A stretch of DNA of 64,000 nt from Clostridia bacterium. Lineage in GTDB: Bacteria > Bacillota > Clostridia > Monoglobales > Firm-18. The number at the start of each line of letters is the position of its first letter. Within the stretch, counting starts at the first letter, position 1. The stretch lies in the NCBI GenBank assembly GCA_045660545.1, contig JAZREA010000021.1, positions 2,511 to 66,510 of the forward strand. Reading direction: 5' to 3'. The position numbers and the translations under genes were made by a program. Under the pieces are notes generated by a model. That model made no database searches. It worked only from the letters and a program-made list of their open reading frames with translations, and was not told the origin of the DNA. This document shows positions 1 through 64,000 of the stretch, piece after piece.

Positions 1-490
1 GCTCCTTGGCAACGCTTGAAGCGTTAAGGTATCTTCTTGCATGTTCGCTATAACACATATTAACATCGGATATTATATCCACAATCCTTCTGTTAGTCTC
101 CTCGGGCAAACACTCGTCAAAGCAACGGTTACCCGCTTCCATATGGAAAATCGGTATGTGCAGTCTCTTTGCTCCGATTACCGAAAGGCAGGAATTCGTA
201 TCTCCCAAAACAAACACTGCGTCGGGCTTAACCTCTTCCATCAGTTCGTATGACTTAGCGATTATGTTGCCCATAGTCTGACCCAAGTTTTCGCCAACAG
301 CGTCCAAGTAATAGTCAGGCTGTCTTAGGCCCAAATCCTCGAAAAAGACCTGATTTAGTGTGTAGTCCCAGTTTTGTCCGGTATGAACTAATATCTGGTC
401 AAAATATTTGTCACACGCCTTTATGCAGGCGCTAAGCCTGATTATTTCAGGCCTTGTTCCTATAATTGTCATCAATTTTAATTTACTCAT
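1..490 (-). CDS. fnlC: UDP-N-acetylglucosamine 2-epimerase, non-hydrolysing (FnlC/Cap5G-type); C-terminal part lies beyond the window edge
   Basis: Own translation from ATG at 490: MSKLKLMTIIGTRPEIIRLSACIKACDKYFDQILVHTGQNWDY...HMEAGNRCFDECLPEETNRRIVD, a WecB-family N-terminal signature. ATGA start/stop overlap with the upstream fnlB-type gene. Absent from the ORF track because it runs off the window. Confidence 0.85.
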   Translation of the reverse strand, partial: MSKLKLMTIIGTRPEIIRLSACIKACDKYFDQILVHTGQNWDYTLNQVFFEDLGLRQPDYYLDAVGENLGQTMGNIIAKSYELMEEVKPDAVFVLGDTNSCLSVIGAKRLHIPIFHMEAGNRCFDECLPEETNRRIVDIISDVNMCYSEHARRYLNASSVAKE

Positions 491-1638
491 TTTTGCACCT
501 CATCAAAAAAAGTGTCCGGTTTGTCAGGGTCGAAACATTCGTTGCACCACATAATTGTAACCAAGTCCTCTTTATCCGAAAGATTGATTATGTTATGAGT
601 GTACCCGGGTATCATATCCACAACCGTTATGTCCCCTCCACCAACCTCGTAGTTTACAACCTCATCTGTTCCTACCTTTCTAAGCTGTATCAGCCCGTGT
701 CCGCTGACAACAACGAACTTTTCATTCTTGGTAGAATGCCAGTGATTGCCCTTGGTAATCCCGGGCTTTGATATATTAACGCTAAACTGTCCTGCGTTTA
801 ACGTCCTTATTATCTCCGTAAAGCTTCCTCTGTCGTCAACATTCATTTTAAGCTTATACGAAAAGTCGTCGGGCTCAAGATATGTAAGATATGTTGCATA
901 AAGCTTTTTAGACAGCGAGCCGTCCGTCATATCAGGCAAGACCTTAGTCTCTCTGCTTTCCTTATACGAATATATAAGCTTAACTATCTCGTCAAGCGTA
1001 GCCTTGTGCTCGACAGACACCTTACAGAACTCGCCGTCCTTGTTTTCCCTGCCCATAAGCGCGTTAATAAGTTCGTCTACAACGTCATCAATATAAACAA
1101 GAGTCATCATATGGTTCTCATCGTTTACCTGTATGGGCAAGCCGTGTGCAATATTGTGGCAAAAAGTCGCAACCGCGCTGTTATAATTAGGCCTGCACCA
1201 CTTACCAAACACGTTGGGGAAGCGGTAAACCAAAGTTTTAACTCCATTTTCCCTGCCGTAAGCGAAAATCAAGTCTTCTCCTGCCTTTTTAGACCTGCCG
1301 TAAGGGTTGTCAAGAGCCGCCTGTATTGAAGAAGTGATAAGCACAGGCGCCTTGTTTTCGTGCTTTTTCAGCGTATCGAGCAATGTGGAGGTAAAACCAA
1401 AATTACCTTCCATAAACTCCTTTTCATCCTTTGGCCTGTTAACGCCGGCCAAATGGAAAACGAAATCGCATTTTTTACAATATTCATCCAAAAAAGACGG
1501 GTCGGTATCTATGTCGAACTCATAGATTTCGTCTATTTTTACATCATAAGCTTTATTTCTGCCGTCCTTGACGGTTTTTAAAATTTCAACAAGGTTTTTG
1601 CCGACAAATCCGTTTGCGCCCGTTATTAAAACGTTCAT
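487..1638 (-). CDS. fnlB: CapF/FnlB-type bifunctional SDR-cupin enzyme of UDP-L-FucNAc biosynthesis
   Basis: 383-aa ORF with Rossmann motif MNVLITGANGFVGKN and a C-terminal cupin-like segment ITKGNHWHSTKNEKFVVVSG. Lies between fnlA- and fnlC-type genes. Confidence 0.8.
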   Translation of the reverse strand: MNVLITGANGFVGKNLVEILKTVKDGRNKAYDVKIDEIYEFDIDTDPSFLDEYCKKCDFVFHLAGVNRPKDEKEFMEGNFGFTSTLLDTLKKHENKAPVLITSSIQAALDNPYGRSKKAGEDLIFAYGRENGVKTLVYRFPNVFGKWCRPNYNSAVATFCHNIAHGLPIQVNDENHMMTLVYIDDVVDELINALMGRENKDGEFCKVSVEHKATLDEIVKLIYSYKESRETKVLPDMTDGSLSKKLYATYLTYLEPDDFSYKLKMNVDDRGSFTEIIRTLNAGQFSVNISKPGITKGNHWHSTKNEKFVVVSGHGLIQLRKVGTDEVVNYEVGGGDITVVDMIPGYTHNIINLSDKEDLVTIMWCNECFDPDKPDTFFDEVQK

Positions 1639-1640
1639 AC

Positions 1641-2837
1641 TTATTCCTCCGTTGAATAAAAATCCAAACCTACTGACATCATCTTTTGTTTGTATTCTGA
1701 TATTGACGCCTTATTCATTCCCTTTTTGATACCCAAAAGATACTTAAAGGGGTTAACTCCGTTCCCGCGCGAGAACATAACACTAAAAATGCGCAGAATC
1801 CAAAAAGCAGGCAACAGAACAGGAGCTTTTTTCAAAACCGGATATTTAAGGCACATTCTCTTATAAGGCATAAACACCACAGTTTTAATGGTTGAAAAAG
1901 CCGAAGTTCCTTTACCGTTTTGCTCGTTATTTACAGCTAAAAAGGCTCCGTTATCCTTGCCGGTACCAAACACTCCGCTTTTAAACAAAGTTTCGGCCAT
2001 ACTTGCGCTGCCTTCGGTCCAAGGGGCACCATAAAACAAGACGTCCAGAGTGTCCCGCAAGACATCAAAAAACTTATCAAGCTTCATTATTTTGAGCTGA
2101 CTTTTTATATAATCATAGTCAAGCTCGTCTAACTTTAACTTCATAACATAAAAGTCTATAAAATGTTTAAGCCCGATTCCGCCTGTAATAAAGTGCTTTG
2201 CAAAATGCACTACCTGATAAACATAAAAGTCCTCGTTGGTCATGCTGTAACGGTGCTTGCCGTCTTCATTGATTTTAGCAAACGACCACGCCTGACGGTA
2301 GTAATCATAAAACTCCCCTATAACAGGAGCGCAAAAGAGGGTATGAAGCTCCACATAAAGCGCACCTTTTACAAACGACGTTTCGTTCTCGTGCGTTGCT
2401 GTCTTTTCAAAGCCCATATCGCTAAAAAGCTTCTTTGCTTGTTCAAACTGCTCTTTTCTGACCAAAATATCTACATCGCCCATAACCCTCATATATGCAT
2501 CAGGGTAAAGGAAACTTACAACAGAGCCCTTCATAGGCAAATAGTCTATGCCTTCCCTTTCGAAGACGTCATAAACTTTGCCAAGCTGCGACCTTTGGTT
2601 CTCGCAATAGAGAAGACACCTTAACGAGGCCATCTTAAACTGCTGCAAAACCTCGTCGTCAACATCTGTCTTTGACTTTTTAATCCCCGCGTATATAAGA
2701 GGAGCGATATTGGCACTTTGTGCAAATTTATACACTTCATTAAAATCCGCGCCATGTGGTATTTGCTCCATTTCACCTGTTATGGCGCTTTTCGCAAGCT
2801 TTATAAGCGCTTGCTTTTGTATGTTAAAATCATTCAT
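1641..2837 (-). CDS. uncharacterised nucleotidyltransferase-family protein (NTP_transf_5-like)
   Basis: ORF 1641..2897. Start placed at ATG 2837 (MNDFNIQKQ), which overlaps the fnlA stop (ATGAATGA). The motif MKGSVVSFLYPDAYMRVMGDVDILV resembles the uncharacterised nucleotidyltransferase family. Confidence 0.6.
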   Translation of the reverse strand: MNDFNIQKQALIKLAKSAITGEMEQIPHGADFNEVYKFAQSANIAPLIYAGIKKSKTDVDDEVLQQFKMASLRCLLYCENQRSQLGKVYDVFEREGIDYLPMKGSVVSFLYPDAYMRVMGDVDILVRKEQFEQAKKLFSDMGFEKTATHENETSFVKGALYVELHTLFCAPVIGEFYDYYRQAWSFAKINEDGKHRYSMTNEDFYVYQVVHFAKHFITGGIGLKHFIDFYVMKLKLDELDYDYIKSQLKIMKLDKFFDVLRDTLDVLFYGAPWTEGSASMAETLFKSGVFGTGKDNGAFLAVNNEQNGKGTSAFSTIKTVVFMPYKRMCLKYPVLKKAPVLLPAFWILRIFSVMFSRGNGVNPFKYLLGIKKGMNKASISEYKQKMMSVGLDFYSTEE

Positions 2838-3882
2838 TTTCTGCCATCCTGTTTCGGATATATTCCAACGACATAAGCTTTTCCACAACCGCATCAACGT
2901 CCAAAAGCTCTGTGTTGTTTGAATTAAACTCTGTAAGAGGGTTTCTGTCTACGTCGCCATCCTTAAAATACTTGTCGTAATTAAGGTCGCGCTTGTCCGC
3001 GGGCACACGGTAAAAATCGCCCATATCTATTGCGTTGGCACATTCCTCGTTTGTAAGCAAGGTCTCGTACATCTTCTCGCCGTGTCTTATGCCTATTACC
3101 CTGACCTTCGTCTCATCATCCTTGTCAAACAACTTCTTAACCGCAAGAGCAAGTGTTTCGATAGTGCAGGCAGGTGCCTTTTGTACCATTATGTCACCGT
3201 TTTCCGCATTTTCAAAGGCAAACAGAACAAGCTCAACAGCCTCTTCCAATGACATGATAAATCTTGTCATAGAAGGTTCTGTAACGGTAATGTCTTCTCC
3301 CTTTTTGATTTGGTCAATCCAAAGCGGAATAACCGAACCTCTTGAACACATAACGTTTCCGTACCTTGTGCCGCATATAAGGGTTGCGCCATCGCTTATT
3401 GTCCTGGACTTTGCGACAAACACCTTCTCCATCATAGCCTTTGACGTACCCATAGCATTAACGGGATATGCCGCCTTGTCGGTAGAAAGGCAAATTACCT
3501 TCTTAACTCCCGCCTCTATCGCAGCAGTAAGCACGTTTTCCGTGCCTAAAACGTTTGTTTTTACAGCTTCTATCGGGAAAAATTCGCACGACGGAACCTG
3601 TTTTAGCGCGGCCGCATGGAATATGTAGTCAACACCGTGCATCGCATTTTTAACACTTTGCAAATCGCGAACGTCACCGATATAAAACTTTATCTTCCGG
3701 CTAAGCTCCGGGAATTTCGCCTGATATTCATGTCTCATATCGTCCTGCTTTTTTTCATCTCGCGAAAAAATCCTGATTTCGCCAATATCTGTTGACAAAA
3801 ATCTGTTTAATACAGCGTTTCCGAAGGAACCCGTTCCTCCTGTGATTAACAAAGTTTTATTCTCGAACAAGCTCATATCCAA
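2830..3882 (-). CDS. fnlA: UDP-N-acetylglucosamine 4,6-dehydratase/5-epimerase (FnlA/CapE-type)
   Basis: 350 aa. N-terminus KTLLITGGTGSFGNAVLNRF and a short CapD-like SDR body. Context with fnlB- and fnlC-type genes. Confidence 0.85.
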   Translation of the reverse strand: MDMSLFENKTLLITGGTGSFGNAVLNRFLSTDIGEIRIFSRDEKKQDDMRHEYQAKFPELSRKIKFYIGDVRDLQSVKNAMHGVDYIFHAAALKQVPSCEFFPIEAVKTNVLGTENVLTAAIEAGVKKVICLSTDKAAYPVNAMGTSKAMMEKVFVAKSRTISDGATLICGTRYGNVMCSRGSVIPLWIDQIKKGEDITVTEPSMTRFIMSLEEAVELVLFAFENAENGDIMVQKAPACTIETLALAVKKLFDKDDETKVRVIGIRHGEKMYETLLTNEECANAIDMGDFYRVPADKRDLNYDKYFKDGDVDRNPLTEFNSNNTELLDVDAVVEKLMSLEYIRNRMAENE

Positions 3883-3917
3883 CCTCCAAGTATATATTTT
3901 ATATAAATAATATTATG

Positions 3918-5384
3918 CTACTTATCATTTAACCTTTTCCACAAACGAAGTATATGTTTTAAGAACGCCAAAACATAACAAACGCCCCATACTATACCTA
4001 ACATAACTACTGTTAAAATACTTTTTGTATCGACACTGACACAAAGCACCTTCATAAGCAAACACATAACGCCACCCGACAAAGCCACAGCGACCGTAGG
4101 CAATGCGAACTGCCGATAAGGTATTATATTCTTCAAACTAACTCCCAACAGTCGGGACGAGCGCACAACCTGCAAAACAGATATAGCAAGAATACTAAGT
4201 ATAGTAGCCAAAGCAGGCCCCGCAAAGCCGATTGTTTTATAAAACACAAAGCTTAGCGCAACATTTACAGCAAGGCAAATTATCGAATTATACAGTATCT
4301 CGTTTGTCCTTCCGTGAGCATTAAGCATCATTCCCCAGTAAGTTATTCTGAGCAAAAGCGTAAAAGAATAAATCCTGAAAATACCAACCCCCGCAAGATA
4401 AGTATCAGAATACAAAAGTGTTATAATCTGCGGCGCGAACACAACAGACGCGCCCACGCAAAAGGCAAGTATAATGTAGTTTAAAGACATAATGTCTTTC
4501 CATTTTTCAACGGCAACGCCCGCCTTTTTCTCCTTCACCATAAGAACAATCTGCGGAAGGAAAACGGCAGTGAAAGACGTGGATATTAAAGAAAAAGGAA
4601 GCTCTTTTCCTGCGTTTGCGTATATTGCAACCGACGACTCATCCATAAAGTATCCTATTATCAGCTTGTCTAAATCCAGACTGATTGTAGAAATCGCAGT
4701 AGACAGTCCAAGCGGTATTGTATAAACCAGAACGGCTTTTATATCCTGCCAATTTAGTCTTATATTGATTTTTCTTTCCGAAATTCTTAACGCTTCAAAA
4801 TATACTCCAAGCGCAAAAACGCACTCTATCACAACATACAAAAACAGATAAAAAGCAAAAGACCCCTCGGTAAAGCTCAAAAGCAACGATATCACAACAA
4901 GGCAAAGGCCGTTTAATATACAATAAACAACTTCCCTGTTAACATAGCCTTCTGCGACGAGCATATTGCTTCTGCTGCTTATAATCAGCTTGGTCCACGG
5001 TATAATAACCAAAAAATAAGAGTACAAAACAAGCGCAGGGTTTTTATAATAACCGGCAATCTGTCTGTTTAGCAAGGCCATACAAACCATAATCACCAAA
5101 GAAATTATCGTGACAACAGTAAAGTAAAAGCCCAAAAAATTGCCTTTTTCCTCTTTTGTTTTCCTCTGCGGCAAAAAGTAGTTAAGAGCATTGGGTAAGC
5201 CGAGAGAAAAAATCGACACTCCCAAAGACGACACTGTCAAAAGCTCTGAATATGTCCCGTATTCATTAAGCGTAAGCGCCCTTGACAAAATCATTGCCGT
5301 AACCGTTGAAAGCAACAACGTAAGCACCTTGCTGAAAACCAGAACAAACGCCTTAGTACCGGATTTATGTCCAACACTACTCAT
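3918..5384 (-). CDS. wzx: Wzx-type polysaccharide flippase (MOP superfamily)
   Basis: Highly hydrophobic multi-TM ORF. Start moved to ATG 5384 (MSSVGHKSG), which overlaps the stop of the upstream glycosyltransferase. Position within the glycan locus. Confidence 0.7.
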   Translation of the reverse strand: MSSVGHKSGTKAFVLVFSKVLTLLLSTVTAMILSRALTLNEYGTYSELLTVSSLGVSIFSLGLPNALNYFLPQRKTKEEKGNFLGFYFTVVTIISLVIMVCMALLNRQIAGYYKNPALVLYSYFLVIIPWTKLIISSRSNMLVAEGYVNREVVYCILNGLCLVVISLLLSFTEGSFAFYLFLYVVIECVFALGVYFEALRISERKINIRLNWQDIKAVLVYTIPLGLSTAISTISLDLDKLIIGYFMDESSVAIYANAGKELPFSLISTSFTAVFLPQIVLMVKEKKAGVAVEKWKDIMSLNYIILAFCVGASVVFAPQIITLLYSDTYLAGVGIFRIYSFTLLLRITYWGMMLNAHGRTNEILYNSIICLAVNVALSFVFYKTIGFAGPALATILSILAISVLQVVRSSRLLGVSLKNIIPYRQFALPTVAVALSGGVMCLLMKVLCVSVDTKSILTVVMLGIVWGVCYVLAFLKHILRLWKRLNDK

Positions 5385-6501
5385 TTTTCGTGCCACCCTC
5401 ACATTCTGTAACAATATCCAAAACCAGCTTGTTTACGTCGTATTCGTTTAAGAATCGCTCCAGGTTCGAAACATACAGGTCGTGGTTTTCGTCAATATCA
5501 TCTATCGCTTTTAATATGCAACCGACATTATCCGTATCAGCCAAAGCACCGGCACGCATCTTTCCGACAGTCGATGAAAGACCGGGTATATCACGTGCCA
5601 AAATGGGCACTCCCTTTTCGGCGTACTCGTATATTTTATTTGGCGCACAAAAAATATTATTAAGCGACGAGTCGTCGTAAGTAGCAATTCCCATATACGC
5701 CGTTTCGGTAACAAAAAGATGCTGCGGCGGATTAAGGTAGGGAATATGTACTGTATTTTCAAATTTGCTTTTTATATAAGGTATTGTATCGTGGCTTGGC
5801 GCCTTACCCAACAAAACCAAAAGATAGTCGTCTTTATTTTCCATCCTGCCCAGTGCGTCGGCAATTCTTGAAACGTCACGGTCTTTTCCTATCCAGCCCT
5901 GGTACAGAACAATCTTTTTGTTGGTTGCTTTTAGTTCGTCAACTATTTTTTGCGTATCAGGAGAAATTCCAACCTCTCCAAAGCGAGGTATGTTCGGTAT
6001 TACAACAGGGCATTTTGTAAGTCCTAACCACACCTTTAATATGTGCGCCCTGTTATATTCGGGCACTACAACGGCATTTGAGGCTTTTGCCACGTCCCTT
6101 ATGGATTTTAGAACTCCCGGACATTTGTCATAAAGTTCATAAATATTTAAAACCATAGGACTCTTGTCCTTTAAAATATCACGGCAGTACCTTGCTGTAT
6201 CCGCCGATCCAACCCAGATTAAATCATATTCGTTACTGTTTACGGCCTTTTTAACAACTTCACGAAAAAGCAGTATGTCTAAAAACTTATCGGCCTTGCC
6301 TACACCAATTTTGCACTTTTTATTTATCGTAACAAATTCCACATTAGGATATTTTAAAAAACTTCTTATGTATTCACTGGCGTTTGTCGTAACCACTTTA
6401 ACTTCATACCCATTTTCCAGCAACACCAAAACCTGCGACATACTGGGCGGCAGCGTTTCCAACTCCGGCCTTAATAAATATAGTATTTTTTTAATTTCCA
6501 T
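5377..6501 (-). CDS. glycosyltransferase (GT-B fold, GT4/GT1-like)
   Basis: 374 aa with a C-terminal donor-binding-type segment IYEYAEKGVPILARDIPGL. Overlaps its neighbours at both ends. Confidence 0.7.
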   Translation of the reverse strand: MEIKKILYLLRPELETLPPSMSQVLVLLENGYEVKVVTTNASEYIRSFLKYPNVEFVTINKKCKIGVGKADKFLDILLFREVVKKAVNSNEYDLIWVGSADTARYCRDILKDKSPMVLNIYELYDKCPGVLKSIRDVAKASNAVVVPEYNRAHILKVWLGLTKCPVVIPNIPRFGEVGISPDTQKIVDELKATNKKIVLYQGWIGKDRDVSRIADALGRMENKDDYLLVLLGKAPSHDTIPYIKSKFENTVHIPYLNPPQHLFVTETAYMGIATYDDSSLNNIFCAPNKIYEYAEKGVPILARDIPGLSSTVGKMRAGALADTDNVGCILKAIDDIDENHDLYVSNLERFLNEYDVNKLVLDIVTECEGGTKNE

Positions 6502-7666
6502 CGGATGACCCTCGCTTTATATATAACACTACAAGTGGTATTATACTGCAAATTGTGTAGTTGAATATTCCTGCGTTACCATACGACAAAATCAGCAACA
6601 CCATCATAAGCACAAACGCAAGCGGCTTGTTTTTAATTAATGATACAGACCTTTTTAAAAGAATCAGTATCGGAATCACAATAGCAAGTCCCATCAAAAT
6701 TCCGCCTCGTGCCAAAACAGCAACATACGCACAGTGGTTATCATAAGAGACGATAGAACCACCCTCGTTGGTGTACTTTATGTTACCCCAACCGGCCCCG
6801 AGGATTTTATTTTCTCTAAACAAATCAAGCCCAAGCTGCAGCTCGATATCTCTTCCCATGCTGACAAGACCGTTTTCAAACCTTTCCATCAGCGGTTCTA
6901 ATAAAAAGTCCGAAACGGGCAAAATCAAAAACACTAAAATCAAAATAAATGCCACGATAAAAGTGAAAATTGTCGCAAACGAGATTTTGCTCTTATTTAC
7001 GAACAGCTTATATATTTTATATAAAAAACTAAGGGCAAATAAAAACACAACCAGTATGCTTCGCGACCTGGACATACCAAAGACGATAATTAAAAACGAA
7101 GACAAAATGGACATAATCTTCATAACATTCCACTTTGTTTCATTTACGTTCAGTTTACCCTCATTAACAAAAAGGGCTATTGCTATACATATCGGCGCGA
7201 TGCTTCCGTCTATTATTACGGCTACACGGTTTACGCTGCCTCCCAGCAACCCGTAATACAACGAAAAAACGGCAGCCAGCACAGACGCCGCAAAGAACGA
7301 ATAGTAAAGCCTTTCTATTTTCACATCTTTGTCAGTAGTAAGGAAAAACGAAAACATAATTAAAGCCAAAACCATACCGATACTGGCTTCACTATCTGCA
7401 ACAGCAAGCTCAATACAAAGTACCGCCAAACCAAGTGGTGCGAAGAACAGTTTCTGTCTTGTTTTTATAATGCGCGGTATGTTCAAAGTGAATGACAGCA
7501 ACATAACAATTATCGCTATCGTTATAACGTTATACCCAAACACCGAAAAGCCATCCAGACATTTATATATCGGCGCAAGAAAAACAAACACACCAAGCAT
7601 AAACTGTTGTATGTCCGCAGTTGTTAAATTGTTGTTTTGTTTTTGGGTTTTTAAATAATTACTCAT
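6491..7666 (-). CDS. Wzy-type polymerase / O-antigen ligase-like membrane protein
   Basis: Roughly 390-aa, very hydrophobic multi-TM ORF. Start moved to ATG 7666 (MSNYLKTQ), overlapping the pyruvyl transferase stop. Locus context. Confidence 0.6.
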   Translation of the reverse strand: MSNYLKTQKQNNNLTTADIQQFMLGVFVFLAPIYKCLDGFSVFGYNVITIAIIVMLLSFTLNIPRIIKTRQKLFFAPLGLAVLCIELAVADSEASIGMVLALIMFSFFLTTDKDVKIERLYYSFFAASVLAAVFSLYYGLLGGSVNRVAVIIDGSIAPICIAIALFVNEGKLNVNETKWNVMKIMSILSSFLIIVFGMSRSRSILVVFLFALSFLYKIYKLFVNKSKISFATIFTFIVAFILILVFLILPVSDFLLEPLMERFENGLVSMGRDIELQLGLDLFRENKILGAGWGNIKYTNEGGSIVSYDNHCAYVAVLARGGILMGLAIVIPILILLKRSVSLIKNKPLAFVLMMVLLILSYGNAGIFNYTICSIIPLVVLYIKRGSSDGN

Positions 7667-8864
7667 ATTCCACCATTTCACAAAAATCTTGTTTAACTTT
7701 TTTTGCAATACTATAAGATTTTTCTCTTTGCCTTTTATGTATTTCAACGCCGTTTTGCTCTAATGCATCTATACAGCTTTTTGCCTTATCAAAAGTCAGC
7801 TCTTCATCTGATATTACATAGTCTAAAAGCCCGTAATCACGCATAAAATCTCTCGTTTTTTCATGGTATGCTATCGCAATTAACGGTGTGGAAGTCGCAA
7901 GAGACATAATCACGGAATGAGTTTTATATCCGATAAAGTATCTGCACGTTGAAACCTCTTTTAAATGCTCTTCGGTAGTGGTCAAAAACGGGTGTATTTT
8001 CACATCCACTCTGTTTTTCATCATACCTATAACCTTTTGTATGCTGTTTAGCTCGTGGTCGTTGTTCTCCATTCTGAAAAACTCGATTTCATAACCACGG
8101 TCCGCAAAAACGTCAAGCATTTTAGCGAGCGTCTCGTAAGTGGCAAAAGCCTTTTTAAGTCCGTCAAAAATAGAAATACCTACTTTTTTACCTCTGGCCG
8201 AAAATTCTGCAAACTCCATATCTCCAAAGCCAAACACAGAGTCATAAGTCTTTTTGACATTTATGCAGTCTCCAAAGACTTGTCTTACGCATTCAATACT
8301 GTTTTCGTCCCTTATATAAACACTGCCCGCATTTTTAAGCACATGTTCAAAAAACTTCTTGGGCTTTTCAGAAGTAAAGTCCAAAGGTCCGATAGTCTGT
8401 GAGCAAAGCACATATTTTTTAGCATAAAGGCCGATAAGTCCGATATCATATGTAAACTGGAACTGTGCATTTTTTGCCCTGATGCTTGTTATATGATGGC
8501 CGCCTGTAACTACAACCAAGTCTGCCGACTTTACCTCTTTAATAAACTCGCCCGAAACCATATTACAAAGCCTGTGCTTGCCTCCGGAAGACATAAGGCT
8601 TGAAAAGAGCAATTTGTTGATTATAAATCTGTTGACAGCGCCAATTACTTTGTTAATCAATGGGGATTTTGTCTGTTTCCTTATGGAGCGATAGCCCATC
8701 CTTATTACACGGACATTTTTATCCTCTAAATTGTCCCACAATTCAGGCCAGGTGGTAGACAGCACAACTTCATTACCCTTTGCCGTTAATTGAGATATAA
8801 CAAATTCCGCAATGGCGCGGTCTCCTTTGTTTGTCGCGGTCTGACAAGCTAACATAACTTTCAT
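7659..8864 (-). CDS. polysaccharide pyruvyl transferase family protein
   Basis: 401 aa. N-terminus MLACQTATNKGDRAIAEF and overall length are typical of CsaB/WcaK-like pyruvyl transferases. Confidence 0.7.
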   Translation of the reverse strand: MKVMLACQTATNKGDRAIAEFVISQLTAKGNEVVLSTTWPELWDNLEDKNVRVIRMGYRSIRKQTKSPLINKVIGAVNRFIINKLLFSSLMSSGGKHRLCNMVSGEFIKEVKSADLVVVTGGHHITSIRAKNAQFQFTYDIGLIGLYAKKYVLCSQTIGPLDFTSEKPKKFFEHVLKNAGSVYIRDENSIECVRQVFGDCINVKKTYDSVFGFGDMEFAEFSARGKKVGISIFDGLKKAFATYETLAKMLDVFADRGYEIEFFRMENNDHELNSIQKVIGMMKNRVDVKIHPFLTTTEEHLKEVSTCRYFIGYKTHSVIMSLATSTPLIAIAYHEKTRDFMRDYGLLDYVISDEELTFDKAKSCIDALEQNGVEIHKRQREKSYSIAKKVKQDFCEMVEYE

Positions 8865-8892
8865 GACATTTCTCCTGATTTTACCAAAATAA

Positions 8893-10053
8893 CTAAAAAT
8901 ATTTATTCTTCAACACTTGCGCCCTGCTGCACGGACCGTTATCAAACAAGCTGCCGTTTCCTCCGTGCATCAAATTTTCACACAAGGCCAAAAGCCGTTT
9001 GGCCGAATTTTCACTATTCCAGATATCGCACATGGTTTGGTACGCTTTTTCCCCGAACGAAGCCTGGACATCGGGGTTGTCGAGTAGATATTTTGTTTTT
9101 TTATACAAGTCGTCTGTGTCGCCGTTTTTATATATAAAGCCGTTCTCGCCGTCTTGCAACAAATACGGTACCGCACCAATAGCATGACTTGCCACCACTG
9201 CGCACGCGCTGTTCATCGCTTCGTTTAAGACAGCTCCCCATCCTTCGTTAAAATCGGAAGTGAACAAAAATATTTTCGACTTCTCCATCCATTCTCTGAC
9301 CTGCCCGGGATTCATCGAACCAAGCATATTAACACAATCGCTCAGTCCCGCGTCAGCTATCTGTTTTCTAAGCTTCTCTTCCAAAATCCCGTTGCCGATT
9401 AAATTTAAACTAAACGAATATCCGTCTGCTTTTAAGCGCCTTGCAATCTCGACAGGGATTTCCGGATGCTTCAAGTCTATAAGCCTCGCAACCCAAAGAA
9501 TAGAAACCGGCTGTTTGTCATTAATCAGTTTTTTTACATCATCATATTCTTTTACCTTTGGGAAGTAACCCCATTTGTATGTTTTGCCAACAAAGTTGCG
9601 CGTTTTCGCATAGTCAGCAGCAGCATACGCGCTGGCACAAAGTAAATATGTGTTTTTTGAAAAAGCATTGTTCCAATGATACTTGATTGCTCTAAGCGGC
9701 ATCTGCAACATATTTTTCCTGTTCTTATAGATGCGTTCAGAATACCTAAATACCAATTTCCCTGCTCTTATACGTTGTCTTATCAGCTTTTCAGGTGCAC
9801 TTCCTATAATTACAACATCAGCGTCGTTTATCAATTTCAGGCATTCCTCATAGTCTTGCTGACTGGTATAGCTGCATTTTACAAACGACGGTAATTCGGC
9901 GCAACCCCACCCCATATTGACACGTTCTTCCTCTATCGGCATAGTCTGAACAAACACATACTGTCCGTTTGTAAGCTCATACAACGCCTCGGACAAGGCC
10001 GCCTGATGATGATTATAATAATTTGATAAAAAAACAATCTTCATAACAGACAC
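8893..10053 (-). CDS. glycosyltransferase family 4-like
   Basis: 386 aa with a C-terminal GT-B motif, FTSDFNEGWGAVLNEAMNSACAVVASHAIG. Confidence 0.75.
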   Translation of the reverse strand: MSVMKIVFLSNYYNHHQAALSEALYELTNGQYVFVQTMPIEEERVNMGWGCAELPSFVKCSYTSQQDYEECLKLINDADVVIIGSAPEKLIRQRIRAGKLVFRYSERIYKNRKNMLQMPLRAIKYHWNNAFSKNTYLLCASAYAAADYAKTRNFVGKTYKWGYFPKVKEYDDVKKLINDKQPVSILWVARLIDLKHPEIPVEIARRLKADGYSFSLNLIGNGILEEKLRKQIADAGLSDCVNMLGSMNPGQVREWMEKSKIFLFTSDFNEGWGAVLNEAMNSACAVVASHAIGAVPYLLQDGENGFIYKNGDTDDLYKKTKYLLDNPDVQASFGEKAYQTMCDIWNSENSAKRLLALCENLMHGGNGSLFDNGPCSRAQVLKNKYF

Positions 10054-10068
10054 CTTATCCTCCTTTTG

Positions 10069-11247
10069 TTACTTTTTTGCCGGGCTGTATATATCCATAT
10101 ACTTTACCAAAGTTTCCTTTTTATCTAAAAGCAGATTTTCCTTTACTTTACTGCTTCCTTCAACAATCTTTTGGCACAATGCAGACAAATCGCCCTGTGC
10201 GACAATTGAATTTTCGTCTGCGCTTTCCACACTTCCGCCTGTTTTATATGTAATAACGGGCGTACCGCAGGCCTGTGCTTCCAGGTTGGTAGTAGGGTAG
10301 TTATCCTCATAAGTCAGGTTGACAAAAACATCTGCGGTAGTATATAACCCTGCAAGCTCACCAGTGTTGTTTGTGCCTGTTAATCCGATTATTGATTCGG
10401 GAAGTTCGTGTTTTTGTTTTTTCGTAAGTCCTACCAGCACAACCTGATAAGATTCATCAAGCATTTCCGACAAGCGTATAAAATCTAAAAGTCCTTTTCT
10501 TTCATTCCAGGCACTTGCAACGCCCAGCACGACTTTTTTGTCCTGCAAGCCATATTTTTCACGAAAATCACTGTCCGTCGGTTTAAAAACATCCAAATCC
10601 ACGCCGTTTGGAATCACCTCAACCGGATATGTACCGAGGAACGATTCTTTAACCAAATCCGCAAGCCACCTTGACGGTGTAACTATCTTCATATCAGCAA
10701 CAGAAGTAAAAAGCTCCTTTTTAATATTATAATTACGTTTTGAAGCATCAATAAAGTAGCTTGATGGATATGAGGTTTTCTGCGGACAATGCCCGCAAGC
10801 TTTATCCTTCCATCTTTCACATTTTGCATAACAAAAATGTGCACAATGTCCTGTAAACGGCCAGCAGTCATGCAATGTCCATATAACAGGCTTTTGGAAT
10901 TTGCTTAAATATTCAAACAAAACTTCTATATTTATATAATACCCGTGTATGTTATGCAAATGGACAACGTCGGGATTATACTCTTTTACCCATTCTATAA
11001 ATTCTTCGGTCGCTCTTTTGCTGCCAAAACCCATACCGTCAAAAAGCCTTGTTTTGAGCGCATGGTATTTTACATCCGTCTCATTTCCTATGCGCACCGC
11101 ATATTTTTCATATCCCTGCGGACAGTTGTGCCTGCCGTATGCAATTTTGCACTCATGTCCGTTATTATCTAATATCCCTGCGATATCTGTGCATATTCTG
11201 CCTGTACTGCGGATACCGCATACGGAATTAATCATCAATATTTTCAT
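10069..11247 (-). CDS. glycosyltransferase family 4-like; first gene of the minus-strand glycan operon
   Basis: 392 aa. N-terminus MKILMINSVCGIRSTGRI and C-terminal EDNYPTTNLEAQACGTPVITYKTGGSVE. Confidence 0.75.
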   Translation of the reverse strand: MKILMINSVCGIRSTGRICTDIAGILDNNGHECKIAYGRHNCPQGYEKYAVRIGNETDVKYHALKTRLFDGMGFGSKRATEEFIEWVKEYNPDVVHLHNIHGYYINIEVLFEYLSKFQKPVIWTLHDCWPFTGHCAHFCYAKCERWKDKACGHCPQKTSYPSSYFIDASKRNYNIKKELFTSVADMKIVTPSRWLADLVKESFLGTYPVEVIPNGVDLDVFKPTDSDFREKYGLQDKKVVLGVASAWNERKGLLDFIRLSEMLDESYQVVLVGLTKKQKHELPESIIGLTGTNNTGELAGLYTTADVFVNLTYEDNYPTTNLEAQACGTPVITYKTGGSVESADENSIVAQGDLSALCQKIVEGSSKVKENLLLDKKETLVKYMDIYSPAKK

Positions 11248-11640
11248 ATCATTTACACCCTTATATATTCTTAAAGCAGATACAAAAAGTCCATACAGAA
11301 GTCAAAACCCTAACCATTGATATAACATACCAAGCGCGATTATATCATTATTTATACTTTAACATAATTAACAAAAAAAATCAACATATTGTCAAACTTT
11401 TAGCAAAAGAAACAAGAAAGATTCAAACTTTTCGTGTTTTTGCATAATTTCGCAGCACACCACTTTGCTTCGAATCCAAAAAAGCCCATATATCAACAAA
11501 AATCAAGTGTTTATTTTGCCAAAAATTTCGTGCTCCTTTTTTGTATTATATTAATGAATCATATTAGTAATATGCAACCGGGGAGGAGGTTTTTTAATTT
11601 GCCGTTAATATGGTTTAAAAAAATAAAAAGGAGGAGAAAA

Positions 11641-12996
11641 ATGAAAAAAATCAAGGTGGAATATGAAAATTGCATAATTAAAGAATTATCTGAAAATTCA
11701 CTGTATTTCGAGCAGGAAAACAATTCTTTATCCATTGAGGCAAAAATCATAACCGACAAGTCTGTACGAGCGTACATAAAAGCATCAAACAACAACTCCG
11801 CCGTTACAGACGAGTTAACCCCAACCGACGGTATGTATAATGTGGAAATCGCCGACAAATATATGTCAAAAGGTACACTGTATGTCGGGTTCGAAATTTA
11901 CGACAACAACGGATATACAGAAAGATTAGAGCCGATAAAAATATATATCGACAGTTTTGTCTCGTTGGGAAAAGGAAGCGGAGATAACGTTTACGTTGTA
12001 ACTATGCAGGTGGACTCTGTGGAAACGCTGGAAAACGACCATGACGCATACGTAGAAAACGTAGGGACAAAAAAGGACGTCAGACTTAAATTCGGCATAC
12101 CAAGAGGCTCGCAGGGCATACAGGGCCCAAAGGGCGAGCAGGGGGATAAGGGAGATAAAGGAGACACAGGTGAAAAAGGCGAAAAAGGCGAGAACGGATA
12201 CACACCCCAAAAGGGTATTGACTATTACACCCCACAGGAAAAACAGGCTGTTGTAGATGAGTTGTCAGAAAACTTGGGAAGTATCGTAGACGAAAGGACG
12301 AAATCAAAGGCAGATATAATAACAAAGGTGTCGGAAACGGCAAAGTGCTTTTTGATAAACGACAGCTCCGAGGCCGAGGTTTCAAACATAGACGCACCCG
12401 ACGGCTGCCGCGTACGTATTTTCGGCAAAAACCTGGCCAACATAGAGCCGTTCTCTGCAGAAGGAAAAGGCGCAGGACATGTTGTAAAAGCTTTTGTGCT
12501 GGAAAACATTTTCCACGAAAAAACACAGTACACCATTTCCGTAAAGGCGGAGCCGTCAAACGTTACATACAACAGTGCCGGAAACCTTTTGTACACACAG
12601 ATTACCTACACAGACGGGTATACCGAATACGTTGGAATAACAGACGCCAACTACCAAAGCGGAAGGATATCAATAACAACTCTAAGCGGCAAAACTGTTG
12701 CAAGAATCGCAAACTTCAACGCACAGGCACGCTGGACAGGCGGTACAATGGCCATTTCAGAAATACAGCTGGAAATGGGCAAAACAGCAACTCCATTCGA
12801 GCAATACAAGCCCGTACAGGAGGTTACAACGCCCTACGAACAAGCGCCGTACACAAACTATCCGACAACTATGGTTATAAGTGATTCGGAATGCAGCGTA
12901 ACCTACAAGGCAGACACATCAAATGCTTTTAAAAACATGAATAACGAAATGGAAAAGCTAAGACAAGCAATTATCAATTTAGGAGGTAGTATTTAA
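11641..12996 (+). CDS. collagen-repeat tail-fibre / receptor-binding-like protein (phage-derived candidate)
   Basis: Start chosen at ATG 11641 behind AAAAGGAGGAG. 452 aa with 11 uninterrupted G-X-Y triplets (GSQGIQGPKGEQGDKGDKGDTGEKGEKGENGYT) between a beta-rich N-terminal region and a C-terminal globular region. Followed by an XkdX-like ORF. Confidence 0.7.
   Translation: MKKIKVEYENCIIKELSENSLYFEQENNSLSIEAKIITDKSVRAYIKASNNNSAVTDELTPTDGMYNVEIADKYMSKGTLYVGFEIYDNNGYTERLEPIKIYIDSFVSLGKGSGDNVYVVTMQVDSVETLENDHDAYVENVGTKKDVRLKFGIPRGSQGIQGPKGEQGDKGDKGDTGEKGEKGENGYTPQKGIDYYTPQEKQAVVDELSENLGSIVDERTKSKADIITKVSETAKCFLINDSSEAEVSNIDAPDGCRVRIFGKNLANIEPFSAEGKGAGHVVKAFVLENIFHEKTQYTISVKAEPSNVTYNSAGNLLYTQITYTDGYTEYVGITDANYQSGRISITTLSGKTVARIANFNAQARWTGGTMAISEIQLEMGKTATPFEQYKPVQEVTTPYEQAPYTNYPTTMVISDSECSVTYKADTSNAFKNMNNEMEKLRQAIINLGGSI
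12106..12204 (+). repeat. collagen-like (G-X-Y)x11 coding repeat
   Basis: Glycine at every third codon for 33 codons, with charged X/Y residues. Confidence 0.9.
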
Positions 12997-13173
12997 ATGT
13001 TTGATTTTTCAGAATGGTTAAAAGAAGGTATTATTGACGGATACAAAAAGGGCTACACTCCCTTTTGCAGAGTGACGGAACTTACAGCAGCGTATCTTTA
13101 CAAAGGCCAAATAACCGAACAGCAAGCGCTGGAAATTAAAGAGTCTTGCCCCGCTCCTTCGACAGAAGAATAG
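12997..13173 (+). CDS. small XkdX-like phage protein (58 aa)
   Basis: Not in the ORF track (under 60 aa). ATG directly follows the tail-fibre stop (TAAATG), with AGGAGG 10 nt upstream. Sequence: MFDFSEWLKEGIIDGYKKGYTPFCRVTELTAAYLYKGQITEQQALEIKESCPAPSTEE. Its size, its position after a tail-fibre gene and the ...GxITxEQxxEI motif resemble XkdX-family proteins. Confidence 0.45.
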   Translation: MFDFSEWLKEGIIDGYKKGYTPFCRVTELTAAYLYKGQITEQQALEIKESCPAPSTEE

Positions 13174-13181
13174 GGCAAAAA

Positions 13182-13210
13182 AGCTGTGGCAAATTCGCCA
13201 CAGCTCTTTT
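13182..13210 (+). terminator. intrinsic terminator of the tail-fibre/XkdX module
   Basis: AGCTGTGGC-AAATTC-GCCACAGCT stem-loop followed by CTTTT. Confidence 0.75.
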
Positions 13211-13217
13211 GTTATCC

Positions 13218-13487
13218 CTTATAACACGTGGGCTTGAAGGCGTTGCCGACAGTGACAGTCTGGACTGGAAAGGTCTTACCGCCCAGGACATAAGAGAAAG
13301 GGTAGTAAGCAGGGTTAAAAACGGCTCTATCGTACTGCTTCACAACGGAGCAAAAAACACTGCCGAAGCCCTGCCATCGCTCCTTTGCGACTTAAAAAAC
13401 AAAGGCTACGAATTTGTAACAGTATCACAGCTTATATACAAGGATAACTTCACAATCGACCACACGGGTATGCAGATACCAAAATAA
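13218..13487 (+). pseudogene. 5'-truncated polysaccharide deacetylase (NodB/PdaA-like) remnant
   Basis: Only the C-terminal ~85 aa are recognisable: DSDSLDWKGLTAQDIRERVVSRVKNGSIVLLHNGAKNTAEALPSLLCDLKNKGYEFVTVSQL. The catalytic N-terminal part is absent, and there is no RBS or credible start. Homology begins right after the module terminator. Confidence 0.6.
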
Positions 13488-13610
13488 TTTAAAAACCACG
13501 ATTTTTCCCATTAATTTCCTGATTAGGGCAGCACTTTATGTGGTGCCCTGACTGTAATTGCACAACATTTTGTGATTGTGAAAAAAATGTAATAAAATTG
13601 TAAAAAAGTA

Positions 13611-13673
13611 TTGATTTTTTTAAAAAAGTGGTATATAATAAAACCAAGTGGATGAATTGTGGTTTTTTGTGGT
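13611..13673 (+). promoter_or_regulatory. dcw promoter (TTGATT-17 nt-TATAAT, TG-extended) overlapping four GTGG direct repeats (MraZ-box candidates)
   Basis: TTGATT at 13611-13616 and TATAAT at 13634-13639. GTGG at 13628, 13648, 13659 and 13669, giving spacings of 20, 11 and 10 nt. Confidence 0.5.
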
Positions 13674-13699
13674 ATCTATTCCCAAAAGGAGGTGGCGAA

Positions 13700-14125
13700 A
13701 TGCTAGTAGGTGAATTTCAACATAATATCGACGCTAAGGGCAGAGTTATTATGCCTGCAAAGTTTCGCGACGAGCTTGGGGACAAGTTTGTTATCACAAA
13801 AGGTCTTGACAAATGTTTGTTTGTCTTTTCTCCCGAGGAATGGGAAAAGCTGGACCAAAAGCTTTCCGAGCAGTCCTTGTCAAAGGGTAGAAAAATCCAG
13901 CGTTTCTTCTACGGAAGCATGACGGAATGCGAGCTCGACAAGCAGGGCCGTGTCCTGATACCTCAAAGCTTACGCGCCTACTCTGAAATAGGAAAGGACG
14001 TTATAATAGTTGGCCTTACCAAGCGCGCAGAAATATGGAGTAAGGAAGAATGGGACAAGCAGAACAATGAGTTTACCGAAAACTCTGACGATGTTGCTCT
14101 GCAAATGGAGGACCTGGGAATATGA
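13700..14125 (+). CDS. mraZ: transcriptional regulator MraZ
   Basis: MLVGEFQHNIDAKGRVIMPAKFR... with two SpoVT/AbrB-like repeats. Start placed at ATG 13700 behind AAAGGAGGTG. Confidence 0.9.
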   Translation: MLVGEFQHNIDAKGRVIMPAKFRDELGDKFVITKGLDKCLFVFSPEEWEKLDQKLSEQSLSKGRKIQRFFYGSMTECELDKQGRVLIPQSLRAYSEIGKDVIIVGLTKRAEIWSKEEWDKQNNEFTENSDDVALQMEDLGI

Positions 14126-15045
14126 CAGAGTTTTCTCACGTGCCCGTTATGCTTGACGAATGCATTAATGCTCTGTGCATAAAAAAAGACGGAACATACG
14201 TTGACGGAACTTTGGGCGGCGCGGGACATTCGCAGCACATCGCAAAGCAGTGTGCACACCTTATCGGTATAGACCGCGACAAAGAAGCCATAAAGGCCGC
14301 AAAGCAAAGGCTCGATGGCTATAACGTTACATACATTAATGACAATTTCAATAACATCATAAATATTTTAGACAGTTTGGGAATCGACAAAATCGACGGG
14401 GCTCTTTTGGATCTTGGGGTTTCTTCCCATCAGCTCGATACCCCCGACAGAGGGTTCAGCTACCGCTATGATGCCCCTCTTGATATGAGAATGAACAGCG
14501 AAGACGAGCTGTCCGCCTACAACATAGTTAACGAATATTCTGCCGAGCAGTTAGAAAAGATTCTCTTTTCCTACGGGGAGGAAAGATATTCAAAAGCCAT
14601 CGTAAGAAACATTGTTGAAAAAAGGCAGCTGTCCCCGATAAAAACTACGTTTGAACTTGCGGAGATTGTTAAAAGCTCAATCCCGTTTAAGACAAGGAAA
14701 GACGAAAAGCACCCTGAAAAGAGAGTTTTCCAGGCAATACGAATTGCAGTAAACGACGAGCTTTCCTCTTTGGAAAACACAATCAAGAACTTCTGCGAGC
14801 GTCTTGCTCCGGGAGGCAGAATCGCAGTTATAACCTTCCATTCGCTGGAAGACAGAATAATTAAAACGGCTTTTAACTCACTGGCACAAGGTTGCATTTG
14901 TCCCAAGGACTTTCCTATTTGCGTTTGCAACAACAAGCCAAAAGTTAAGGTGATTACCAAAAAGCCTATTCTTCCTTCGCCGCAAGAGCTGGTTTTAAAC
15001 AGCCGTTCGGCGAGTGCTAAACTCAGGATTGCAGAAAAACTTTAA
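14122..15045 (+). CDS. rsmH: 16S rRNA (cytosine1402-N4)-methyltransferase RsmH
   Basis: 307 aa with HVPVMLDECI, DGTLGGAGHS and DLGVSSHQLD motifs. ATGA overlap with mraZ. Confidence 0.92.
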   Translation: MTEFSHVPVMLDECINALCIKKDGTYVDGTLGGAGHSQHIAKQCAHLIGIDRDKEAIKAAKQRLDGYNVTYINDNFNNIINILDSLGIDKIDGALLDLGVSSHQLDTPDRGFSYRYDAPLDMRMNSEDELSAYNIVNEYSAEQLEKILFSYGEERYSKAIVRNIVEKRQLSPIKTTFELAEIVKSSIPFKTRKDEKHPEKRVFQAIRIAVNDELSSLENTIKNFCERLAPGGRIAVITFHSLEDRIIKTAFNSLAQGCICPKDFPICVCNNKPKVKVITKKPILPSPQELVLNSRSASAKLRIAEKL

Positions 15046-15066
15046 GTTTTGAAAGGAAAGATTTTG

Positions 15067-15531
15067 ATGTACATGCCTAATAGCTCAAGCAGTGCATATC
15101 AGCTCGATATGTATATAGAGCAAAAGCCTGACAAAAAAGAAGAGCTAAAAAAAGCTAAACAAAGAAAGCAAAAGGCCGCAAGGCGCAAGCTTATACTTTG
15201 TATGGCAGTGTTTTTTGCGGCGATGTTTATAATGTTGTTTAGGTACGTACGCATATACGACCTGCACAGCGACGTAAGCGCAAGGGCTGCAACGCTGGAA
15301 AAAATCAACATGGAAAACGAACACACCGCGCTCGAGATTGAAAGTCTTACCGACAAGGCAAAAATCCAGGAATACGCAGAAACCGAGCTTGGACTTAAAA
15401 AGCTTACATCAGCACAGATAGTCTACCTAAGTCCATCAAACGACAATTACATGAAAAACTTGGCAAAAAGTGACCGCAAAGCAAATGCGGTTAAAGGTAT
15501 TTTTGCGGGCTTTTTGGAATATTTGAATTAA
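15067..15531 (+). CDS. ftsL: cell division protein FtsL-like
   Basis: Small bitopic protein with a basic N-terminus, one TM segment and a coiled-coil. Position between rsmH and the PBP gene. Confidence 0.65.
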   Translation: MYMPNSSSSAYQLDMYIEQKPDKKEELKKAKQRKQKAARRKLILCMAVFFAAMFIMLFRYVRIYDLHSDVSARAATLEKINMENEHTALEIESLTDKAKIQEYAETELGLKKLTSAQIVYLSPSNDNYMKNLAKSDRKANAVKGIFAGFLEYLN

Positions 15532-15594
15532 TATGTAAATAGTATAAGAGGGGTCGTAGACTCCTCTTATAGTCATTTTTAATTGGGTGATAAA

Positions 15595-17805
15595 ATGAAA
15601 GAACGCACAACAATGGATATGAAAAAAAGAATGTTAATAGTGCTTTTGGTCTGCCTTGTCGGATTTTTGTACGACTTTGGCCATCTTGTGTACTGGCAGC
15701 TTTTGCGCGGTGGCGAAATGGCGCAGGCGGCGGTAGAACAACAGACAAGAGACAAGACTATAAACTCCAAAAGAGGCGCCATACTCGACAGAAACAACAA
15801 CGTTTTGGCGGCTTCTGTTTCTGTTGAAACAGTAACAGCTTCCCCTGTTGAGGTTCAGGACAACGACATCGGTGTCAAAGAAATTTCACTCTCTTTGGCA
15901 GAAATTTTGGACGAAGATTACGAATCGATATACAAAAAGCTTAACCAAAAGCTTTCCTACGTCGTAATCAAAAGACGTATCGACAAGCCTTTGGCAGACA
16001 AGGTAAGAAAGTACCTTAAAGACAATGACGTCTCAGGCTTTACGCTTGTAACCGACACAAAAAGATATTACCCATACGACAACTTAGCCTCTCACATAAT
16101 AGGCTTTACAGGTACAGACAACCAGGGGCTTTCGGGAATAGAGCTTGAATACGACACATACTTAAAGGGCTCGTCAGGACGACTTGTAACGGCCAAAGAC
16201 GCCGCAGGCAGCGAAATGCCCTTTGACTACGAGCGTTTAATCGACCCGGAAGACGGCCTTAACGTAGTTTTGACGATAGACGAAAATATCCAGAGAATAG
16301 CCGAAAAATATTTGCAGCAGGCTGTCGAGGAAAACAGCCTCGGAAACGGCGCGTGCTGTATAGTAATGCAGGTAAAGACGGGAGAAATATTGGCCATGAC
16401 AACAAAGCCCGACTTCGACCTTAACACCCCGTTTACCGTAACAAATCAGGAAGATTTAGACGAAATATCCTCTCTCCCCGAGGGCGAGGAAAGAACAAAG
16501 CTATACTCCGCAAAGCTCGAAAAAATGTGGAGAAACAAGGCGGTTGTTGACACATACGAGCCGGGCTCGACCTTTAAGATTTTTACATCCGCGATGGCGA
16601 TTGAAGAAAACCTTGTGTCCAGCAACGATATGTTCTATTGCAGCGGCGCATTGGCGGTCGGCAACTACAACATCCATTGCTGGAAACACGGAGGACACGG
16701 TCAGGAAAGCTTTGCAAAAGCGGTACAAAACTCATGTAACCCCGCTTTTATCGAAATAGGCGCAAGAGTAGGCAGAGAAAAGTTCTACTCCTACATGTCC
16801 GGACTGGGCTTTCGCGAAAAAACGGGCGTAGACCTGCCGGGCGAGGCTATCGGACTTATACCGCAATACGAAAGCTTTAACGAAGTAGAGCTTGCGACAA
16901 GCTCTTTCGGTCAGGGCTTTACAATTACTCCTATGCAGATGATTACGGGCGTAAACGCCATCGCAAACAACGGAATGATGGTCAAACCCCGTATTGTAAA
17001 ACAGCTTACCGACAATAGCGGCAACGTTGTAAAGGAATTCGAGCCTAAAAACGTACGCCAAATCGTGTCAGAAAGCACGAGCAAGCGCTTACGCGAAATA
17101 TTAGAGTCGGTTGTTTCAGAAGGCTCAGGCTCGGGAGCTTATATAAAGGGCTTCCGTGTAGGCGGAAAAACCGGTACTTCGGAAAAACTACCGCGAGGCA
17201 ATAACAAGTACATTGCTTCCTTCGTTGGCATAGCGCCGTCAGACGACCCCGAAATCGTGTGTCTGGTTATGCTCGACGAGCCGAACGGTATTTCCCACTT
17301 CGGCGGTATCATAGCTACACCGGTAGCGAGAAACATTATGGAAGAAACCCTTTTATACCTTGGCATAGAGCCGTCCTACACGGCAGAAGAGCTCGCAACC
17401 ATGGAAACAACAGTTCCCAACCTTGTCGGAAAGACAGTTGACCAGGCGAAGCAGGCCCTTTCAAGCGCCAACTTAAAATACAGCCTTGACGGAAACGGCG
17501 GCACAGTACTAAACCAGCTTCCAAAGGCAGGAGTAAAGGTTAACCAACAGTCAACCGTTATGGTATATACAGAAGAACAGATGAGCTCTACAACAACCGT
17601 TGTTCCAAACCTTCTTAACATGACGGTTAATCAGGCAGCAACGCTGATATCAGGCGCAAAGCTTAACATAAACGTACAGGGTGCAGGTTCTACCACCTCC
17701 AACGAGGCGGTGCTTTCATACAAGCAATCAATAGACGCAGGCACCACCGTGGAAATAGGCACGACAATTACAGTAGAATTCAAACGAATTGAGGCAGGAG
17801 AATAA
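15595..17805 (+). CDS. class B penicillin-binding protein (FtsI/SpoVD-type) with two C-terminal PASTA domains
   Basis: Transpeptidase motifs STFK (EPGSTFKIFT), SCN and KTGTS. Two PASTA-like repeats (VPNLVGKT..., VPNLLNMT...). Confidence 0.9.
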   Translation: MKERTTMDMKKRMLIVLLVCLVGFLYDFGHLVYWQLLRGGEMAQAAVEQQTRDKTINSKRGAILDRNNNVLAASVSVETVTASPVEVQDNDIGVKEISLSLAEILDEDYESIYKKLNQKLSYVVIKRRIDKPLADKVRKYLKDNDVSGFTLVTDTKRYYPYDNLASHIIGFTGTDNQGLSGIELEYDTYLKGSSGRLVTAKDAAGSEMPFDYERLIDPEDGLNVVLTIDENIQRIAEKYLQQAVEENSLGNGACCIVMQVKTGEILAMTTKPDFDLNTPFTVTNQEDLDEISSLPEGEERTKLYSAKLEKMWRNKAVVDTYEPGSTFKIFTSAMAIEENLVSSNDMFYCSGALAVGNYNIHCWKHGGHGQESFAKAVQNSCNPAFIEIGARVGREKFYSYMSGLGFREKTGVDLPGEAIGLIPQYESFNEVELATSSFGQGFTITPMQMITGVNAIANNGMMVKPRIVKQLTDNSGNVVKEFEPKNVRQIVSESTSKRLREILESVVSEGSGSGAYIKGFRVGGKTGTSEKLPRGNNKYIASFVGIAPSDDPEIVCLVMLDEPNGISHFGGIIATPVARNIMEETLLYLGIEPSYTAEELATMETTVPNLVGKTVDQAKQALSSANLKYSLDGNGGTVLNQLPKAGVKVNQQSTVMVYTEEQMSSTTTVVPNLLNMTVNQAATLISGAKLNINVQGAGSTTSNEAVLSYKQSIDAGTTVEIGTTITVEFKRIEAGE

Positions 17806-17818
17806 GGAGGCACAGGCA

Positions 17819-19228
17819 ATGAAACTAAGCAACATCTTAAAGGGCATATCGTTTGATGTTGAAATAAACGGCATTTCCTATGATTCACGAAAGGTAAAAC
17901 CGGGCGACGTGTTTGTTGCAATAACAGGTTTTGCAACAGACGGCCATAAATATATTAAAAGCGCAGTGCAAAGCGGCGCGGCATGCGTAGTATGCGAGCG
18001 TGCGCCGGAGGAATCGGACATTCCTTACGTTGTAGTCGAAGACTCACGCGCAGCACTTGCAGAAATGTCTAAGAATTTCTACAACGACCCTACTTCCAGG
18101 CTAAAACTTATCGGCGTTACGGGAACAAACGGCAAGACCACCGTAACGCACCTTGTAAAGACCATTTTAGAAGCCAACGGCGAAAAGGTCGGCCTGATCG
18201 GAACAAATAAAAATATGATAGGCGATATAAGCTTTCGTGCCGAGCGCACAACTCCGGAGGCGTTGGAGCTTATGGAGATGTTCGACGAAATGGTAAAGGC
18301 GGGCTGCACATACGCCGTTATGGAGGTCTCCTCCCACTCTCTCGAACTTCAAAGAGTGGCAGGATGCCGCTACGAGACAGGCGCTTTTACAAACCTTACA
18401 CAAGACCACCTGGATTTTCACGGCACAATGGAAAACTACTTCCTTGCAAAGAAAAAGCTCTTTGAAATGTGCAAATTCGGTGTAATAAACTGCGACGACG
18501 AATATGGCCAAAGGCTTATAAAAGACTGCAAATGCCCCCTCACCTCATACGGAATACAAGGCGGCGACCTTGCAGCAGATAATATAGAATACTCCTCAAA
18601 CGGAATATCCTTCGACTGTGCCGGCAGGCGATTTTCGCTTTCAATACCCGGCAAGTTTTCCGTATATAACGCCCTTACCGCTATCGGTATATGCAAGCAG
18701 TGCGGCGTTTCGGACGAAGTAATCATCTCGGCACTAAAAAGCACCGAAGGCATAAAGGGCAGGTCCGAGGTCGTAGACTGTGGCGGAGACTACACGCTTT
18801 TGATAGACTATGCGCACACTCCCGACGGGCTTTCCAACATATTAAACAGCGTGCGCGGATTCGCAAAGGGCAGAATCGTAGTAGTGTTCGGCTGCGGCGG
18901 AGACCGTGACAGCACAAAGCGCCCGAAGATGGGCAAGGTGGCAGGCAGGCTTGCAGACTTTTGCATAGTTACTTCTGACAACCCAAGAAGTGAAGAGCCC
19001 GACGCAATAATAAGGGACATACTGGGCGGTATGGACGACGCTATGGCAGAGTACGTGGTTATCGAAAACAGACGCGACGCCATAGAATACGCCATAACCC
19101 ACGCGAAAACAGACGACGTAATCGTCTTGGCAGGTAAAGGCCACGAGGACTACCAGATATTAAAGGACAAAACAATACACTTTGACGAGCGCGAAATTGT
19201 CCGGGATATATTGGCAAAGCTAAATTAA
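17819..19228 (+). CDS. murE: UDP-N-acetylmuramoyl-L-alanyl-D-glutamate--2,6-diaminopimelate ligase
   Basis: GVTGTNGKTT P-loop and the DNPR motif (TSDNPRSEEP) typical of mDAP-adding MurE. Start at ATG 17819 behind AAGGAGG. Confidence 0.9.
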   Translation: MKLSNILKGISFDVEINGISYDSRKVKPGDVFVAITGFATDGHKYIKSAVQSGAACVVCERAPEESDIPYVVVEDSRAALAEMSKNFYNDPTSRLKLIGVTGTNGKTTVTHLVKTILEANGEKVGLIGTNKNMIGDISFRAERTTPEALELMEMFDEMVKAGCTYAVMEVSSHSLELQRVAGCRYETGAFTNLTQDHLDFHGTMENYFLAKKKLFEMCKFGVINCDDEYGQRLIKDCKCPLTSYGIQGGDLAADNIEYSSNGISFDCAGRRFSLSIPGKFSVYNALTAIGICKQCGVSDEVIISALKSTEGIKGRSEVVDCGGDYTLLIDYAHTPDGLSNILNSVRGFAKGRIVVVFGCGGDRDSTKRPKMGKVAGRLADFCIVTSDNPRSEEPDAIIRDILGGMDDAMAEYVVIENRRDAIEYAITHAKTDDVIVLAGKGHEDYQILKDKTIHFDEREIVRDILAKLN

Positions 19229-19257
19229 GTAATATCAAACATAAATGGGGGATAAAT

Positions 19258-20637
19258 TTGAACAGACTGTCAATAAAAGCAATTGCAGAAGCGATAAACG
19301 GCACGCTTTTGGGCGACGACCGTTTCATAACCCTGGTAACAACAGACAGTAAATACCCCGCGCCCGAGACAATGTTTATCGGCATAAAGGGAGAAAGATT
19401 TGACGGCAACGACTTTGCGCACGACTTTTTGCTAAACGGAGGAGAATGCGCGGTAGTCGAAAAGGATATCGACGTGCCAAACGGATGCTCTGTAATTCGT
19501 GTTTCGGACACACGCGCCGCAATAAGAGACATCGCGGAGTACTACCGTAAAACACTATCCCTCGACGTAGTCGCCGTAACAGGCAGTGTCGGCAAAACAA
19601 GCACAAAGGATATGCTAAACGCCGTAATCTCACAAGGCTTTAAAACCGGCGTAACCAAAGGCAACTTCAACAACGAAATCGGCGTTCCGCTGACTGTATT
19701 CAGCCTTGACGACAGCTTCGAAAAAGCAGTTATCGAAATGGGTATGAACAACCTTGGCGAAATCAGCCGCCTTACAAAAATAGCAAGGCCTGATGTGGCG
19801 GTAATTACAAACATCGGCACCGCACACATAGGTAACCTCGGCAGCCGTGAAAACATACTAAAAGCAAAGCTCGAAATTTTAGAGGGTCTAAAAGACGACG
19901 GAATTGTAGTTTTAAATGCGGACGACCCGTACCTTTGGGGCGCAAAAGATAAAATAAAACACAAAACAATATATTATTCAATAGAAAACAACGAAGCGGA
20001 CATTTCGGCGTACGACGTCTTTACAAAGGCGGACTCTACCGATTTTAGTGTAGATATAGACGGAACAAAGTGCCGCTTTACAATTAACGTAGCGGGCCGC
20101 CATCACGTCTACAACGCTCTTTCGGCTATTGCATGCGGACTTCACTTCGGCATGAGCAAGGAGCAAATCGCACACGGCGTAAGCTCGTTTGCACCAACCG
20201 GACTAAGGCAGAAGGAAACAGTCATAAACGGAATTAAAATAATCGAGGACTGCTACAACGCAAGTCTTGATTCTATGAAATCCTCTCTTGCCACGTTAAA
20301 AGATATCTGCCAGGGCAAAAGGTCTGTGGCCGTTTTGGGCGATATGCTGGAACAAGGCGAATTTTCTTGCCAAAACCATAGGGAAGTCGGTTCAATAGTT
20401 TCAAAAAACGGCATAGATATACTTGTTACAGTAGGAAAGGACGCACACTTTATCGCACAAAGCGCGAGAGAAAACGGTGTTTCGGATATATATGAATTTT
20501 CAGATAACGACCAGGCCGCGACGGCACTCTTTAACATTCTTAAAAAGGGCGATACCGTGCTGTTTAAAGCTTCAAGAGGAATGCGGTTTGAAGAAATAGC
20601 CGAAAAACTGCAAAAATTGTTGAAAGGAAACGAATAA
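19258..20637 (+). CDS. murF: UDP-N-acetylmuramoyl-tripeptide--D-alanyl-D-alanine ligase
   Basis: AVTGSVGKTSTK P-loop in a Mur ligase body. TTG start behind GGGGGA. dcw context. Confidence 0.9.
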   Translation: MNRLSIKAIAEAINGTLLGDDRFITLVTTDSKYPAPETMFIGIKGERFDGNDFAHDFLLNGGECAVVEKDIDVPNGCSVIRVSDTRAAIRDIAEYYRKTLSLDVVAVTGSVGKTSTKDMLNAVISQGFKTGVTKGNFNNEIGVPLTVFSLDDSFEKAVIEMGMNNLGEISRLTKIARPDVAVITNIGTAHIGNLGSRENILKAKLEILEGLKDDGIVVLNADDPYLWGAKDKIKHKTIYYSIENNEADISAYDVFTKADSTDFSVDIDGTKCRFTINVAGRHHVYNALSAIACGLHFGMSKEQIAHGVSSFAPTGLRQKETVINGIKIIEDCYNASLDSMKSSLATLKDICQGKRSVAVLGDMLEQGEFSCQNHREVGSIVSKNGIDILVTVGKDAHFIAQSARENGVSDIYEFSDNDQAATALFNILKKGDTVLFKASRGMRFEEIAEKLQKLLKGNE

Positions 20638-20638
20638 G

Positions 20639-21601
20639 ATGTCAAATGTTTTTACCATAGCGTTGTTAATAGGCTTTGTTGCGGCGGCAGCGATTGCACC
20701 GCTTGTTATCCCGCTGCTTACAAAGTTAAAGTTCGGTCAAAGCATACTTGAAATCGGCCCCAAATGGCACCAGAAAAAGAGCGGGACCCCCACAATGGGC
20801 GGAATAATATTTATGCTTGCGCTTATAATAGCGGTTGTATTTTGCCATAAAAGCATGGACAGCAAGGCATATCTTGTTTTGTTTTGTGCCCTTGGGTTTG
20901 GTTTAATCGGATTTTTAGACGACTTTATAAAAGTTGTGCTAAAACGTAACCTCGGCCTTCGCGCGTGGCAAAAGTTGGCTCTTCAAATTATAGTTTCAAT
21001 AATTTTTGTTATATTCGGTCTTGAACACGGACTTTTTGATATGTCAATAAAGATTCCCTTTACCTCTTTTGAATGGGAAATGGGGCTTTTGTACATCCCG
21101 TTTGCAATCTTCGTTTTGCTCGGCACAGTAAACGCCGTTAACCTTACAGACGGCGTAGACGGTCTTGCCACATCGCTTACGATAGTTACTCTTTTGTTCT
21201 TCGCGGTTTCGACCGCAATATCGGGCGAGACATCGCTTTGCACATTCAGCTTCGCTCTTACGGGCGCGCTTATGGGATTTTTGCTGTTTAACAAAAACCC
21301 CGCCAAAGTCTTTATGGGAGACACGGGCTCTTTGATGCTTGGCGGAACGGTCGCAGCCCTTGCGCTTATGCTTAAAAGCCCTTTGATTATCCTTTTGGTA
21401 GGTATCGTATTTTTCCTTGAAACTCTGTCCGTAATAATTCAGGTAACTTCCTTTAAGCTTACGGGCAAAAGAGTGTTTAAAATGAGCCCTATCCACCACC
21501 ATTTCGAAATGTGCGGTTGGGGCGAGTACAAAATTGTATTAATTTTCTGCCTTGTTCAAATAATATTTAGTATAATCGGGTATTTTGGTATTGGAGTGTG
21601 A
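20639..21601 (+). CDS. mraY: phospho-N-acetylmuramoyl-pentapeptide transferase
   Basis: 320-aa polytopic protein with the motifs NLTDGVDGLA and HHHFE. Confidence 0.92.
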   Translation: MSNVFTIALLIGFVAAAAIAPLVIPLLTKLKFGQSILEIGPKWHQKKSGTPTMGGIIFMLALIIAVVFCHKSMDSKAYLVLFCALGFGLIGFLDDFIKVVLKRNLGLRAWQKLALQIIVSIIFVIFGLEHGLFDMSIKIPFTSFEWEMGLLYIPFAIFVLLGTVNAVNLTDGVDGLATSLTIVTLLFFAVSTAISGETSLCTFSFALTGALMGFLLFNKNPAKVFMGDTGSLMLGGTVAALALMLKSPLIILLVGIVFFLETLSVIIQVTSFKLTGKRVFKMSPIHHHFEMCGWGEYKIVLIFCLVQIIFSIIGYFGIGV

Positions 21602-21607
21602 TTACCG

Positions 21608-22714
21608 TTGAAAAAATGGGGACAGTTAGACTTTGGTTTTTTAATCACTGTCTTTGCGCTTTTGGCGTTTGGGCTTATTATGGTTATGTCAGCAAGTTCC
21701 GAGTCCGCCAGAAACGCCGCATACACAGGCGGCGACGCCTACTACTTTATTAAGCGCCAGCTTGCGTGGGCGGTTTTGTCGGTAATAGCGATGTACTTTT
21801 TCGCAAACTTTGACTACCACAAGCTTGTGGGCTGGTCGCAGATTTTAATAATCGTAGCAATCGTACTTTTGCTTGCCGTGCTTGTAATCGGTACAGAGGC
21901 AAACGGCGGCCAAAGATGGCTCCCTCTTGGGCCCATCAGCTTTCAGCCGTCAGAGTTCGTAAAAATAGCCCTCATCCTCTACCTTGCAGGCTCTATAACC
22001 AAAAACAAAAAATATATAGACACTTTTTCACGCGGGCTTGTTCCAAACCTTATTGTAATAGGTGTTATATCTGTCTTACTTATTTTGCAGCCTCATTTTA
22101 GCGCCACTGTTTTAATAGTCGCGGTCGGGGTTATTATGTTGTTTGTCGGCGGCGTAAACTGGAAGCACTTAGCTGCAATCGGGGTTCCCGTAGTATCTTT
22201 GGGTGCGCTTTTGATTTTAACGTCCGATTACAGAAGGGCGCGTCTGTTTTCGTTTGCAAACCCGTTTTTAGACCCGCTTGGTGACGGATATCAGGTTGTT
22301 CAGTCTTTGTACGCAATCGGAAGCGGCGGGCTTTTCGGCCTTGGCCTTGGCCAGAGCAGGCAAAAGTTCCTCTACATCCCCGAGCCGCAAAACGACTTTA
22401 TCTTCTCAATCCTTTGCGAAGAGATGGGGTTTGTCGGTGCTTTGGTAGTGATTTTGGTCTTCGTCTTCCTTATTTTCAGAGGCATTAAAATCGCAATGAC
22501 CGCCAAAGACAAGGAAGGCTCGCTGATAGCTGTCGGCATTACTTCCCTTATCGCTTTGGAGGTAATTATGAACATAGCGGTTGTTACCGCGGCTATGCCG
22601 GTAACAGGAATACCGCTACCGTTTTTCAGCTACGGAGGTACGTCGTTGCTTATAATTATGGCGTGTATGGGTATTATGCTTAACATTGCACGACAGTCCA
22701 AAAGCAAATTATAA
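21608..22714 (+). CDS. ftsW: SEDS-family lipid II polymerase FtsW/SpoVE
   Basis: 368 aa with SEDS motifs QPSEFVKI and LPFFSYGGTSLL. TTG start. Confidence 0.88.
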   Translation: MKKWGQLDFGFLITVFALLAFGLIMVMSASSESARNAAYTGGDAYYFIKRQLAWAVLSVIAMYFFANFDYHKLVGWSQILIIVAIVLLLAVLVIGTEANGGQRWLPLGPISFQPSEFVKIALILYLAGSITKNKKYIDTFSRGLVPNLIVIGVISVLLILQPHFSATVLIVAVGVIMLFVGGVNWKHLAAIGVPVVSLGALLILTSDYRRARLFSFANPFLDPLGDGYQVVQSLYAIGSGGLFGLGLGQSRQKFLYIPEPQNDFIFSILCEEMGFVGALVVILVFVFLIFRGIKIAMTAKDKEGSLIAVGITSLIALEVIMNIAVVTAAMPVTGIPLPFFSYGGTSLLIIMACMGIMLNIARQSKSKL

Positions 22715-22779
22715 ATCTCCGATACGGCTACATCGGAGCGATTAATAAAAAACGTAGTCAGAAAGGCTGTGCGAATTAA

Positions 22780-23865
22780 ATGCGCGTAGTTTTAGCAGGC
22801 GGCGGCACAGCAGGGCACATCAACCCTGCGCTTGCAATACCCGATAAAATAAAGAAAAATCAGCCCGACAGCAAAATCCTCTTTGTCGGAACCAAAAGTG
22901 GAATGGAAAGTAAGCTTGTTCCGCAGTCGGGATACAAAATTGAATTTATAGAAGTAAGCGGCCTTTCCAGAAAGGCTCGCCTTAAAAACATAGGTGCTGT
23001 TATAAAAGCGGCAAAAGCCTTTGCGAGGTGCAAAAAGATTATAAAAGACTTTTCGCCCGATGTGGTAATCGGTACGGGCGGCTACGTTTCCGGCCCGCTT
23101 GTTTACGCGGCGGCGTCCCTAAAAATACCGACACTTATCCACGAGCAAAACGTGTTTGCAGGTCTTACTAGCAAGCTCCTTGCTCCAAAGGTAGACACAA
23201 TCTGTATAAGCTTTAAAGAAAGCCGTAAAAACTTTACCAACGCAAAAAACATAGTACTCACAGGCAATCCGTTAAGAGAAGCACTCTTTTCCCTTACATA
23301 CATTGATGCACGAAAGAAGCTCAGCCTTGACGACAAGCCGTTTATAGTAGCGTTTGGCGGAAGCCTCGGTGCCAAGCGTCTTAACGAAGCTATGATAAAA
23401 TACATAGAAAATATGCCGGACAACAGCTGCAACATTCTCTTCGCAACCGGCGAAAGAGAGTACGATTTTGTGCAAAACGAGCTTAAAAATGTGAAAAAAA
23501 GCGGCGTAAAAGTTGTAAAATATATACACAACATGGATGAGGCTATGCAATCAGCCGACCTTTTAGTCTGCCGTGCAGGAGCGCTAACTATAAGCGAAAT
23601 CAACGCTCTCGGCAAGCCTTCGGTACTTATCCCTTCGCCCAACGTAACCGACAACCACCAGTTCTACAACGCCAAGGCGCTTTGCGACAACAAGGCGGCT
23701 GTCATGATAGAAGAAGCCGACCTTACGGACCAAAAGTTCAAAGAGCTTGTAGACAACATTTTGTTCGATAAATCCAGACTAAAAGCCATGAGCGAAAGCT
23801 CAAAAAGCATGGGAATTAAAAACGCAACGGACCTAATATATAACGAGATATTAAAAATTGTCTGA
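22780..23865 (+). CDS. murG: undecaprenyldiphospho-muramoylpentapeptide beta-N-acetylglucosaminyltransferase
   Basis: MRVVLAGGGTAGHINPALAI N-terminus. 361 aa. Confidence 0.92.
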   Translation: MRVVLAGGGTAGHINPALAIPDKIKKNQPDSKILFVGTKSGMESKLVPQSGYKIEFIEVSGLSRKARLKNIGAVIKAAKAFARCKKIIKDFSPDVVIGTGGYVSGPLVYAAASLKIPTLIHEQNVFAGLTSKLLAPKVDTICISFKESRKNFTNAKNIVLTGNPLREALFSLTYIDARKKLSLDDKPFIVAFGGSLGAKRLNEAMIKYIENMPDNSCNILFATGEREYDFVQNELKNVKKSGVKVVKYIHNMDEAMQSADLLVCRAGALTISEINALGKPSVLIPSPNVTDNHQFYNAKALCDNKAAVMIEEADLTDQKFKELVDNILFDKSRLKAMSESSKSMGIKNATDLIYNEILKIV

Positions 23866-23872
23866 AAAATGC

Positions 23873-23912
23873 AAAAACCCCGTCAACATAACGTTGACGG
23901 GGTTTTACTTTT
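23873..23912. terminator. bidirectional intrinsic terminator
   Basis: CCCCGTCAAC-loop-GTTGACGGGG stem, flanked by an A-run upstream and a T-run downstream. Lies between convergent genes. Confidence 0.85.
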
Positions 23913-23916
23913 TTAT

Positions 23917-24741
23917 TTATTCTTCTTTCTTTTCTTCTTTTGTTTCTTCCGGTTTTTCTTCTATAACTTCTTCTGTAATTTCTTCAACATCATCTTCAAT
24001 AACTATAAACGGCTCTTCATAAAGCTCGTCTTCGTCTGCCTCAATGCCGGCAGCTTTCTTTTTAGCCCTTGAAATTATAACCAAAGCCACAATCGCAGCT
24101 ATTGCAAGGATAATCAAAACAATAAGCACAATCGCAAGCCAGTTGTAGCTTGTTGTCACAGCTACTATTGTGCCGCTTTCGCCTGCGTACAAAACCTTTT
24201 CGATTCCGCCTCTTACTCTGTCAGCGTTTGTGTAGCTTACAAATCCGTTAGTTAAAAACCTGACAGTCGCATACACTTCACCGTCCTCAAGGCCTGTTTG
24301 AGAAAGAGTGCCTATAAGATAAAGGTAAGTTGTCTTTGTGGAGAAAAGTCCCTTGTCCACCACATAGTCGATACCGCTGTAATTAAGGTCGTCCTTGGTA
24401 ACCTGATTAGCAGCCATAGACATAGTCTTTACTCCGTCCTTATCCTCAATCGTCGCTTCTAAACCAGAAGCTGCCGCCTGCGCGTACAAATACTGCAAGT
24501 CTTCGTCATTACCGGTAAAAAACTGTGAAACAGCAATAGTTTCTTCGCCCGTAAAATCATATACCAAAGTAGGCTTAACGCTCTGTAAGCTGGGTGCACT
24601 TTCAACAGGTGCAGCCTCGTCCTCCGAAATAACGATTTCTTCATTCGAAGTCACCTCAGGCTCGTCTGCAAATGCTACAAAATTAACACCCATAACAGTT
24701 ACAAGTGTCAAAGCCATTATTATTGCTAAAAACTTCTTCAT
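23917..24741 (-). CDS. hypothetical bitopic surface protein with an acidic cytoplasmic tail
   Basis: Signal peptide MKKFLAIIMALTLVTVMGVNFVAFA, an extracellular domain of about 170 aa, one TM segment (WLAIVLIVLIILAIAAIVALVII), then a roughly 50-aa E/D-rich tail. No family recognised. Confidence 0.5.
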   Translation of the reverse strand: MKKFLAIIMALTLVTVMGVNFVAFADEPEVTSNEEIVISEDEAAPVESAPSLQSVKPTLVYDFTGEETIAVSQFFTGNDEDLQYLYAQAAASGLEATIEDKDGVKTMSMAANQVTKDDLNYSGIDYVVDKGLFSTKTTYLYLIGTLSQTGLEDGEVYATVRFLTNGFVSYTNADRVRGGIEKVLYAGESGTIVAVTTSYNWLAIVLIVLIILAIAAIVALVIISRAKKKAAGIEADEDELYEEPFIVIEDDVEEITEEVIEEKPEETKEEKKEE

Positions 24742-24804
24742 CTTTCACTTCTCCTAACAAATGTAATAAAGTAATTATACAACTATTGAAAATAATAGTC
24801 AACA

Positions 24805-26025
24805 TTATTTTTCTTTTCTTAACATACTGTTAACATCTGCACGATGTGGCAATTTTACCCTTACCATCATCTTGCCGTGCGGCGCGCTTTCTATGTCCTC
24901 GCCCTTTTCGTTTTGCATCGTATCAAGCGTAAAATCAAAGGTTTTGCCAAACGGCTGCATAACCTCAATCTTTTCTCCCAAAGAGAACTTGTTCTTTTGC
25001 ATTACTACTGCGTTGCCCTCGTCATCACATTCCTTTACGACGCCGACAACCTCATAGTCTCTGATATAGGCGCTGCTGTCGTAAACCTGCCCTTCGGCAG
25101 TGGGTGCGCCGTGCCAGAATCCGTGCGAATACACCCTGTGGCTGACCTTTCCGAGCTCCTCTAACACACTTTTGTCAAAGACATATTTTTCCGGATTTTC
25201 CATGTATCTGTCCAGTTCCTGACGGTATGCCTTTACTGTGTTTGCGACGTAATATTCACTCTTTACTCTGCCCTCTATCTTAAAGCTTGTAACACCACTG
25301 TCAACAAGCTCGGGTATAAACTCAATCAGGCACAAATCCTTGGAGTTGAAAAAGTAGCTTCCGTTGTCGCCCTCAAAGACGGGCATATATTCGCCGGGCC
25401 TTTTTTCCTCCATAAGATAGTACTTCCATCTGCAAGGCTGTGCGCAAGCGCCCCTGTTAGCCTCGCGTCCTGTCATAAAGCTGCTGAGCAAGCACCTGCC
25501 CGAGTACGAAACGCACATCGCACCGTGGACAAAAAGCTCCAGCTCTAAGGAGGAGGCCGTCTTTTGCCTTAGCTCCTTTACCTCAGGATACGTCATCTCA
25601 CGGGAGAGGACAACTCTTGACGCGCCCATCTTATGCCACACATTTGCACTTGCGTAGTTATTTGTGTTAGCCTGCGTGCTTACGTGGATATCAAGCTTCG
25701 GCGCAGCCTCCTTAACCGCATGAAAGCCACCGAGGTCCGAAACGATAATCGCGTCCGCGCCATAAGAGTATATCTTTTGTGCAAATTCTGCCAGCGGCTC
25801 GATGTCGTTATTTTTCATGATAACATTTGTTGTTATATAAATCTTCCTGCCGTTTTCCCTGGCAAAGTCGATGCCCCTTTTTAGCTCGTCGTCGGTAAAA
25901 TTATTGCACGCTACGCGCATCGAAAATTCCTCGCCGCCGAGGTAAACCGCGTCTGCACCATACTGCACCGCAGCCACAAGCTTGTCATAATCTCCGGCAG
26001 GAGCCAATATTTCAGGTTTAATCAA
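24805..26025 (-). CDS. peptidase U32 family protein (YrrN/YrrO-TrhP-like)
   Basis: MIKPEILAPAGDYDKLVAAVQYGADAVYLGG N-terminus and a Cys cluster, CAQPCRW. Adjacent to trmR-like and mltG genes, as in the B. subtilis yrrL-yrrO region. Confidence 0.8.
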   Translation of the reverse strand: MIKPEILAPAGDYDKLVAAVQYGADAVYLGGEEFSMRVACNNFTDDELKRGIDFARENGRKIYITTNVIMKNNDIEPLAEFAQKIYSYGADAIIVSDLGGFHAVKEAAPKLDIHVSTQANTNNYASANVWHKMGASRVVLSREMTYPEVKELRQKTASSLELELFVHGAMCVSYSGRCLLSSFMTGREANRGACAQPCRWKYYLMEEKRPGEYMPVFEGDNGSYFFNSKDLCLIEFIPELVDSGVTSFKIEGRVKSEYYVANTVKAYRQELDRYMENPEKYVFDKSVLEELGKVSHRVYSHGFWHGAPTAEGQVYDSSAYIRDYEVVGVVKECDDEGNAVVMQKNKFSLGEKIEVMQPFGKTFDFTLDTMQNEKGEDIESAPHGKMMVRVKLPHRADVNSMLRKEK

Positions 26026-26036
26026 GCTTATCCCTC

Positions 26037-26690
26037 CTACACCTTTTTATAGCTTATTGCCGCCCCGTCCCCCACGGGAACAATAACGGTATTAAGCTCA
26101 GGCATATTGCATATCGTGTCAAGATACTTCCTGAGCCTCTTTATAATCGTAACCTTGCGCCGCTGATAAAGCTCGTCTGTTGCAACCATTCCTTTGTAGA
26201 GGATGTTGTCGCTGAATATGATTCCGCCTTTTTTTAAAAGCCTCATACAGTGTGGCAAAAATTCAAGATACTGCCCCTTTGCCGCATCCACAAAGATAAA
26301 GTCAAACTCGCCGTTAATTCCTTCTAATATTTCAAGAGCGTCGCCGCAGTGTACGTCAATCTGCTCTTCAAGACCTGCTTTTTTAATATTGGAAAAAAGC
26401 GGCTCAAACACATTTTCGTCGCGCTCGATAGTTGTAACGTGCGCGCCGGAAGACGCCATAATTATAGAAGAATATCCAATCGCCGCGCCTATTTCAAGCA
26501 CCTTTTTGGCCCCCGAAAACAAAAGCATATTCTCGATAAGCCTGATTGTCTCGGGCTGTGCGATGGGAACTTCGTGCTCTTTTGCATAGCCTTCGATTTC
26601 CAAAAGCAGCCCCTCGCTCTTTTTCATCGTGCGCCTGATGTAGCGGGTTATATATTCATAGTTAATGTTATGTTCGTCGTTGTTTTGCAT
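26037..26690 (-). CDS. trmR: class I SAM-dependent O-methyltransferase (YrrM/TrmR-like)
   Basis: 217 aa with SAM motif VLEIGAAIGYSS and DFIFVDAAKGQY. Synteny with mltG and the U32 gene. Confidence 0.65.
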   Translation of the reverse strand: MQNNDEHNINYEYITRYIRRTMKKSEGLLLEIEGYAKEHEVPIAQPETIRLIENMLLFSGAKKVLEIGAAIGYSSIIMASSGAHVTTIERDENVFEPLFSNIKKAGLEEQIDVHCGDALEILEGINGEFDFIFVDAAKGQYLEFLPHCMRLLKKGGIIFSDNILYKGMVATDELYQRRKVTIIKRLRKYLDTICNMPELNTVIVPVGDGAAISYKKV

Positions 26691-26701
26691 GGGTTACCTC
26701 T

Positions 26702-27703
26702 TTACTGATTTTGTTGCACCGCCCTGTTGTGCTCTTCAAATGTCTTTGAAAACACGTGCCCTGAAAGGTCGGACTTTGCAACAAAGAAATAATAGTCGTG
26801 CTTTTCGGGGTAAAGCGCCGCTAAAATTGCACTCTCTCCCGGGGACGCTATCGGTCCGACAGGAAGTCCGTCGTACTTATATGTGTTGTACAAAGAATCT
26901 ATCTCTGTGTCGGCTATTGAAAGCACGGGCTTTCTGTCTTTTAGTATATACTGTACTGTCGCACAGGATTGAAGCCTCATGTTGTTATTGATTCTGTTAT
27001 AAAACACTCCCGACACCTTTTTATGCTCCGTAGCGTTTGCCGCCTCGCGCTCTATTACAGAGGCCAGAGTTATCACGTCATAGTCCGTCATTCCAAGCTC
27101 TGCCGCGCGTTTTTTACACTCCGCAGTATATACACGGTCAAAAGCCGCAAGCATTGTGTCTATGATGTCGTGCGCAGTCATTCCGTACGAAAACTCGTAC
27201 GTTGCGGGGAACAAAAATCCCTCCAGCCTGTGTTCAACACCGTCGCGTTCTTTAACAAAGTCGTAGTCAAAGTCGCCCTCGTCTGCACATTTCATAAAGC
27301 TTTTGGCGCTGACCAGCCCTACATCCTCGCACGCTTTTGCAATCAGCCTAAGCTCGTACCCTTCGGGGATTACGACCCTTACGTTTTCAGAAGTGCCAAA
27401 CTCGCTTAGCTGCGCGCAAACCTGGCTGTACGACATATCGGTCGTAAAAACATGACCGCCATACTGAAAGGCGGGATATTTACCCTTTGCGTAAAGGGTA
27501 AAAAGCTTTCTGTATTTAATTATACCTTCATCTTTTAGCTCCTGTGCAATTTCGCCCAGCGTCTCGCCGGAGCGGATTTCAAGATAAACGCCCGTGTTGT
27601 TCCCACCCACGCCGAAAACATCTTTAAACGCAGGCACAGCTAAAACCAAGGCAACAACCGCCAAAGCCAAAAGAAACAGCCCTTTGTGTTTCAACTTTCG
27701 CAT
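26702..27703 (-). CDS. mltG: endolytic murein transglycosylase MltG (YceG-like)
   Basis: N-terminal TM segment plus YceG motifs LASVIEREA and PGESAILAALYPE. Start moved to ATG 27703. Confidence 0.85.
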   Translation of the reverse strand: MRKLKHKGLFLLALAVVALVLAVPAFKDVFGVGGNNTGVYLEIRSGETLGEIAQELKDEGIIKYRKLFTLYAKGKYPAFQYGGHVFTTDMSYSQVCAQLSEFGTSENVRVVIPEGYELRLIAKACEDVGLVSAKSFMKCADEGDFDYDFVKERDGVEHRLEGFLFPATYEFSYGMTAHDIIDTMLAAFDRVYTAECKKRAAELGMTDYDVITLASVIEREAANATEHKKVSGVFYNRINNNMRLQSCATVQYILKDRKPVLSIADTEIDSLYNTYKYDGLPVGPIASPGESAILAALYPEKHDYYFFVAKSDLSGHVFSKTFEEHNRAVQQNQ

Positions 27704-27722
27704 AAGTTTCACTTTTAACCTT

Positions 27723-28613
27723 TCAATATAAAAAATTCTTAAAAACATACCCTACAAGTAACAAAACCGTCGGAATGTTCAAAAACGAAAGCGGCGGCCT
27801 GTATATAGCGTTGTCCTCTATACTCTCCATAGTCCTTACGTCGTATATCTGATATATCGCAAAGAATATTACCCCAAGGCCCAACACCGCCACAAGCGCC
27901 AAAAAGCCAACACCGCTAAGCTCGGTGTAAATATTCATAAAATAGTCCAGAAAAACCCCGCACACGTTAAAAGAAAAATGCACAATAACCGCGGCCAAAA
28001 CCGACCCGGTCATCAACACAACATACGCGAGTATCATTCCTATAAGCAAATGTCCCAAAAACGAAGAAAAGTCGTTGTGCAAAAGCGCAAACGCCAAAGA
28101 CGACACCACCATAGCCGAAAAAGTGCCGTACTTATAAACCGAATCAAGCACCAACCCTCTTACAAGGAACTCTTCGAAAAAAGCAGGAACCAGTCCCACC
28201 ACCAAAACCATCATCATAACCTCTGCCAAGTCTGACGGGGGCCTTGATATAACGCTCAGCTGTTCTCCCTTGATACTTTGCACAAATATACTAAGCGGTA
28301 TATTTATCAAAATCGCCACCGGCTGAGAAAACGCACCCAGCAAGACACACATCGCACCCTGCTTTTGTGTAAGGGCGTTTGTTTTAAAGGTGGCCTTAAA
28401 GTCCGCGCGCCTGATTGCAAAACCCAAAGCACAAGGCACACCCACAGCAACAATCTGCGTAAGCAGTATGTATATAACATCGGTCACCGTCTCGCTGTCT
28501 AAGCGGATATATTTCCCAACAACAAACGATATAAAAAACTGAAGGTAAAACGCCGCCGCAACAAGCCAGCTGCATAAATTGTATGAAATTTTTCTGCTTT
28601 TGTTACTCAACAC
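27723..28613 (-). CDS. CPBP family intramembrane glutamic endopeptidase (CAAX protease-like)
   Basis: Polytopic protein with motifs EEFLVRG, FALLH and HFSFN. Confidence 0.8.
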   Translation of the reverse strand: MLSNKSRKISYNLCSWLVAAAFYLQFFISFVVGKYIRLDSETVTDVIYILLTQIVAVGVPCALGFAIRRADFKATFKTNALTQKQGAMCVLLGAFSQPVAILINIPLSIFVQSIKGEQLSVISRPPSDLAEVMMMVLVVGLVPAFFEEFLVRGLVLDSVYKYGTFSAMVVSSLAFALLHNDFSSFLGHLLIGMILAYVVLMTGSVLAAVIVHFSFNVCGVFLDYFMNIYTELSGVGFLALVAVLGLGVIFFAIYQIYDVRTMESIEDNAIYRPPLSFLNIPTVLLLVGYVFKNFLY

Positions 28614-28623
28614 AAAAACCTTC

Positions 28624-29175
28624 TTATCTGTACATTATAGCCTTTGCAACCTGCTCGGAGGCCGACTTATCCTTTATATACTCCAAAATCGCAAGAGAAA
28701 AGTCCATAGCCGTTCCCATACCTCTTGATGTAATAACGTTTCTGTCTGTCACAACGGCATCTTCGCAGTACTCTGCTTTGCCCATAAGCTGCTCAAAGCC
28801 GGGGTAACTTGTCGCCTTAAAGCCGTCTAAATATCCATATTTGCCCAAAACGCTCGGCGCCGCACATATAGCGCACACAAGCTTGTTGTTTTCAAACATA
28901 TGTTCTAAAAGATGCTCGGTATCCTTGTTGTTTCCTAAGTTTTCTGTTCCTTTAAGCCCACCGGGCAAAATCACAGCATCAACAGAGGAATAGTCGATGT
29001 TTAAAATCGTGTCGTCAGCGTCCACTAAGATGTCGTGCGCTCCGCACACACAAAGCTCCTCCGTAATAGAAAAGGTCTTAATATCAACCCCTCCACGCCT
29101 TAAAACGTCGACAGGAGTAAGCGCCTCTATCTCTTCAAATCCGTCTGCCAATAACAAAGCTACCAAAAAAATCAT
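28624..29175 (-). CDS. DJ-1/PfpI family protein
   Basis: 183 aa with LPGG and the nucleophile elbow AICAAP. Confidence 0.8.
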   Translation of the reverse strand: MIFLVALLLADGFEEIEALTPVDVLRRGGVDIKTFSITEELCVCGAHDILVDADDTILNIDYSSVDAVILPGGLKGTENLGNNKDTEHLLEHMFENNKLVCAICAAPSVLGKYGYLDGFKATSYPGFEQLMGKAEYCEDAVVTDRNVITSRGMGTAMDFSLAILEYIKDKSASEQVAKAIMYR

Positions 29176-30047
29176 CTCCTGATTACTTTAAATTTTTCGA
29201 CCATAAAGGCCGGTCTGTATGAAAGCTTCGCCTTTTTTAAACCTTCAAGTCCGCAGTCGTCCTCTCGGTTTATATATTTATACTCGCTCCACTCGTTTTC
29301 GGCGAACATCTGGTTAATCGCAGCATAAGAGCCAACGTAATTTACATCCGCCTTTTCGACGTGGATTACAGCTGTTTTGTCGTTTAACTTCTCGCCGAGA
29401 GTAAAGGCGACAATCTTGCCGTCTACCTTTAACATCGCGCCCTTGATGTCGAGCGTGTCAAGATTTTTAACCACGTCGGAAATCGAGTCGTACTCTGCCT
29501 TTAAATACTTGTTGTCAAGCTCCGCCCAGCCGTCGTACGCAGACATAATCGCGTCGTGGTCCGAGCTTTTGATCGGCAGATATTCGTATTTATAAGTCTT
29601 TTTAAATTTATTCAAGTGGTTTTTCTTCGCGTGCAGCTTCTTGCCCGCAAGGGTAATGAGGCTTTCCGTTTCGTAGACGTAGTCGGAATATTTACTCATA
29701 TCCTGCACCTCAAAGTTTGAAGTGTTGTCCTCTATAAAATCCGCCACATCACGAGTAACGCCGTAAAACTGAGGCCTCTCACCTATGCTCTCCATATAGT
29801 CGCACGCAAGCTCCGCCGCACGGAGCCTGTCTCCGTTACCTACGGGAAAGCGAAGCCCCGCAGGGTTGTCGCCATCCTTCGTCCACAGCACCAGGCAGTC
29901 TTCTATGATTGCGTACCTTGTGCTATACGCCTTTCTCCATATATAAAGGCTGCCAAAGGCCATCTCGCACCCCATATTTTGCTCTGTTTTAAGATAACTG
30001 TTTATAATGTCCTTGTCCTCAAGCTCAACGGGCTTAAAGTCGATCAT
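29172..30047 (-). CDS. DUF2156 domain protein (stand-alone homologue of the MprF aminoacyl-transferase C-terminal domain)
   Basis: 291 aa. N-terminal pattern FKPVELEDKDIINSYL...CEMAFGSLYIWRKAY is typical of this family. ATGA overlaps on both sides. Confidence 0.6.
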   Translation of the reverse strand: MIDFKPVELEDKDIINSYLKTEQNMGCEMAFGSLYIWRKAYSTRYAIIEDCLVLWTKDGDNPAGLRFPVGNGDRLRAAELACDYMESIGERPQFYGVTRDVADFIEDNTSNFEVQDMSKYSDYVYETESLITLAGKKLHAKKNHLNKFKKTYKYEYLPIKSSDHDAIMSAYDGWAELDNKYLKAEYDSISDVVKNLDTLDIKGAMLKVDGKIVAFTLGEKLNDKTAVIHVEKADVNYVGSYAAINQMFAENEWSEYKYINREDDCGLEGLKKAKLSYRPAFMVEKFKVIRR

Positions 30048-30700
30048 ATATTCATCACCAATTCGTATATTTCGTTGCCAATTTCTTCCGGGCTTCTAAG
30101 AGCGCCGTCACGAACGCACTCAATCACCTTCCAGCCGCACTTTTTCGCCACATAAAGCGCGTTTTCGTAAGACTTTTTAATAAAATCCTGGTTGCTTTCG
30201 TGTATATCCTTTTGCTGCTGGCCTGTAATCTTGTTGTTTCTGTCCTTCATAAGCTCGCGGCTGACATCAGGAGGCACGTCTAAAAAGATTACCAAGTCAG
30301 GCCTTGGAAGCTTCAAAAGCCCATACTCGTAGTCAAAAAGCCACTTTAAGTAGTCGTCCTTTTCCTGACCAACAAGCTTGCCTGCCTGATGCACTGCATT
30401 AGATGTTGTGTAGCGGTCGCAAAGGATGAACAGACCGTCGTCGTAGTCGCGCTTCCAGTCTTTTAGGAAGCTTCCTACCCTGTCAACAGCATAAAAGCTC
30501 GACGAAACGTAGGCTCCTACGTCCTCGGGCTTTTGCCCGAACTGCCCGCCGAGATACATCTTTACAAGCGCAGAAGTGTCGCTTTCGTAGTCGGGGAAGG
30601 TTAATTTCCTCACCCTCATTTTTTCACTCAGCTTGTCGTACAAAAGCTTGGTCTGCGTCTGCTTTCCGCTTCCGTCTACGCCCTCTATAACAACTAACAT
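30044..30700 (-). CDS. tmk: thymidylate kinase-like (dTMP kinase family)
   Basis: P-loop [16 protein letters not shown] and the DRY motif (CDRYTTSN). 218 aa. Confidence 0.75.
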
Positions 30701-31446
30701 AAATACTTCTCCCTTTTTTCAGCCATCTTTCCGCAAGACATCTTGCCCTCGGGGCATTTTCCCGCCACGCATGAAGGACCCGCGTACTTAAACAAAGTCG
30801 GAGCGACCTCTTTTACAAGCCTTAGCATCTCGTCGGCCATAGCGCGTATCTCCCACTGTGCTCTTTCGCAGCAGCGGTGCCTGAACATATTCATAAGCGA
30901 GCGCGCGTTAAAGGTCATAACAATCTTGGTTTCACAAGCGTTTGGTAAAACAAACCTTGCGTCCTCAATCGCCATCTTCTCGGCAGCCTTTTCTTCAACT
31001 CCTGCCGATATGTGATTTTGCTTTAAAATCTCGGTTAAGCTGTCGTACTGCTTTTGCAGATTTTCCATAGTCGAAATATAAATTTCGCTGGCCCTTTTGT
31101 CCTTTTTAATCTCGGGCGGCACTATGTATGAAAACTGTCCCTCTGTAACATACCTTTGCGACTTAACGCTGTAACTTGCAAGTCGGTGCCTTGTAATCTG
31201 CGCCAAAAGCGACCTGCTCACGCCCTCTACACCAAAGGTAAAGGTAACGTGCTCAACAGGGCTTTCGTGGCCCAAATCCATAAGCCTTTGAATAAACTTT
31301 TCCGTCTTTTCATCATCAAGACCCTCATGTATGTGCTCAATATCCGAAGAAGAGTAACAAAGCTTCGCAGCCGTAGCCACAATCCTCTCCGGGTCCGCGG
31401 TATGTGCAAGTAACTTAACTTTAAGATTAGTTTCCATAACCTTCAC
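30694..31446 (-). CDS. thyX: FAD-dependent thymidylate synthase ThyX
   Basis: ThyX motif [15 protein letters not shown]. 250 aa. Confidence 0.9.
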
Positions 31447-31464
31447 AGCCTTTCGTACAAACTT

Positions 31465-32166
31465 TTATATATATTTTCTCCCATTTATTAACACATCAAT
31501 CATAAAAAGAGGAAGCTTTGCCACTCTGGGAAGCCTCTTTTTAGGCTCTTTGAGCGTTCTGTAAAGCCATTCTACACAAAGCTTCTGGTATATTTCGGGC
31601 GCTCTTTCCACCTCGCCCGCCAACACGTCGAGCGTTCCTCCGGCGCCGATACTAAGCGGCACGTTAAGGTCGGCGGCGTTTTTATAAATCCACCTCTCCT
31701 GCTTGGGCGCGCCAAGGCACACAACCAAAACGTCAGGCGCCTTTGCCTTTATATCCTCTATAATCTCTTTGTCGTCCTTAAAATAGCCGTCGTGGCATCC
31801 GACAACGTTTACGCCCTGCTTTATCATATTATCCATCGCTTTTTGTGCGACACCGGGCCTGCTGCCCAAAAAGTAGTAGCTTTTACCCGTCTTTAAAACC
31901 TCACAAACAAAGTCAAAGCCCGCTACCCGCTCCGTAACAGGATGTCCCAAAATCTTAGATGCTATCACAACCCCTATTCCATCGGGCAGATTCATATCGG
32001 ACGAGTTGATAATTTCCCTTAACTGCTCGTCCTTTTTACACTCTAAAATTATCTCGGGATTAGGAGTAAAAACGGTGTGAACTCCGCCGTCAAAAAAGCT
32101 CTTCGTCTTATCAATCGCCTCTTTCATTGTAAGCTTATCCACACGAACACCCAATATGTTTACCAT
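31465..32166 (-). CDS. WecB/TagA/CpsF family glycosyltransferase
   Basis: 233 aa with MNLPDGIGVV and GAPKQERW motifs. Confidence 0.8.
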   Translation of the reverse strand: MVNILGVRVDKLTMKEAIDKTKSFFDGGVHTVFTPNPEIILECKKDEQLREIINSSDMNLPDGIGVVIASKILGHPVTERVAGFDFVCEVLKTGKSYYFLGSRPGVAQKAMDNMIKQGVNVVGCHDGYFKDDKEIIEDIKAKAPDVLVVCLGAPKQERWIYKNAADLNVPLSIGAGGTLDVLAGEVERAPEIYQKLCVEWLYRTLKEPKKRLPRVAKLPLFMIDVLINGRKYI

Positions 32167-32190
32167 ATATTTTCCTCCGTAATTAAAGGC

Positions 32191-32832
32191 TTAATAACCC
32201 ATCTCTTCGTTTACGAAAATCACGTTGATTCTTGCAGGAGCAGCCTGTTTTGAAGTAACTACATAATGTCTGCAAATCCTCTGCGGTGAGTCACATCCTT
32301 TACCTATTCCGCCCTCTAAGTCAACGCAGTGGCCCTTTACTGAGCAAAACGTCTTTTTACCAAGACGGTTACAGTTTTTAGGCGCAACCACAGTCTTAAC
32401 GCGAAGCACCGCCTCGTCTATATTTTTAACAATCTTATTGGTGCTTACAATCATAACGACCTTTTTAGGACCAAAGGAAATCGCCCCCACTCTGTTGGCG
32501 TTACCGTCTACGTTATAGAGCTCGCCGTCTTCTGTAACAGCGTTGGAGCTGCAAAACAAAGCATCTGCAAAAAAAGTTTTTCTGAAAACTTCTTCAATCT
32601 CCTCCTGTGTAAGACCGGGAGTATATCTGTCAAGGAATGTATATCTTCCGCTTCTTAAATGTTCCAACACGCCCGACTCGGAAAGTGTAACCGAGCCGCC
32701 TACCGCAACGGTTGCGCCTGCGGGAACGAGCTTTTCTATAAGCGGTATAATTTCTTCCTTTGTCTCTAAGTAATAAGAATCTATATTATTCTTTTTTAAA
32801 TTGTCCATCGTTTTTTTAATTTTATCTGTCAT
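32191..32832 (-). CDS. LUD-domain (YkgG/LutC-like, DUF162) protein
   Basis: 213 aa. The pattern VAVGGSVTL...FCSSNAVTEDGELYNVDGNANRV is typical of lactate-utilisation-like LUD proteins. Confidence 0.6.
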   Translation of the reverse strand: MTDKIKKTMDNLKKNNIDSYYLETKEEIIPLIEKLVPAGATVAVGGSVTLSESGVLEHLRSGRYTFLDRYTPGLTQEEIEEVFRKTFFADALFCSSNAVTEDGELYNVDGNANRVGAISFGPKKVVMIVSTNKIVKNIDEAVLRVKTVVAPKNCNRLGKKTFCSVKGHCVDLEGGIGKGCDSPQRICRHYVVTSKQAAPARINVIFVNEEMGY

Positions 32833-32929
32833 GCCTACACCCCCACGTATAATTATACATTATTTTTAAAAATCATTCAATACATATTTTAACAATTATT
32901 GGGAAAATATATTAGCGGAGGCAAAAAAT

Positions 32930-34423
32930 ATGAAAATTTTTAACGACATACAAAAAAACGCAGAAAAAATCAAAGAAATAATGTCCATCCCTCTGTCGAT
33001 TGATGCGATTTTCAGAGAATTTAGCATATACCACAACAACAAAGAAATAAAAGCCTTTTTAGTATATTACGAGGGTGTCGCATCCGGCCCGAGAATAGAC
33101 GAATTTGTGTTGCAATCCTTGCACCTCGTGCAAAAAAATTCAAACAGCGACTTAAAAAGCGAAATCGCAAGCCGTCTTATATCCGCAAACCAGCTTAGCA
33201 TAAAGACAGATTTTGAAGACGTTATGGAAATCGTCAACTATGGCGGTTGCGCAATCTTTGCAGACGGCATAGACGTAAGCTATGTAGCAGACGTAAAAGG
33301 GTGGGAGCGCCGCGGAATATCAGAGCCCGTGGCGGAAAACGTAATACGCGGCTCGCAGGAAGCGTTTATCGAAACAATGCGTATAAACACAGGGCTTATA
33401 AGACGTCTGGTGCGTCAGGAAAAGTTGATTTGCGAAGCTTTCAGCATAGGCTCTAAAAGTCATACTCCGTGCAGCCTTTTGTACATCAAAGACACCGCCC
33501 CCAAAGAAACGATAAACGAGCTTCGCCGACGCATCGAGGCGATACAGACAGAATATATAACAGACTCGGGCGAGCTGGAACAGCTTATCGAAGATTTCAG
33601 CTTCTCCACGTCTCCCCAGGCTCTTTCGACGGAACGTCCCGACCGCGCGGCAGCCGCACTTATGGAGGGAAAGGCGGTTGTTGTACTGGACGGCACCCCC
33701 TTTGTGCTTATAATGCCCATTTGCGCCTTCGACCTTGTTTCCACCCCCGAAGACAAGGCTCTACGGTTGCCGTACGGCAACCTTGTTCGCCTTATGAGGC
33801 TGATAGCTATGGTGATATCCCTGCTTTTACCTGCGGTTTTTGTGGCGGTGTGCAACTTTCATCCCGAAGCAATACCCGTCCACCTTATGTTTGCAATCTC
33901 ATCGTCACGGAGCGCAGTTCCCTTTTCTTTAATAACAGAGCTGATACTCTTTGAGATTGCGTTTGAAATTATCCGCGAGGCAAGTATTCGTATCCCCTCC
34001 TCCGCAGGCAGCGCGATAGGGATAATAGGCGGACTTATAATAGGCCAGGCCGCGATAGACGCAAGGCTTGTCAGCCCTATCGTCATAATTATAGTCGCCC
34101 TTACGGGAATCGGCTCTTTTACGATTCCAAACTATTCGCTCACCTTTACCTACCGGATTTTAAAGTACGTCTACATCTTAGTTGCAGCAACAGGCGGACT
34201 TTTGGGCGTGACTTCGGCGATTGCAGTACACCTTGTGGCGCTTTGCAACAGTCAGTCTCTGGGCGTGCCGTTCCTTGCGCCGTTTAGCGATATAAAGGAC
34301 AAGACATCTTCGCGCCTTTTTGTAAAACCGATATGGAGAAGATATTCATACAAAAACCCAAGAAGCTGGGCAAGAGGCACCAACAGCACTATAACAAATG
34401 CAGAAAAAATAGATATAGAATAA
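32930..34423 (+). CDS. spore germination protein, GerA (A subunit) family
   Basis: 497 aa. Soluble N-terminal half followed by a C-terminal TM bundle, with typical motifs (GWERRGISEPVAENVIRGSQEAFIE, TERPDR). Confidence 0.85.
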   Translation: MKIFNDIQKNAEKIKEIMSIPLSIDAIFREFSIYHNNKEIKAFLVYYEGVASGPRIDEFVLQSLHLVQKNSNSDLKSEIASRLISANQLSIKTDFEDVMEIVNYGGCAIFADGIDVSYVADVKGWERRGISEPVAENVIRGSQEAFIETMRINTGLIRRLVRQEKLICEAFSIGSKSHTPCSLLYIKDTAPKETINELRRRIEAIQTEYITDSGELEQLIEDFSFSTSPQALSTERPDRAAAALMEGKAVVVLDGTPFVLIMPICAFDLVSTPEDKALRLPYGNLVRLMRLIAMVISLLLPAVFVAVCNFHPEAIPVHLMFAISSSRSAVPFSLITELILFEIAFEIIREASIRIPSSAGSAIGIIGGLIIGQAAIDARLVSPIVIIIVALTGIGSFTIPNYSLTFTYRILKYVYILVAATGGLLGVTSAIAVHLVALCNSQSLGVPFLAPFSDIKDKTSSRLFVKPIWRRYSYKNPRSWARGTNSTITNAEKIDIE

Positions 34424-34433
34424 AGGTGATTTT

Positions 34434-35504
34434 TTGGAAACGTCAACTCGTTTTAGTAAAACAGAGCTAATCTTAGTAGTCTCAAACTGTGTGATATCAA
34501 AGCTCTTTTTGACATATCCGGGTATGTTTACAACTCTTTCCGCCTCGTCGGGAATTATACTTTCGGCTGTAACGGTGATTTTTGGCTGGCTGTTTATTGG
34601 CGCAACGGCCTACCTCTACGGCAAAAGGCGAACAGACATTACAAAAATGCTTAAAAACAAGAACTTTACAAATATACTTTGCATTTTGTTGTCGGTAATG
34701 CTTGTTATAAACCAGACACTTTTTATAAAAACCGTTACGGAAGGGTTAAAGACAAGCATCCTGCCCGACTCTCCCGCAATTTTCATAACCTTATTTTTCG
34801 TCATAACCGTGCTGATTTGTTCGGTTACAGGGTTAAAGGCTGTTGTAAGGGCGCATTCCTTTGTAGTGCCGTTTACTCTTGCAATGCTTGTTCTTTTAAT
34901 TATCTCTTCGGTCAAAAACTTCGACATCTTAAACATCTTCCCTGTTTTAGGCAACGGACCCGAAGAACTTATATATATTCTGCCCGTGTCGTCGTACTTT
35001 GCCGATTTTTTGATATTATCGCTTTTAATTCCTTTTTCGTCCGAAAACACAACGTACAAAAGCGTCGCAATCCCAAGCCTTGTTATATCCTCGGCAGCGT
35101 TAATCACCGTAATCGCAGCGTACACTCTAACGGTTCCGTACACTGCGTCAGATACCGCCTTTGTGCCGATTTACAAAATAGCTCAGTATATAAATTACGA
35201 AAGCTTTATGTCCAGATTAGAATCGATATTTACTGTGGGCTGGCTTCTTAGCTTTGTTATGTACTCATCGTTGTCTCTTTATGTGGCGTCTATGCTTATG
35301 GGCAGGGTTTTCGGCGCGAAAAGGTACAGGCCATTTATGTACCGCTTTGCGCTTGTAATCACTCTTTTGTCCATTATCCCAAAAAACACCGTGCAGTTAA
35401 CAAGGCTTACGGGGGAATATTCCTCTGTGCGTTTTGCGGCAGGGATGTGTCTGCCGATAGCACTGCTTTTAATCACAAGGTTTAAGGAGCGACGCACAAA
35501 ATGA
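34434..35504 (+). CDS. spore germination permease, GerAB (B subunit) family
   Basis: 356-aa protein with about 10 TM segments, APC-like. TTG start behind AAAGGTGA. Position in a gerA-type operon. Confidence 0.75.
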   Translation: METSTRFSKTELILVVSNCVISKLFLTYPGMFTTLSASSGIILSAVTVIFGWLFIGATAYLYGKRRTDITKMLKNKNFTNILCILLSVMLVINQTLFIKTVTEGLKTSILPDSPAIFITLFFVITVLICSVTGLKAVVRAHSFVVPFTLAMLVLLIISSVKNFDILNIFPVLGNGPEELIYILPVSSYFADFLILSLLIPFSSENTTYKSVAIPSLVISSAALITVIAAYTLTVPYTASDTAFVPIYKIAQYINYESFMSRLESIFTVGWLLSFVMYSSLSLYVASMLMGRVFGAKRYRPFMYRFALVITLLSIIPKNTVQLTRLTGEYSSVRFAAGMCLPIALLLITRFKERRTK

Positions 35505-36598
35505 AAAAACTTATAACAACGGCCGTCCTTTTGCCATCTTTGTGCTTTATGCTTGGCGGCTGCTACGACTCCAAGGAAATATCCAAAACGGCGTTTGTAA
35601 TGGCGATAGGCTTTGACATGTCGGACGAAGGGGAGAAAATATACACCTTCCAGACTGCGAACCCGTCAGCGTACGAGGAAGGCTCGGACGAGCCTCCTGT
35701 AAGTTCGTCTTCTGTTAAGGCAAAAACCCTCTTTGCCGCCATGGACGAGATTAATTCAAACATCCCGAAAAAGCTTGACTGTTCCCACATAAAGCTTGCC
35801 GTTTTTTCAAAAGACTATTTAAAACGCGGGATTAAAAGTGAAATTAACGCTATGTTAAACACCCCCTCCTTTCACCCTAACACAAGGGTTGCGATGTCTG
35901 ACGGGGAGGCGTCGGAATATCTTAACAACGTCCAAATCCCTCCCGACACCAACCCGGCAGAGTACTATGAAAACATTTTTAAAAACGACTACACCTCTAT
36001 TATTCCGGACGTACGGCTAAGGGATATGGTTAACAAGTACGACGTTTCTGTATGCAGCGTGGTGCTGCCGATAATATCTGCGGACGAAACGAAGGGCAGT
36101 ATGGCAATTTTAAAGGACTTTTACCTTGGCGCCCTTGCCGAGCCGGACGAGCTTCAAAGCTACAAGCTCCTGACGAAAAACGATTTTGAAGGCAATTTTT
36201 ATATAAAAATCCCAAACACCGACAAATACGTTGTAACAGAGCTTACGCAAAACAAAAAGAAAATTAAAGTGGCTTTTGAAGACAAAACACCCGTAGTAAG
36301 TGTGGACATAGAGCTTGAAGGCAGCGTCCTGTGGTCGGAGTCCAAAGAAAGCCTTTTTGCAGACGACGCATCTTTGGAGTCTCTTACACAGCAACAGATA
36401 AGGGACAGTCTTTACAAATTTTTAAACAAGTGTTCCAAAGATTACAAGGCAGATATACTAAACATTTCCTCCTTTGCAAGAAAAAATTATCAAACCATAA
36501 AGGCGTGGCACAGCGAAGACTGGCAAGGCCTGTTTGAAAAATCAACATATAAAGTAAACGTCAGGGTAAAGATAAAGCGTGAAGGCGTAACGATATAG
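35501..36598 (+). CDS. Ger(x)C family germination lipoprotein
   Basis: Lipobox LGGC followed by YDSKEI, the typical GerC N-terminus. 365 aa. ATGA overlap with the B subunit gene. Confidence 0.85.
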   Translation: MKKLITTAVLLPSLCFMLGGCYDSKEISKTAFVMAIGFDMSDEGEKIYTFQTANPSAYEEGSDEPPVSSSSVKAKTLFAAMDEINSNIPKKLDCSHIKLAVFSKDYLKRGIKSEINAMLNTPSFHPNTRVAMSDGEASEYLNNVQIPPDTNPAEYYENIFKNDYTSIIPDVRLRDMVNKYDVSVCSVVLPIISADETKGSMAILKDFYLGALAEPDELQSYKLLTKNDFEGNFYIKIPNTDKYVVTELTQNKKKIKVAFEDKTPVVSVDIELEGSVLWSESKESLFADDASLESLTQQQIRDSLYKFLNKCSKDYKADILNISSFARKNYQTIKAWHSEDWQGLFEKSTYKVNVRVKIKREGVTI

Positions 36599-36624
36599 AA
36601 ACTTTAAAAAGGCGAGGTATAAAA

Positions 36625-37956
36625 ATGAGCATAAAAAACAAAATTAACGAAAAGCACATACTGAGCATTCTGGCGATATTCGCAACCGCTGTATCGGCAT
36701 TCGCAATATACCAGTACAACGTCAGCAACAAGTATAAAGAAAAGGTCGAAAACACATACCAAAAGTCCTTTACAGAGCTTGTAGACTACGTGGGCAACAT
36801 AAACGTTATTTTAAACAAAGCTCTTGTAACCAACACAGCCGCAAAGCTCGTGGAATTTTCGGAAGATTTGTGGTCGGAAACTGCGCTTGCAAAATCCGCT
36901 CTCGGCCAATTACCAACCAGCAACACCGAGCTTTACAAAACCTCCAACTTTATAACACAAGTGGGCGACTACGTGCGCTACTTAACGCGCAAGCTTGTCG
37001 GCGGAGGGACTATTACCACGGAGGACAAGGAACAAATTTCCTCCCTTGTAGATTACTCAAACTCCCTTAACAAAAGCCTGAAAAACATGGAAACCGACTT
37101 TATAAACGGCGACATGTTACTGTCGGAAGAAAAGACCAAAACAGTGTTTTCCAAAAGCCGCGTCGCAAGCATTAACGAAAGCTTAAAATCCGTGGAAAAA
37201 AGCTTTGAAAGCTACCCGACGCTGATTTACGACGGGCCGTTTTCCGAGCATATTTTAAACAAAACTCCGGAAATTTTAAAGCAAAAAGAGGTCACAAAGG
37301 ACGAGGCAAAAAAGGTTGCAGAAAAGTTTTCGAACATGCCTCTTTCATATATGACTGACACCAAGGGAAACATACCTTCGTATATATTTTGCGACGACGA
37401 TAACAAAATCTGTGTAGAAGTTTCCAAAAACGGCGGCAAGGTCGTTATGATGACCAACAGCGAAGAGATTAAAAACCCGCAAATAGAAATAAACGAAGCA
37501 TCAGAATACGCAAAGTCGTTTTTATCCTCACAAGATTACAAGGATATGAAGCAAACAGGCTTTGAAACAGACGGAAACACAGTCGACTTTGCCTTTGCCC
37601 ACACATTGGGCGAATACACAATTTACTCCGACCTTGTTAAAGTAAAGGTGTCACTTCACGACGGCATGATATGCGGCTTTGAAGCGAACGGATTTTTGTG
37701 CAACAACGTAGTCCGCACCGCGCCCGAGCCAAAGTACACAAAGGAAGAAATCAGCAAAAATGTAAGCAATATGGCAAAAATAGAGAAAATAAACCTCGCC
37801 CTAATCCCCAAAGACTACGGCAAAGAGGTGTGGTGCTACGAAATTAAGGCATCAAGTAAAGGAAAAATTTTCCTAATCTATATAAACACACAGACAATGG
37901 CCGAAGAAGAAATAATGATGATGGTACAAGACCCAAGTTTAAGTATGACGATTTAG
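36625..37956 (+). CDS. ypeB: germination protein YpeB-like (N-terminal TM, C-terminal PepSY-like domains)
   Basis: 443 aa with an N-terminal anchor. The TLIYDGPFSEH motif is typical of YpeB. Confidence 0.7.
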   Translation: MSIKNKINEKHILSILAIFATAVSAFAIYQYNVSNKYKEKVENTYQKSFTELVDYVGNINVILNKALVTNTAAKLVEFSEDLWSETALAKSALGQLPTSNTELYKTSNFITQVGDYVRYLTRKLVGGGTITTEDKEQISSLVDYSNSLNKSLKNMETDFINGDMLLSEEKTKTVFSKSRVASINESLKSVEKSFESYPTLIYDGPFSEHILNKTPEILKQKEVTKDEAKKVAEKFSNMPLSYMTDTKGNIPSYIFCDDDNKICVEVSKNGGKVVMMTNSEEIKNPQIEINEASEYAKSFLSSQDYKDMKQTGFETDGNTVDFAFAHTLGEYTIYSDLVKVKVSLHDGMICGFEANGFLCNNVVRTAPEPKYTKEEISKNVSNMAKIEKINLALIPKDYGKEVWCYEIKASSKGKIFLIYINTQTMAEEEIMMMVQDPSLSMTI

Positions 37957-38054
37957 TGATTTTTTCTACTACTTCGTTTTAATACCTTAATATACTTCGT
38001 ACTTTTACAAATAATATTCTTGCAACAAAATATTAATGTAAAAGGAGCGTGTTT

Positions 38055-38222
38055 ATGATGAGCAAATCCAAAATGTCTTCGGCTTTAAAGACCGAAATCG
38101 CAAAAGAGCTTGGTGTATATGATATAGTGAAGAACGAAGGTTGGGGAGCTGTGTCCTCACGCGACTGCGGCAACATCGTAACAAAGGCAATCGAAATAGC
38201 GGAAAAGTCAGTACAGAAATAA
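38055..38222 (+). CDS. small acid-soluble spore protein, alpha/beta type
   Basis: Not in the ORF track (55 aa). Sequence: MMSKSKMSSALKTEIAKELGVYDIVKNEGWGAVSSRDCGNIVTKAIEIAEKSVQK. The two conserved SASP blocks (K.EIA.ELGV and SR..G..V...I) are present. AAAGGAG RBS. Confidence 0.8.
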   Translation: MMSKSKMSSALKTEIAKELGVYDIVKNEGWGAVSSRDCGNIVTKAIEIAEKSVQK

Positions 38223-38540
38223 CAAAAGGGTCATCTGTAAGGCCACCACCAGACAAGGAAGTAATGGTTTTGAAGCCTGATTTTCCGTTTATGCTTCGTA
38301 AAAAATTCCCGAAATACGCCAGTATTACGGAATTTTTATTACTTGCCTAATTCGAAAAATCAGATATTCAAAACTGCAAGGCATCCTAAAACCAAAATTT
38401 TTCGATGAAGTTCAAGGCGAAAGCAGCCCATAATCCTGACGGATATGGGCTGTTTTTAACGCTGAAATTCGCAAAAAAGATGGTTTTTAGGACAATACTT
38501 CCTTATCTGGCGGTGGCCAAAGATGACCCTTTATTTACAT
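38216..38540. repeat. inverted-repeat-bounded non-coding module A (MITE-like, inverton or structured RNA candidate)
   Basis: IR-L at 38225-38263 versus the reverse complement of IR-R at 38496-38532: 33 identical positions, 2 substitutions and one 2-nt indel. The interior of about 230 nt contains three further hairpins and no credible ORF. Confidence 0.6.
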
Positions 38541-38544
38541 ATTA

Positions 38545-40596
38545 TTAGTTCAAAAGATAGTTGTTTTGGTATATTTTGCCCAGCGTTTTTTCCATAATTT
38601 TCTTGTCTTTGTCCGCTATTTTGCCGATATTATCGAGCACAAACTGCGCCGCCTCGCCCGCCTTTGCAAGAACGTCTGTGTCCTCGTAAATATTCGCCAC
38701 CTTAAACTCGGGCAGACCGTGCTGACGAGTACCAAAAAACTCGCCGGGGCCTCTTAGCTGCAAATCCTTTTCAGAAATTACAAAGCCGTCGTTGGTCTTT
38801 GTCATAATGTCCATGCGCTCTTTTGCGATTCCTTCTTTCGCCTCACAAAACATTATGCAGTACGACTGGTGTTCCCCTCTGCCTACTCTTCCTCTTAGCT
38901 GATGCAGCTGCGAAAGGCCGAAACGCTCTGCGTTTTCGATAACCATAGTGTTGGCGTTTGGAACATTAACCCCTACCTCAATAACGGTGGTGCTGACTAA
39001 AACGTCTACCTCCCCAAGGCAAAAGCGCTCCATTACCTCTTCCTTTTCCTTGGCGGAGAGCTTGCCGTAAACGACGCCGACGTTATGACCTTTAAACACG
39101 GTGTCCTCGAGCCTTTTAGCGTAGTCTGTAACCGCCTTTAACTGTTCCTCTACCTCCGAGGTCTCTACCATGGGGCAGACTATATACACCTGGCGGCCTG
39201 CGTCGATTTGTTTTAGCATAAAATTGTTAATTCTCTGCCTCATCCCTTCGTCGACGGCGTATGTATCGACCTTCTTCCTTCCGGGCGGAAGCTGCCTGAT
39301 AGCAGAAATGTCAAGGTCTCCATACAATATAAGCGCCAGTGTCCTGGGTATAGGTGTCGCAGTCATAACCAGAGTGTGCGGGTTTTTACCCTTTTCGTAA
39401 AGCTCGCTACGCTGCTTTACGCCAAAGCGGTGCTGCTCGTCCGTAACAACGAGCGCAAGGTTTTTAAACTCTACTTCCTTTTGTATAACAGCGTGGGTGC
39501 CTATTACAAGGTCGACCTCGCCGTTTTTTATCTTTTCGTAGGCCTCGCGCTTTTGCTTTGCGGTCATACTACCTTTTAACAAAATTATGCGCACTCCCAA
39601 GGGCGAAAGCATCCCAAAAAGCGACTCCATATGCTGATTGGCAAGTATCTCTGTCGGCGCCATCATTGCCGCCTGGTATCCGCCCTTTATGGCAACGTAA
39701 ATTGCCGCAGCGGCAACAACCGTCTTTCCGCAGCCGACGTCGCCCTGCACAAGCCTGTTCATAGGCAGGTCCTTGCCCATATCAACACATATTTCTTCTA
39801 TAACCTTCCTTTGGTCGTCAGTAAGTTCAAACGGGAGCGACGAAACAAGCTCTGTGCTCTTTCCGTCGTCCTTTATCGCTACGCCTTTTACAACCTTGCG
39901 CCTCTTTCTGATCGCGCGCATCGCAAGTTGGAGGTAAAAAAGCTCCTCAAAGGCGAGCCTCCTCTTTGCGTAAGCAAACTTTTGTTCATCCTGCGGGAAG
40001 TGGATGTTACAAACTGCGTAGTCTATACCACAAAGCGTGTATTTTTCGCGGACAAAGTCGGGCAAAGTCTCCTCTAATTCACCAACCGCAGCCATACACT
40101 CGCTTACGGTTGACTGCATAATCTTTTGCGTAAGCCCCAAGGTAAGAGGATAGACTGGGACAATCCTGTTGGCAAACTTGTCCTCGCCGACCTTTTCGTA
40201 TATTGGGTTAGACATTTCAAGCTTGTAATTTTTAACCGTTATTCTTCCGTAGAAATAATATTCCCCCGAAACGTCAAAGTTTTTTGCTATCCAGTCCTGG
40301 TTAAACCACGTTATGTCCACAACGCCTGTGCCGTCAGAAACACGCAGTTTTTGCAAAGAAAGCCCACGCCGAACACGGTTGTTCTTCACAACCGTGACAG
40401 CGTGAGCTCTAATCAGAACGGTCTGACCGTCCATAGCTTCACTTATTCTTTTAACCTTAGACCTGTCTTCGTAAGCTCTGGGGTAAAAGCCAAGCATATC
40501 TTCGACGGTAAAAATGCCCATTTTGTTAAAAAGCTTTTGCCTTGCAGGGCCGATTGACTTAATCGTATTAATTCCGTCGTTTATCATAATTCTCAC
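38545..40596 (-). CDS. recG: ATP-dependent DNA helicase RecG
   Basis: 683 aa with a wedge domain plus SF2 motifs: GDVGCGKT, DEQHRFG, TATPIPRT and QLHQLRGRVGRG. Confidence 0.93.
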   Translation of the reverse strand: MRIMINDGINTIKSIGPARQKLFNKMGIFTVEDMLGFYPRAYEDRSKVKRISEAMDGQTVLIRAHAVTVVKNNRVRRGLSLQKLRVSDGTGVVDITWFNQDWIAKNFDVSGEYYFYGRITVKNYKLEMSNPIYEKVGEDKFANRIVPVYPLTLGLTQKIMQSTVSECMAAVGELEETLPDFVREKYTLCGIDYAVCNIHFPQDEQKFAYAKRRLAFEELFYLQLAMRAIRKRRKVVKGVAIKDDGKSTELVSSLPFELTDDQRKVIEEICVDMGKDLPMNRLVQGDVGCGKTVVAAAAIYVAIKGGYQAAMMAPTEILANQHMESLFGMLSPLGVRIILLKGSMTAKQKREAYEKIKNGEVDLVIGTHAVIQKEVEFKNLALVVTDEQHRFGVKQRSELYEKGKNPHTLVMTATPIPRTLALILYGDLDISAIRQLPPGRKKVDTYAVDEGMRQRINNFMLKQIDAGRQVYIVCPMVETSEVEEQLKAVTDYAKRLEDTVFKGHNVGVVYGKLSAKEKEEVMERFCLGEVDVLVSTTVIEVGVNVPNANTMVIENAERFGLSQLHQLRGRVGRGEHQSYCIMFCEAKEGIAKERMDIMTKTNDGFVISEKDLQLRGPGEFFGTRQHGLPEFKVANIYEDTDVLAKAGEAAQFVLDNIGKIADKDKKIMEKTLGKIYQNNYLLN

Positions 40597-40600
40597 TAAC

Positions 40601-42241
40601 CTATTCTACTGAAATAATATAGTAGTAAAGTGGCTGACCGCCCTCATAGAACATACAGTCGTACTTCGGATAAGCTTCGCTTATAGCCTTTTCAAGCTCA
40701 GAAGCCGTCTCTGCGGAAACATCGCTTCCGTAGAAAACAGATATTACGGAAGATTCGTCGTCTGTCATGTCATCCACAAGCTTTCTTGTAACTTCGGACG
40801 GGTCGGAGCCGATGTGGGTAATCTTACCTTCCTCCATACCCATAATGTCGTCCTTTTTGATTTCAAGGCCGTCTATTTCGGAGTCACGTGCGGCGAAGGT
40901 AACCGAGCCTGTTTTAACAACAGCGATTGCCTCGTGCATAGCCTCGGTAATCTCCTCCAAAGAAGCGCTTTCGTCAAACGCCAGTATAGCGCTGATTCCC
41001 TGAGGAACAGTCTTTGTAGGTATAACTACAACGGTCTTTTCCGTAAGCTCATCCACCTGCTCTGCCGCAAGGATAATGTTTTTGTTGTTCGGGAATACAA
41101 AGACAGTCTTTGCGTTTACGCTCTCTACCGCCTTTAAGATGTCCTCTGTGCTCGGGTTCATACTCTGGCCGCCCTCGACCATTTTGTCCGCCCCAAGCTC
41201 TAAGAATATATTGCTCATTCCCTCGCCTGCTGCAACTGCCACCATACCGTAATCCTTCGGAGGCTCTGTTGGCTGCTCAGCCGGAGCTGATGAAGCGGGA
41301 GCTTCGGGAATAATCTCGTTGTGTTGAAGCTTCATGTTGTCAATCTTGATACTTTCAAGCTCGCCGAGCAAAACCGCCTGTTCGAGCACAAAGCCCGGGT
41401 GGTTTGTATGGATGTGTACCTTTATAACATCGTCGTCGTCAATTACCAGCATACAGTCGCCCTTGTCCTCGATTGAAGAACGAAAAGCGTCTACTGTGTG
41501 GCCTGTTGACTTTTTATTAATAATAAACTCTGTGCAGTACATAAACTTTATGTCTGCTGTGTCTATTTCGCTGCTTGCTGCGGCAGGTTTAGCAACAGTT
41601 GCGTTAGAATTTTCCGCAACAATTTCGTCACCCATAAGCGCGCTTAAACATCCGTTTAAAATCACACAAAGGCCCATACCGCCTGCGTCTACAACGCCTG
41701 CCTGTTTCAGCACGGGGAGCATATCCGGAGTCTTGTCAAGCACCTCTTTTGAGTGTGCGACAACCATCTTTGCAAATTCGCATATGTCGTCAGTCTTCTC
41801 AGCAGCTTTCAAAGCGAAAGCCGCAGTTTCTCTAGAAACTGTAAGTATCGTGCCCTCCGTAGGCTTCATTACTGCCTTGTAAGCAGTGTCATTAGCGCTT
41901 TTAAACGCAGCGGCAAGCTCCTTAGTGCCGACCGAATCTGCGCCCGCAAGACCTTTGTAAAAGCCTCTGAAAAGCTGTGAAGATATAACACCGCTGTTAC
42001 CCCTTGCGCCTCTTAGCGAAGCGGAAGCGATAGCCTCGGCAACCTTACTTACGCTGTTTTCCTCAACAGAATGGATTTTGCGTGCAGCTGCCGACACGGT
42101 CATCGACATATTAGTACCCGTGTCACCGTCAGGAACGGGGAAGACGTTTAAGTCGTCCACCATATGTTTGTTGTTTTCAAGATTATTGGCTCCGCTTAAA
42201 AACACCTTCTTAAGCAAGTCACCATCAAGTTTCTTAATCAT
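40601..42241 (-). CDS. yloV: DAK2 domain fusion protein YloV
   Basis: 546 aa with the Dak2 motif PDGDTGTNM. Conserved asp23-yloV-recG order. Confidence 0.85.
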   Translation of the reverse strand: MIKKLDGDLLKKVFLSGANNLENNKHMVDDLNVFPVPDGDTGTNMSMTVSAAARKIHSVEENSVSKVAEAIASASLRGARGNSGVISSQLFRGFYKGLAGADSVGTKELAAAFKSANDTAYKAVMKPTEGTILTVSRETAAFALKAAEKTDDICEFAKMVVAHSKEVLDKTPDMLPVLKQAGVVDAGGMGLCVILNGCLSALMGDEIVAENSNATVAKPAAASSEIDTADIKFMYCTEFIINKKSTGHTVDAFRSSIEDKGDCMLVIDDDDVIKVHIHTNHPGFVLEQAVLLGELESIKIDNMKLQHNEIIPEAPASSAPAEQPTEPPKDYGMVAVAAGEGMSNIFLELGADKMVEGGQSMNPSTEDILKAVESVNAKTVFVFPNNKNIILAAEQVDELTEKTVVVIPTKTVPQGISAILAFDESASLEEITEAMHEAIAVVKTGSVTFAARDSEIDGLEIKKDDIMGMEEGKITHIGSDPSEVTRKLVDDMTDDESSVISVFYGSDVSAETASELEKAISEAYPKYDCMFYEGGQPLYYYIISVE

Positions 42242-42252
42242 TAGTTCACCTC

Positions 42253-42606
42253 TTAGTCCACTCTGACGCTTTCGACATTAACGTTTACCTGCTTAACCAA
42301 AAAGCCTGTGGTACTTTCGACGTTATACTTAACGCCCTCGATAATGCTTTCAGAAGTAGTTTTAATATTAATACCGTAACCGACTATAACGTGCACGTCT
42401 ATAACGAGCCCGTCGTCTTCCACAGTAACTTTGATACCCTTGCTCATAGCGTCGCGCTTTAAAAGAGAAGCAAAGCCGTCAGCCTTGTTCCTTACAGCCA
42501 TACCCACAACGCCGTAACAACGTGTGGCAGCGTCCCCCGCGATTGTAGCTATAACTTCGGAAGAAATTGTAATCAATCCGTTTTTGTTCTCTACCTTAGC
42601 GTTCAT
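42253..42606 (-). CDS. Asp23/Gls24 family envelope stress protein
   Basis: Start moved to ATG 42606 behind GGAGGTG. The ISSEVIATIAGDAATRCYGVVGM motif is present. Confidence 0.85.
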   Translation of the reverse strand: MNAKVENKNGLITISSEVIATIAGDAATRCYGVVGMAVRNKADGFASLLKRDAMSKGIKVTVEDDGLVIDVHVIVGYGINIKTTSESIIEGVKYNVESTTGFLVKQVNVNVESVRVD

Positions 42607-42785
42607 AATATACACCTCCGGATAAAATAAATGCCAAATTAATAACAAACCTCATATTTAGTATATTGTACCACATGTGCAAAAAAATATCAACTAATTT
42701 TTAAAAAAGCCATCGCCCTAATCGACCATATTTTCACAAACGCGGATAATATAATAAAAAAATCCCACACTATTATTAAAGGTGT

Positions 42786-43142
42786 GTGATTTGTTTGAAA
42801 AAAATTTTATATTTACTGACAGGTCTTGCAAGCGGCTTTGTAAACGGCATATTAGGTACGGGTGGCGGAACAATAGTTGTGCCCGCAATCGAGCTTTTGG
42901 GCGTTGACACAAAAAGCTCGCACTCTACCGCAATAGCAGTAATACTTCCGATAACGATAGTTTCCTCCTTCTTTTACTTCAAGCAGGGGATATCCGACAT
43001 AAAGTCTACCCTCATACTTTCCGCAGCAGGATGTGTCGGCGCAGTATTCGGCGCAAAATTCTTAAAGAAAATTCCGTCCTCATACTTAAAAATACTGTTT
43101 GGCGCGTCCATGATATTTGGCGGAATAAGAGGGCTTATGTAA
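42786..43142 (+). CDS. half-size TauE/SafE (TSUP) family membrane protein, N-terminal-type half
   Basis: 118 aa with about 4 TM segments and motif GFVNGILGTGGGTIVVP. The exact start is uncertain (GTG 42786 or TTG 42795). Confidence 0.65.
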   Translation: MICLKKILYLLTGLASGFVNGILGTGGGTIVVPAIELLGVDTKSSHSTAIAVILPITIVSSFFYFKQGISDIKSTLILSAAGCVGAVFGAKFLKKIPSSYLKILFGASMIFGGIRGLM

Positions 43143-43162
43143 AACAGGAAAGGTGTGGTCGT

Positions 43163-43534
43163 GTGATACTTTTAATTATTGCAGGAGTAGTATCAGGAAT
43201 AATAAGCGGAATGGGTATCGGCGGAGGAATAATACTGATTCCTACGCTGACGATGCTTTTGGGCTTTGACCAAAAGACAGCTCAGGGGATAACCCTGCTG
43301 TACTTTATACCCACCGCAATCTTCGCACTAACCGTACACATAAAAAACAAAACAATTAACTTCAAAGCTGCTGCGCTGCTAATCGCCGCAGGCATACCGG
43401 GCGCGGTCTTGGGCACGTATGTACTGAAATTTGTCTCCCCCGAAACATTGGGCAAGATATTTTCCGCCTTCTTGCTGAGCATTGGTGTTTATCAGGTAAT
43501 ATCGGGAATTAAAGAACGAAAAAAATCAGTTTAG
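43163..43534 (+). CDS. half-size TauE/SafE (TSUP) family membrane protein, second half
   Basis: GTG start at 43163 behind AGGAAAGGTG. About 123 aa with motif GIISGMGIGGGIILIP. Confidence 0.65.
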   Translation: MILLIIAGVVSGIISGMGIGGGIILIPTLTMLLGFDQKTAQGITLLYFIPTAIFALTVHIKNKTINFKAAALLIAAGIPGAVLGTYVLKFVSPETLGKIFSAFLLSIGVYQVISGIKERKKSV

Positions 43535-44119
43535 ACTAAACGAATCCATAACTTTCAAAAAGTCCTGCTCAGTTTTTTGCGAAATCTGCGGACCTTTCAT
43601 AAGCGTAATGTTGTAACCGTATTTTTCCGCAATAATTATATGCTGCACAACCTCGTTTCCGTCATAGGTGTACTCTGCTATGAGCACTTCTGCTCCGTCT
43701 TTTGTCGTTTCCTCAAACCTTGTAAACTCCACACCCATACCAGAGTTTTTAATCGCCGATTCAAACTCCTCTTTGGACACTTTTTTCAGCGTGCCTTCGT
43801 TTTTCGCAGTTACTATGTTTATGCTCGAGCCGCTTTTGTCGTCTGTCAAAATAAAGTCCACTGCTCTTGCAATTTGGGTCGCGGTGTACCCTTCGGGATA
43901 TTTAACTGTGTATCCGTTTTCGGAAGTGTGTACCTTGTATCCGTCACTGCCCGTCGGGTCTGTAAGCGCGGTTTGCTCGGGGTTTTGAGTTTCCTGCGCA
44001 GCAGGTGTTGTTTCGGCCTCATCCTTGCCTGCCATAATAAAAAGCAGAGTAGTACATATTAAGGCAACCGCAACGCAAAGTACAATCAGTATGTATCTGA
44101 CCTTTTTATCCATAATCAA
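43526..44119 (-). CDS. hypothetical membrane-anchored extracytoplasmic protein
   Basis: N-terminal TM segment (YILIVLCVAVALICTTLLFIMA), a low-complexity linker, then a roughly 130-aa globular domain. No family recognised. Its 3' end overlaps the convergent TauE half gene by 9 nt. Confidence 0.5.
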   Translation of the reverse strand: MIMDKKVRYILIVLCVAVALICTTLLFIMAGKDEAETTPAAQETQNPEQTALTDPTGSDGYKVHTSENGYTVKYPEGYTATQIARAVDFILTDDKSGSSINIVTAKNEGTLKKVSKEEFESAIKNSGMGVEFTRFEETTKDGAEVLIAEYTYDGNEVVQHIIIAEKYGYNITLMKGPQISQKTEQDFLKVMDSFSLN

Positions 44120-44952
44120 AACCTCTCCAAAAAAGAATGTGTCACTCCGTTTTCCTTATACCCCGGCATAGTTTCCAAGTTAACCGAATGGATGCTGTTG
44201 AAGATATTGTTTTCGACATCAGGGTTGGTCTTTTTAAGCTCTTTTATAAGCATCTTAATCTCCTGACGTTTCGACTCGCCGATGCCGTCCTCGGAGCTAT
44301 CTCTTTTTTCGACAAACCTGCATGCGCACTGTATAAATTCAAGGCCGTTATAGCTTTTCCACGCCAAAATATCGTCCTCGTGCACGCAATAAAGCGGGCG
44401 TATAAGCTCCATACCCTCAAAGTTTGTGCTATGTAATTTTGGAAGCATCGCCTGAATCTGCGCGCCGTACATCATACCAAGAAGAGTGGTTTCTATAACG
44501 TCGTTAAAGTGATGACCGAGCGCAATCTTGTTACACCCAAGCTCCTTTGCCTTGGCGTACAGATGCCCTCTTCTCATCCTCGCACACATATAGCACGGCG
44601 AGCCGTCCATTGTGTTTACAGCGTCAAAAATGTCGGACTCAAAAACAGTAAGAGGAATGTTCATAAGACGCGCGTTGTCCTCGATTCTCTGCCTGTTTTT
44701 CGGGTTGTATCCGGGGTCCATAACAAGATACAAAAGCTCGAAATTCACATCGCTGATTTTTTGAAGGTGCCTCATAAGATTCGCCATAATCATCGAATCC
44801 TTGCCGCCCGAAATGCAAACGGCAATCTTGTCGTTTTCCTTAACAAGCTCGTATCTTTTCACCCCTGCGATAAACGGGTTCCATATTTCTTTTCTATATT
44901 TTTTAATCAGGCTTCGTTCAATAAGCTGATATTTTTCAAGCTCTCTCGGCAT
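44116..44952 (-). CDS. PP-loop ATPase, TtcA-like tRNA 2-thiolation protein
   Basis: SGGKDS PP-loop (CISGGKDSM) and Cys motifs CYMCARMRRG and CACRF. Confidence 0.7.
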   Translation of the reverse strand: MPRELEKYQLIERSLIKKYRKEIWNPFIAGVKRYELVKENDKIAVCISGGKDSMIMANLMRHLQKISDVNFELLYLVMDPGYNPKNRQRIEDNARLMNIPLTVFESDIFDAVNTMDGSPCYMCARMRRGHLYAKAKELGCNKIALGHHFNDVIETTLLGMMYGAQIQAMLPKLHSTNFEGMELIRPLYCVHEDDILAWKSYNGLEFIQCACRFVEKRDSSEDGIGESKRQEIKMLIKELKKTNPDVENNIFNSIHSVNLETMPGYKENGVTHSFLERF

Positions 44953-45652
44953 AGCTACCTCCGACTAAATCCTTTATAACCTCCGACGCGATAACAAGCC
45001 CCGCTACCGAAGGTACAAACGACACACTTCCCGGTACTCCCCTTTTCCCCTGGTTTTCCGGCTGTGTTATCGGCTTTTCCTTTGAATACACCACTTTTAA
45101 CTTCTTTACTCCCCGCTTTTTAAGCTCGTACCTCATCACTCTGGCAAGCGGGCAGACAGATGTGTCGTATATATCCGCCACCTCAAACTCCGTTGGGTTT
45201 AGCTTATTCCCCGCACCCATAGAGCATATAATCGGCGTGCCTGCGCTTTGCGCCTTCACAACAAGCTCTATTTTGCCCGTAACAGTGTCTATCGCGTCAA
45301 CTACATAGTCGTAATTTTTAAAGTCAAATTCCTCACTGTTTTCGGGGGTGTAAAAGCACTTGTGCGCGTTAACCACGGCGGCAGGGTTGATGTCCCTTAT
45401 CCTCTCCGCCATAACCTCCACCTTGGCTTTGCCGACAGTAGAGTGCAGCGCGATAATCTGTCTGTTTATATTAGAAAGGCTTACAACGTCATCGTCGATT
45501 AAGTCAAGCGCACCAACGCCGCAACGTGCCAAAGCCTCGGCCACATACCCGCCGACACCTCCGACGCCAAATATTGCAACTTTGGATTCTTTAAGCTTTT
45601 GTAGCCCTTCGTCGCCGATTAAAAGCCCGGTCCTTATAAATTCATTTTCCAT
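44936..45652 (-). CDS. tcdA: ThiF-family tRNA threonylcarbamoyladenosine dehydratase (TcdA-like)
   Basis: 238 aa with Rossmann motif VAIFGVGGVGGYVAEALARCGVG. Short single-domain E1-like protein. Confidence 0.7.
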   Translation of the reverse strand: MENEFIRTGLLIGDEGLQKLKESKVAIFGVGGVGGYVAEALARCGVGALDLIDDDVVSLSNINRQIIALHSTVGKAKVEVMAERIRDINPAAVVNAHKCFYTPENSEEFDFKNYDYVVDAIDTVTGKIELVVKAQSAGTPIICSMGAGNKLNPTEFEVADIYDTSVCPLARVMRYELKKRGVKKLKVVYSKEKPITQPENQGKRGVPGSVSFVPSVAGLVIASEVIKDLVGGSYAERA

Positions 45653-45727
45653 AGTATATTCCTTTCAATACAACAAAAGCGCGTTTTTACTTTTTAAGTG
45701 ATAAAACCTTTACGCAATGTATAAAAA

Positions 45728-46771
45728 TCAGAGATTATGACGAATGATGACCTCTGTCAGCGCTTGGGCCATAGAAGCAAAGCCAAAATCGGTTGGATGG
45801 CAGTTGTCGACCGTTCCCGAATCTTTGCAAAGTCCGGTCAGCGCCTCTCCATCAATAAAATATACATTTTTATCGCCCGATAAAACAGCATTACGATATG
45901 TTGTTTCAATTATGTTTCGTCTTGTTTTTTCCTCTTTTGTCAAAAAATGTTTTGGACGGGACATAATTATCACAGGCAAAAGCGGATTTCTCTTTCTTAT
46001 TTCCTTAAACATTTTTTCATGAGTTTTTTTAAGATGCTCCGCAGTGGGAGCGTTGTAGTCGTAATCATAGACAAAAACTGACATATCTAAATTTTTGATA
46101 TAATCAATCATCTCATCTTCCGCCTTTGCATTCCCCGAAAAGCCAAGATTTATGTAATCATAATCAAAATTTCTTGAAACAATTGCCTGATAGCTCATTC
46201 CCGGCCTCGACGCACATCCTCCTTGTGTAATTGAAGAACCATAATATACAATCGGCTCTTTGTTTTTATAAGGCTCTGGCTCTTTCAGTAACGAGCCTTC
46301 CTTTAACCCTATATACAGCTCCTTAACATTCGAATACAGAGGGAAATTTATGGTTATTTGTCTTTGTGTGCTTTCTTCAAATTCCACAATACTTTCATAT
46401 CCATTTTCTATATCAAAAGGAGGAACAAAGGATTTAACATACTGATTGTTTGCGTACAAATCAAATCCCACAGAACCCGTTAATGCGAAATGTGGCATTT
46501 TACCCAAGCCATCCATTTTAGTATGAATAGCTATGTAGGGGCTGTCAGTAACAAATCTGACTCTTCCGCCCGCGGTGTTTGAATGCAAAGCATAAACACC
46601 TTCACTGACACTTTTTGCAACACTTTCAGGCATACGCCTATATTTCCCGTTTTCCCTGAAAACCCCATAAACCTTAAACGGTGACTCATCACTTTTATGA
46701 AACTTAATATCTTTTTTATCTATTTTTGTTTCAACTGCAAAATTGCTGTCTATCCTCGAAATATCCGACAT
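45728..46771 (-). CDS. SGNH/GDSL hydrolase with an N-terminal beta-sandwich domain
   Basis: Block I YGSSITQG, block III GFSGN and block V DNCHPTD. Confidence 0.7.
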   Translation of the reverse strand: MSDISRIDSNFAVETKIDKKDIKFHKSDESPFKVYGVFRENGKYRRMPESVAKSVSEGVYALHSNTAGGRVRFVTDSPYIAIHTKMDGLGKMPHFALTGSVGFDLYANNQYVKSFVPPFDIENGYESIVEFEESTQRQITINFPLYSNVKELYIGLKEGSLLKEPEPYKNKEPIVYYGSSITQGGCASRPGMSYQAIVSRNFDYDYINLGFSGNAKAEDEMIDYIKNLDMSVFVYDYDYNAPTAEHLKKTHEKMFKEIRKRNPLLPVIIMSRPKHFLTKEEKTRRNIIETTYRNAVLSGDKNVYFIDGEALTGLCKDSGTVDNCHPTDFGFASMAQALTEVIIRHNL

Positions 46772-46825
46772 GTTAAATCTCTTCCTTTCAACATTGACAT
46801 TCCTTTGTTTTTTAATTCTTATATT

Positions 46826-48727
46826 TTATTCAAGTTCAAAAGCTCCTGTATAGAGCTGATAATACTTGCCTTTGTTTGCGATTAGTTCTTCGTGGCTGCC
46901 GCGCTCGATAATTCTTCCCTTATCAAGCACCATAATAACAGTTGCGTTTTGTATTGTCGAAAGCCTGTGCGCAATAACGAACACTGTACGCCCCTTCATC
47001 AGACGGTCCATGCCCTTTTGCACAATCGCCTCTGTTCTGGTGTCTATGCTTGATGTCGCCTCGTCCAAAACCATAACCGGCGGGTCTGCAACCGCCGCTC
47101 TTGCTATCGACAAAAGCTGCCTTTGTCCCTGCGAAAGTCCCTCTCCGTTGCCGCTTATTATGGTGTTGTAGCCGTCGGGCAGCATATTTATAAAGGTGTC
47201 GGCGTTTGCAAGCTTTGCCGCCGCGTACACCTCTTCGTCCGTAGCGTCGGGGTTGCCGTAACGGATGTTCTCCATAATGGTACCTGTAAACAGGCTTACG
47301 TCCTGCAACACAATACCCAACGAGCGTCGAAGGTCCGCCTTTTTAATCTTATTTATATTTATATCGTCATACCTGATTTTGCCGTCTGCGATGTCGTAGA
47401 ATCTGTTTATAAGGTTTGTTATCGTCGTTTTGCCCGCACCCGTCGCACCGACGAAGGCAATCTTTTGCCCCGGGTTTGCGTAAAGTGTGATGTTGTGCAA
47501 AACTGTCTTTTCGTCCGTGTATCCAAAGTCTACGTCGTCCATAGTAACGGCGCCCTCAAGCTTAGTATAGGTTGTGGTGCCGTCCTCGTGGGGATGCTTC
47601 CACGCCCACATACCCGTACGCTCGGCAGTCTCTACGATTTTGCCGTCCACTTCCCTTGCGTTTACAAGGGTAACGTAGCCGTTGTCAGCCTCAGGTTCCT
47701 CGTCCATCAGCTCAAAGATTCTCTCCGCACCCGCAAGCGCCATAGCGATTGAGTTAATCTGCTGGGAAATCTGGCTCACAGGCATAGTAAAGCTCTTTGA
47801 AAGGAGCAAAAACGACGCAAGCTGTCCAAGGCTTATAACGCTCAGCCCGCTTACAGACAAAAGTCCGCCCACAAACGCAACCATAACGTACTGCAAATTT
47901 CCGATATTAGCTAAAATCGGCATCAGTATATTGGCAAAGCGGTTTGCAGAAGTCGCGTCTTTACATAGCTGTTCGTTAATTTTGTCGAACTCACTCTTCG
48001 AATCATCCTCGTGGCAAAAGACCTTTACCACCTTTTGTCCGTGAATTCTCTCTTCGATAAATCCGTTTACTATACCGATAGACTTTTGCTGTTTTATAAA
48101 GAATTTTGCCGAATTTCCGCCCACGAACTTTACAACCCGCGTCATAACAAACACAAATACTATCACCATAGCCGTAAGCGGCACGCTGGTATAAAGCATT
48201 GCGGAAAATACCGCCACAATCGTAATCGCAGAAGAAAACATCTGGGGTATGCTTTGCGAAATCATCTGTCTTAGAGTGTCGGTGTCGTTGGTGTAATGGC
48301 TCATAAGGTCCCCGTGGGTGTTGGTGTCAAAGTACTTTATCGGCAGATGTTGCATGTGTGAAAACATTTTGTCTCGTATCTTTTTTAACACACCCTGTGA
48401 AACGGTTACCATAATAAAGTTGTATGCCCAGGTAGAAAAAACGCCCACCACATAAATAACCGCCATAGTTCCAATCGCGCCCAAAAGAGGTGCAAAGTCG
48501 GGCGCTCCCGTCGACAACAGCATAGGTGTAATATAGTTGTCAATCAGCTTTTGCAAAAAGAGCGAGCCTGCAACCCCTGCAAGCGAGCTTAAAACTATGC
48601 AAATCAAAACTACTAAAATGTGCGCCCTATATCCGTCGCCGATGTATAAAAGAAGTCTCTTCATGGTGGCACCGACGTTTTTCGCCTTACGGCCGTCCCC
48701 TCTGGGCATTCTACCTCTCGGACCCAT
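46826..48727 (-). CDS. ABC transporter ATP-binding/permease protein (type I exporter half)
   Basis: Six-TM domain plus NBD with Walker A GATGAGKTT, signature LSQGQRQ and Walker B VMVLDEATS. Confidence 0.88.
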   Translation of the reverse strand: MGPRGRMPRGDGRKAKNVGATMKRLLLYIGDGYRAHILVVLICIVLSSLAGVAGSLFLQKLIDNYITPMLLSTGAPDFAPLLGAIGTMAVIYVVGVFSTWAYNFIMVTVSQGVLKKIRDKMFSHMQHLPIKYFDTNTHGDLMSHYTNDTDTLRQMISQSIPQMFSSAITIVAVFSAMLYTSVPLTAMVIVFVFVMTRVVKFVGGNSAKFFIKQQKSIGIVNGFIEERIHGQKVVKVFCHEDDSKSEFDKINEQLCKDATSANRFANILMPILANIGNLQYVMVAFVGGLLSVSGLSVISLGQLASFLLLSKSFTMPVSQISQQINSIAMALAGAERIFELMDEEPEADNGYVTLVNAREVDGKIVETAERTGMWAWKHPHEDGTTTYTKLEGAVTMDDVDFGYTDEKTVLHNITLYANPGQKIAFVGATGAGKTTITNLINRFYDIADGKIRYDDININKIKKADLRRSLGIVLQDVSLFTGTIMENIRYGNPDATDEEVYAAAKLANADTFINMLPDGYNTIISGNGEGLSQGQRQLLSIARAAVADPPVMVLDEATSSIDTRTEAIVQKGMDRLMKGRTVFVIAHRLSTIQNATVIMVLDKGRIIERGSHEELIANKGKYYQLYTGAFELE

Positions 48728-50456
48728 CTTCGCCGCCTCCTTTCACCTGCGAATTATAAATCTCCTGATAAACCTTGCTCCTTGCCAAAAGCTCGTCGTG
48801 TGTTCCTACGTCGTCAACCTCGCCGTTTTCCATAATAACGATTCGGTCTGCGTCACAAACAGACGACACCCTTTGCGCTATAATAAGCTTTGTCGTATCA
48901 GGAATTTCAGAGTCGAACGCCTTTTTGATAAGCGCGTCTGTCTTTGTGTCGACAGCGCTTGTCGAGTCGTCTAAAATTATAATCTTCGGCTTTTTAAGCA
49001 GTGCACGGGCTATACAAAGTCTCTGCTTTTGTCCTCCCGACACGTTAGCTCCGCCCTGTTCGATATATGTGTCGTATTTTTGCGGAAACTCCTGTACAAA
49101 CTCGTCAGCCTGCGCAAGACGGCACACTCTTACAAGCTCCTCGTCCGTTGCGTCCTTTTGTCCCCAACGCAGGTTTTCCTTTATCGTGCCTGAAAAAAGA
49201 ACGTTCTTTTGCAGAACAACCGCCACCGAGTCTCGTAGTGAAGCGATGTCATATTCTCTTACGTCGCGTCCGCCGACCAAAACCCTTCCCGATACAACGT
49301 CATAAAGACGCGGGATTAACTGTACAAGAGTGGTCTTTCCGCTGCCTGTGCCGCCGATAATGCCTATTGTTTCACCCTCGTTTATTGTAAGGTTAATGTT
49401 TTTAAGACAATTTTTTCTTCCGTAGCCGAAGCTTACGTCCTCAAACGTTATGCTTCCCGACTCAACCTCATACACAGGACTTTCGGGATTTGTCATAGTG
49501 CTTTGCTCGTCCAGCACTTCTACAATTCTTTCGGCAGAAGCCTTGGACATTATAAGCATAACAAACACCATCGAAATCATCATAAGGCTCATCAGAATCT
49601 GTGTGGTGTACGAAATCAGGCTGGTAAGCTGGCCGGTAGTAAGCTCAACCGAGCCCGTGTTTACGATAATCTTCGCGCCAAACCACGAAATAGCAAGTAT
49701 ACTTGCATAAACCGCAAGCTGCATAGTGGGCGCGTTGAAGGAAAGCAACCTCTCAGCCCGCCTGAAAAGGCCGAATATCCTCTCCGACACATCGTTAAAC
49801 TTTTTGTCCTCATATTCTTCACGGACAAACGACTTTACAACCCTCATTCCCCTTAGGTTTTCCTGCACGACAGAGTTTAGCTTGTCGTAAGCCTTAAACA
49901 CCTTTTCAAAAATCGGGTGTGCCTTTGTGGAGATAACGTAAAGCACAGTTACTATAAACGGAATGGAAAACAAAAACACCAGCGCAAGGCTACTGTTAAT
50001 CTTTATCGCCATAATCAGCGAAAAAATCATCATCGCAGGGCTTCTTACTGCGATTCGTATAATCATCTGGTACGCGTTTTGTAAATTCGTGACGTCGGTG
50101 GTAAGCCTTGTGACAAGGCTTGATGTGCTGAATTTATCTATGTTTTCGAAGGAATAGTCCTGCACCTGATAATACATGCTTTTTCTTAAATTTTTCGCAA
50201 ATCCTGCCGAAGCTGTCGCCGCGAAGCTGCCCGAAAGCGCGCCGAAAGCCAGGGACAAAAGGGTGATAAACACAAGTAAAACGCCCGTCCTTGTTACATA
50301 CCCTATGTCGTTTCCGTAAATACCCTTGTCGATTATCCTGGACATCAAAAAGGGCATAAAGACCTCCATAACGACCTCGCCCGTAACAAAAAGCGGGGCC
50401 AAAAGAGATGGTAATTTATACTCTCCAACGTTTTTTGCAAGCTTTTTAATCATCAT
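48711..50456 (-). CDS. ABC transporter ATP-binding/permease protein (partner half)
   Basis: Walker A GGTGSGKTT, signature VSGGQKQR and Walker B IIILDDSTS. Overlaps its partner gene. Confidence 0.88.
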   Translation of the reverse strand: MMIKKLAKNVGEYKLPSLLAPLFVTGEVVMEVFMPFLMSRIIDKGIYGNDIGYVTRTGVLLVFITLLSLAFGALSGSFAATASAGFAKNLRKSMYYQVQDYSFENIDKFSTSSLVTRLTTDVTNLQNAYQMIIRIAVRSPAMMIFSLIMAIKINSSLALVFLFSIPFIVTVLYVISTKAHPIFEKVFKAYDKLNSVVQENLRGMRVVKSFVREEYEDKKFNDVSERIFGLFRRAERLLSFNAPTMQLAVYASILAISWFGAKIIVNTGSVELTTGQLTSLISYTTQILMSLMMISMVFVMLIMSKASAERIVEVLDEQSTMTNPESPVYEVESGSITFEDVSFGYGRKNCLKNINLTINEGETIGIIGGTGSGKTTLVQLIPRLYDVVSGRVLVGGRDVREYDIASLRDSVAVVLQKNVLFSGTIKENLRWGQKDATDEELVRVCRLAQADEFVQEFPQKYDTYIEQGGANVSGGQKQRLCIARALLKKPKIIILDDSTSAVDTKTDALIKKAFDSEIPDTTKLIIAQRVSSVCDADRIVIMENGEVDDVGTHDELLARSKVYQEIYNSQVKGGGEDGSER

Positions 50457-50563
50457 ATTCCCCCAGAATCTGTAAACCTTTTTAGATATATTTTACATTA
50501 TATTACCTCATATTTTCAAAGTCAACTATACATAATAGTTTTAACACTTTTTTAATAATTAAC

Positions 50564-50592
50564 AAAAAAGAGGGTCAAAGACCCTCTTTTGA
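50564..50592 (-). terminator. intrinsic terminator
   Basis: AAGAGGGTC-AAA-GACCCTCTT stem, with a T-run on the minus strand. Confidence 0.8.
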
Positions 50593-50600
50593 AAAATCAA

Positions 50601-51626
50601 TTACATTCCCTGCGAGTACATATAATAAGCCAGCGAAGCTGTGAATATTTCGTTTCCGTTAAAGCAGTACATTCCAAGCGCGCTTGCAAGGTCGTCTGCA
50701 CACACGAACAGTTCGCTTCCGTACAAAACAGCGCCTATGTTACTTTTAAGTTCGCCGCCCTTTTCGATGTTAAACTCTACATCAACAGGTGTGTACTGTA
50801 AAATTCCGGTAGGCTCGTATGCACTCTTAAAGGTAGAGTTTGCAGCCTTTATCACGTCGTCAGCAGGTACTACAACGCTCATAGTAGATGCAGCCGCGTT
50901 CCATGAATATGTAATACCGAGGCAGTCTGCAAAAGCGTTAAACGGAATGTAGTACTTGTTCTCGGAAGCAGAGTAGATGTAACAGTTGTTGCTTGTAAGC
51001 AGTTCATAACCGTTAAAGCTTATCGACTTGGTTACATAAACAAGTCTGTTTCTGTATGTCTGCTGTGCCTTTTGGGTGTAAGCAGCGTTTGTGCTTGGTG
51101 ATACAGGTACAGAAGGTGCTACGACAGGCTTAGCGTTTGAAGGAACTTTGTTCGGGTCTGTGTCGATTAAAACTCTGTTGGTCTCATCATCCCACACAAC
51201 GTTAAAGCCAAACTGTCTAAGAGCTGCCGCAGGGATAACCGTCTGTCCGCCGATGTTGTAGCTTTCAACAGGTGTGCCGTTGAAAATTGCCACTATATCA
51301 GTATGGTAGTATTTACCTGCAACTGCGCCTTCAACACCGGTTGGAGTACCCTGAGCGTTCGAAACAGCGGCGCCCTTGTTGTCTGTAATAGTCAGAGTTC
51401 TTTCCTCAGCCGACCACACAACGTCAAATCCGTAGCTTCTTAACGCCTCGGCAAGTATAACGGTCTTGTTACCTACGTTGTATGCGTCAATAAGCTGATT
51501 TCTCATATAGGTCTTAACGTCAACATAGTAATAGTTGCCCGCAACGTCGCCTGTCTTTGCCGCAAAGCAGACAAACGAGCTAAGCATTACAACCACTAAA
51601 AGTAAGCTCATTATCTTTTTAATCAT
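50601..51626 (-). CDS. secreted protein with repeated copper-amine-oxidase-N-terminal-like (stalk) domains
   Basis: Signal peptide, then repeats such as YNVGNKTVILAEALRSYGFDVVWSAEERTLTI and YNIGGQTVIPAAALRQFGFNVVWDDETNRVLI, plus two degenerate C-terminal copies. Confidence 0.55.
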   Translation of the reverse strand: MIKKIMSLLLVVVMLSSFVCFAAKTGDVAGNYYYVDVKTYMRNQLIDAYNVGNKTVILAEALRSYGFDVVWSAEERTLTITDNKGAAVSNAQGTPTGVEGAVAGKYYHTDIVAIFNGTPVESYNIGGQTVIPAAALRQFGFNVVWDDETNRVLIDTDPNKVPSNAKPVVAPSVPVSPSTNAAYTQKAQQTYRNRLVYVTKSISFNGYELLTSNNCYIYSASENKYYIPFNAFADCLGITYSWNAAASTMSVVVPADDVIKAANSTFKSAYEPTGILQYTPVDVEFNIEKGGELKSNIGAVLYGSELFVCADDLASALGMYCFNGNEIFTASLAYYMYSQGM

Positions 51627-51756
51627 AAAAACACATCCTTACTTAATTTTCTTTTTTTCATTTTAACACATTCCATAAATTTTTGCAATTACAAATATAT
51701 GACAATTTACGAATTATATTACGCCACAAAACATATACTTAGCAAGAGGTGAGCTT

Positions 51757-52728
51757 ATGAAAAAACTGTTGTCGATTTACTTTTCCTCTATGGCGGCTTT
51801 GCTTATTTTTGCATACATACTTGCGATAACGCACTCTGTTTCTTACGAAAGTGCGTTTTTGCCACACACTATTACTGTGTTTTTCCACGAAACAGGCGAG
51901 ACCAAAGAGGTTGAATTGGAGCAGTATCTGGTGTGTGTCATAAGTGCAGAGATGCCTGCGGAGTTTGAAAAAGAGGCCCTTTGCGCCCAGGCGGTTGCGG
52001 CGAGAACCTACATATATAATAAGTACAAAAAATTTAGCGAAAACCCCACCCTCGCACCGGACGAGCATAAAAACGCGACCATATGCACCGATTCCACGCA
52101 CTGTTGCGCATATTACAGCAAAGAAAAGTTAGAACAAATCCACGGCGAGAGCTGGATGGATAAATACTATGAAAAGCTTTGTAAGGCGGTCTCATCCACC
52201 CGCGGAAAAATCATAACCTATGAAGGCGAGCCTATAATGGCGGCCTTCCACGCATCAAGCGGCGGATGCCGAACCGAAAACAGCGAGGATGTGTGGAGCA
52301 GCAGCCTCCCCTATTTAAGAAGCGTAGAAAGCAAAGGCGAGGACAAGCGTGAGGGATACAACTCCACCGCATCCTTAACCTGCGACGAATTTAAGGAAAC
52401 AATACTCGCCTCCTTCCCCGACGCAGTGCTCGACAACGACCGTTCCAAATGGCTCGGCGACATATCCTACACCGAGGGTAATTCCGTTAAAGCCATTACA
52501 GTAGGCGGCGTTTCCGTAAAGGGAACACAAATACGCAGTATGTTCGGTTTAAAGTCATCTTGCTTTGAGATAAGTATGCTAAACGACCGCATCACTTTCA
52601 GCGTCCACGGCTCGGGACACGGGGTAGGACTTAGCCAGCACGGCGCAAACCTTATGGCGAAAGAAGGCTACAACTACAAGGAAATACTAACCCACTATTA
52701 CACAGGCGTACAAATTTCCAAAATATGA
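51757..52728 (+). CDS. spoIID: stage II sporulation protein D (lytic transglycosylase)
   Basis: 323 aa with motifs ALCAQAVAARTY, AAFHASSGGCRTEN and GHGVGLSQHGA. Confidence 0.88.
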   Translation: MKKLLSIYFSSMAALLIFAYILAITHSVSYESAFLPHTITVFFHETGETKEVELEQYLVCVISAEMPAEFEKEALCAQAVAARTYIYNKYKKFSENPTLAPDEHKNATICTDSTHCCAYYSKEKLEQIHGESWMDKYYEKLCKAVSSTRGKIITYEGEPIMAAFHASSGGCRTENSEDVWSSSLPYLRSVESKGEDKREGYNSTASLTCDEFKETILASFPDAVLDNDRSKWLGDISYTEGNSVKAITVGGVSVKGTQIRSMFGLKSSCFEISMLNDRITFSVHGSGHGVGLSQHGANLMAKEGYNYKEILTHYYTGVQISKI

Positions 52729-52774
52729 ATAAACCCGCCTCCAAAGGTAATAATAACCATAGGAGGTGGTTGCA

Positions 52775-53443
52775 GTGAGCAACAACAAAGGTTCCGTCAC
52801 GAAGCTTTTGGGCAACAGGCTGTTTATCGGTCTTTTGGCAACAGCGGCGGTTATCGTGACGATATCTGCGATGCAAAACGCAAAAACAGATAAAACATCA
52901 ACACAACAAATCCCTGTCGAAAAGGAGGTAAGCGCGGTGATTCCCCAAGATGACAGCTCTAAAATTGACGAAAAAGTCGCAAACGAGATGTTAGAGACCA
53001 TATTGCCTGTGGACGAGCAAATGGACGAACCCCCAAAAAGCATAACCTATAAGCTCCCCGTAAGCGGAGAGATGCAAAGGGACTTTTCGGGAGATAATTT
53101 AATCTGGGACGAAACCATGAAGGACTGGCGGACACACAACGGAGTGGACATAGCCTCTTCCGTTGGCGACGAAGTCGATACCGCAGCCGCAGGCAAGGTT
53201 ATTTACGCGGCCTTTGATGAGCGCTATGGCTATGTAGTTAAAGTCGACCATCAAAACGGCGTCACAACAGTATATAAAAACTTAGGTAAAATCACCGTCA
53301 AGGAAGGCGACAACGTAGACGAAGGCCAGATGATAGGCACTGTCGGGGACTCACATTCATTCGAGTCGGCTCAAAGTGCGCACCTTCACTTTGAGGTGTT
53401 AGAGGACGGCGGCTATAAAAATCCTGTGAATTTTATAAATTAA
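52775..53443 (+). CDS. membrane-anchored M23/LytM peptidase (SpoIIQ-like candidate)
   Basis: GTG start 8 nt after AGGAGG, an N-terminal TM segment, and M23 motifs HNGVDI and HLHFEV. Directly downstream of spoIID. Confidence 0.7.
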   Translation: MSNNKGSVTKLLGNRLFIGLLATAAVIVTISAMQNAKTDKTSTQQIPVEKEVSAVIPQDDSSKIDEKVANEMLETILPVDEQMDEPPKSITYKLPVSGEMQRDFSGDNLIWDETMKDWRTHNGVDIASSVGDEVDTAAAGKVIYAAFDERYGYVVKVDHQNGVTTVYKNLGKITVKEGDNVDEGQMIGTVGDSHSFESAQSAHLHFEVLEDGGYKNPVNFIN

Positions 53444-53512
53444 CAGTGGATTTTACTCTCCCTTTGTGATACAATTAGTTTAATCAACTTTGTATCATAA
53501 GGGAGATTTTTT

Positions 53513-54157
53513 ATGAACGAAAATTTCAAAAAATATATGGAGCTACTGCTCGACTGGAACCAAAAGATTAACTTAACCGCCATCACAGACCCGTCGGAGA
53601 TTGAAATTAAGCACTTTGAAGACAGCCTGACATGTTTAAAAAGCGGTTACATAAAAGAGGGACTGAAAGTCGTTGACGTAGGCACAGGCGCGGGCTTCCC
53701 CGGTATTCCGATTAAAATCGAATGCCCCGGCGTTTCGCTTACGCTTATGGACAGCCTTAACAAGCGCATCAATTTTTTAAAGGAAGTTGCAAGCGAAGTA
53801 GGCTTTGAAGCAGAGTGTGTTCACATACGTGCGGAAGACGCGGGCCAAAACGCCCTCTACCGTGAACAGTTCGACGTTTCCGTAAGCCGTGCCGTTGCCA
53901 ATATGTCTCTTCTTTGCGAATACTGTCTGCCTCTTGTGAAAAAGGGCGGATATATGCTTGCGATGAAAGGCAAGGACATCGAAGAAGAGCTTGAAGCCGC
54001 AAAGCCTCTTATCAAGCTTTTGGGCGGAAAGGTCAAAGAGGTGCAGCTGCACACCCTTTCAGACTCTGACATCACACACAGCATAGTAGTAATAGAGAAA
54101 ATATCAAACACCCCCAAAAGTTATCCGAGAAGGGGTAAAAAACTCGGAACTATATGA
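53513..54157 (+). CDS. rsmG: 16S rRNA (guanine527-N7)-methyltransferase RsmG
   Basis: 214 aa with WNQKINLTAI, DVGTGAGFPGIP and SRAVA motifs. Confidence 0.9.
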   Translation: MNENFKKYMELLLDWNQKINLTAITDPSEIEIKHFEDSLTCLKSGYIKEGLKVVDVGTGAGFPGIPIKIECPGVSLTLMDSLNKRINFLKEVASEVGFEAECVHIRAEDAGQNALYREQFDVSVSRAVANMSLLCEYCLPLVKKGGYMLAMKGKDIEEELEAAKPLIKLLGGKVKEVQLHTLSDSDITHSIVVIEKISNTPKSYPRRGKKLGTI

Positions 54158-54220
54158 CAAAACACCCGATTTTTTCAAAAAAACTATTGACTTTGACTTT
54201 TCGTTATGTTATAGTTAAAT

Positions 54221-54247
54221 AGACCTCGCAAATTCAGGTCTTTTTTT
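54221..54247 (+). terminator. intrinsic terminator after rsmG
   Basis: AGACCT-9 nt-AGGTCT stem followed by T7. Confidence 0.65.
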
Positions 54248-54302
54248 GATGTGCCTTTTTGCGCGGTCTGACGTTCGATTTTTGTTATGGAGGATATGAA
54301 TA

Positions 54303-54452
54303 ATGAGAGTTAAAATTACATTGGAATGCACAGAGTGCAAGCAGAGAAACTACGATACAATGAAGAATAAAAAGAACGATCCTGATCGTCTCGAAATGAA
54401 CAAATACTGCAGATTCTGCAAAAAGGACACTCTTCATAAAGAAACAAAATAA
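54303..54452 (+). CDS. rpmG: 50S ribosomal protein L33
   Basis: Not in the ORF track (49 aa). Sequence: [49 protein letters not shown]. Zinc-ribbon form with CxxC...CxxC. Confidence 0.92.
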
Positions 54453-54476
54453 TCATATCTGTTTAGGAGTGATAAC

Positions 54477-54896
54477 ATGGCTAAAAAGTCAAATAAGATA
54501 TTAAACTACTTTAAAGAGGTAAAAAGCGAGCTTAAAAAAGTCGTATGGCCAAGCTTTAAGCAGGTTAAGAACAACACTTTAATAGTTATCGCATGCGTTT
54601 TAATAATCGGTGCTTTTATCTGGGTTGCAGACCTTGTATTCGACATTTCGCTCGGTAAAATCGTGCGTAATGCTCAGGGTACCGACGCTGTTGCAGAAGA
54701 AACAACAGACGAAACAGTAGAAATTTCCGAAGAAGAGATGACTGCACAGCTTCAGGCATATCTTGCGGATTTTAACATCACATATGATGGCGAAAAGTAT
54801 TTCGACGCTGAAGGTAACGAGCTTACGGCGGAACAGGTTGGCGAAATAATCAATGCTGCTGCACAGGACGCAGAAACAAGCAGCAAAACAGAATAA
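54477..54896 (+). CDS. secE: preprotein translocase subunit SecE with a long acidic C-terminal extension
   Basis: The N-terminal 60 aa match SecE (FKEVKSELKKVVWPS... followed by one TM segment). Position between rpmG and nusG. About 75 extra residues at the C-terminus. Confidence 0.85.
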   Translation: MAKKSNKILNYFKEVKSELKKVVWPSFKQVKNNTLIVIACVLIIGAFIWVADLVFDISLGKIVRNAQGTDAVAEETTDETVEISEEEMTAQLQAYLADFNITYDGEKYFDAEGNELTAEQVGEIINAAAQDAETSSKTE

Positions 54897-54918
54897 TACG
54901 AATAGGGAGTGATGGCAC

Positions 54919-55434
54919 ATGGCAAAAGCTAAGTGGTACGTTGTCCATACCTATTCAGGTTACGAAAATAAAGTCAAGGCTAATATAGAAAAGACTATTG
55001 AAAACCGCGGCATAGAAGATGCCATCCTTGACATACAAATCCCTATGGAAGACGTTGTTGAAATAAAGGACGACGAAAAGAGAGTCGTTACACGTAAAAA
55101 GTTCCCGGGATATGTTATTATTAAGATGAACATGTCTGACGAAGCGTGGTATATCGTTAGAAACACCCGTGGTGTAACAGGGTTTGTCGGACCGGCATCA
55201 AAGCCTGTACCTCTTACTGACGAAGAGGTAGAAAATATGGGAATTGAACAACAAACAATTATACTTAACTATGCAGAAGGCGACAGTGTTAAAATCAAGT
55301 TTGGCCCGCTTTCAGACTTTATCGGCATAGTAAAAGAAATCAGTATGGAAAAGAAAAAGGTCAGCGTAGTTGTTTCTATGCTCGGCAGAGAGACACCCGT
55401 TGAACTTGACTTTAACCAGGTAGAAGTTGTATAA
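54919..55434 (+). CDS. nusG: transcription termination/antitermination factor NusG
   Basis: WYVVHTYSGYENKV N-terminus plus a KOW domain. 171 aa. Confidence 0.93.
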   Translation: MAKAKWYVVHTYSGYENKVKANIEKTIENRGIEDAILDIQIPMEDVVEIKDDEKRVVTRKKFPGYVIIKMNMSDEAWYIVRNTRGVTGFVGPASKPVPLTDEEVENMGIEQQTIILNYAEGDSVKIKFGPLSDFIGIVKEISMEKKKVSVVVSMLGRETPVELDFNQVEVV

Positions 55435-55455
55435 TCTCGCGTTTGCGATGTTATA

Positions 55456-55485
55456 GTGGGAGGGAGTCAGTCCCGTTTGTACCAC
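55456..55485 (+). promoter_or_regulatory. L1-binding rRNA-mimic hairpin candidate in the rplK leader
   Basis: GTGGGAGGGAGTCAGTCCCGTTTGTACCAC. Outer stem GTGG/CCAC, inner stem GGG/CCC, and a GGGAG element as in the L1 stalk mimic. Confidence 0.5.
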
Positions 55486-55511
55486 ATTAAGTACGTTAGG
55501 AGGTGTAAACT

Positions 55512-55937
55512 ATGGCTCAAAAGGTAGCTGGTTACATTAAGTTACAAATCGCAGCAGGTAAAGCTAATCCTGCACCACCGGTTGGTCCTGCACTTGGTCA
55601 GCACGGTGTAAACATTATGGAATTTTGCAAACAGTTTAACGAAAAAACTGCTAAAGATGCAGGTCTTATTATTCCAGTAGTTATCACAGTTTTTGCAGAC
55701 AGGTCTTTTACTTTTATTACAAAGACTCCGCCGGCAGCCGTTCTTATTAAGAAGGCTTGTAAAATCGAGAGTGGTTCAGGCGTACCTAATAAAACAAAGG
55801 TAGCTCAACTTTCCAAGGCAGACCTTCAGGCAATCGCTGAACAGAAAATGCCTGACCTTAACGCAGCTTCGATTGAAGCAGCTATGTCTATGATTGCAGG
55901 TACAGCCCGCAGCATGGGAGTTACTGTTGAAGAGTAA
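55512..55937 (+). CDS. rplK: 50S ribosomal protein L11
   Basis: 141 aa. [31 protein letters not shown]. Confidence 0.95.
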
Positions 55938-55949
55938 CTGATTAATTTC

Positions 55950-55977
55950 GTGGGAGGGGTTAACCCCGTTTGACCAC
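55950..55977 (+). promoter_or_regulatory. second L1-binding hairpin candidate, immediately upstream of rplA
   Basis: GTGGGAGGGGTTAACCCCGTTTGACCAC. Near-identical architecture to 55456-55485. Confidence 0.5.
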
Positions 55978-55991
55978 AAGGAGGTAAAAGA

Positions 55992-56687
55992 ATGAAAAGA
56001 GGTAAAAAGTATCAAGAAAGCGCAAAGCTTATTGATAGAGCACGCCTTTACGACACAGCTGAGGCTATGGACTTAATCATTAAGACTTCCAAGGCTAAGT
56101 TCGATGAAACAGTAGAGGCTCATATCCGTTTGGGTGTTGACTCACGTCACGCTGACCAGCAGGTTAGAGGCGCAGTTGTTCTCCCTCACGGTACAGGTAA
56201 AACTGCTCGCGTGTTAGTTTTCGCTAAGGGTGAAAAGGCTGATGAGGCTGCACAGGCTGGCGCAGACTTCGTTGGAGCAGAGGAATTAATTCCAAAGATC
56301 CAGAACGAAAACTGGTTCGAATACGACGTTATCGTTGCTACTCCCGATATGATGGGTGTTGTTGGTCGTCTTGGTAAGGTTTTAGGACCTAAGGGCTTAA
56401 TGCCTAACCCAAAAGCCGGCACAGTAACAATGGACGTTGCAAAGGCAATCCAGGAAATCAAATCAGGTAAAATCGAATACCGTCTCGATAAGACAAACAT
56501 CATTCACTGTCCTATCGGTAAGGCTTCTTTCGGTGTTGAAAAGCTTTCAGACAACTTTAACACACTTATGAGCGCAGTTATAAAGGCTAAGCCGGCTGCT
56601 GCTAAGGGTCAGTATCTTAAGAGCGTAGTTGTTACTTCTACAATGGGCCCAAGTGTTAAAATCAACAGCGTAAAATTAACTGATTAA
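55992..56687 (+). CDS. rplA: 50S ribosomal protein L1
   Basis: 231 aa. [24 protein letters not shown]. Confidence 0.95.
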
Positions 56688-56693
56688 TTTTTC

Positions 56694-56722
56694 TTGACAA
56701 AAATACCCTGATGTGGTATTAT
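56694..56722 (+). promoter_or_regulatory. sigma-A-type promoter for rplJL (TTGACA-17 nt-TGgTATTAT)
   Basis: TTGACA at 56694-56699. TATTAT at 56717-56722 with an upstream TG. Confidence 0.6.
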
Positions 56723-56724
56723 AA

Positions 56725-56830
56725 TAAAGGTTTCCATAGACTCAGGCACAAAAATAAGTCCTGCCGAGGAATATAAATCATTGATTTTTCAAGGTTCTTC
56801 GTATGTCTATGGACGAAGAACCTTTTTTAT
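56725..56830 (+). ncRNA. ribosomal protein L10 leader (attenuator) candidate
   Basis: Terminator hairpin AAGGTTCTTCGT...ACGAAGAACCTT plus T-run at 56791-56830. TCCATAGAC (56733-56741) is complementary to GTCTATGGA (56805-56813), which lies in the loop and 3' arm of that terminator hairpin, giving an antiterminator alternative. Confidence 0.6.
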
Positions 56831-56854
56831 ACTTACTTGAAAGGAGGAACAAAA

Positions 56855-57505
56855 ATGCCAAGCGCAAAAATTTTGGAAAGCAAAAAACAGGTTGTTGCAA
56901 GTTTGACCGAAGAGCTCAAAAGTGCTGCGGCCGGTATTATTGTTGACTACCGCGGTCTTTCTGTTGAAGAGGACACAGAACTCAGAAGGAAATTCCGTGA
57001 GGCAGGTGTTAAATACACTGTTGTTAAAAACTCACTTTTGGGTTTCGCTGCTAAAGAAGTTGGTCTTGAAGGTCTTGATGAAGTTCTTCACGGTCCCACA
57101 GCTTTGGCTTACCATACAGACGATATGGTAGCTCCTGCAAAGATATTCTCTGACTTTGCTAAGACTCACGAGGTTATTTCCCTAAAGTCCGGTTTCTTAG
57201 AGGGAAGCGTTATGACACTTGACGAGGTTAAGAAATTAGCCGCTACACCGTCTAAGGAAGTTCTTATCGCAAAGATGATGGGAAGCTTGCAGTCCCCAAT
57301 ATCAGCACTCGCAAGATTGCTTGATACTATCGCAACTGGTGGCGTAGAAATCGCTGACCTTATTGCAAAGAAAAACGGCGAAGCTGTAGAAGCTGCTCCG
57401 GCTGCTGAGGAAGCTCCTGTTGAAGAAGCTCCTGCTGCTGAAGAAGCTCCTGCTGCTGAAGAGGCTCCCGCTGCTGAAGAAGCTCCGGCTGCTGACGCTG
57501 AATAA
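56855..57505 (+). CDS. rplJ: 50S ribosomal protein L10 with an Ala/Glu/Pro repeat tail
   Basis: Start at ATG 56855 behind AAGGAGG. The L10 body covers residues 1 to about 170, followed by (EEAPAA)-type repeats. Confidence 0.92.
   Translation: MPSAKILESKKQVVASLTEELKSAAAGIIVDYRGLSVEEDTELRRKFREAGVKYTVVKNSLLGFAAKEVGLEGLDEVLHGPTALAYHTDDMVAPAKIFSDFAKTHEVISLKSGFLEGSVMTLDEVKKLAATPSKEVLIAKMMGSLQSPISALARLLDTIATGGVEIADLIAKKNGEAVEAAPAAEEAPVEEAPAAEEAPAAEEAPAAEEAPAADAE
57381..57505 (+). repeat. 18-nt periodic coding repeat (GCTGCTGAAGAAGCTCCT-like) encoding the L10 tail
   Basis: EAVEAAPAAEEAPVEEAPAAEEAPAAEEAPAAEEAPAADAE. Confidence 0.9.
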
Positions 57506-57540
57506 TTACAATTAATTAATAATTTTAGGAGGTAAATAAA

Positions 57541-57906
57541 ATGACAGTTACAGAAATTTTAGACGCAATAAAAGAACTTAAATTGTTAGAAGTTGCAGAA
57601 CTCGTTAAAGCTATGGAGGAAGAATTCGGCGTAAGCGCTGCTGCTCCTGTTGCAGTTATGGCTGCTGGTGATGGCGCTGCTGCTGCTGAAGAAAAGTCTG
57701 ACTTCACAGTTGTACTTGCTAACGCTGGTGCAGAAAAGATTAAGGTTATCAAGGTTGTTCGTGAACTCACAGGTCTTGGCCTTAAGGAAGCTAAGGAATT
57801 AGTTGACGGTGCTCCTTCAACAGTTAAGGAAGGCGTTGACAAGGCTGCTGCTGACGAAATCAAGACTAAGTTAGAAGAAGTTGGCGCAACTGTTGAACTT
57901 AAGTAA
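57541..57906 (+). CDS. rplL: 50S ribosomal protein L7/L12
   Basis: 121 aa. [25 protein letters not shown]. Confidence 0.96.
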
Positions 57907-57919
57907 TTTTGTTCATTAT

Positions 57920-57950
57920 AAAACGGTACGAATAATCGTACCGTTTTTTA
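57920..57950 (+). terminator. intrinsic terminator after rplL
   Basis: AAAACGGTACG-AATAAT-CGTACCGTTTT followed by TTT. Confidence 0.85.
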
Positions 57951-58049
57951 TTTTGCCTCTTCTTCCTCCTTTTTAAAATCTTGACAAAGCAACTGCTGCG
58001 GTTATATAATAATCTAAGCATAAGCACAAACATATAAGGAGTATTATTT

Positions 58050-58268
58050 ATGAAAAAGTTTTTAAAAATGACTGATTTAGACTGCGCACACTGCGCTGCA
58101 AAAATGGAAGCTAACATTTCAAAGCTTAACGGAGTAAACAGCGTTGTAATAAACTTTATGGCACAAAAAATGGCGATAGATATCGATGACGACAAGTTTG
58201 ACACCGTGATTTTAGATGTTATAAAAGAGTGCAAAAAGGTCGAGCCCGACTGTAACATAGTTTTGTAG
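58050..58268 (+). CDS. stand-alone heavy-metal-associated (HMA) domain protein
   Basis: 72 aa with the CadA-type metal site DCAHCAAKME. Upstream promoter TTGACA-18 nt-TATAAT lies at about 57972-58001. Confidence 0.75.
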   Translation: MKKFLKMTDLDCAHCAAKMEANISKLNGVNSVVINFMAQKMAIDIDDDKFDTVILDVIKECKKVEPDCNIVL

Positions 58269-58279
58269 AAGGTGAAAAG

Positions 58280-60118
58280 ATGCAAAAGAAACACCAAAAA
58301 AAGCTATCAAGGATAATTATAGCTGTCGCCTTGTTTATATTATACAGCGTGTTTGAGGCAGAATCCTTTGGCGGATGGCTGATTTTCCTTGTTCCGTACC
58401 TGGTTGTCGGCTACGACATCTTGTTAAAGTCTGCCAAAAACATTAGACGCGGCCAGATTTTTGACGAAAACTTTCTTATGACAATAGCTACCATAGGCGC
58501 CTTTATAATAGGCGACTACCACGAGGCGCTGTTTGTAATGATTTTCTACCAGGTTGGCGACTTGTTTGAGTCGATAGCCGTTAATAACAGCAGAAAGTCG
58601 ATATCCGCACTTGTCGACCTCGCGCCCGAATACGCAAACGTTATGCGCGACGGCCAGATTACATCGGTTTCTCCCGAGGAAGTGGAAGTTGGCGAAACGA
58701 TTGTTATCCGTCCGGGAGAAAAAGTTCCTCTCGACGGCGTGGTAATCGAGGGCCAAAGCTCGCTTGACACCTCGGCACTTACCGGTGAGGCTATGCCCAT
58801 CGACATCCTGGTCGGCAGCACAGTTCAAAGCGGCTCTATTAACCTAAACGGCGTTGTACATGTTAAAACAACAGGCAGCTTTGAAAACTCTACTGCTTCA
58901 AAGATTATGGAGCTTGTCGAAAACTCCTCTATGAACAAAGCCGAGGCAGAAAGCTTTATTACCCGCTTTTCAAGGTACTACACACCTGTTGTCGTGGCAT
59001 TTGCCGCGCTTATGTCGGTAGTTCCTCCTCTGTTTGTCGGGAACTGGCAAATGTGGTTTAGCCGTGCGCTTATATTCCTCGTAGTATCGTGTCCGTGCGC
59101 GCTTGTAATTTCGATTCCTCTTTCGTTCTTCGGAGGTATCGGCGTGGCGTCTAAAAACGGTATTTTAGTCAAGGGCTCTAACTACTTAGAGCAGCTCGCA
59201 AAGGCAGACAAAGTGGTGTTTGACAAAACGGGGACCTTAACAAAGGGCAAGTTCAGCGTAAGCTGCGTGCACCCATATAACAACCTCGACAAAGACGAGG
59301 TGCTAAAATACACCGCCTTGGCAGAAAGCTATTCTTCCCACCCCATTTCCGAATCGCTGCGCGCCGCGTTTGATGTTGCCGGCCGCGATGACGTAATAAA
59401 AGATATTGAGGAAATCGGCGGTCGGGGTGTTAAGGCCGTAATCAACGGCAAGAGCATATGCGTAGGCAACGAAAGCCTGATGCAAAGCCTGGGGATTTCC
59501 TGCCCCGAATGCCCGCACTCGGGAACGGTTGTTCATCTTTCGATAGACGGACAATACGCGGGACATATAGAAATTACTGACGAAATAAAGCCCGACTCTT
59601 ACCCTGCTGTATCAGCAGTTAAAAAGCAGGGAATAAAAAAGGTTATAATGCTCACAGGAGACAACGAATCTGTGGCAAAGTCGGTTGCCGAAAAGCTTGG
59701 TATCACAGAATATTACTCAAAGCTTTTGCCGCTTGACAAGGTAACCCACATAGAGCGTATTATAAATGAATCGGAAGGCAAGACGATTTTCGTAGGTGAC
59801 GGAATTAACGACGCCCCCGTTTTAGCACGCGCCGATGTAGGTGTTGCGATGGGCGGACTCGGCTCTGACGCCGCGATTGAAGCGGCAGACGTTATCATTA
59901 TGGACGATAACCCCTTAAAACTCACACTTATGTTAAAAATTGCGAAAAAAACGCAAAAAATTGTGAAAGAAAATATAATTTTTGCGCTCGGAATTAAGCT
60001 TGCTGTGCTCTTACTTGGCGCATTTGGTTATACTAATATGTGGCTTGCGTCGTTTGCAGACGTAGGCGTTTCCGTAATAGCTATACTAAACTCTCTGCGA
60101 GCTCTTAATGTGCGATAA
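58280..60118 (+). CDS. heavy-metal-translocating P1B-type ATPase (Zn/Cd/Pb-type signature)
   Basis: 612 aa with CPCALVISIP (CPCx4SxP), DKTGTLT, GDGINDAP and a C-terminal ADVGVSVIAILNSLR. No fused N-terminal HMA domain. Confidence 0.88.
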   Translation: MQKKHQKKLSRIIIAVALFILYSVFEAESFGGWLIFLVPYLVVGYDILLKSAKNIRRGQIFDENFLMTIATIGAFIIGDYHEALFVMIFYQVGDLFESIAVNNSRKSISALVDLAPEYANVMRDGQITSVSPEEVEVGETIVIRPGEKVPLDGVVIEGQSSLDTSALTGEAMPIDILVGSTVQSGSINLNGVVHVKTTGSFENSTASKIMELVENSSMNKAEAESFITRFSRYYTPVVVAFAALMSVVPPLFVGNWQMWFSRALIFLVVSCPCALVISIPLSFFGGIGVASKNGILVKGSNYLEQLAKADKVVFDKTGTLTKGKFSVSCVHPYNNLDKDEVLKYTALAESYSSHPISESLRAAFDVAGRDDVIKDIEEIGGRGVKAVINGKSICVGNESLMQSLGISCPECPHSGTVVHLSIDGQYAGHIEITDEIKPDSYPAVSAVKKQGIKKVIMLTGDNESVAKSVAEKLGITEYYSKLLPLDKVTHIERIINESEGKTIFVGDGINDAPVLARADVGVAMGGLGSDAAIEAADVIIMDDNPLKLTLMLKIAKKTQKIVKENIIFALGIKLAVLLLGAFGYTNMWLASFADVGVSVIAILNSLRALNVR

Positions 60119-60120
60119 TA

Positions 60121-60157
60121 AAAAAAGTGATGTAATTTTTTACATCACTTTTTTTAT
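60121..60157. terminator. bidirectional intrinsic terminator
   Basis: A6-GTGATGTAA-TTTT-TTACATCAC-T7. Confidence 0.85.
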
Positions 60158-60410
60158 GGGCAGTCGAAAAATAGCGCAGATTGGACAAACTGAGCGAAAG
60201 CAAGGTTATTCCTTGCTTTCGGCTACCCGAAGGCGTACGGGGTACGTCGAGAGGCGAAATTTGTTCAAAACACAATGCAATAAGAAAGAAGAAATTCGAA
60301 AATCATCGAATTTCTTCCTGCAAATAATTATTTCATCTGTTTTTTACCAGCAAAGAGGCTTTATAATTCGTTATTTCGCATTGTGTGGTATGCGCATTTT
60401 GCTACTGCCC
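60158..60410. repeat. inverted-repeat-bounded non-coding module B (MITE-like or structured RNA candidate)
   Basis: Left arm GGGCAGTCGAAAAATAGCGCA (60158-60178) versus the reverse complement of the right arm, GGGCAGTAGCAAAATGCGCA (60391-60410). Weaker arm similarity extends to about 45 nt. The interior holds perfect hairpins at 60199-60225 and 60288-60317. Confidence 0.55.
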
Positions 60411-60416
60411 CTTTAT

Positions 60417-60986
60417 TTAAAATTCTTTTTCTATGCTTTGTCTTATCATATCAATAGTGTCTTTTGTGTTTTCCAGTTCGCCGGAGTCAATCATAAGAGT
60501 CGCTCCATATATAAGCGAGCGAATTATAAAGACTTTGTTTTGCTCCTCTTCCTTTGGGATGTTATATTTATCGCAACAAGCATAAATAAGCTCGTTTGTG
60601 GTGTCGGTAATTTGTGTCATAAGGCTTTTCTTCTCGTCGCCAAAGCCGTCTGTTTTAAGCATAAGCACCGTACGAAAATTCGGGTTCGCAATCCAGAACC
60701 TGACATACGCAACACAAGTTTCCACCAGCTTCTTTTTCACGTCATCTTCAAACACCAAAGCAACCTGGTTTTGCAGCATCAGCCATTGGTTGTGAATGTA
60801 AAGGACAATTTCTGCTATAAAGTCTTCCTTGTCCTTAAAGTGCTTATACGGAGCGGCGCAGGACACATTACACGCCGACGCAACACGCCTTAAAGAAAAG
60901 TCGCTGATGCCGTGTTCTTCAATCTCGGCGATCCCGGCTGTTATTAACTTTTGCTTTACTGTTTCGTTACCCTCAAAATAATCCAT
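60417..60986 (-). CDS. TetR/AcrR family transcriptional regulator
   Basis: Start moved to ATG 60986 (MDYFEGNETVKQKL), which has GAGGG upstream. HTH segment FSLRRVASACNVSCAAPYKHF. Confidence 0.85.
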   Translation of the reverse strand: MDYFEGNETVKQKLITAGIAEIEEHGISDFSLRRVASACNVSCAAPYKHFKDKEDFIAEIVLYIHNQWLMLQNQVALVFEDDVKKKLVETCVAYVRFWIANPNFRTVLMLKTDGFGDEKKSLMTQITDTTNELIYACCDKYNIPKEEEQNKVFIIRSLIYGATLMIDSGELENTKDTIDMIRQSIEKEF

Positions 60987-61087
60987 ATTAGTACCCTCTG
61001 TTTCCATATGAACGTAATATATTGATAATTTTAATTTGTATGTATTAATCATAGCACACTTTTTATAAATAATCAATCTAAATACTA

Positions 61088-61147
61088 TTGACAAATTTTA
61101 TAATTGTGGTATAATGTTGTTCAAATAAAGTTAACAGTGTTAACTTT
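61088..61147 (+). promoter_or_regulatory. pheA promoter (TTGACA-16 nt-TGgTATAAT) followed by a perfect 9+9 palindrome
   Basis: TTGACA at 61088-61093 and TATAAT at 61110-61115. Palindrome AAAGTTAAC-AGT-GTTAACTTT at 61127-61147. Confidence 0.6.
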
Positions 61148-61161
61148 AACGGAGGTAAGTT

Positions 61162-62265
61162 ATGGATAAACTTCAAGCTGCAAGAGAGAGTATTAATTCA
61201 ATCGACAAGGAAATGGCAAGGCTTTTTTGCGAGAGAATGGACGCGGTAAAGCTTGTTGCCGAGCATAAAAGGGAGCATGGTATCCCTGTTTTTGATTCCG
61301 AAAGAGAAGCTGAGGTTATAAAAAGCAATTCTCTTCTAATTGAGGACGAAGAGCTAAGGGCGTACTATGTAAATTACATAAAATCACTTATGGATATTTC
61401 TAAAAACTACCAGCATCGCATTTTAGAGGGCGCGCGTATTGCTTACTGTGGTGTTGAGGGTGCTTTTGCCCACATCGCCGCTAAAAGCATCTTCCCGGAC
61501 GCCTTGCTTGAGTCGTACCCAAGCTTTGAAGAAGCTTACCAGTCGGTCGAAAACGGCGTGTGCGACTCGGTTGTTCTCCCCATAGAAAACAGCTATGCGG
61601 GCGAGGTGGCCCAGGTGGCTGACCTTATGTTCGAGGGCTCTTTGTTTGTCAACGGCATCTATGACCTACACATTACCCACAACCTTTTGGGAACTCCCGA
61701 CGCTGATATTTCCGACATAACTACTGTCGTAAGTCACCCTCAGGCGCTTAGCCAATGCGGCAAATACATATCGGAAAAAGGTTTTAAAAGCGTAAAAGCT
61801 GCAAACACTGCCATAGCCGCACAAAGCGTAGCCGAAGGCGCCGACAAATCAATCGCCGCCATCGCAAGCAGGGAAACAGCTAAGCTTTATAACCTTAAAG
61901 TTTTAGACCATCATATAAATTCCAGCAATTCAAACACCACTCGTTTTGCAGTTTTCTCGAGGGCACAAAACAAAGTGCCCCAAGGCTCAAACAATTTCAT
62001 TCTTATTTTCACAGTAAACAACGAAGCGGGAGCTCTTGCAAAAGCGATTAACATTATCGGTAAATACGGCTTTAATATGAAGGCTCTTAGAAGCCGACCA
62101 ATAAAGAGCGTAAGCTGGCAATACTATTTTTACGCCGAAGGCGAGGGAGATATCGAAAGCGAAAACGGTAAAAAAATGCTTTCCAACCTCTCGGACTATT
62201 GCGACAAGGTTAGTGTAGTCGGCACATTTTCAAACGACACCATTCTTTCTGACGAGGAGGAATAA
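61162..62265 (+). CDS. pheA: bifunctional chorismate mutase / prephenate dehydratase
   Basis: N-terminal CM_2 helix (LQAARESINSIDKEMARLFCERM), a PDT domain (RIAYCGVEGAFAH) and a C-terminal ACT domain. Confidence 0.85.
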   Translation: MDKLQAARESINSIDKEMARLFCERMDAVKLVAEHKREHGIPVFDSEREAEVIKSNSLLIEDEELRAYYVNYIKSLMDISKNYQHRILEGARIAYCGVEGAFAHIAAKSIFPDALLESYPSFEEAYQSVENGVCDSVVLPIENSYAGEVAQVADLMFEGSLFVNGIYDLHITHNLLGTPDADISDITTVVSHPQALSQCGKYISEKGFKSVKAANTAIAAQSVAEGADKSIAAIASRETAKLYNLKVLDHHINSSNSNTTRFAVFSRAQNKVPQGSNNFILIFTVNNEAGALAKAINIIGKYGFNMKALRSRPIKSVSWQYYFYAEGEGDIESENGKKMLSNLSDYCDKVSVVGTFSNDTILSDEEE

Positions 62266-62268
62266 TAT

Positions 62269-63291
62269 ATGAAAATTTTTGTTGATTTAGGTCAAAACAG
62301 CTACGACATATTAGTTAAAAGGGGAGCTTTAAAGGATGCAGCCAAAGAGCTTAATCTGGACAGAAAAGTTTTTATCATAACAGATGACGGAGTCCCCTCC
62401 TCTTACGCAGAATGTATCGCGTCGCAATGCAAACAGGCGCATGTCCACACTATTAAAAGCGGCGAGGAGTCCAAATCCATCGAGGTATATAAAGAGCTTT
62501 TGTCCCGCATGCTTAACTTAGGCTTTGACAGAAAAGACTGTGTCGTCGCAGTAGGTGGCGGTGTAGTAGGCGATATATCGGGGTTTGTTGCCGCTTCATA
62601 TATGAGGGGTGTTGATTTTTACAACGTTCCGACCACCGTGCTTGCACAGATTGATTCATCAATAGGAGGCAAGGTCGCAGTAAACCTTTGCGGCATAAAA
62701 AATATTGTGGGCGCTTTTTATCAGCCAAAGAAAGTGCTTATCGACCCCGACGTATTATCCACACTTGACGCCCGCCAGATTTCAAACGGGCTTAGCGAGG
62801 CGGTAAAAATGTCGCTTACGTCTGACGCCGAGCTGTTCTCTCTTTTCGAGACAGGGGACGCTCTAAAAAACATCGACGAGATTATTATAAAATCTCTTAT
62901 GATAAAGAAAAACGTAGTGCAGCAAGACGAAAAGGAAAACGGGCTACGAAAGGTGCTTAACTTCGGCCACACGATAGGCCACGGAATCGAGGCACAAAAA
63001 GAGCCAGAGCTTTATCACGGCGAATGTGTCGCGCTCGGTATGATACCTATGTGCGCGCCGGCTGTAAAAGAAAGGCTTATAGCCGTTTTAAACAAGCTTT
63101 CTTTACCCGTAAAAGTGCAGATTGACACAGACAAGGTCATTACGGCAATTGAGCACGACAAAAAGGCGTGCGGAGAATATGTAACGGCAGTATATGTTGA
63201 AGAAGTCGGAAGTTTTACATTCAAAAAGGTTAATCCCAAAGAACTAAAAAGTGAAATCGAAACTATTATGGAAAGGGGCGAAACTCTTTGA
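62269..63291 (+). CDS. aroB: 3-dehydroquinate synthase
   Basis: 340 aa with motifs VAVGGGVVGDISGF, GGKVAVN and NFGHTIGHGIE. Confidence 0.88.
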   Translation: MKIFVDLGQNSYDILVKRGALKDAAKELNLDRKVFIITDDGVPSSYAECIASQCKQAHVHTIKSGEESKSIEVYKELLSRMLNLGFDRKDCVVAVGGGVVGDISGFVAASYMRGVDFYNVPTTVLAQIDSSIGGKVAVNLCGIKNIVGAFYQPKKVLIDPDVLSTLDARQISNGLSEAVKMSLTSDAELFSLFETGDALKNIDEIIIKSLMIKKNVVQQDEKENGLRKVLNFGHTIGHGIEAQKEPELYHGECVALGMIPMCAPAVKERLIAVLNKLSLPVKVQIDTDKVITAIEHDKKACGEYVTAVYVEEVGSFTFKKVNPKELKSEIETIMERGETL

Positions 63292-64000
63292 AAAACACAT
63301 TCGGTCAAAGCGTTAGTGTAACGCTCTTTGGCGAAAGCCACGGCGAAGCAATCGGCGTCGTTATAGACGGACTTTGCGCAGGTATTAAAGTAGATAACGA
63401 ATTCATCGCCTCGCAGCTTACAAAGAGGCGCCCTTACGGCAACATTTCGACCAAAAGGTGCGAGCCCGACGAATTTCAAATAGTAAGCGGGGTGTTTGAA
63501 GGCAAAACCACAGGCACACCCATTTGCATCATAATACCAAACACAGATACAAAAAGCTCGGACTACTCTAAAACACGTTTCCTCGCAAGGCCGTCCCACG
63601 CCGACTACACAGCGAACGTTAAATATCACGGATTCCAGGACTACCGTGGCGGCGGACATTTCAGCGGACGCATAACCGCGCCCCTTGTTGCAGCAGGCGC
63701 AATAGCAATTAACGCACTGGGTAAAAAGGGGATTAAAATCGGAACTCATATCAAGGCGTGCGCGGGCATTTACGACCGCAATTTTCAAGATACAGACAAA
63801 GATATAGGCTACCTGTCATCTGCTATGTTCCCCGTCTTAGACAGTGAGGCGGGCGAGAAAATGAAAGAAGCCATAAAAGCAGCGGCAAAAGACGGCGACA
63901 GCGTAGGCGGAATTTTAGAGACCTGTATAACAGGTGTAGACGCAGGAGTTGGAGAGCCATGGTTTGACTCTGTTGAAAGTCAGCTTTCTCACATTCTCTT
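63288..64000 (+). CDS. aroC: chorismate synthase (C-terminal end beyond the window)
   Basis: Own translation from TTG 63288, which overlaps the aroB stop: LKNTFGQSVSVTLFGESHGEAIGVVIDGLCAG...RPSHADYTANVKYHGFQDYRGGGHFSGR. Not in the ORF track because it runs off the window. Confidence 0.88.
   Translation, partial: MKNTFGQSVSVTLFGESHGEAIGVVIDGLCAGIKVDNEFIASQLTKRRPYGNISTKRCEPDEFQIVSGVFEGKTTGTPICIIIPNTDTKSSDYSKTRFLARPSHADYTANVKYHGFQDYRGGGHFSGRITAPLVAAGAIAINALGKKGIKIGTHIKACAGIYDRNFQDTDKDIGYLSSAMFPVLDSEAGEKMKEAIKAAAKDGDSVGGILETCITGVDAGVGEPWFDSVESQLSHIL

Follow-up and report, generated by a model that had tools for sequence, protein, structure and literature searches.

A probable miniature transposable element in the terminator loop between a spore-protein gene and recG in gut Clostridia

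Host genes, shared terminator and limits of the element

The stretch of DNA analysed here (64 kb, hereafter the window) carries a gene for an alpha/beta-type small acid-soluble spore protein (SASP) and, convergent with it, recG, with GerA/GerAC/YpeB/SASP/RecG/FakA/Asp23 as syntenic neighbours. Pfam PF00269 (SASP) was found in the SASP orthologues of three related loci (L001, L002 and L055), and P0001, a protein 100% identical to the RecG of the window, has the RecG Pfam domains. The features between and including the two genes are as follows.

38055–38222, + strand: SASP gene (ORF; outside the element)
38224–38240, no strand assigned: host bidirectional intrinsic terminator, left half (varies among element copies)
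38241–38518, + strand: probable mobile element, MITE-like, 278 bp, non-coding (boundaries GGCCACC...GGTGGCC from the copy alignment)
38241–38266, + strand: left terminal inverted repeat GGCCACCACCAGACAAGGAAGTAATG (95% mean column identity across copies)
38300–38337, no strand assigned: left-arm hairpin AAAAAATTCCCG...CGGAATTTTT, with A-run and T-run flanks
38367–38391, no strand assigned: nearly invariant centre TTCAAAACTGCAAGGCATCCTAAAA, at the three-way junction
38420–38457, no strand assigned: right-arm hairpin AAAGCAGCCCATAATCC TGAC GGATATGGGCTGTTTTT, the second terminator-like hairpin
38493–38518, − strand: right terminal inverted repeat, reverse complement GGCCACCGCCAGATAAGGAAGTATTG (96% conserved across copies)
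38519–38536, no strand assigned: host terminator, right half (from the alignment of copies and joined-flank folding)
38545–40587, − strand: recG, ATP-dependent DNA helicase (ORF; convergent with the SASP gene; outside the element)

The inverted repeat described in the original prediction is present where it had been placed between the two genes, including a 2-nt indel, which separates inner arms (38241–38266 and 38493–38518; 26 nt, 88% complementary) from outer arms (38220–38236 and 38521–38537; 17 nt, 88% complementary). The stop codons of SASP (TAA, 38220–38222) and recG (38545–38547) lie near the arms, in agreement with that prediction. The arms had been treated as a single unit of 37–39 nt, which did not hold, as the copies described below have only GGCCACC...GGTGGCC (38241–38518) in common, and their alignment identifies the outer AAAAGGGTCATCT / AGATGACCCTTT as host terminator sequence specific to the locus. 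On sequence comparison, the repeat is composite, its outer 9–13 nt (GGGTCATCT / AGATGACCC plus A- and T-tracts) being host terminator halves and its inner 26 nt element ends, and it appears 37–39 nt long because the terminator halves flank the element. The predicted module (38216–38540) is thus real but extends about 25 nt too far at either end. The window copy matches nhmmer model positions 1–278 with 293 bits.

The left host half consists of an A-tract (38224–38227), the stem GGGTCATCT (38228–38236) and the loop part GTAA (38237–38240), and the right half of the loop part AA (38519–38520), the stem AGATGACCC (38521–38529) and the T-tract TTTATTT (38530–38536). When joined, the two halves form an A-tract/stem/loop/stem/T-tract hairpin of −19.4 kcal/mol. 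The AA dinucleotides abutting the element (38239–38240 and 38519–38520) may be the two copies of a 2-bp target duplication.

Copies in related genomes and their target sites

Further copies, a search for which had been proposed with the original prediction, do exist and are dispersed at 38 loci in 14 related genomes, all Clostridia/Oscillospiraceae gut MAGs, with a maximum of 12 loci in one genome (CAYMHB01). These loci, which do not include that of the window, were among 44 stretches in GTDB species representatives that match a 21-mer from the repeat arm exactly; the other six, five of them in unrelated phyla, show no likeness past the 21-mer and were taken as chance. The similarity between copies extends over the full 278 nt, beyond the arms alone (BLAST and nhmmer), with the window element 94% identical to L014 and 72–82% identical to six other full copies. 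Five copies have internal deletions while retaining both ends (L015, L036, L009, L035 and L006), four are one-ended truncations that continue into ordinary host genes (L011, L020, L026 and L038) and one is a 29-nt remnant (L032). Contig ends cut the element at at least 16 loci, and the repeat accounts for many contig breaks in the carrier MAGs. The window itself holds one copy, the multi-copy status being seen in the genomes of relatives; a weak nhmmer match at 10535–10609, inside a coding region, was dismissed as chance. The family was not found in plasmid, phage, viral-contig or JGI metagenome collections, and four JGI metagenome matches to the repeat-arm pattern have no similarity to the element outside the pattern.

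The copies adjoin unrelated genes, and the family lies at gene 3' ends. The nearest ORFs mostly point inward (on the left at 21/27 sides, on the right at 18/23), as a rule from a distance of 10–45 nt, and the element occurs in both orientations relative to its neighbours (where these are in tandem, four copies lie with transcription and three against). In 10 of the 14 copies with both flanks available, the joined flanks fold to ≤ −16 kcal/mol, against an average of −4.6 kcal/mol (sd 3.0) for mismatched flank pairs, and the flanking terminator stems have a different sequence at every locus. All 10 hairpin-flanked copies are inserted within 2 nt of the palindrome axis, splitting the loop, for example, 3|3, 6|6, 8|10 or 4|2, and both stem halves are kept in 10/14 copies. 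The flanking hairpin is absent in the other four; one of them, L041, is the sole copy located at the foot of a hairpin that has stayed intact, with 3 nt between them. The dinucleotides on the two sides of the element agree (AA/AA or TT/TT) in 8/14 copies as read, or in 10/14 if the extra or changed G at the left junctions of L023 and L036 belongs to the element; these junctions suggest a 2-bp target duplication, with a high chance level of identity because the loops are A/T-rich. Tn3-type (5-bp duplication) and IS630-type (TA) targets were rejected on the junction sequences.

A check for empty sites, also proposed with the original prediction, found plain terminators without the element at the orthologous recG spacer in three relatives, namely L001 (RecG 76% identical; spacer of 52 nt), L055 and L059. 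Elsewhere, L027 is filled and L022 empty, the flanking protein being 78% identical; all of these empty/filled comparisons are between species, at 68–78% protein identity. A search of JGI metagenomes for an empty site with identical flanking sequence gave no matches, and when the L015 flanking protein was used to look for filled and empty alleles of the same species, only an identical contig and relatives of ≤73% identity came up. The L058 contig stops 44 nt beyond recG, and its tail is not the element.

Coding content and internal fold

Only two ORFs touch the element, one of 69 aa, which begins inside the SASP gene, and one of 47 aa; no ORF of more than 47 codons was found within it, and reading frames are broken by single-base indels between copies. 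The segment folds strongly on both strands (38216–38545; + strand −133.1 kcal/mol, z = −12.7; − strand −143.4 kcal/mol, z = −13.7), with 0/100 shuffles as stable in either case. The earlier view that there is more structure here than termination needs was borne out, and the excess is that of the inserted element. In the consensus obtained with RNAalifold from eight full copies, the interior is modelled as a conserved three-way junction, in which pairing holds for 96.2% of cells and 20 pairs are compensated, compared with 38–51% and 1–7 compensated pairs in slid controls; the alignment with partial copies yielded no structure.

Each arm of the element contains one A-tract/stem/T-tract hairpin. 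The left-arm hairpin (−7 to −20 kcal/mol) was found in all 10 copies that are full or nearly so, with compensatory changes in helices 4 and 5; it looks like a bidirectional terminator and, from its fold, is predicted to stop SASP transcription. The central TTCAAAACTGCAAGGCATCCTAAAA supplies one strand to the base helix of each arm (the 3' strand on the left and the 5' strand on the right) and includes a 3-bp hairpin. The base helices are 96–99% conserved, and pairs in this part were counted for helices 2, 6 and 7. The right-arm hairpin folds in all copies (−14 to −27 kcal/mol), with 9/17 pairs of helix 9 compensated. It corresponds to the plus-strand terminator originally proposed at 38418–38458; the hairpin is present (38420–38457) and predicted to be a terminator, and across copies it has A6/T6 flanks in most cases. 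A simple terminator scan made no call on the internal hairpins, because of their internal mismatches. The remaining pairings noted previously are also present, i.e., the 13-bp hairpin 38420–38432 / 38444–38456, TCGAAAAAT / ATTTTTCGA, and TCCTAAAACCA against TGGTTTTTAGGA.

Transposition model, alternatives and known systems

Taken together, the data make it very likely that 38241–38518 is a non-autonomous transposable element (MITE) inserted at the palindrome centre of the SASP/recG terminator loop. A MITE was among the options originally listed, and it is supported by the dispersed copies in relatives together with the plain terminators at the orthologous spacer. The element has the small size (278 bp, below ~500 bp), absence of coding capacity, terminal inverted repeats, non-orthologous copies and presence/absence at orthologous sites of a MITE, while no autonomous IS sharing its ends was found among the loci and collections searched. 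As a previously undescribed MITE family directed at palindrome centres (terminator loops), it is selfish DNA of a familiar kind, and neither a new RNA gene nor a switch.

As for the mobilising enzyme, neither the 38 loci nor the collections searched (plasmid, phage, viral and metagenome) yielded an autonomous element with the same ends, and the DNA inward of the repeat arm is MITE sequence at 38/38 loci. No ORF recurs between loci except orthologous host genes, and a tblastn search with E. coli InsI for an IS30-type transposase gave no match in ~0.4 Mb of locus sequence. In the mechanism we propose, a DDE-type transposase supplied in trans would recognise the conserved ends (~34 nt) and join them to a structurally distinctive target, such as a palindrome centre or the tip of an extruded hairpin, with a probable stagger of 2 bp. 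Termination for the flanking genes would then pass to the two terminator-like hairpins that the element contains, and insertions may cost little and persist because these hairpins would replace termination. If they do terminate transcription, the selfish element pays for its site by restoring the function that it interrupted.

A structure-guided and hitherto undescribed mechanism appears unlikely, though conceivable, as the specific basis of this mobility. The element would home to the apex of terminator hairpins of any sequence, leave both stem halves in place and make up for the lost termination through its two bidirectional terminators, using an enzyme that does not come from a conventional parent IS; this enzyme may be a single-copy host-resident transposase (a RAYT-like Y1 protein) or a distant DDE enzyme.

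We consider it decidedly improbable that the element is REPIN-like and moved by a RAYT-type (Y1/HUH) single-strand transposase, in which case it would be placed, as one long single-stranded DNA hairpin, into exposed hairpin loops by a domesticated IS200-like tyrosine transposase. RAYT-like genes do occur in the clade, with one of 167–173 aa lying 9 nt downstream of recG in L052 and L053/L054 (Pfam Y1_Tnp above cut-off) and a homologue in L023 lying 26 nt from a full element copy, a hairpin-loop target could suit a single-strand-specific enzyme, and the loci and collections searched yielded no DDE partner. However, the top NCBIfam match of these genes, REP-associated tyrosine transposase, reaches 65–71 bits against a cut-off of 80, and the genes carry or adjoin a different repeat, consisting of GTAG/CTAC-type GC-rich palindromes, which lie inside the L052/L053 ORFs and flank the L023 gene as an array (L023:714–955). 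The element ends in GGCCACC..., without a GTAG head, and its 278-nt length and 26-bp, near-perfect, 95% conserved ends are typical of DDE binding sites and not of two 20–40-nt REP units. Neither a RAYT homologue nor GTAG palindromes were found in the 64-kb window.

That the segment is a structured non-coding RNA or 3'-UTR RNA module, with the copies being members of a gene family and not insertions, is very improbable. The conserved pairing with compensatory changes on which the original suggestion of a large structured RNA can draw is real, comprising the strong fold (z ~ −13), the three-way junction with its 20 compensated pairs, the nearly invariant central motif and an excess of G:T over A:C pairs on the + strand of the right arm, albeit on the strand used for the structure prediction. 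The RNA-gene part of that suggestion is weakened by several observations. No match was found among 4227 Rfam families in 37000–40000, even at E ≤ 1, the L10 leader being the sole match at gathering score in the window, and a consensus promoter scan gave weak matches only in the region and none inside the element. Across copies, neither strand is consistently more stable, and among tandem neighbours both orientations relative to transcription occur (4:3). Many truncated or deleted copies retain the ends and not the core, assemblies break at copies as they do at repeats, and the flanking helix is the host terminator, unrelated in sequence from site to site. Hairpins acting at the DNA level or as terminators account equally well for the covariation. 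Scans for tRNA and tmRNA found none in the region, and a group II intron was rejected, the Rfam intron match being absent.

An elaborate convergent terminator region, locally evolved and non-mobile, is extremely improbable; it would fit a segment that fills the entire spacer between convergent genes and holds terminator-like hairpins, but the same 278 nt recur at up to 94% identity beside unrelated genes in other genomes, and the 52-nt spacer of relative L001 is a plain terminator. The originally listed inverton, flipped by a site-specific recombinase via the 37–39-nt arms, is barely credible: long inverted repeats do bracket a non-coding segment between two genes, but the arms are composite (host terminator plus element ends), the 278-bp element recurs at 38 unrelated loci, the syntenic gene table shows no recombinase among the neighbouring genes, and the segment contains no promoter-like site, which would have nothing to drive because the flanking genes converge.

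Having weighed these alternatives, we compared the MITE reading with described systems. Bacterial MITEs (for example Correia, ERIC, RUP, BOX and Chunjie; PMC10969869) are likewise small and non-coding, with terminal inverted repeats and dispersed intergenic copies, show size variants arising by internal deletion and fold into long hairpins. The element differs from them in showing no sequence similarity to any family tested, in targeting the centre of terminator hairpins instead of a short sequence such as TA, and in its interior, where a conserved three-way junction carries two terminator-like hairpins. Its 26-bp ends, possible 2-bp duplication and central palindrome insertion are, by analogy, most like IS30-type targeting. 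IS30 attacks a nearly palindromic hot spot at its middle 2 bp, with a stagger of 2 bp, and its insertions end up between 2-bp direct repeats (PMC9333248); the element shares ends of ~26 bp and a position within 2 nt of the palindrome axis, with AA/AA or TT/TT junctions in most copies. However, the hot spots of IS30 conform to a sequence consensus, whereas no common sequence is shared by the targets of the element, and the ends of the element show no sequence similarity to those of E. coli IS30.

The sequence-independent choice of hairpins is, again by analogy, comparable to that of IS1272 (IS1182 family), a less close likeness than that to IS30. IS1272 and TnSha1 use hairpin targets, mostly terminators, in Firmicutes, without sequence consensus and in either orientation; IS1272, whose ends measure 16 bp and whose transposase has 548 aa, makes its cut at the stem or foot, and the stem-loop is deleted ('replaced') with no duplication (PMC4923244, PMC5678879). 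The element also has hairpin targets, with flanking stems that differ at every locus, but it keeps both stem halves and sits in the loop. IS1630, of the IS30 family, targets inverted repeats of variable sequence (Calcutt et al. 1999, as cited in PMC3317919), and IS1630 elements are flanked by 16–26-bp duplicated junction sequences (PMC3317919), whereas each arm of the inverted repeat targeted by the element occurs once. Insertion into extragenic palindromes, with the palindrome halves flanking the element, is shared with several REP-associated IS elements, although their target is a specific repeated REP and that of the element consists of unique, unrelated terminators. IS1397 and ISKpn1 are IS elements with REP palindromes as their insertion sites. 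ISPa11, ISPpu9/10, ISPsy8 and others also insert there (PMC1525189). SPRITE, a rho-independent-terminator-like repeat of pneumococci with one 18-bp duplex, a U-rich tract and AAAA/TTTT ends only, is strongly enriched near the 3' ends of convergent genes and was proposed to be a terminator (PMC3049150). As judged by its description, it is similarly a small terminator-like repeat near gene 3' ends, while the element is set apart by its 26-bp ends, its pair of bidirectional hairpins and the defined structure of its target.

The family provides a clean natural set of insertions at the centres of terminator palindromes that are unrelated in sequence and keep both halves, which complements IS1272 (stem-loop replacement) and IS1630 (duplicated junctions at inverted-repeat targets) and could aid the study of how transposases read DNA structure. 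For annotation, it indicates that structured spacers of ~300 bp in poorly sampled gut Clostridia should not be annotated as RNA genes or switches.

A MITE family dispersed among Clostridia

The loop of the terminator shared by the SASP and recG genes contains, at positions 38241-38518 of the window, an inserted copy belonging to a new MITE family. The spacer between the two genes is entirely occupied by the structured segment to which this copy belongs.

Features of the SASP-recG region
38055-38222, alpha/beta-type SASP gene, convergent with recG, one border of the segment
38220-38236 and 38521-38537, outer arms, 17 nt, 88%
38241-38266 and 38493-38518, inner arms, 26 nt, 88%
38300-38337, left-arm hairpin, between an A-run and a T-run, in all copies
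38420-38457, right-arm hairpin, between an A-run and a T-run, in all copies
38545-40587, minus strand, recG, other border of the segment

An inverted-repeat search of the window recovered, within 38216-38545, the inner hairpins of the original prediction and its 37-39-nt arms, the latter as the inner and outer arms with a 2-nt indel. The segment folds to -133 kcal/mol on the plus strand (shuffles approximately -66, z = -12.7) and to -143 kcal/mol on the minus strand (shuffles approximately -72, z = -13.7), with a G+C content of 37.6% against 43.7% for the whole window. No Rfam family matched the segment, even at E ≤ 1, a tRNA/tmRNA scan of it found none, and no further element copy was found in the 64-kb window. 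The sole Rfam family at or above gathering score in the window is a ribosomal protein L10 leader (56716-56837, plus strand, RF00557, 48 bits); approximately 550 nt downstream of it, at 57384-57495, units of 15-33 nt (GCTCCGGCTGCTGAAGAA) are imperfectly repeated in tandem.

Scanning one genome per GTDB species for an exact 21-mer of the repeat arm, GGCCACCNCCAGANAAGGAAG, returned 44 stretches, of which 38 were kept as element loci and six set aside as chance matches, their similarity ending with the 21-mer and five of them lying in unrelated phyla. The 38 loci are spread over 14 Clostridia/Oscillospiraceae MAGs, Congzhengia and Candidatus Aphodoplasma among them, with 12 loci in MAG CAYMHB01. 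BLAST and profile searches showed that the whole element, beyond the arm, recurs at these loci: one copy (L014) is 94% identical to the window element over 278 nt, and six further full-length copies share 72-82% identity with it. At no fewer than 16 loci a contig end interrupts the element, as expected of repeats disrupting short-read assemblies. Shortened copies also occur.

Copies with internal deletions and a remnant
L015, 201 nt, both ends kept
L036, 161 nt, both ends kept
L009, 110 nt, both ends kept
L035 and L006, approximately 225 nt each, both ends kept
L032:7650-7678, 29-nt remnant (GGCCACCACCAGATAAGGAAGTGGTGGCC), left arm joined to the final 7 nt of the right arm

The remnant, placed in the terminator loop of an AraC-type gene, has the appearance of an excision scar or of a copy shortened by internal deletion. 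Four copies truncated at one end (L011, L020, L026 and L038) pass directly into host genes at the break.

Insertion sites in terminator palindromes

Multiple alignment of copies with their flanks placed the limits of the common sequence exactly at GGCCACC and GGTGGCC, corresponding to 38241-38518, while the outer arm portions (AAAAGGGTCATCT ... AGATGACCCTTT) occur in no other copy; the long inverted repeat first described as one unit is real, but only its inner portion belongs to the element. At most other loci the flanks again form an inverted repeat, differing in sequence each time, with an A-run before and a T-run after, as in L025 (AAAAAAGCTGTTCTTT / element / AAAGAACAGCTTTTT). Folding of the left flank (22 nt) joined to the right flank (22 nt) gave -16 to -23 kcal/mol in 10 of 14 copies, compared with a mean of -4.6 (s.d. 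3.0) for mismatched flank pairs. These hairpin-forming flanks are, as predicted by folding, ordinary bidirectional intrinsic terminators with the element in the loop. The loops are split 3/3, 3/3, 6/6, 3/4, 2/3, 4/2, 3/1, 5/3, 8/10 and 4/0, so that the insertion point lies at most 2 nt from the palindrome axis in all 10. No flanking hairpin was found by this folding in L009, L035 or L036. The L041 copy lies 3 nt beside, rather than within, an intact hairpin, which argues against the insertion itself producing the flanking inverted repeat. In a rough ORF survey, gene ends face the element on the left in 21 of 27 cases and on the right in 18 of 23, typically 10-45 nt away. Immediately outside the element, the left and right dinucleotides agree (AA/AA or TT/TT) in 8 of 14 copies on a direct reading, or in 10 if a G that is additional or altered at the left junctions of L023 and L036 is counted as element, which suggests a 2-bp target duplication, with the proviso that chance identity is common in A/T-rich loops. 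Element copies just downstream of genes 53% identical in two different MAGs (L006:2567-2790 and L034:2-53) suggest repeated independent insertions at equivalent terminators.

Orthologous sites were compared between species in every case; a same-species empty site was searched for and not found. Among relatives on record, the closest (L001, RecG 76% identical) shares the FakA-RecG/SASP/YpeB neighbourhood of the window and has a 52-nt SASP-recG spacer with one plain terminator (AAAAATGGGCTGTAAAA...TTTTACAGCCCATTTTT). The corresponding spacer in L055 (68%) is 121 nt long and also holds a plain terminator, and L059 (68%) has one in the recG-ypeB interval. A further pair of orthologous sites agrees with this: in L027 the element begins 19 nt past the stop codon of a gene whose orthologue in L022 (78% identical) has AAAAAAACAGGCGTTTTGCCTGTTTTTTT at the equivalent place. 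The empty SASP-recG sites that the original prediction proposed as a sign of a MITE thus exist in other species and, with the copies dispersed over 14 MAGs, bear out its MITE option. In another relative (L002, RecG 72% identical), the spacer holds a plain terminator and a different 318-nt structured sequence (5039-5356, z = -5.8), unrelated to the element, which may be another repeat family at the equivalent spot.

Conserved fold of the element

Eight full copies share a consensus fold with the form of a three-way junction.

Helices of the consensus fold
Terminal helix, 26 bp
Base helices, 8 bp each, closing the left arm and the right arm
Small hairpin, 3 bp, between the left and right arms

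In a 20-sequence alignment, standard pairs fill 96.2% of cells and both partners vary in 20 pairs, compared with 38-51% and 1-7 pairs when partners were slid by 1-3 columns; no shuffle matched the observed value for four of five measures, and 2 of 500 did for the fifth. Conservation is highest at the ends (95-96%) and in the base helices and central motif TTCAAAACTGC-NNN-GCATCCTAAAA (96-99%), and is 82-84% in the arms. The arm hairpins, where the majority of compensatory changes are located, fold to -7 to -27 kcal/mol across copies and resemble bidirectional intrinsic terminators. No consistent advantage of one strand in folding was seen across copies, orientation relative to transcription between tandem neighbours is mixed (four copies with, three against), and no promoter-like sites were found within the element. 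A new RNA gene and an inverton were both rejected in favour of a MITE copy.

Mobilisation and target choice

This repeat is non-coding, its inverted ends are conserved, and it has inserted centrally in many unrelated terminator palindromes. A transposase acting in trans would mobilise it, presumably binding the conserved terminal ~34 nt and favouring a structural target feature, which would be the centre of the palindrome or the tip of an extruded hairpin. The two hairpins of the element would halt transcription from both sides, so that the broken terminator would be functionally replaced and the insertion tolerated. No transposase was found adjoining any copy, no IS30 homologue was found at the examined loci, and no ORF recurs among them except orthologous host genes; the family was not found in plasmid, phage, viral or JGI metagenome collections.

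MITEs and palindrome-directed insertion are already known, and target choice by structure has precedents in the literature. REP palindromes are targets of several insertion sequences (PMC1525189). IS30, whose attack on a nearly palindromic hot spot is directed at the middle 2 bp with a 2-bp stagger and leaves 2-bp repeats (PMC9333248), is the best match in its ends of ~26 bp, central insertion and possible 2-bp repeat. IS1272 (IS1182 family) targets terminator hairpins with no sequence consensus, deleting the stem-loop without duplication (PMC4923244, PMC5678879), whereas both stem halves are retained at the element. Two properties of the family stand out: insertion at the centre of terminator loops irrespective of their sequence, with both halves retained, and the pair of terminator-like hairpins built into the element.

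Movement by a RAYT (REP-associated tyrosine transposase)/REPIN system was also considered. RAYT-like Y1 (IS200-like) transposase genes of 167-173 aa lie in relatives L052 (3558-4079), L053 and L054 (both 3549-4052), 9 nt downstream of recG and co-directional with it, where the SASP gene stands in the window; their products match Pfam Y1_Tnp above the cut-off, with REP-associated tyrosine transposase as top NCBIfam match, below the cut-off. A full element copy is moreover contained in the terminator of a homologue in L023.

Organisation of L023
1-368, partial RAYT-like gene
394-672, full element in the terminator hairpin of this gene
714-955, REP-like array

However, the RAYT-like genes go with another repeat, GC-rich palindromes headed by GTAG/CTAC, found inside the ORFs and in the L023 array; heads of this type are lacking in the element, and no RAYT gene or GTAG palindrome was found in the window. 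We therefore consider it improbable that this system moves the element. Two distinct repeat families are thus adjacent in L023, whose array comprises five GTAG/CTAC-type palindromes, and the L052, L053 and L054 ORFs each carry two inverted ones (e.g. GTAGGGGCGATTCACGAATCGCCC ... GGGCGATTCTTGAATCGCCCCTAC). The genes and palindromes of L052, L053 and L054 look like a REP/RAYT system in Clostridia.

Follow-up and report, generated by a model that had tools for sequence, protein, structure and literature searches.

The window, a 64,000-nucleotide stretch of DNA from a Clostridia bacterium, carries near its right-hand end two genes that converge on a short intergenic region. The gene on the left (58280–60118, + strand) encodes a P-type (E1-E2) cation ATPase according to the open reading frame list and to Pfam (E1-E2_ATPase at 1e-46, Hydrolase at 3e-28), and ends with the stop codon TAA at 60116–60118; that on the right (60417–60986, − strand) encodes a TetR-family regulator, as judged from its translation, its homologues and a match to Pfam TetR_N, and its protein had no exact protein record under four start choices. 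The last base of the ATPase stop codon is also the first base of a perfect 18-bp palindrome, termed here the T hairpin (60118–60157; arms 60118–60135 and 60140–60157, 100% complementary), with an A-run on its left and a T-run on its right. To judge by its sequence this is a bidirectional intrinsic-terminator-like hairpin, as an earlier note on this DNA had recognized, and it stands directly 5′ of the feature that concerns us here, a strongly folded element (60158–60411, + strand) present as one full-length copy of the long form. A covariance model of the family, R1, matches it at 60156–60411 with 147.8 bits (E 3e-38), and this is the sole hit in the 64 kb.

The element is bounded by imperfect 21-nt terminal inverted repeats, GGGCAGTCGAAAAATAGCGCA (60158–60178) and TGCGCATTTTGCTACTGCCC (60391–60410), which were already seen in the first reading of the letters and which we now find to covary in the family. 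They make up a closing stem, P1, where 60158–60178 pairs with 60391–60411, with internal mismatches and a bulged A; of the two arms the right-hand one, with which the element ends on its 3′ side, is the better conserved, its GCGCATTTTGCTACTGCCCC being identical in the homologous loci L004, L005 and L054. Within P1 comes a conserved 5′ core arranged as a three-way junction (60181–60268), delineated by the invariant columns of the family alignment A1 together with RNAalifold and pair counts. Placed on the window through the coordinate map of the family structure, its helices are P2 (60181–60194 with 60255–60268), the P3 hairpin (60195–60221), P4a (60226–60228 with 60251–60254) and P4b (60232–60238 with 60242–60248). 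The core is followed by P5 (60270–60386), whose base helix ACACAATGCA/CGCATTGTGT (60270–60279 with 60377–60386) shows compensatory changes at all 10 pairs and encloses a variable insert (60280–60376). Inside this insert a minus-strand terminator scan located a further hairpin, P5a (60286–60319), with a 12–14-bp stem GAAGAAATTCGA/TCGAATTTCTTC; read along the minus strand it looks like a terminator, one at which tetR transcripts would end.

Much of this helical framework had been noticed beforehand, and the 9-bp pair 60270–60278/60378–60386 as well as the perfect 12-bp hairpin at 60288–60317 are present as described. Two others exist but had been placed 2–4 nt off: the 11-bp hairpin CGAAAGCAAGG/CCTTGCTTTCG lies at 60195–60221, not 60199–60225, and the CGTAC/GTACG helix is in full GGCGTAC (60232–60238) pairing with GTACGTC (60242–60248). 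The supposed inward continuation of the arms has to be given up, as ACAAAC belongs to P2, where it pairs with GTTTGT (60260–60268). To the right of the element, a 5-nt spacer, TTTAT, and TTA, the reverse-complemented tetR stop codon, occupy 60412–60419; the stop codon is thus 5 nt away from the 3′ end of the element. This flank lies outside the element: family homology stops at ...CCCC, while 60412–60419 is kept in the sister species at locus L054.

An uncatalogued family in gut and rumen Clostridia

The segment 60158–60411 is a copy of an uncatalogued family of strongly folded sequences of about 165–265 bases. The search for related arm pairs elsewhere, which the earlier note had advocated, proved fruitful: an arm-pattern search retrieved whole-element homologues in two Clostridia MAGs, and a core-pattern search added 25 metagenome loci, each on its contig, and three contigs of one phage. 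Model R1 gives every one of these 25 loci, and the phage contigs too, between 85 and 163 bits, and the window copy is 78–82% identical to those at L004, L016 and L029. The hosts are gut and rumen Clostridia, Oscillospiraceae/Ruminococcus-like, together with at least one of their phages; attempts to find further phage copies by relaxing the pattern, by a pattern of capsid codons and by searching with the capsid protein led back to the same phage and its element-free relatives alone.

When the window was compared with Rfam 15, whose families include the group II intron, 6S, Y RNA/YrlA, raiA, small ribozymes and riboswitches, the only gathering-level match was an L10 leader at 56716; at E ≤ 10 nothing relevant appeared within 60050–60500, and six other family members had no match at E ≤ 0.1. 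ARAGORN placed no tRNA or tmRNA gene in 59900–60600, blastn found no match to the element in INPHARED (cultured phages) or PLSDB (plasmids), and nothing relevant emerged from a literature search by sequence words or from the first 200 of the 408 supplementary files of the human-microbiome structured-RNA survey.

It had been proposed that the element (then module B) and a second hairpin-rich segment of the window, module A (38221–38540), belong to one diverged family of small structured elements, perhaps mobile, with a preference for gene 3′ ends. This description suits module B and its dispersed relatives but not module A. The best local alignment between the two is equalled or beaten by 120 of 500 dinucleotide shuffles, the covariance model gives no match to module A even with filters off, and module A is unlike any family member compared; BLAST, too, gave nothing beyond chance. 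The short motifs that they have in common are at chance level. The 11-mer CCCTTTATTTA does occur at both 38527 and 60409, but 11–12-mers are common to module B and at least 14 other places in the window, and 8 of the 11 bases in module B, the tetR stop codon among them, belong to flank that is not conserved in the family. Likewise the palindrome at 13525–13549, once considered as a possible solo end, has only GGGCAG in common with the arm, lacks the A/T-run part of the arms and is not matched by the model. A scan of the window for the 3′ arm, allowing 3 mismatches, found it nowhere else.

Fold, covariation and the structured strand

As RNA, the + strand of the window copy folds with a predicted energy of −88.0 kcal/mol, against −59.7 ± 4.3 in shuffles (z −6.5), and the − strand with a z of −7.5; none of 200 shuffles folded as well on either strand. 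The fold of the family consists of five helices, P1–P5. Both sides have changed in a compensatory manner in 32 of its 55 pairs, paired cells amount to 95.8% of the total compared with 81.3% in shuffles (0 of 500 reached the observed value), and the covariation score is 0.432, as against 0.156 when shuffled and at most 0.087 with partners slid. P1 takes part in this covariation (GGGGAU/AUCCCC, GGUGAU/AUCACC and GAAUGG/CCGUUC are examples). Each of the 21 aligned copies keeps 87–100% of the pairs, at a mean identity of 64%. The unpaired bases CUGAG, UACCCGA and GAG.GGCGAA are invariant, about 20 junction bases in all, and P2 keeps a G-U pair in 17 of the 21 copies. P5, for its part, tolerates inserts of 10–120 nt; the insert is missing from the short forms L021 and L025, a hairpin homologous to P5a (AGAAAUUCG.../GAAAAAUC...) is present in most long forms, and a U-tract follows the P5a-type hairpin on the minus strand in 8 of about 17 of them.

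The family alignment contains 70 G-U cells versus 18 A-C cells, the consensus fold has an energy of −54.5 on the + strand and −39.7 on the − strand, and 20 of 21 members fold more stably as the + strand. The G-U pairs and these computed energies point to the window + strand as the structured one, family-wide; the minus-strand transcript that the earlier note had in mind is therefore not favoured.

Placement at gene ends

The genes that flank the copies are unrelated and of a housekeeping type, pyruvate kinase, LysRS and ribosomal proteins among them, and the element follows the gene that it abuts, with its structured strand running antisense to that gene. The spacing between the 3′ end of the element and the convergent stop codon is usually 0–10 nt, and does not exceed 10 nt in 17 of 22 copies. 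At 6 of 18 loci the neighbours on both sides are encoded opposite to the structured strand, and therefore no gene drives transcription into the + strand there. A T-type hairpin with a T-run stands 0–15 nt upstream of the element at 12 loci, the window included; hairpins homologous to that of the window precede 12 other family copies, and the stem in L022, GTGATGTAA...TTACATCAC, is the same as in the window. In about half of the copies a T-run follows the closing stem. Copies become homologous precisely from the first paired base onwards, which leaves no conserved promoter; with a terminator often found before the element as well, the origin of a + strand RNA is difficult to picture.

Two regulatory schemes were considered in this context. 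A gene-specific regulator or riboswitch was rejected, as adjacent genes are unrelated and the element is antisense and downstream, not upstream in the sense orientation. An attenuator working on the minus strand would have the ribosome at the stop codon mask the 3′ arm, the freed 5′ arm then competing with the T hairpin. The 0–10-nt spacing makes this idea attractive; we rejected it as the main reading because the pairing is selected on the + strand, and because the T hairpin of the window is not complementary to the window arms.

Dispersal, presence and absence

Three pairs of near-identical copies lie in unrelated flanks (L005/L039, 95%; L018/L031, 89%; L015/L028, 85–87%), and in all three homology begins and ends exactly at the element ends. 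Two copies on a single contig were seen (L020, L017), as were tandem, partial and mini copies (L027, L030, L032, L025, L012). In the sister species at L054, which has the same ATPase and tetR neighbours with flanks 88.6–91.2% identical, just the last ~35 nt of the element are retained and the core is gone, and a 78-nt run of identity with the window spans the 3′ arm and the end of tetR. More distant tetR orthologues have a plain terminator at the position of the element, and phages with a capsid 85% identical to that of the L012 phage are devoid of it.

In a survey of the genes next to 25 loci no copy was seen to adjoin a transposase, reverse transcriptase or recombinase, nor did any insertion sequence appear that has the ends of the element together with a transposase, as a parent would. 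Since no mobilization enzyme sits next to any copy, the argument for mobility is one of distribution. The target-site duplications that had been envisaged did not materialize, none being common to the flanks of 23 copies: the TTTAT/TTTAT pair is found in the window only, where the left TTTAT is part of the T-run of the T hairpin, and is not family-wide. Copies that probably share a genome are only ~85% identical (L030/L032, of the same coverage, and L016/L029, from the same sample), hence there is no signature of a recent burst, and this counts against a mobile reading. Nearly every copy retains its pairs, which would be expected under selection on each copy no less than under mobility.

Interpretation and alternatives

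We favour, with confidence that is about evenly balanced, the view that this is a non-autonomous, dispersed, probably mobile and structure-dependent element of Clostridia and phage. What defines it would be the fold of one strand, the window + strand, with P1 as a long imperfect closing stem made from both ends and enclosing the P2–P4 core and P5. Insertion would take place in a single orientation, within the few bases that separate a stop codon from the next feature, the structured strand being antisense to the gene that ends there, and copies may be tolerated because they bring or adjoin terminator hairpins, namely the P1-like T hairpin on the 5′ side and P5a in the insert. P1 would mark the ends recognized by the mobilizing machinery and the invariant junction might be a binding or catalytic part, while propagation would proceed through a folded single strand, RNA or ssDNA, with the mobilizing enzyme acting in trans. 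It may even be, though we think it unlikely, that we are faced with a new class of mobile structured nucleic acid, where the junction (CUGAG / UACCCGA / GAG.GGCGAA) and the P2 G-U pair act as a catalytic or guide-like core directing insertion between stop codon and terminator, and where the 5′ arm recognizes targets resembling its own 3′ arm; such targeting would account both for the P1-like hairpins and for the partial copies in tandem upstream of full ones.

The retention of 87–100% of the pairs in all 21 aligned copies despite a mean identity of 64% could also be the mark of a cis-acting 3′-end device maintained by the host, a possible though somewhat doubtful explanation. The + strand fold with T and P5a would then be a composite terminator or insulator that blocks upstream read-through antisense into the convergent gene and terminates or stabilizes the convergent mRNA, the family having spread long ago and selection now keeping each copy. 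The absence of a recent burst among within-sample copies, the constant gene-end position (17 of 22 within 10 nt of a stop codon), the terminator-like hairpins on either side with the T-run that follows the closing stem in about half of the copies, and the 78-nt identity over the 3′ arm and tetR end, to be compared with 89–91% in the flanks shared by the window and L054, all agree with such a device. Yet ~20 invariant junction bases and a conserved G-U pair go beyond what a terminator or insulator requires, the sister species and related phages do without the core, nothing feeds transcription into the + strand at the 6 of 18 loci where both neighbours are opposite, and arms-only mini copies are hard to account for. 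The invariant junction and the strong covariation are what would be expected of a multi-copy, trans-acting structured RNA gene, a ribonucleoprotein RNA or ribozyme with a cellular role, the closing stem protecting its ends (as in 6S, Y and retron-type RNAs) and the junction binding a protein or ligand. The succession of closing stem, conserved 5′ domain and variable long hairpin agrees with it, and its absence from Rfam means that it could be a new class; we nevertheless find it distinctly improbable, given the want of a conserved promoter and the terminator often directly upstream, the truncated, mini and tandem copies, the loss of the core in the sister species, and the fact that no conserved partner gene is nearby, while the lack of a reverse transcriptase excludes a canonical retron.

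A sub-variant of the favoured explanation fixes the substrate as folded ssDNA, of the REPIN/REP-RAYT, IS200/IS605-type or attC-like kind, an HUH or tyrosine enzyme recognizing the imperfect P1 hairpin, whose mismatches would give strand specificity. With this the missing promoter, the shielding of the element from transcription on both sides, the lack of target duplication, the persistence of arms-only derivatives (T hairpins, mini copies), the occurrence, in the same contigs and phages, of REP-like hairpins that end in CCCCTAC, and a structured strand antisense to the abutting open reading frame, as are attC bottom strands, are all in keeping. We still consider the restriction to DNA unlikely: the G-U pair, kept by 17 of 21 copies, and the GA-rich junction are what one would sooner expect of RNA, the surroundings of the copies showed no RAYT, Y1 transposase or integrase, the attC R″/R′ boxes are absent and the neighbours are housekeeping genes, not cassettes, and no ssDNA element is known to have a conserved multi-helix junction of ~100 nt. 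The last possibility, that hairpins and terminators have come together by chance in an AT-rich spacer, has in its favour the chance level of the motifs common with module A, but the fold z-scores of −6.5 and −7.5 and 30 homologous loci with covariation make it scarcely credible, the homologues refuting it.

Relation to known repeats and significance

The element recalls structured interspersed repeats known from Firmicutes and enterobacteria (bcr1, ERIC and the pneumococcal BOX, RUP and SPRITE), which like it are small (100–300 bp), non-coding, intergenic, dispersed and often at gene 3′ ends, with imperfect terminal inverted repeats and a predicted RNA structure kept by compensatory changes. 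ERIC has size variants created by insertion at a fixed internal site, which resemble the P5 insert variants described here. The bcr1 repeat of B. cereus is about 155 bp long and transcribed, shows compensatory changes and has a genomic distribution that is not conserved (PMC3184786). Unlike bcr1, compared here by description, the element is without consistent 5-bp direct repeats; from all those repeats it differs in its three-way-junction core with ~20 invariant unpaired bases, in its fixed orientation and spacing to the stop codon, and in its optional P1-like terminator hairpin. With classical MITEs it shares terminal inverted repeats, not a fixed-length target-site duplication.

Group IIC introns make no target duplication and have a conserved RNA structure. 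One report (PMC1702495) places them immediately after an intrinsic-terminator motif (inverted repeat, then Ts), whose orientation they share, and another (PMC3001079) has the IIC-attC lineage inserting at attC sites. The element, too, lies just 3′ of a terminator hairpin and T-run in the same orientation (12 loci). Unlike these introns, however, it measures 165–265 nt, when introns extend over more than 400–2000 nt, its 5′ and 3′ ends pair together in a five-helix fold, not six domains, and it has no domain V/VI, GUGYG...AY ends or reverse transcriptase, and no Intron_gpII match at E ≤ 10.

REP and REPIN sequences are closer in other respects, as non-autonomous hairpin repeats at gene ends, without target duplication, whose hairpins double as terminators and whose copies within a genome are diverged and long-lived. 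Hairpins tagged with GTAG/CTAC, a REP/REPIN trait (PMC3733652), are present in element-bearing contigs. A REPIN consists, however, of two short REPs and a short spacer, whereas the "spacer" of the element is a conserved covarying structure of 130–230 nt, and no RAYT gene was found in the flanks of the copies retrieved. The alignment likewise sets the element apart from integron attC sites, its ends being GGGG.../...CCCC with no AAC/GTT or R″/R′ boxes, and its neighbours housekeeping genes in place of cassettes. The architecture is retron-like, with 5′ and 3′ ends paired in the manner of a1/a2, a structured conserved 5′ part and a variable long 3′ hairpin. Unlike a retron, the element is multi-copy and dispersed, has no Rfam retron match and has no reverse transcriptase beside any copy.

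Gut and rumen Clostridia have few characterized non-coding elements, and the family would give them a well-supported structured one. It joins traits that are usually apart: the dispersal of MITEs or REPs, a conserved multi-helix core of the kind found in functional RNAs, and a placement beside stop codons and terminators akin to that of group IIC introns. Identifying what moves or binds it could reveal a new mobilization mechanism or RNA–protein partnership, and members of the family can be annotated with the covariance model. Copies also mark places of rearrangement, as with the recombinant copy L026 and with contigs that break where the element lies.

A structured block between two convergent genes

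The 298 bases that separate the stop codon of the P-type ATPase gene (TAA, 60116-18) from that of the convergent TetR gene (60417-19) are fully occupied: a terminator-like hairpin, T (60118-60157), which is an 18-bp palindrome without mismatch that carries an A-run and a T-run, is followed by the 254-nt element (module B, 60158-60411) and by a 5-nt spacer, TTTAT. The coordinates given in the earlier note hold for the arms, for the 9-bp long-range pair and for the 12-bp hairpin; the 11-bp hairpin and the CGTAC helix that it described also exist, but at 60195-60221 and 60232-48, respectively. The plus strand of the block folds at -88.0 kcal/mol, against -59.7 ± 4.3 in dinucleotide shuffles (z -6.5), and the minus strand gives z -7.5 by the same comparison, none of 200 shuffles being as stable as the block on either strand.

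Module B belongs to a family in which a single-strand fold has been selected. A search for arm pairs, run as a degenerate pattern over one genome per species, returned nine hits, about the chance expectation. Two of these align over the entire block: one, at 78% over 260 nt, is in a Congzhengia sp. MAG (L004), the other in a Clostridia MAG (L005). The three-block core pattern AAACTGAGC..TACCCGA..GAGNGGCGAA retrieved 25 metagenome contigs, and related patterns three contigs, all of one phage. R1, the covariance model of the family, scores the 25 metagenome loci and the phage contigs at 85-163 bits, and the window copy at 147.8 bits (E 3e-38). Looser patterns gave chance matches in coding sequence only; cultured phages and plasmids, Rfam 15 (seven members, permissive thresholds) and the literature searched by sequence words gave no match. 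As all members were found with the strict core pattern, the diversity of the family is underestimated. A 90%-identity cluster mate of the window TetR is labelled as a "Ruminococcus sp." MAG.

Conserved fold and structured strand

An alignment of 21 distinct full-length copies (64% mean column identity) yields an RNAalifold consensus of five helices. P1 (60158-78 with 60391-411) pairs the ends of the element, GGGGAUAGGAAAAA..CAGA with UCUG..UUUUU..AUCCCC, leaving internal mismatches; P2 (60181-94 with 60255-68) pairs yGGACAAAC with GUUUGUUCr; P3 (60195-205 with 60211-21) is a hairpin, the sequence of which is wholly different from copy to copy; P4 is made of P4a (60226-28 with 60251-54, CCC / G.GG) and P4b (60232-38 with 60242-48, GGCGUAC / GUACGCC); finally P5 (60270-79 with 60377-86) is a hairpin with an insert of some 10-120 nt, short forms measuring 167 nt (L021) and 173 nt (L025) and long forms 205-265 nt. 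Around the P2/P3/P4 junction, about 20 unpaired bases never vary (CUGAG, UACCCGA, GAG.GGCGAA). Two-sided changes affect 32 of the 55 pairs, against 18.5 in shuffles, and paired cells amount to 95.8% against 81.3%, a value that none of 500 shuffles attained; the covariation score, 0.432, falls to 0.156 upon shuffling and to 0.087 or less when partners are slid by 1-3 columns.

In the plus orientation of the window there are 70 G-U cells against 18 A-C cells, and one G-U pair of P2 is retained in 17 of 21 copies. The consensus folds at -54.5 kcal/mol, its reverse complement at -39.7; single-sequence folds are more stable on the plus strand in 20 of the 21 copies, the window copy being the sole exception (means -90.8 and -78.4). 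With this excess of G-U cells and these stronger plus-strand folds, the selected fold is that of the plus strand, antisense to tetR, and for this reason the minus-strand transcript that the earlier note had envisaged is not favoured.

A perfect TATAAT hexamer directed at tetR (60362-60367, plus strand) lies within the P5 insert, and -10-like hexamers occupy the equivalent site in several copies (L015, L031, L029, L034); this could be an outward promoter for antisense RNA, or mere AT-richness.

Placement at gene ends

The copies have unrelated neighbours, for the most part housekeeping genes (pyruvate kinase, LysRS, DegV, agmatine deiminase, glycosyltransferases, ribosomal proteins, SecG, CysK, DprA); two genes for phage major capsid proteins are included, and genes for transposases, integrases or reverse transcriptases are lacking. 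The stop codon of an opposite-strand gene is 10 nt or less from the 3' end in 17 of 22 copies, and in L028 this stop codon is inside the 3' arm. Upstream, either a co-directional gene ends and is followed by a T hairpin and T-run (12 loci have T, the window included), or an opposite-strand gene starts about 43 nt away, the element then lying within a co-directional gene pair. T hairpins resemble P1: the 3' half of T shares TTTTGCTACAGCCTCT with the element's 3' arm in L016, and ACATCACCTTTT in L022. T belongs to the repeated unit in the pairs L005/L039 and L018/L031, and in L015/L028 homology begins exactly at GGGGATAGG. On the minus strand, P5a, the hairpin within the P5 insert, precedes a U-tract in 8 of about 17 long forms, one of them the window copy.

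Indications of dispersal, gain and loss

The family displays sharp homology borders, multiple and partial copies, and presence or absence among related genomes. Pairs of elements 85-95% identical are found in unrelated flanks, with sharp borders of homology; L020 holds two copies 1.8 kb apart, and L017, a contig of 10.5 kb, also has two. Partial or tandem copies lie directly upstream of full ones: that of L027 is devoid of P2-P4, L030 and L025 have solo 3' arms, L032 carries a duplicate of the 3' part at the contig start, and in L017 the 5' arm is immediately preceded by 22 nt that repeat the 3' end of the element itself. Arms-only mini copies sit beside other stop codons (L012, ~6270-6312; L032, ~6650-6712). 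L026 is a recombinant: its left flank and its 5' core are those of the L019 group, its 3' arm is that of another copy, and its right flank is different. With these relatives, partial copies, and fixed orientation and position, the earlier suggestion of a family of structured elements at gene 3' ends is borne out. Because T and the upstream partial copies resemble the element's 3' arm, the data suggest either that new copies insert beside sequences able to pair with the 5' arm, or that arms-only derivatives survive as terminators.

In phages, a copy follows each of the capsid genes of L012 and L015, which are 42% identical, while neither L047 nor L048, the capsids of which are 85% identical to that of L012, has the element: after their capsid stop come 16 nt, a REP-like hairpin and the ribosome-binding site of the next gene. 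An array of about six tandem heptamers (GCAAAGT / GCAAAAT) is located between the element hairpin and the next phage gene in L012 (4690-4745, equivalent to L046 3960-4010) and is absent in the element-free L047 and L048. Short GC-rich hairpins ending in CCCCTAC, such as GGGCGACC-GCATA-GGGTCGCCCCTAC, are found repeatedly in unrelated contigs and phages, close to copies or to empty sites (L048/L047 3716-3745; L020, minus strand, ~3090-3060; L012 6240-6272 and 4755-4775); they resemble GTAG/CTAC-tagged REP elements.

In the sister species L054 the neighbours are again the ATPase and tetR (91.2% and 88.6% nucleotide identity), and between them lie a different hairpin, GAGGCTGTATCAAAATGA...ATTTTGATACAGCC, then only the last ~35 nt of the element and the same flank, TTTATTTA. 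Some 78 bases, covering the 3' arm, the spacer and the last tetR codons, are identical between the window (60378-60455) and L054 (1427-1504), the surrounding genes being only 88.6-91.2% identical, which suggests constraint or recent exchange. In more distant tetR orthologues a plain bidirectional terminator abuts the stop codon or, in a relative of 75% TetR identity, P1-like arms GGCTGTGAAAAAGTC ... GACTTTTTCGCAGCC surround an unrelated 55-nt interior at the orthologous site downstream of tetR (L056 2095-2175, L057 715-795) and are followed by AGTTTATTTA. In L055 (1421-1590) unrelated sequence replaces the last ~45 nt of the tetR orthologue and extends the ORF to 231 aa, by either a gene-end rearrangement or an assembly chimera.

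Nature of the element

In its working, the element is closest to bcr1, ERIC and BOX (PMC3184786); bcr1, however, has 5-bp direct repeats that the element lacks, and the core of the element is far more conserved. Group IIC introns are likewise placed after a hairpin and T-run (PMC1702495), but the element shows none of their ribozyme hallmarks. The lifestyle of REPINs is common to the element while their simple anatomy is not, and the layout is that of retron RNA, without the adjacent reverse transcriptase. The element belongs to none of these, and we file it as a new variant of interspersed structured repeats.

A chance origin is excluded. We give roughly even chances to a non-autonomous mobile element, recognised in trans and moved as a folded single strand. 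Trans-acting machinery would recognise the P1 ends and the conserved junction, and copying or movement would proceed via the folded strand; its tolerance would rest on its landing site, between a stop codon and a terminator, and on the terminator hairpins that it brings or adjoins (T on the 5' side, P5a in the insert). It seems rather unlikely that the core constitutes a new module with a catalytic or guide-like role. That every copy keeps its pairing to a high degree, and that there was no recent burst, would also suit a cis-acting 3'-end device kept by the host, yet this leaves unexplained both the invariant junction and why L054 and related phages lost the core, and we find it unlikely. A trans-acting RNA gene, for which the promoter is missing, with terminators lying upstream and partial copies existing, is quite improbable. 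Within the mobile-element explanation the active form might be single-stranded DNA: no promoter is conserved, terminators flank the element, arms-only derivatives exist, and the same contigs hold REP-like hairpins. RNA, in turn, would fit the GA-rich junction and the G-U pair that is conserved, and we hold the DNA sub-variant to be doubtful.

Module A and the 13525 palindrome

The 11-mer CCCTTTATTTA is indeed common to module B and module A (38221-38540), but the kinship that had been drawn from it is unsupported: 8 of its 11 bases in B are flank, which includes the tetR stop, and the sequence shared by family copies stops at ...CCCC. Module B 11-12-mers recur at 14 or more further sites of the window, and the best local alignment of the two modules was equalled or exceeded in 120 of 500 shuffles. 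With filters on or off, R1 matches only 60156-60411 within the 64 kb, and neither module A, as a family member, nor the palindrome at 13525-13549, once a candidate solo end, is recognised; no further 3'-arm copy with up to three mismatches is present in the window. Module A stands apart as a block that folds very strongly (-133 kcal/mol over 317 nt), bordered by a 39-nt, 87% inverted repeat and located between the end of a small ORF and the convergent recG. None of the retrieved loci holds a homologue of module A, which is unrelated to B and may represent another family of the same general kind. At 56716-56837, upstream of rplJ-rplL, there is an ordinary ribosomal protein L10 leader (Rfam RF00557, 48 bits).
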